From assembly GCA_041686025.1 (NCBI GenBank), contig JAWLEP010000002.1, positions 25,699 through 40,870 of the forward strand: 15,172 nucleotides of DNA, read 5' to 3'. This DNA is from Candidatus Fermentibacteraceae bacterium. GTDB lineage: Bacteria; Fermentibacterota; Fermentibacteria; Fermentibacterales; JCC-6. Under the pieces are notes generated by a model. It was given only the letters and a program-made list of their open reading frames with translations, was not told the DNA's origin and did not search any database. Every line of letters begins with the position of its first letter. Positions within the stretch are counted from its first letter, which is position 1. Positions 1 to 15,172 of this stretch are shown one piece after another. The translations under genes were made by a program, and so were the position numbers.

Positions 1-2
1 AC

Positions 3-413
3 GAGAGGCCCCGGTACCTGATGGGGGTGGGCAGGCCCGAGGACCTGGTGGACTTCGCGGGCATGGGGGTGGACATGTTCGACTGCGTGGTACCCACCCG
101 CAACGCCAGGGGGGGCAGCTTCTTCGTCCCCGGCGGGCACATCAACATCCGCAACGCCCGCTTCCGCGACGACACCTCACCGGTGCAGCCCGGCTGCCCG
201 TGCTACGCCTGCCGCAACCACAGCAGGGCCTACCTGAGGCACCTGTTCATGAGCCGGGAGTGGATGGCGCCCATACTCACCACCCTCCACAACCTGCAGT
301 ACTTCGCCACGCTGATGCAGGAGATCCGGAGGGCGGTGAGGGAGGACCGGTACGATGACTTCGCCGCGGACTGGCACCGGCGCCGGGCGGGGTTCGACTC
401 CCGCAGCTGGTGA
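3..413 (+). CDS. tgt: tRNA-guanine transglycosylase (queuine tRNA-ribosyltransferase), C-terminal part, truncated by the window edge
   Basis: The frame is open from position 3 (ERPRYLMGVG). It contains YLMGVG.PEDL, GVDMFDCVVPTRNAR, the zinc-binding CPCYAC with a downstream His (LHNL), and SRAYLRHL, all typical of bacterial Tgt. Confidence 0.96.
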   Translation, partial: ERPRYLMGVGRPEDLVDFAGMGVDMFDCVVPTRNARGGSFFVPGGHINIRNARFRDDTSPVQPGCPCYACRNHSRAYLRHLFMSREWMAPILTTLHNLQYFATLMQEIRRAVREDRYDDFAADWHRRRAGFDSRSW

Positions 414-1666
414 TGGGGCCCGAAGAGCTGCTCCTGGAGATCGACTCCCTGGGCAACCGGGTGGGGGGCATATCCCGCCGACGGGGGGAGAAGACGGTCT
501 TCGTACGGGGCGGGCTTCCCGGGGAGCTGGTCCTCTGCAGGCCGGTCTCGGAGAAGAAGAGCTTCGTGGAGGCCGAGCTGCTGGAGGTCCGCCGCCACTC
601 GCCCCGCCGGACCGCCCCCTCCTGTCCCCACTACTCCTGGTGCGGCGGCTGCTCTCTGCAGCACCTGCGGTACGGGCGGCAGCTGCACTGGAAGCGGGAA
701 TGGGTGCGCAACGCGCTTTCCCGCAGGGGAATCGACGGATGCGAGCCCTCGCCCACCGTGGGGAGCCCCGCGGTGACGGGCTACCGCAACAGGGTCACCT
801 TCCAGGTTACCGGCGGAGTCCCGGGGCTGCACGCCTTCCGGGGAGACCCCCGTCCTGTGGACGCCTGCCCCCTGCTTTCGGAGAGGGGCAACGCCATCCT
901 GGGGGAGCTGGCCGGGACCGACCTGGGCGCCTTCGACAGGGTGGCGGTCCGCAGCTCCACCGGGACCGTCTCGGACAGCGTCGAGCTCTATGGGGCCGGT
1001 GAGGGGGAGCCGGAGCTGCAGCTGCCGGAGGCGGTCTCCCTGGCCTGGGAGCGGGACGGGAGGTGGAGAAGCCGCGGCCCCGGGCTGAGGGAGCGGCTGG
1101 CCGGAGTGGAGCTGGAGGTCCCCCCCGGGGGATTTCTGCAGGTGAACACGGGGGCTGCGGAGCTGCTGGTGTCCATGGTGGCCGGGATGTGCGGTCAGGG
1201 CCCCGTCCTCGACCTCTACGCCGGCGTGGGCACCATGGGCCTCTCCCTGGCGGCCGGGGGCAGGCAGGTGCTCTGCGTGGAGCGCAGCAGCAGGGCCGTC
1301 CGCTGCGGGCGCAGGGCCGCCGGCAGGCAGGGCATCGACACGGTGGAGTTCCGCGCCTCCCGGGCCAGGAGCTTCCTGGTGGAGGCCGTGCGGGGGAGGA
1401 CGACCTTCGGGACGGTGGTGGCCGACCCACCCAGGGCCGGCCTGGGCACCCGGGTGGCCAGGCTGCTTCGGCGGCTGCGGGCACCCCGGGTGATCATGGT
1501 GGGCTGCGACCCCTTCGCCATGGCCAGGGACCTGGATATCCTCCTGGGAGGCGGGTACCGGCTGGACAGGGTGCAGCCTCTGGACCTCTTCCCCCAGACC
1601 GACCATGTTGAGACCGTTGCGCTGCTGCTGCTGAACAGGAGTGAGACACCCACCGAAGGGTCTTGA
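410..1666 (+). CDS. rlmD: RlmD/TrmA-family RNA (uracil-5)-methyltransferase with TRAM domain and 4Fe-4S motif
   Basis: N-terminal TRAM-like segment (VFVRGGLPGE), CPHYSWCGGC plus a later Cys (DACP), FLQVN, SAM motif LDLYAGVG, DPPRAG, catalytic-Cys motif VGCDP and DLFPQTDHVE. Start overlaps the tgt stop (GTG 410 or ATG 413). Exact RNA substrate cannot be determined from sequence. Confidence 0.88.
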   Translation: MMGPEELLLEIDSLGNRVGGISRRRGEKTVFVRGGLPGELVLCRPVSEKKSFVEAELLEVRRHSPRRTAPSCPHYSWCGGCSLQHLRYGRQLHWKREWVRNALSRRGIDGCEPSPTVGSPAVTGYRNRVTFQVTGGVPGLHAFRGDPRPVDACPLLSERGNAILGELAGTDLGAFDRVAVRSSTGTVSDSVELYGAGEGEPELQLPEAVSLAWERDGRWRSRGPGLRERLAGVELEVPPGGFLQVNTGAAELLVSMVAGMCGQGPVLDLYAGVGTMGLSLAAGGRQVLCVERSSRAVRCGRRAAGRQGIDTVEFRASRARSFLVEAVRGRTTFGTVVADPPRAGLGTRVARLLRRLRAPRVIMVGCDPFAMARDLDILLGGGYRLDRVQPLDLFPQTDHVETVALLLLNRSETPTEGS

Positions 1667-1680
1667 GGAGGGCGAGTTCA

Positions 1681-3096
1681 ATGAACAGGTCTGTCCAGAT
1701 GACGATAACCCTTGTGTCCGCGGCGATACTGGCGGCCGGGGCTGCCGCGGAGCTGCCCCTCAGCGACCCGCTGTGGAACTGGATGCGGCCGGCTGCCACC
1801 CTGGGGGGAGTACCGCTGTCGAGCATCATGCCTCTCTGCGGTCTGCCCGCCGCCGGTAGCGGGGCATGGGCGCCCCTGCTCGACAGGGCCGGTCGTCTCG
1901 GCGGGGAGGGACGGCATTCCCTGGCCGAGGGTGACTGGATAGGCATCGACGGCCGCGTCGTTCTGGAGGGCGCAGAGGACGATGGTGGCCAGTACCGGGT
2001 GGGCACCGCCCTCCGGCTGGTGGCCGATCTCACGGACAATCTGTCCGTTCACGAGCGGATGTCGGTCTGGGCGGGCGGAGACGAGCGCCCCCCCCACCAC
2101 TTCTCGCGCTACCATATCGGCGAGGAGGAGGGCCGGCACCTCTACGCCGACTGGGGATACATAGCCTATACGCCGGGCACGATCGGCCTGTCAGTGGGCC
2201 GTATCCCCCAGACCTGGGGACCAGGCCGGTACAACAACCTCCTGCTCTCGAGCAACAGCCCGGGGCTGGACATGATGCAGTTCTCGACCTCCCCTGCTGA
2301 ATGGCTTGCGTTCACGGGACTGACCGCAAGCGTGAACACCGACTCGGCTTCCTACCTCTCCATGCACCGGCTGGACATCCGGCCGGCAGCCTCTCTGCGA
2401 ATCGGCCTCAGCGAGGCCATACTCTACTGCTCCGACGGCCTGGAGCTGGCCTACATGAACCCCTTCATCCCCTACTATCCGGTGCAGTGGAACGAGCGAG
2501 ACGACGACAACGCCTTCCTCTGCTTCGACGCGGAGTGGTCCCCCACGCCCGGCCTCTCGGTCTACGGCGAGCTGCTGGTGGACGACTTCCAGTACCAGAC
2601 CACGTACGACCGCCCCAACAAGCTGGCCTGGACGGTGGGAGCCGAGACGGCCACCCCCCCCGGGGGCGCCTGGGCGAACCTGGAGTACACCAGAATCGAC
2701 AGGTACGTCTACAGCCAGCTGCTCAGCCGCAACTACTACCTCCATGATGGGAGGATCATCGGCTCCCCACTCGGGCCGGACACCGACTGCCTGACCCTGG
2801 GCGCCGGCTGGGCCGGGCTTTGGCCGCTGGCCGCCCGGACCACGTTGGACCACATCCGCAACGGCGAGGGCGACATCTACGACGGCTGGCCGGATACGGT
2901 AACCAGCGGGGAGCCCTTCCCTTCCGGAACCGTCGAGCATCTGACCAGAGCCGGCCTGCATCTCTCCGCCTACCCCGCGGGGTCCATGGAGCTCCACGGG
3001 GGCATCTCCCACGACTGGATACGCAATGCCGGCCATCAGCAGGGCGCAGAGGACAGCCAGACGAAGGCGTGGGCCCAGGCGGTATGGAACTGGTAG
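1681..3096 (+). CDS. Capsule assembly Wzi-family-like outer-membrane beta-barrel protein
   Basis: GGAGG at 1667-1671 precedes ATG 1681, followed by a signal peptide. Motifs GRIPQTWGPG..NLLLSSN, HRLDI, IGLSEAILY, YGELLVDD, LEYTRI..YVY and IGSPLGPD resemble Wzi-family proteins. The C-terminal aromatic residue (AVWNW) is typical of BAM substrates. Confidence 0.75.
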   Translation: MNRSVQMTITLVSAAILAAGAAAELPLSDPLWNWMRPAATLGGVPLSSIMPLCGLPAAGSGAWAPLLDRAGRLGGEGRHSLAEGDWIGIDGRVVLEGAEDDGGQYRVGTALRLVADLTDNLSVHERMSVWAGGDERPPHHFSRYHIGEEEGRHLYADWGYIAYTPGTIGLSVGRIPQTWGPGRYNNLLLSSNSPGLDMMQFSTSPAEWLAFTGLTASVNTDSASYLSMHRLDIRPAASLRIGLSEAILYCSDGLELAYMNPFIPYYPVQWNERDDDNAFLCFDAEWSPTPGLSVYGELLVDDFQYQTTYDRPNKLAWTVGAETATPPGGAWANLEYTRIDRYVYSQLLSRNYYLHDGRIIGSPLGPDTDCLTLGAGWAGLWPLAARTTLDHIRNGEGDIYDGWPDTVTSGEPFPSGTVEHLTRAGLHLSAYPAGSMELHGGISHDWIRNAGHQQGAEDSQTKAWAQAVWNW

Positions 3097-3105
3097 CCCC
3101 GCGGG

Positions 3106-3131
3106 TGTAACCTTCCGGGGACCGATCCGTC
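3106..3131 (+). promoter_or_regulatory. Putative ECF sigma-factor promoter (TGTAAC-N16-CGTC)
   Basis: TGTAAC at 3106-3111, a 16-nt spacer and CGTC at 3128-3131 match the AAC...CGT ECF pattern (SigW/SigM/SigX-like). It lies in the 3097-3183 intergenic gap upstream of a DUF4097 gene. Confidence 0.6.
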
Positions 3132-3183
3132 TTAGGGTACGAAGGCGGAAAGAGGTTGCGGGCACCATCGAGAGGATTCCGAG

Positions 3184-3969
3184 ATGAGAGCAGTACTGGT
3201 TACGGCGGCAGCCCTGGCGGCCCTGGGATGCTCCCGGCAGGCGGCGGTCGTGGAGGAGAGCATGCCCTTACAGGTGGGCTCCCGGGTGGACATGTACACC
3301 TTCAACGGCGACATCACGGTGGAGTGGCACCAGGGCACGGAGATGGACCTCAGCTACCAGAAGACCACCTGGCGGGGCGAGGGGGAGCTGGACAAGGTGG
3401 AGGTCACCGTGGCAGAGGAGGGCGACGCCACCATCATCAGGGCGGAGAAGCTGGAGGAGAGCGCCCAGGTGGGCGTGGACCTGGATGTCAGGCTGCCAGA
3501 GGGGGTAAACCTGGGTCGGGTGGAGACCTCCAACGGCAACGTCATCGTAACCGGGGGCAGCGGCGACGCCATCGTGGACACCTCCAACGGCGACATAGTG
3601 TTCCGCGGCTTCAGCGGCAGCGTCAGGGGGGACACCTCCAACGGCGACATAGTGGTTCTGGGCGGAACGCTTCGCTCGGCGGACACCTCCAACGGGGAGA
3701 TCGAGGCCGAGATCCGCTCCCTGCAGGGCTCGCGGACGATACTGGACACCTCCAACGGCAACATCGACGTCTACCTCGGCCCCCAGCTGGACGTGAAGGT
3801 CATCATGGACACCTCCAACGGCTCGGTGTCCGTGTCCGGGCTTCCGGGAGCCGACGTCCGGATAGAGGACTCCGAGGGCACCGCCACCCTGAACGAGGGC
3901 ACCCACGAGCTGGTGCTGGACACCTCCAACGGGGATGTCCGCGTCTACGGCCTCGACGACGTGGAGTAG
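3184..3969 (+). CDS. DUF4097-family beta-strand-repeat lipoprotein
   Basis: RBS GAGAGGA upstream; lipobox MRAVLVTAAALAALG-C. Seven (D/E)TSNG(D/N/E/S)(I/V) repeats plus a TFNGDI variant. Confidence 0.85.
   Translation: MRAVLVTAAALAALGCSRQAAVVEESMPLQVGSRVDMYTFNGDITVEWHQGTEMDLSYQKTTWRGEGELDKVEVTVAEEGDATIIRAEKLEESAQVGVDLDVRLPEGVNLGRVETSNGNVIVTGGSGDAIVDTSNGDIVFRGFSGSVRGDTSNGDIVVLGGTLRSADTSNGEIEAEIRSLQGSRTILDTSNGNIDVYLGPQLDVKVIMDTSNGSVSVSGLPGADVRIEDSEGTATLNEGTHELVLDTSNGDVRVYGLDDVE
3523..3933 (+). repeat. Intragenic coding repeats (GA[C/G]ACCTCCAACGG, encoding [D/E]TSNG)
   Basis: Copies begin at 3523, 3577, 3631, 3682, 3745, 3808 and 3919. All are in frame with the DUF4097 CDS, with spacings that are multiples of 3. 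Confidence 0.9.
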
Positions 3970-3971
3970 GC

Positions 3972-4397
3972 TTGCACCGGAATGCCGCCGCCGGTCTCGG
4001 GCTGGCGCTGACACTGGCCGCCGCCGTCTGCTGCGGCTCCGCCCACAGCCCGCCCCGCAGCGGACTGTCGCTGCAGAACGCCGTGGACATAGCGGTCGGC
4101 GAGGTGGTGGGATCGGACAGCCTCGACAGGACCCTTCTGGCCCTGGGCCACCCCCTGGACCCCGGAGACAGCCTCTTTCCGCAGATGATGGACGATGCAG
4201 CCGGCTACCGCGTGGACCGCAGGTCCTGGCTGCTCTTCCTGGACGACATGAGCTCCTACCGCTGGGCCCATCCGTGCCGCTGGATCCTGGTGGACGCCGC
4301 CACCGGGGAGGTCCGGGTCATACGGGAGAGCTGGTGGCCCGCGCGCCGGGACATGATGGACACGGTGAGGGTCTGGACCCGGCCGGCCGAGGGGTGA
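3972..4397 (+). CDS. Hypothetical exported protein, possibly a lipoprotein
   Basis: TTG at 3972 is preceded by GGAG (3963-3966), just after the DUF4097 stop. The N-terminus MHRNAAAGLGLALTLAAAVCC is signal-like. A globular W-rich segment follows (WLLFLDD...WAHPCRWILVDAATGE). This is the 3' part of the track ORF 3156..4397. Confidence 0.7.
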   Translation: MHRNAAAGLGLALTLAAAVCCGSAHSPPRSGLSLQNAVDIAVGEVVGSDSLDRTLLALGHPLDPGDSLFPQMMDDAAGYRVDRRSWLLFLDDMSSYRWAHPCRWILVDAATGEVRVIRESWWPARRDMMDTVRVWTRPAEG

Positions 4398-4443
4398 GCG
4401 CTTGCCCGGCGACACCCGGATAAACACGGGAAGGGGACTCTCC

Positions 4444-4656
4444 ATGGGCCTCGACTTCGAGCGCTTCTGGCTGGAGGCTCCGGGGACGCCTGGAGGTGGG
4501 CCTGGGCCCGGAAACGGCTGCGGCGGGGGCTTCTACCGGTTCATCTGGGAGTACGTGCTGGACGCCCCCGTGCGGGTGGAGCTGCTGGCCTCCGTGATGG
4601 GGGGAGACGAGATCTGCAGCTTCGCAACAACACCCCTGGACCGAAGTGTCCGCTGA
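4444..4656 (+). pseudogene. Probable internally deleted and frameshifted remnant of a DUF6144-like Cys-motif protein
   Basis: RBS GAAGGGG precedes ATG 4444. MGLDFERFWLE and CGGGFYRFIWEYVLDAPVRVELLASVMGGDEICSF resemble the two termini of a longer family recalled as DUF6144. They are joined by a short G/P-rich linker that reads better in the +1 frame. Confidence 0.5.
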
Positions 4657-5230
4657 AGACCGCAAGGTGGTTTTCGGTACCCGGCGCCTCACGGTGCGGC
4701 GGGCGGACGTTTCCGACGCCGGCCTCTACCTGGAGCTCTGGAACGACCCCGCCGTGATGGCCAATGTAGGCTTTCCGGAAGGACTGGGGACAACCGAGGG
4801 GGAGGTCCTGGAGAAGATAGGGGCGGGCACCGACGAGTTCGACAGCCTGCTGGTGGCGGTCAGAGCCCGGGACGGCATACGGGTGGGAGAGTGCCGCATG
4901 CACCTGCCCGACGGGGACGGAGTGGCCTCCACCGACATCAAGCTGCTTCCGCGCTTCCAGGGCCTGGGGTACGGCACCGAGCTGAAGCTGGGCCTCCTGG
5001 ACAGGCTCTTCCGCACCACGGACTGCAGGGCGGTCCGGGCTACGCCGAACGTGGGCAACGCCGCCTCCGTCGGCATGCAGGAGAAGGTGGGCGGGGTCCG
5101 GGTAGCGGAAGACGTGTTCCGATTCCGCAGGGACATGGGCGTCCCGACCACACCGGTGCACCACTACGTCTACCTCGTAAGCCGCTCCGACTGGGAGAGT
5201 AGGAGGCCTAGCGAAGCCGGCGGAAGGTAG
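4646..5230 (+). CDS. GNAT-family N-acetyltransferase (RimJ/RimL-like)
   Basis: TRRLTVRRADVSDA N-terminus, acetyl-CoA motif LLPRFQGLGYGTE and NAAS...EKVG. The GTG start overlaps the upstream ORF. Confidence 0.85.
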   Translation: MSAEDRKVVFGTRRLTVRRADVSDAGLYLELWNDPAVMANVGFPEGLGTTEGEVLEKIGAGTDEFDSLLVAVRARDGIRVGECRMHLPDGDGVASTDIKLLPRFQGLGYGTELKLGLLDRLFRTTDCRAVRATPNVGNAASVGMQEKVGGVRVAEDVFRFRRDMGVPTTPVHHYVYLVSRSDWESRRPSEAGGR

Positions 5231-5543
5231 TTGTCCTCCCCTGCCGGTGAAGGGTGAAGGCGCTGTCCCCCTGCAGACGCAGAACGAACTCCGCCGCCGT
5301 CTCCGAAGGCGACGGCCCCACCCTCAGAATCAGGCTGTCCCCCTCTTCCAGCGTCCAGTACTGTATCTGGCCGCCCCTGGCCCGCATGGTGCCGTCCTCA
5401 CTGATCTCCACTGTGTTTGCCCGGCCCTCGAAGGTCACGTTCCATCTGCCCACGATCCGCTTTCGCGGACCCTCGGAGGCGCAGGACAAGAGGGCGATCA
5501 GGGCCAGGGTCAGAACGGCCCGCAGACGCACCGTCGGGGCCAT
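5208..5543 (-). CDS. Small hypothetical lipoprotein (beta-rich)
   Basis: ATG at 5543 lies 5 nt after the redoxin stop. Signal MAPTVRLRAVLTLALIALLS-C, then IVGRW and alternating beta-strand patterns. This is the 3' part of track ORF 5208..5858. Confidence 0.65.
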   Translation of the reverse strand: MAPTVRLRAVLTLALIALLSCASEGPRKRIVGRWNVTFEGRANTVEISEDGTMRARGGQIQYWTLEEGDSLILRVGPSPSETAAEFVLRLQGDSAFTLHRQGRTTTFRRLR

Positions 5544-5548
5544 GGAGC

Positions 5549-6751
5549 TCAGTCTGCCAGAACGCTGTCTATGGCCGCCCGGATCTCTTCGGCGGCGTTG
5601 CCCCCGGCGCCCCGGGCCCGGTAGAGGACCCTCCCCTCGGGGTCTATCAGGTAGAGGGTGGGAATGCCGGTGACCAGGTAGTCGGCGGCCACGCTGTCCC
5701 CCTCCAGCGCCAGGGTGTAGGTGAAGCCGCTGTCGGCCATCATGGCCCCCGGGTCGCCCTGCTCCCAGACGTTCACGCCCACCACCTTCACCGCCCGGTC
5801 GGCGTAGTCCTCGTGGATCGCCTGCAGCTCCGGCATCACCATAAGGCAGGGGGCGCACCAGGTGGCCCAGAAGTCCATCACCACCAGGGTATCCTCCAGG
5901 GCCGCCAGGCTGAGGGTGTCACCCGAGGGGGTGGGCAGGGCCCATTCCGGCGCTTCGCTGCCCACCGGAAGGAAGGCCATGTGCTCGGTGACGGTCCAGC
6001 CCTCCGGGGCGAACAGGCGCATCTCTTCGGGCGTTATCTCCACGCCCGTCTCCAGGTGAGAGAGGATGGTGGAGATGGTGAGCTCCTGCCCGTCGCGGCT
6101 CATGACCCGGTCCACCCTGCGGGGCAGGTAGTCGTCCGAGGCGAACCACCACAGCGCCCGCTGTCCGCCGGGGTAGGCCACCTCCACCTTGTGGCACTCC
6201 ACGTCCCCCACCTGCTCGGTGCCCAGGTCGCGCACCGCTTCGGAGGCCAGCTCGTCGGAGAAGGGGTCGTCGTAGATGAGCTCTCCCAGCAGGGCCGGCC
6301 CCAGGGCGCCCAGCAGCTGGTCGGCCCCGTTCTCCACAGCGCCGTAGTTGAGCGTTCGCGATGCGTAGTCCAGGAGGAATACCGAATCGGGGCCGGCGGC
6401 CACCACCAGGCTGTCCACGCCCTCCTGCGTCTCGGCGGTCAGGGTGGCCCGCAGGGCCGTGATCTCTCCCCCGGAACCCTCCAGGGCTACCCGACCGCTG
6501 AGGGAGGGCAGGCCGGCGGCCGGCGCGCCGGAGGCCTCCATTCGGATGTCGTAGGCGGCGGAGCCCACCGCCTCTGCCGCGGAGTCCGCCATGGCCAGGA
6601 CCCGCAGCGCCGAGCTGTCCGGTCCGGCGGGTGGGGCCATGGACGTTGTGTCATCCGGCGCCCGTTCTGCGGGCTCACCCCCGCCCCCTCCGCAGGATGC
6701 GGGGATTAGCAGAGCGGCGGCGGAGAGAATCGCGACTATGGTGGCCTTCAT
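5549..6751 (-). CDS. Lipoprotein with N-terminal LolA/DUF2092-like domain and C-terminal TlpA-family thiol-disulfide redoxin
   Basis: SD GGGAGG and lipoprotein signal (IPAS-C). The middle region has LGTEQVGDVECHKVEV...WWFASDDYLPRRV, a LolA-like fold signature. The C-terminus has APEWAL, VVMDFWATWCAPC and GIPTLYLIDPEGRV. Confidence 0.85.
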   Translation of the reverse strand: MKATIVAILSAAALLIPASCGGGGGEPAERAPDDTTSMAPPAGPDSSALRVLAMADSAAEAVGSAAYDIRMEASGAPAAGLPSLSGRVALEGSGGEITALRATLTAETQEGVDSLVVAAGPDSVFLLDYASRTLNYGAVENGADQLLGALGPALLGELIYDDPFSDELASEAVRDLGTEQVGDVECHKVEVAYPGGQRALWWFASDDYLPRRVDRVMSRDGQELTISTILSHLETGVEITPEEMRLFAPEGWTVTEHMAFLPVGSEAPEWALPTPSGDTLSLAALEDTLVVMDFWATWCAPCLMVMPELQAIHEDYADRAVKVVGVNVWEQGDPGAMMADSGFTYTLALEGDSVAADYLVTGIPTLYLIDPEGRVLYRARGAGGNAAEEIRAAIDSVLAD

Positions 6752-6802
6752 GACAGCCTCCCGGGTTGGTGATCAACAGCAAAGGCTCTGAAGGCCACCA
6801 TA
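6737..6802. repeat. 14-bp perfect inverted repeat with an extended imperfect hairpin over the redoxin translation start
   Basis: TATGGTGGCCTTCA (6737-6750) pairs with TGAAGGCCACCATA (6789-6802). Inner pairs are AGCCT 6755-6759 / AGGCT 6783-6787 and GTTG 6765-6768 / CAAC 6774-6777. Confidence 0.9.
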
Positions 6803-6825
6803 AGCCGCGCCGGGGCATTCGGCAA
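6797..6825 (-). promoter_or_regulatory. Putative sigma-70 promoter for the redoxin gene (TTGCCG-N17-TATGGT)
   Basis: On the minus strand, -35 TTGCCG (6825-6820), a 17-nt spacer and -10 TATGGT (6802-6797). Confidence 0.5.
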
Positions 6826-6835
6826 ACGCAGTCGG

Positions 6836-7456
6836 TCAGAAGAGGGCCTTTATCCCTCCCCAGGTCTCGCTCTGCAGCGAGAGGTCCACCGGCGAGCCGT
6901 GGGCCCGGATCAGGTAGTCGTTGGCCGTCGGCCCCTGGAGTATCCAGGGCTCCCAGACTTCGAAATCGTCGGAGTAGAAGCTGTGGTTGGCCGAGTTCGG
7001 CGAGTCGTCGGAGAGCAGGGCCGGCCAGCCCCCGGAGGACAGCTCGCTGTTCTGCAGTATCCAGAAGTCCGGGTCAGCCAGTATGCTGTCGGCCGGGAAG
7101 ACGATGACGCCGGTCATGTGCGCCGCGGTGACGGTGGTGTCGTACAGCAGCTCCTCCGGGCCGGACTGGGCCCCGTTGTATACCTCCAGGATGAACTGGT
7201 CGGTGTCCCAGGGGTAGCTGCCCGAATGGTAGAACCAGAGCTCCGCCCCCCCCAGCATGAACTGGCAGGGCTCTGAGTAGAAGTCGGCGGTGTGGAACCA
7301 GGTGCCCCTGTAGAGGCCGCCCCAGGTCATCCACCAGGCGGTGCCGTCGTCGTACTGCAGCACGTCGTCGGTGGCCGGAGCTGCAGCCGGCTGGATCATC
7401 TCCCCGCCGGCGCCGGCCGAGGCGGTCAGTGCCATCAGAATCGCAAGAACGCTCAT
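6836..7456 (-). CDS. Hypothetical secreted acidic protein with C-terminal TWGGIKALF motif (paralog 2)
   Basis: Hydrophobic N-terminus and RBS GAAGGGAG. Shares YDDGTAWWMTWGG.YRGTWFHTADFY, LYDTTVTA, SSGGWP, HSF.SDD, WEPW and DYLIRAHG with the neighbouring gene. Confidence 0.85.
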   Translation of the reverse strand: MSVLAILMALTASAGAGGEMIQPAAAPATDDVLQYDDGTAWWMTWGGLYRGTWFHTADFYSEPCQFMLGGAELWFYHSGSYPWDTDQFILEVYNGAQSGPEELLYDTTVTAAHMTGVIVFPADSILADPDFWILQNSELSSGGWPALLSDDSPNSANHSFYSDDFEVWEPWILQGPTANDYLIRAHGSPVDLSLQSETWGGIKALF

Positions 7457-7480
7457 CTGTCTCTCCCTTCCCGGGTGTCC

Positions 7481-8086
7481 TCAGTGATACAGGGCCTCTA
7501 TTCCGCCCCAGGTGACGGACTCCAGGCCCAGGCCCACGGGCTCCCCGTGGGCGCGGATCAGGTAGTCGCAGGCCGTCTCGACCTCCACGATCCAGGGCTC
7601 CCATGCCTCGCCGTCGTCGGAGAGGAAGCTGTGGTCGGTGGAGTTGGGGGAGTTGTCGCCCGGGCTGGAGGGCCAGCCCCCCGATGAGAACTCCGTGTTG
7701 ACCACCAGCCAGAAGTGGGCCGCCGTCTGCAGGCTGTCCGGGAGCTCTACCGTCACTGCAGTGTAGTGCTCGGCAGTTACAGTTGTGTCGTACAGCATCT
7801 CGGTGGGCCCGTTCTGGCCACCGTTGCAGACCTCGGCCACGAACTGGTCGGCCACCCACCAGCTCGCAGGATGGTAGAACCAGAACTCAGCCGCCTCCGC
7901 GACGAATTCGCAGGACTCGGGGTAGAAATCGGCCGTATGGAACCATGTACCCCTGTATTGCCCGCCCCAGGTCATCCACCAGGCGGTTCCGTCATCGTAT
8001 GCCAGCACGTCGTCCCCTGCAGGCATTGCCTGGCCGGCAGGCTCGCCCGCCGGTGTCAGCGCCAGCATGATGAACAACAAGGTCAT
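7481..8086 (-). CDS. Hypothetical secreted acidic protein with C-terminal TWGGIEALYH motif (paralog 1)
   Basis: Hydrophobic N-terminus and RBS GAAGGGG. Collinear similarity to 6836..7456 over the whole mature region. Confidence 0.85.
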   Translation of the reverse strand: MTLLFIMLALTPAGEPAGQAMPAGDDVLAYDDGTAWWMTWGGQYRGTWFHTADFYPESCEFVAEAAEFWFYHPASWWVADQFVAEVCNGGQNGPTEMLYDTTVTAEHYTAVTVELPDSLQTAAHFWLVVNTEFSSGGWPSSPGDNSPNSTDHSFLSDDGEAWEPWIVEVETACDYLIRAHGEPVGLGLESVTWGGIEALYH

Positions 8087-8126
8087 CTCTCGCCCCTTCC
8101 CGCTCTATCGCTACACCACAACAAGG

Positions 8127-8143
8127 AGCAAGGCGCTTGCCAA
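8127..8143 (-). promoter_or_regulatory. Sigma-54 (-24/-12) promoter
   Basis: Minus strand reads TTGGCAAGCGCCTTGCT: GG-N10-GC spacing and a close match to YTGGCACGNNNNTTGCW. It lies 40 nt upstream of the ATG at 8086 and is divergent from a sigma-54 activator gene. Confidence 0.85.
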
Positions 8144-8210
8144 AGGCCTATATAGTTGCCATACAGTGAGATACATTGTATATGCATGTTTGGGTACGGA
8201 CGCCGTACCA

Positions 8211-8260
8211 GGGAAATTATCCCGTTTCCGTATATATTCCCTAGACTGGGGGTATTTCCC
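8211..8260. promoter_or_regulatory. Candidate upstream activator sequences (three related 13-mers ending in TCCC)
   Basis: GGGAAATTATCCC (8211-8223), CGTATATATTCCC (8229-8241) and GGGGGTATTTCCC (8248-8260), spaced 18-19 bp apart. They lie about 95-145 bp upstream of the inferred sigma-54 start site. Confidence 0.55.
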
Positions 8261-8289
8261 TTGCCATCCGGCGGCCGCAGGGTTATCCT
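8261..8289 (+). promoter_or_regulatory. Putative sigma-70 promoter of the activator gene (TTGCCA-N17-TATCCT)
   Basis: -35 TTGCCA at 8261-8266, a 17-nt spacer and -10 TATCCT at 8284-8289, followed by SD GGGGGAGG and ATG 8306. Confidence 0.6.
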
Positions 8290-8305
8290 ATTGGGGGAGG
8301 GAGCC

Positions 8306-11300
8306 ATGGAAACACCCGACGGCATCGTTTCGCGCACCCATCTTCCCGGGGACGTAACCCAGGTGGTCTTCCGCAGCGGCGACGGCCTGCGCCTCGGCCG
8401 CATCTACCCGGTATCTCCGCAGCCGGGGGCCATCTCCGCCCTCCTTGCCTGGCTGCGGGGACGCAGGTCTGAGGACGTGGCGTTTCCCGACGACTTCCGG
8501 CTTCTCGACGGCGGCAGGGTCTGCCTCTCACTGCCCCTGCGGTCGGAGCCGCGAAGGCCCGTGGGGCCGGTTCCGGCATCGCTGCTGGTGGACCGGCTGG
8601 AGTCCCTTCGCCGCAGCGGCCTGGGATGTCTGGTGCTGGACCGGGGCTCGCTGCTGGAGATCGACGGCCGGCTGAAGCTGGTGGCCTGGGGCGGCGGCAT
8701 CCTCGGCCTGGGGGGCGTGCAGGCCCCGGAGGTTGCCGAGGGCGGCTATGCCGGGGACTGGTCCACCGCCTGGGCCCTGGGGCATCTCATCCGGGGGGCC
8801 CCCCGCCTGCTGGAGCACGGCCTGGGGGACACCCGTCTGAGGGCCCTGCTCTCTCCCGTCCCTTCCCGGAGGGCCAGGGCCGCCGTGAAGCTGGGCCTGG
8901 CCGCCTGGCCCATGCCCGAGGGATGCGACCGGCTCACCGGCCCGGGGCTCGGCGTGGTCTGCGGGGGGCCCTGGCGCATGAGGGCCTGCGCGGTGAACGA
9001 CCTGGCCGGACTGGCGGTGTCCCGGGGCATGCGGGTGCGCGTTGTCAGGTGCTCCTCCCGGGAATCCCACCGTCCGCTTCCGGACGTGGAGCCGGGAGGG
9101 GGTCCCATACTGAACCCCGGGGACCTGCTCCGCCGCCTCTTCGGACCCGCCAGCGACATGGACCGGCTTCTGGTATTCGACGATGCCCACAGGGCGTCCC
9201 CCGACCTGGCCGCCATGCTGAGAAGGCTGGCCATGCTGCCGCCCCCCGGCCTGAGGCTGGTGATCGCCGCGCCGGAGCCGCCCGAGTTCGTTCCCCCTGC
9301 CCAGCGGACTGTGAGGCTGGAGGGGGAGGCCGGCGAGGCGGACGATCTCCCGCTGCAGCAGTGGAGGGGTGAGCTTGAAGGGTGCGGGCAGCCGGAGCCC
9401 TCCTGGTACGGCCCCAGGATCAGGTGCCCGGGAAGGGCGGCGGGGGACGCGGCGTCACCGGAGGCCGCCCGGCTCCACGCCATGGGGGCGGACAGGGTGG
9501 CCGCCTCCCTGGCCCCCTCCCTCTCCCCCGACGACGGGGACGCCCTGCCGGTGGCCGCCAGCCTCATCAGGCTGGGCCGCTGGCGGGAGGCGCTGCGGCT
9601 GCTGCCGGAGCACGCCGCCCTCCTGCGGGGCCAGGCGCTGCTGGGGCTGGGCAAGGCCTCCGAGGCGGTCCCGCTGCTGCGAAGGGCTTTCGAGGAGGAA
9701 CCCGGCGACCGGTCCCGGTGCCTCCTGGCCCGTGCCCTGGTGGCCGCCGGCTCTCCGGCGGAGGCGGAGGAGCTGCTCCGCCACGGCCGGTCGGCCGGGT
9801 CCGCCGTAGCCCTGGCCGACCTGCTGGACTCCCTGGGAAGGCCGGCCGAGGCCATCGGGCCCCTGCGGAGGGTGGCTGATGAGGGCCCCGAGGCCACCCC
9901 GGAGGTCCTCTGCGCCCAGGCCAGGATCTACATGCGCCTGGGCAGGTACGCCGAAGCCCTGGAGAGGACCGACAGGGCAGTGGCCATCGCCGGCTCCCTG
10001 GGCGAGGGCCAGGCGCTGGTGGAGGGCCTCCTCACCAGGGGCAGGACCCGGGAGGTGCTGGGGGACTGGAAGGAGGCCCTGGGGGACTACCGGATGGCCG
10101 TCTCCCTCTTCGACGCCTCCTCCTCCGCCGCCGAGAGGCCGCCGCACGTGGACCTGTACGTGCTTCTCCTCCGCACCGGCCGACCGGGAGAGGCCGACGG
10201 CATATGGGACCGGATGCTGGCCGCCATGCGGACCTCCGGAGCAGCGGCCCCCAGAATGGAGCAGATGCTGCTTGCCTACAGGGCCGTTCTGCTGGGAAGG
10301 GGCGAGGAGGGCCTCCCCTTCGCCAGGAGGGCGGCGGAGATGGCGGCGGCAGAGGGCAACCCCCTGCACCAGGCCCTGAGCGCCATGTACGCGGGGGTGC
10401 TCACCGTGCAGGCCGGCCGGACCGGGGAGGGGCTGGACACGATACGAAGGGCCAGGGCAAGGGCCGGGATGCTGGGAGACCGGCACCTGCAGCTCATGTG
10501 CGACCTGGAGCTGCTGGCCGCCGGTGACGGGGGGCCCGGCGAGGACCTGCGGCTGGCGGCCGGGGAGCTGGGACTGGTGCCGGAGGAGCTGCGGGCCGCC
10601 GTGCTGCAGCACGGCGAGACAGAGGCCCTGGAGTCGCTTCTGGAGCTCCCGGCGCCCCTGGAGGCCCTGGCGGCGGCCCGGTGCCTGACGTCCCTCCCCC
10701 CAGCCCTGGCCGCCAGGCTCCGGCAGACGCTGTCCTCGCTCTTCGAAACCCTGCCGGAGGGTGAGGCGGAGAGCCTGGCGGAGCTGTGCCGGGACCTTCC
10801 GGGCGGCCCGGGCGGCACCGAGGCGGACGGGGCTGCCGTGCTCCGGGAGCTGTCCGGATGGGCCCGCCGCCGGCTGGCGGAGGGAGCGCCCCTGCAGGAG
10901 CTGGCGGACTCCCTGGGCATAGGCTGCCTGGACACCGCCCCCTCGGAGGGCTGCAGCGTGCGACTGTGCTGGGAGCCTCCCCTGTACTCCAGCTCCCCGG
11001 TGCCCGGGCTGGAGGACGCCGCGGCGCTGGTGGCCGCTCTGGCCAGCGCCACGGTGGAGGAGCCGGGGGCGGCTCCGGGGGATGGGGACTACCCCGAGCT
11101 GGTGGGGGCCTCCAGGACCATGAAGGAGCTGCGGCGGACCCTGGACCGGGCCATCGGCAGCTCGGTGCCCGTGCTCCTGCTGGGGGAGACGGGCACCGGA
11201 AAGGAGCTGGCTGCCCGGGCCATCCACCGGGGCCGGGACACCGAGGGCCCCTTCGTCCCCCTGGACTGCGGCGCCATTCCCCCCGAGCTGCTGGAATCGG

Positions 11301-12013
11301 AGCTGTTCGGGGCCAGGAGCGGGGCCTACACCGGTCTGAGGGAGGACCGAAAGGGGCTGATCGAGGAGGCCAGGGCAGGTACCCTGTTCCTGGACGAGAT
11401 AGGCAACCTCACCGGTGCGCTGCAGGTCAAGCTTCTGCGGGCCCTGGACACCGGCAGGTTCCGCAGGCTGGGGGAGAACCGGGAGAGGGAGTCGTCCTTC
11501 GGTCTGGTGGCGGCCACCAACCGCGACCTCCGCCGGGCGGTGGCCCGGGGCGACTTCCGGGACGACCTCTACTACCGGATAGCCGTGATGGTGATAGAGC
11601 TGCCTCCCCTGCGCGAGAGGAGGGGGGACATACCGCTTCTGGCCAGGTACTTCCTGCGCCGGGAGGTGGCCGGCGAGCCCGTTGAGATAACCGCCGGGGC
11701 CCTGCGGAAGCTGGAGGAGCACGGATGGCCCGGAAACGTCAGGGAGCTGCGGAACGTCATTCAGAGGGCCCTGGCCCTGTCCGGCGACAGAGACATCCAC
11801 AGCCGGCACATCCACCTCTCCGAGCTGAGGCCTCGGGGGACGGAGGGGAGGATGGAGACCATACGCACCGCCACCGCCAGGCATGTTCGGCGCGTGGTGG
11901 AGGAGATGGGGGGAAACCGCACCCGGGCGGCGGGGGTGCTGGACTGCGACCCCAAGACGGTGCGCAAGTACCTGCGAATAGCGGAGAGGGAGCTGGATCA
12001 GCGGGAGAGGTAG
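8306..12013 (+). CDS. Large sigma-54-dependent transcriptional activator (bEBP): pseudokinase-like, degenerate P-loop, TPR, AAA+ and Fis-type HTH
   Basis: A strong SD precedes ATG 8306. The C-terminal region has GETGTGKE, PFVPLDCGAIP..LLESELFG..GAYTGL, GTLFLDEIG, LQVKLLR, AATNRDL, FRDDLYYRI, LPPLRER, WPGNVREL and HTH GGNRTRAAGVL. The middle is Ala/Leu helical TPR-like repeats. Confidence 0.92.
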   Translation: METPDGIVSRTHLPGDVTQVVFRSGDGLRLGRIYPVSPQPGAISALLAWLRGRRSEDVAFPDDFRLLDGGRVCLSLPLRSEPRRPVGPVPASLLVDRLESLRRSGLGCLVLDRGSLLEIDGRLKLVAWGGGILGLGGVQAPEVAEGGYAGDWSTAWALGHLIRGAPRLLEHGLGDTRLRALLSPVPSRRARAAVKLGLAAWPMPEGCDRLTGPGLGVVCGGPWRMRACAVNDLAGLAVSRGMRVRVVRCSSRESHRPLPDVEPGGGPILNPGDLLRRLFGPASDMDRLLVFDDAHRASPDLAAMLRRLAMLPPPGLRLVIAAPEPPEFVPPAQRTVRLEGEAGEADDLPLQQWRGELEGCGQPEPSWYGPRIRCPGRAAGDAASPEAARLHAMGADRVAASLAPSLSPDDGDALPVAASLIRLGRWREALRLLPEHAALLRGQALLGLGKASEAVPLLRRAFEEEPGDRSRCLLARALVAAGSPAEAEELLRHGRSAGSAVALADLLDSLGRPAEAIGPLRRVADEGPEATPEVLCAQARIYMRLGRYAEALERTDRAVAIAGSLGEGQALVEGLLTRGRTREVLGDWKEALGDYRMAVSLFDASSSAAERPPHVDLYVLLLRTGRPGEADGIWDRMLAAMRTSGAAAPRMEQMLLAYRAVLLGRGEEGLPFARRAAEMAAAEGNPLHQALSAMYAGVLTVQAGRTGEGLDTIRRARARAGMLGDRHLQLMCDLELLAAGDGGPGEDLRLAAGELGLVPEELRAAVLQHGETEALESLLELPAPLEALAAARCLTSLPPALAARLRQTLSSLFETLPEGEAESLAELCRDLPGGPGGTEADGAAVLRELSGWARRRLAEGAPLQELADSLGIGCLDTAPSEGCSVRLCWEPPLYSSSPVPGLEDAAALVAALASATVEEPGAAPGDGDYPELVGASRTMKELRRTLDRAIGSSVPVLLLGETGTGKELAARAIHRGRDTEGPFVPLDCGAIPPELLESELFGARSGAYTGLREDRKGLIEEARAGTLFLDEIGNLTGALQVKLLRALDTGRFRRLGENRERESSFGLVAATNRDLRRAVARGDFRDDLYYRIAVMVIELPPLRERRGDIPLLARYFLRREVAGEPVEITAGALRKLEEHGWPGNVRELRNVIQRALALSGDRDIHSRHIHLSELRPRGTEGRMETIRTATARHVRRVVEEMGGNRTRAAGVLDCDPKTVRKYLRIAERELDQRER

Positions 12014-12636
12014 TCCGAGCCCGCCACCGTGAAGCGCCGCTTCAGGTGCGCGTCGCGGCTTATGCCTATGCGGGTGGACACGGATACCTCCAGCGGCAGC
12101 TCCCGGCCGGGGACCAGCACCCGGAGGGGAGGGGTACGAAGGTCATGGCCGCTGTGCTCCAGCCCGATCCCCAGGGCCCCGCAGAGCTTGCCGGGGCCGC
12201 TGCACAGCTCCCTCTCCCCCCTGTCCCCGCGGCGCCGTCGCATGATGCCCGTCCCCTGCAGGGGCTGCAGGGCCCTCACCAGCACCGCCTCGCCGCTGCC
12301 GGCGGGCCCGGAGGTGACGTTGAAGCAGTGATGCATGCCGTAGATCAGGTACACGTAGGACAGCCCTCCCGGGCCGAACATGGGCCGGTTGCGGCCGGTG
12401 GGGCCGCTGCGGGAATGGGAGGCCGCGTCTTCCTCCGTGTAGGCCTCCGTCTCCACGATCACGCCGGAGACCGGGCCAGGCGACCCCTCCGTCACCAGGA
12501 GGCAGCCCAGAAGGCGGCGGGCCAGGGCCACCGCCCCCAGGGAGAAGAAGCCCGTGCCCGGCGGGCGCCACAGGCCGGGGGGAAGCCGGGAGAAATCGCT
12601 GACCGTGCCGTCCGGGGGGTTCGCTCTTGACACCAT
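11998..12636 (-). CDS. mpg: DNA-3-methyladenine glycosylase (MPG/AAG family)
   Basis: ARRLLG, IVETEAY...DAASHS, MFGPGG..YVYLIYGMHHCFN, AVLVRALQP, LCSGPGKLC and RIGIS. Exact start is uncertain. Confidence 0.94.
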   Translation of the reverse strand: MVSRANPPDGTVSDFSRLPPGLWRPPGTGFFSLGAVALARRLLGCLLVTEGSPGPVSGVIVETEAYTEEDAASHSRSGPTGRNRPMFGPGGLSYVYLIYGMHHCFNVTSGPAGSGEAVLVRALQPLQGTGIMRRRRGDRGERELCSGPGKLCGALGIGLEHSGHDLRTPPLRVLVPGRELPLEVSVSTRIGISRDAHLKRRFTVAGSDYLSR

Positions 12637-12681
12637 GGTGCCTACTATGCTTGAATCAACACAGGAAAAGGAGGTGCCGAC

Positions 12682-13068
12682 GTGACCAACTGCCCGTTCT
12701 GCAACCCGGCGCCGGAGGATGTCCTCTGGCAGGACGAAAACGTCTACGTCATCCGCGACCGATACCCGGTCTCGCCCTCACACTCCCTCGTGGTGCCCTT
12801 CCGGCACTTCGAGAGCATCTTCGAGGCCACCGAGGATGAGCTCAGGTCCATCGCCGTCGCGCTCTCGGCCCGCCGCCGGCAGCTGGCCGAGACCCTTACC
12901 GTAAGCGGCTTCAACATAGGGATCAACGACGGAAGGGCGGCGGGACAGACCATCCCCCACGCCCACGTCCACCTGATCCCCCGCTACGACCGGGACGTAC
13001 CGGACCCCTCAGGCGGGGTTCGCGGCGTGATCCCGGAGAAGCAGAAGTACCCCATCGGGGAGTGCTGA
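12682..13068 (+). CDS. HIT-family nucleotide hydrolase
   Basis: AAGGAGG precedes GTG 12682. Contains CPFC, D.YPVSPSHSLVVP, GFNIGINDGRAAGQTIP and the histidine triad HAHVHLIPR. Confidence 0.93.
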   Translation: MTNCPFCNPAPEDVLWQDENVYVIRDRYPVSPSHSLVVPFRHFESIFEATEDELRSIAVALSARRRQLAETLTVSGFNIGINDGRAAGQTIPHAHVHLIPRYDRDVPDPSGGVRGVIPEKQKYPIGEC

Positions 13069-13080
13069 GCCCGGGCAGGG

Positions 13081-15171
13081 TCAGTAGCTGAAGGTGTAGT
13101 GGAGCTCCAGTGACGGCTCCTGGTCGCCATGGATGGTGGGCTTGGTGCTTCCCTGCAGGTACACGTCCTCGCTGATGAAGTACTGGGCGCTCACCGTGCC
13201 CGGCCCGGAGGAGAAGACGTCGCCCTCGTAGGAGACGAACAGTTCCGGCAGTACGTACTTGCCGACGTTGAAGCGGAAGCTGGTGGTGTCCGACAGCAGC
13301 TCGGGACTGAGGCTGAAGGCGTCCAGCCCGATGTCGTCGCGGAGGCTGCGGGCCAGCAGCTTTCCGATGTAGCCCTGGGCTATGTCCTCCAGTCCCGTCC
13401 CCAGGGCCCCGGTGTCCACCTGCTGCAGCTGGCCGTAGGTCAGGCCGGTGGCCAGCAGGGACAGGATGTCCTCCTGGCTGAGCTCGCCCTCGGGGCCGGA
13501 TCCCGAAAGAACTATGTCCGGGGAGCCCGGGGGGCCTGTGATCCTGACGGTAATGGTGTACATGGACTGGTCCATGATGCTCCGGACCGAGGTCTCCGCC
13601 GTGATGTCCAGCTCCAGGGAAGGGGGCAGGCCCGCCCTTATGATTACCCGGCCCTCCGTTATCCGGAAGTCCTTCTGCAGTATGTAGACGTTTCCGCGGG
13701 ATACGTTCAGCTCCCCGTTGACGGTGGGAACACGCTCCTGGGTCATGACCATCAGGTCGGCGGTGAGCTCCAGGTCCGCCATTGAGCTGCGGAACCACAG
13801 GCCCCGGCTGCTCCTTATCCTCACCAGCAGGTCGAAGGGCAGCTCTGCCGCCGTACCTTCCCCCGAGCCCCCTTCCTTGCCGGACGGGGGCATGCCCAGG
13901 TAGCCGCCGGTTATGCGGATGTCTCCCTCCAGCAGAGGTCTCTCCTCCATGCCCTCGCCGGAGGCGCCGATCTCCCCGTCCAGGGACAGGCTGGCGTAGC
14001 TGCCCAGCACCACCCTGTAGTCCTCCAGGGTGGTCCGGAAGTAGTAGCTTCCGATCTCCGGCGTGGGAAAGTGACGGAGCACCTTGAACATGGCCTGGGC
14101 CGTGACCTTCCCCATGCCCTCGGCCCCGGAGGTGAGGGCTATGCGGGTGGAGTACTGCTGGGTGGTGGGATAGCTGTAGAGGATGTTCAGCGACACGTTG
14201 GGCAGGTGCTGGTTGATGCTGGTGATTATCATCTCCCGGGCGGTGGCCACCACCTGCATGTCGAAGTCCGGCTCCCCGGCGGCGTTCCTGGTGTACTCGG
14301 CGCTGGCGGAGATCGTGGCCCCCCTGGTGCGCACCGGTATGGGCAGGGCGTAGAACAGCCAGTCCCCTATGTCCGTCAGCTCCACCTCCGCCCAGAGCAG
14401 GTCGGAGAGCGCCGGGGAGGGTGTGCCGTCAGACCAGAACCTCCGTATGCCGCCCCGGATCCCGGAGCGTATGCCGTCCGACCAGGAGTAGATGCCGTCC
14501 ACGGTCATCACCGAGTCCCTCAGGACGATGTCCACGGTGAGGCTGTCGGCCAGGTAGGGTTCCCATGCCGGTCCCCCTATGCGGCCCCTGATGTGCCCCC
14601 GGGGACGCTGCATGGTTCCCCAGGCCGCCAGCTCCAGGTTCCCCACCCCCGAGAAGCCGCCGGAGGGGAGGAACAGGCCGGAGATGGACGCCAGGTCCAG
14701 GTGCTCCAGCCTCAGCATGGCGTCCAGTGTGTCGGACTCCCCGCCGAAGAAGCCCCTGCCGGCCACGCTTCCATGGGGAGTGGGCATCCACAGGGAGTCC
14801 AGGGCCAGGCCTCCCTCCCACCAGGATCCGGCCAGCCCCCCTCCCGAGATCAGCCGCAGCTTGCTGCGCTCCACCGACAGGCTGTCCATGGAGAAGCCCA
14901 GCGTGTCCCCCAGGCCGGCGGCCAGGTCCATCGAGACCTGGTACCCCTGGCGGGTGCTCAGCTCCAGGTCTTCCATGCTGATGCTGTCACCCTTCAGGCC
15001 AAAACTCGCCGAGAGGGAGGCCGCCGCCGCGCCGGCCCGAAGGCTGTCCACCTCCAGCATTCCCTCCGCCTCGGGGTATCCGGCCGGACCGGAGGAGAAG
15101 CTCCCCACGTACCCTATGCCCAGGGCCTCCAGGCCGGGCATCTCCAGGGATCCCACGCTCAGGCTGCCGGC
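13081..15171 (-). CDS. tamB: Translocation/assembly module TamB-like protein, C-terminal part (DUF490), truncated by the window edge
   Basis: The frame is open to the window edge. Long beta-rich AsmA-like repeats, then F.ITEG.V, LDITA, V.ITGPPGSPDIVLS..LSQEDILSLL.TG, VGKYV...LFVSY and terminal LHYTFSY. Confidence 0.8.
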   Translation of the reverse strand, partial: AGSLSVGSLEMPGLEALGIGYVGSFSSGPAGYPEAEGMLEVDSLRAGAAAASLSASFGLKGDSISMEDLELSTRQGYQVSMDLAAGLGDTLGFSMDSLSVERSKLRLISGGGLAGSWWEGGLALDSLWMPTPHGSVAGRGFFGGESDTLDAMLRLEHLDLASISGLFLPSGGFSGVGNLELAAWGTMQRPRGHIRGRIGGPAWEPYLADSLTVDIVLRDSVMTVDGIYSWSDGIRSGIRGGIRRFWSDGTPSPALSDLLWAEVELTDIGDWLFYALPIPVRTRGATISASAEYTRNAAGEPDFDMQVVATAREMIITSINQHLPNVSLNILYSYPTTQQYSTRIALTSGAEGMGKVTAQAMFKVLRHFPTPEIGSYYFRTTLEDYRVVLGSYASLSLDGEIGASGEGMEERPLLEGDIRITGGYLGMPPSGKEGGSGEGTAAELPFDLLVRIRSSRGLWFRSSMADLELTADLMVMTQERVPTVNGELNVSRGNVYILQKDFRITEGRVIIRAGLPPSLELDITAETSVRSIMDQSMYTITVRITGPPGSPDIVLSGSGPEGELSQEDILSLLATGLTYGQLQQVDTGALGTGLEDIAQGYIGKLLARSLRDDIGLDAFSLSPELLSDTTSFRFNVGKYVLPELFVSYEGDVFSSGPGTVSAQYFISEDVYLQGSTKPTIHGDQEPSLELHYTFSY

Positions 15172-15172
15172 G

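Follow-up and report, generated by a model that had tools for sequence, protein, structure and literature searches.

A predicted one-component sigma-54 circuit of Fermentibacterota that links a pseudokinase-STAND-TPR activator to exported lectin-fold proteins

Introduction

Bacterial enhancer-binding proteins (bEBPs) of the NifA, NorR, RtcR, PrdR and PspF types (PF00158) combine an AAA+ core with a helix-turn-helix (HTH), serve -24/-12 promoters from palindromic upstream sites 70-110 bp away and, as is textbook knowledge, often adjoin their targets. The activator analyzed here shares the core, the HTH, the promoter type and the site arrangement; however, in place of a receiver, GAF, PAS or CARF domain it carries a 900-residue input predicted to consist of a pseudokinase, a dead P-loop and a TPR region, its loop 1 is non-consensus, and its targets are undescribed, predicted exported proteins. 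A second relative is MalT, the E. coli STAND transcription activator, whose domain III is the structure 1hz4. In MalT, and by prediction in the present protein, a P-loop-derived domain precedes a TPR superhelix that is fused to a DNA-binding output; here the superhelix matches 1hz4 (Z 23.6). The present protein, however, lacks the Walker A lysine, and its model retains little of the helical and winged-helix part. The output of MalT is a LuxR-type HTH, whereas our protein ends in a sigma-54 AAA+-HTH module. The domain order also occurs in a database architecture, Pkinase-AAA_16-TPR-GAF-Sigma54_activat-HTH, from Myxococcota and others; compared with it, the protein described here is shorter (1235 aa), has two enzyme domains predicted to be dead and lacks a Pfam GAF match.

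On the output side, the PEP-CTERM/PrsR system reportedly uses a sigma-54 activator to control the genes of proteins that bear a sorting tag at the C-terminus. Here, too, a sigma-54 activator is tied to tagged exported proteins, although the sensor is one-component and cytoplasmic, the regulon is one operon, and the tail has no membrane anchor. The fold predicted for one target is common to Cwp84's lectin-like domain (4ci7) and to CBM32/F-type jelly-roll modules, from which the target differs in standing alone, at 8% identity and with no sequence-level match, and in bearing a putative signal peptide and a TWG tail. A tie between sigma-54 and the cell exterior is a known theme, as set out in the accessible part of one report (PMC3162934). 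In the literature that our searches covered, with most subscription journals and supplements (where such architectures may be tabulated) outside their scope, we found no paper on the activator family, its architecture or the TWG tail, and the accessible parts of PMC12316311, PMC13581612 and PMC7159879 hold no description of the family or the tail. What is new is a phylum-restricted activator family, apparently GAF-less and with both enzyme domains predicted dead, together with its predicted binding site, for which natural controls exist, and a predicted output of lectin-fold proteins.

Results

The locus lies in a 15,172-nucleotide stretch of DNA from a Candidatus Fermentibacteraceae bacterium (the window, meaning the whole stretch analyzed). 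The first-pass annotation of the window described a bEBP of ca. 1235 aa divergent from two paralogous secreted proteins, with a -24/-12 promoter, an AT-rich spacer, three repeats and a sigma-70 promoter in the 219-bp gap between them. All of these are present: the reading frames exist, the two small proteins are 60% identical to each other, and the gap (8087-8305, between the activator and target gene 1) holds every element claimed. The features are as follows.

6836-7456, minus strand: second target gene (target 2), 24 bp after the first and coding for 206 aa; lectin-like beta-sandwich fold predicted, the C-terminus forming a short TWG helix
7481-8086, minus strand: first target gene (target gene 1), 201 aa, of the YDDG family, with a hydrophobic N-terminus and the tail TWGGIEALYH
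8127-8143, minus strand: predicted -24/-12 sigma-54 promoter, TTGGCAAGCGCCTTGCT, GG-N10-GC, predicted start near 8116
8143-8210: AT-richer spacer (by composition) from the upstream activator site (UAS) to the promoter
8211-8223: main palindromic activator site (predicted UAS), centered 75 bp from the promoter
8229-8241: second, degenerate site copy, 3 mismatches, at -93, the commonest offset among orthologs
8248-8260: third site copy, 2 mismatches, directly next to the -35 box of the promoter that serves the activator gene; predicted to act in autorepression
8261-8289, plus strand: sigma-70-like promoter of the activator gene, TTGCCA-17-TATCCT
8306-12013, plus strand: activator gene, 1235 aa, ATG start with a GGGAG ribosome site ahead

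The 60 bp before the sigma-54 promoter are 55% AT, against 25-39% in the window's 500-bp bins, and the three related repeats (8211-8223, 8229-8241, 8248-8260) lie 18-19 bp apart. The sigma-70-like site is weak by itself (1 found versus 0.5 expected); a similar site ca. 35-60 bp before the activator start was seen at most of 36 loci, as judged by eye with no shuffle control. The genome encodes one rpoN, above the curated cut-off, and six strong matches to the sigma-54 activator domain, five of them besides the window's activator. Two candidate features were rejected. An IHF site with 0-1 mismatches occurs in 3 of 27 spacers, against 2.7 expected from shuffles, and a TlpA-like gene (5549-6751) adjoins the unit only in the same-genus locus, among the loci listed. 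Three HU/IHF-family genes are present in the genome.

From its N-terminus, the activator is predicted to comprise a pseudokinase, a dead STAND-type P-loop, a TPR superhelix, a small alpha/beta linker, an AAA+ domain and an HTH. No family member (0/28) has a membrane segment by a 19-residue hydropathy window of at least 1.9. Its domains, all on the plus strand, are as follows.

8306-8890: pseudokinase domain (ca. residues 1-195); in the window the catalytic-loop Asp is Val and the DFG Asp is Trp
8933-9340: degenerate STAND/AAA_16-type P-loop domain (ca. residues 210-345), GGxWxxRD-type motif at Walker A
9458-10795: TPR superhelix, MalT domain III-like (ca. residues 385-830), matched by Pfam TPR families; predicted sensor
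11099-11815: sigma-54 activator AAA+ domain and lid, PF00158 (E 3.9e-58) and PF25601, loop 1 GAYTGL
11858-11980: helix-turn-helix, family signature CDPKTxRKY

The Sigma54_activat match reaches 196 bits against a Pfam cut-off of 20.2, and the best NCBIfam rows for the AAA+ core are NifA, RtcR, PrdR and NorR (E 2e-80 to 1e-74), all under their own cut-offs. Across an alignment of 28 orthologs, Walker A (28/28), Walker B (27/27), and the R-finger and sensor II (26/26) are intact. The loop-1 Thr is invariant (28/28), with Tyr in place of Phe in 20 of the 28; exact GAFTGA is found in six, and the other 22 are non-consensus; the changes seen at the last position are L, I, S and V. According to the accessible parts of two reports, HrpS is active with GAYTGA and inactive once the Thr is lost (PMC3105312), and loop-1 variants are also accepted in a Clostridiales regulon (PMC6615313). 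The HTH helix reads CDPKT in 23 of 28 family members, the others being cut short. On sequence grounds the protein belongs to the sigma-54 activators and keeps its ATPase motifs, and ATP-dependent activation is predicted.

In the activator, Pfam recognizes only TPRs and the sigma-54 AAA+ domain, leaving residues 1-430 with no match. A structural model of residues 1-914 (pLDDT 87.5, pTM 0.72) begins with an N-terminal domain of mixed character, which is followed by an alpha/beta domain with five strands, a long array of helices and finally a small alpha/beta unit. When residues 91-164 were aligned by hhalign to one real kinase, the Hanks kinase of genome G010, the probability was 57% and the pairwise E 1e-4 (reversed control 0.74), and the aligned region covered the catalytic loop, DFG, APE and subdomain IX. 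PDB kinase matches to this region are weak (E 0.11-0.97), and the resemblance of residues 1-400 to Pkinase+AAA_16 clusters (Atlas score 0.86) is a lead only. The DFG Asp position is Trp in 27 of 28 orthologs and Phe in one, and the catalytic Asp is kept in 16 of 28, with Val in the window; the residues that an active kinase of the Hanks Ser/Thr type needs (beta-3 Lys, HRD Asp and downstream Asn, DFG Asp) are not all there. For the second domain, global hhalign of residues 210-342 with 16 AAA_16 proteins of the phylum gave a pairwise E of 0.0012 at a probability of only 7.6% (reversed 0.52), and the model has the beta-alpha order and core topology of a P-loop domain with a Walker B-like strand. 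The Walker A motif GxxGxGK[ST] expected of an active STAND NTPase occurs in 0 of 28 orthologs. Because the Walker A lysine is lost in all 28, MalT-type nucleotide exchange cannot apply. The kinase-like and AAA/P-loop-like parts proposed by the first-pass annotation are supported, the P-loop part weakly, as predicted dead relics that have lost their kinase and Walker A residues. The genome also encodes an intact Hanks-type kinase and nine AAA_16 matches.

Only ca. 45 residues separate the P-loop core from the TPR superhelix, in which TPR_MalT is matched in 7 of 27 family members. A VIA-align fold search matched this region to 1hz4 (Z 23.6, rmsd 4.1, 320 aligned), tied with the eukaryotic TPR proteins APC5 and APPBP2 (Z 24.6) and ahead of the Rap/NprR/AimR peptide sensors (Z 17-20). 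The fold search gave no kinase or P-loop matches for the N-terminal parts, because TPR proteins filled the match lists. No GAF domain was matched by Pfam in 27 members; at residues 839-913 the model has a 75-residue alpha/beta unit.

Conservation of the regulatory gap was assessed at 36 loci from 32 of the 34 genomes that encode the activator (G046 and G028, in which the 5' end is missing, were left out), the module being defined as the palindrome GGGAAnWnTTCCC 65-100 bp before a -24/-12 element. The target family lies on the divergent strand within 3.2 kb at 28 of the 36 loci; palindrome and promoter occur together at 29, against 0.01 expected from 100 shuffles per locus; and 26 have both. 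Site centers cluster at offsets of -71 to -75, -82 to -85 and -91 to -95 (ca. 72, 83 and 93 bp upstream), in steps of about one helical turn. Linkage to the divergent target family and a conserved promoter with its enhancer-like palindrome had been named beforehand, along with rpoN, as refutation tests, and all three came out favorably. The accompanying expectation, that the divergent gene would repeatedly encode a TWG-tail protein behind GG-N10-GC, held for the gene family and the promoter, but the targets do not always have TWG.

A matrix built from 26 orthologous loci, with the window left out, scores 8210-8224 higher, at 18.5 bits, than anything else in the 2.7-Mb genome; by the same matrix the gap holds the genome's only strong pair of site and promoter. 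With a matrix from 24 loci of one family, the top site fell in the upstream gap at 12 of 12 held-out loci (priors of 3-9% each), where the motif had first been seen by eye in the same loci, so that these are not blind, and the genomes are kin. Searched over 70 whole genomes, the composite pattern gave 29 matches in 23 genomes and none in the reversed control: 22 at activator loci, one in G009, three in G020 and three inside coding genes. A wider regulon in this genome was considered and rejected, as its other high-scoring palindromes have no promoter and lie in or near unrelated genes. A loose site pattern in five genomes gave 18 matches, of which three are intergenic before secreted genes, two are the known locus and 13 are chance-like (control, 2).

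By the rule, the module is absent from seven of the 36 loci (L034, L047, L049, L054, L056, L057 and L064), and the target family is absent nearby from eight, two of which are on short contig ends. L049 and L064 have the target and a perfect site but lack a promoter at the expected spacing; L034 is without a target and has only a pair of weak sites; and in L047 and L054 the target is gone and the site still precedes the activator. At six g7 loci a site copy overlaps the predicted -10 box. Taken together, the co-travel of palindrome and activator, the conservation of promoter and palindrome, and their spacing strongly support the activator-promoter-target circuit.

Several genomes have moved, swapped or lost their targets. 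In G009 the activator has no divergent target and keeps two sites, and the module is found before an unlinked target-family gene, which groups with the linked targets of its relatives (SH-aLRT 86). G020 has no target-family gene; it encodes a 416-aa protein that lacks the sensor half, nests within the activator family (100/99) and precedes three cassettes, each with a site pair, a promoter and one gene, from a different family, for a predicted exported protein of 121-125 aa. Secreted propeller-like or C25-like genes (labels by eye) follow the module in G026 and G033. At eight g7, g6 and g2 loci, read fully or partly, the first divergent gene encodes a 572-aa protein; for this protein and a 461-aa co-target, a T9SS C-terminal domain exceeds the cut-off in two of three scanned. 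These exceptional loci indicate that the site follows the HTH, and the targets appear interchangeable yet are always predicted to be exported. The description of the circuit as dedicated fits this genome, where the module stands before one of ca. 20 TWG-tail genes, but not the family at large, which elsewhere would drive other exported proteins.

Neither target has a Pfam or NCBIfam match at E<=0.1, and the target family (67 members) matches nothing in Pfam or, by sequence, in the PDB; DUF7451 (Atlas row 3) was tried as the target's identity and has no match in the genome. By a crude test, 35 of the 37 members aligned are hydrophobic at the N-terminus, whereas such a segment lies elsewhere along the chain in 1 of 37. 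Both targets end in TWG tails, as the first reading of the sequence had it, but the proposed TWGxIKAL form fails for the first gene, whose TWGGIEALYH carries Glu at a position that is Lys in 36 of the 37 family members aligned. TWG tails occur on ca. 20 ORFs of several families here, with the module only at this operon; the tail is a genome-wide tag and is not specific to this circuit. The target family itself is present in 1-12 copies in 55 of 70 genomes, with six matches in this one, and also in 21 genomes with no detected activator, including 8/8 g8 genomes. The two targets of the window form a group with G035's linked target (SH-aLRT 92), separate from three unlinked paralogs of its own genome (SH-aLRT 99), and target 1 falls in Atlas clusters whose commonest phylum is Fermentibacterota.

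Target 2 was modeled as an all-beta sandwich (pLDDT 88.5) with a low-confidence tail helix. Its closest match in a fold search is 4ci7, the Cwp84 lectin-like domain (Z 13.9, rmsd 3.1, 154/188 aligned, 8% identity), followed at Z 10-12 by phage baseplate and capsid jelly rolls and at a Z of about 7 by CBMs; a viral fold library gave generic jelly-roll matches only. The Cwp84 domain has no shown ligand in the accessible part of its description (PMC4089489). On the model, we predict the targets to be lectin-like beta-sandwiches; the fold itself shows no function. Fused forms of the target domain were absent from 7999 longer candidates, which is weak evidence, and small shares of two metatranscriptome contig sets yielded short scattered pieces with no start site. 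The type IX C-terminal domain TIGR04183 is absent from both window targets. The genome encodes SprA and 76 T9SS C-terminal-domain matches, and the phylum has been described as diderm in the accessible part of PMC5030696.

Discussion

We consider the locus likely to be a one-component, probably autorepressed sigma-54 switch, in which the activator acts through the palindrome and the divergent promoter, is freed from a lock by an inducer and controls exported targets. The link from activator to promoter to targets, read from sequence, is the firmest part, and we hold it with high confidence: the C-terminal HTH likely binds GGGAAnWnTTCCC, and the activator likely opens the divergent -24/-12 promoter and so drives the two predicted exported lectin-fold TWG-tail genes. 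By analogy with how bEBPs and MalT work, it would occupy the tandem sites on one helix face, a DNA loop would form across the AT-rich spacer, and the AAA+ ring would remodel sigma-54. Granted that link, we lean toward an inducer-released lock, in which the dead kinase and dead P-loop would form a non-catalytic brake on the AAA+ domain, to be released when an inducer in the cytoplasm, perhaps a small molecule or peptide, is bound by the MalT-like TPR superhelix. The site overlapping the activator's own sigma-70 promoter would give autorepression. The output would likely be surface binding proteins whose export makes use of the TWG tag or of a C-terminal domain for type IX secretion.

The same promoter and site could instead serve an activator in which the N-terminal 900 residues are run by a partner protein (an anti-activator, kinase or protease) or act as a positive oligomerization unit. 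Pseudokinases and TPR arrays are common protein-binding surfaces, and the loss of the Walker A lysine in all 28 orthologs, together with the intact Hanks-type kinase and nine AAA_16 matches of this genome, would suit such control. We nevertheless regard it as unlikely: no conserved partner gene lies beside the activator among the 36 loci listed (upstream side read by eye), and the sensor-less G020 member keeps its three cassettes, as would be expected if the sensor were a negative domain that can be dispensed with rather than a positive one that is essential. A sensor half that is mere vestige, leaving a constitutive activator with output set only by abundance and autorepression, seems less probable still. 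It could draw on the death of both enzyme domains, their loss in G020, the low identity of orthologs outside the window's clade (only 24-35%) and two activator loci, G005 and G042, that look frameshifted. Against it speak the 42 invariant columns in 27 sequences, spread over all three N-terminal domains and including G221/R226 in the former P-loop and R578-G579-R580 and D725-H727-L728 in the TPR, and the good order of the model (pLDDT 87.5).

It is very improbable that the protein is a palindrome-binding repressor or a sigma-54-independent regulator and that another activator of the genome serves the -24/-12 promoter. Such a reading could draw on the non-consensus loop 1 of 22 of the 28 orthologs, the five other sigma-54 activator-like genes and the overlap of a site with the protein's own promoter, but the protein retains the loop-1 Thr and every ATPase motif, exact GAFTGA occurs in six orthologs, the spacing to the promoter is enhancer-like and phased, and an informal look at the gaps brought out no further conserved motif. 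A chance neighborhood, in which a regulator happens to lie beside a common gene family (55 of the 70 genomes have 1-12 copies), is scarcely credible, since 28 of 36 loci are linked, the module stands before one of 20 TWG genes in this genome and follows its target to an unlinked place in G009, and we count this reading as refuted by the composite pattern, the locus conservation and the held-out test unless the loci are mis-assembled.

Returning to the inducer-released switch, a speculative extension, to which we give only a small chance, concerns what the sensor sees. The NLR-like protein, with both its enzymes dead, might watch over the cell surface by feedback: its TPR superhelix, which also resembles the Rap/NprR/AimR peptide sensors, would in their manner bind the TWG tail or other export cargo released or stalled in the cytoplasm, and it would answer with a sigma-54-driven lectin-like surface coat. 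If true, this would connect a regulator with the undescribed TWG sorting tag and open a first way into the pathway of the tag.

The locus offers a complete, nearly one-operon predicted circuit (activator, site, promoter and targets) for the giant kinase-STAND-TPR sigma-54 activators, on which our searches found no study, in a phylum without a cultured member. One 219-bp fragment and one gene hold everything needed for testing in E. coli, and natural controls exist in the sensor-less member, the relocated target and the swapped targets. The family suggests that a STAND-derived sensor can persist after loss of its nucleotide switch, and the circuit would offer an inducible promoter for study of TWG-tagged exported proteins.

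Of 70 genomes from the phylum (Fermentibacterota by tool labels), 34 encode a member of the activator family, with 17/19 in g7, 5/26 in g2 and 0/8 in g8. Among the best 150 matches in a profile search of 1.84 billion representatives, 14 are near-full-length members, ca. 13 are fragments and the others cover the TPR region only, with no full-length relatives outside the family itself, which is small. The HTH pattern occurs at 29 loci in 185,579 species genomes, of which five were read and the others recognized by contig or title; one is a remnant, and one, in an alphaproteobacterial contig, was rejected as a non-family, phage-like small protein before a terminase-like gene. The named records with the activator HTH signature are Fermentibacteria, Sabulitectum or Hyd24-12.

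Genomic position of the activator locus

Upstream of the locus, positions 1-4000 of the window carry genes of tgt-like, RNA methyltransferase, Wzi-like and DUF4097 type. Because the order of these genes is kept in the two other families (L047, L049, L050, L053-L055, L059), the window locus may represent the ancestral position of the 1235-aa sigma-54 activator. A convergent gene overlaps the activator 3' end by 16 bp:

11998-12636 (-): 3-methyladenine DNA glycosylase gene (PF02245)

Paralogs, broken copies and unlinked targets

Two activator paralogs per genome, falling into two clades, are encoded by G043 (L034/L041), G045 (L039/L046), G053 (L037/L061) and G054 (L038/L063). Within these pairs the predicted activator-binding palindrome (the site) is the same, its centre lies at -84 versus -72/-93 bp from the sigma-54 promoter, and the first targets differ. 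The activator is broken across several frames in G005 (C1 1995088-1997625) and G042 (C1 308106-310794), with promoter and target still in place; these splits are frameshifts or sequencing errors. At another locus, a remnant precedes a C25-like gene that in L153 follows an intact activator:

L170 6874-6936: HTH-coding remnant lacking an activator ORF

One target-family gene, found in G009, has no linkage to the activator of the same genome and is predicted to be regulated in trans:

L069 1648-2265 (G009:C102): gene preceded by the site and a sigma-54 promoter

At loci of G026 and G033 (L134, L136, L142), site and promoter precede secreted propeller-like genes immediately downstream of the activator, as well as a C25-like secreted gene. 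The activators of these genomes have Asn replacing Arg in the HTH helix, and the site is slightly different.

A sensor-less activator

G020 encodes a short member of the activator family:

L094 9108-12859 (G020:C21): 416-aa activator-family member without the sensor, with three cassettes behind it

The three tandem downstream cassettes each have their own site pair and sigma-54 promoter, and each encodes one predicted exported protein of 121-125 aa, from a family other than the target family, ending near YPQKYW. This arrangement would be a natural control of constitutive type.

Details of the window

The tail of target 1 (7481-7510, -) has Glu at a position occupied by Lys in 36 of 37 family members, including the closest relatives, possibly reflecting a weakened tag or a sequencing error. 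Two short elements were also seen:

6752-6835 (-), within: sigma-70-like promoter candidate TTGCCG-17-TATGGT, spotted by eye and absent from the promoter-search output
8194-8209: short palindrome, GGTACGG-ACG-CCGTACC region, directly adjoining the main site

The former could give the TlpA-like thioredoxin lipoprotein gene (5549-6751) its own upstream promoter; the latter is not kept in the same-genus locus.

More widely, large AAA_16/STAND-TPR proteins are expanded in the source genome and 20 relatives (2-16 matches per genome), several with N-terminal parts that by eye are GGDEF-like or cyclase-like.
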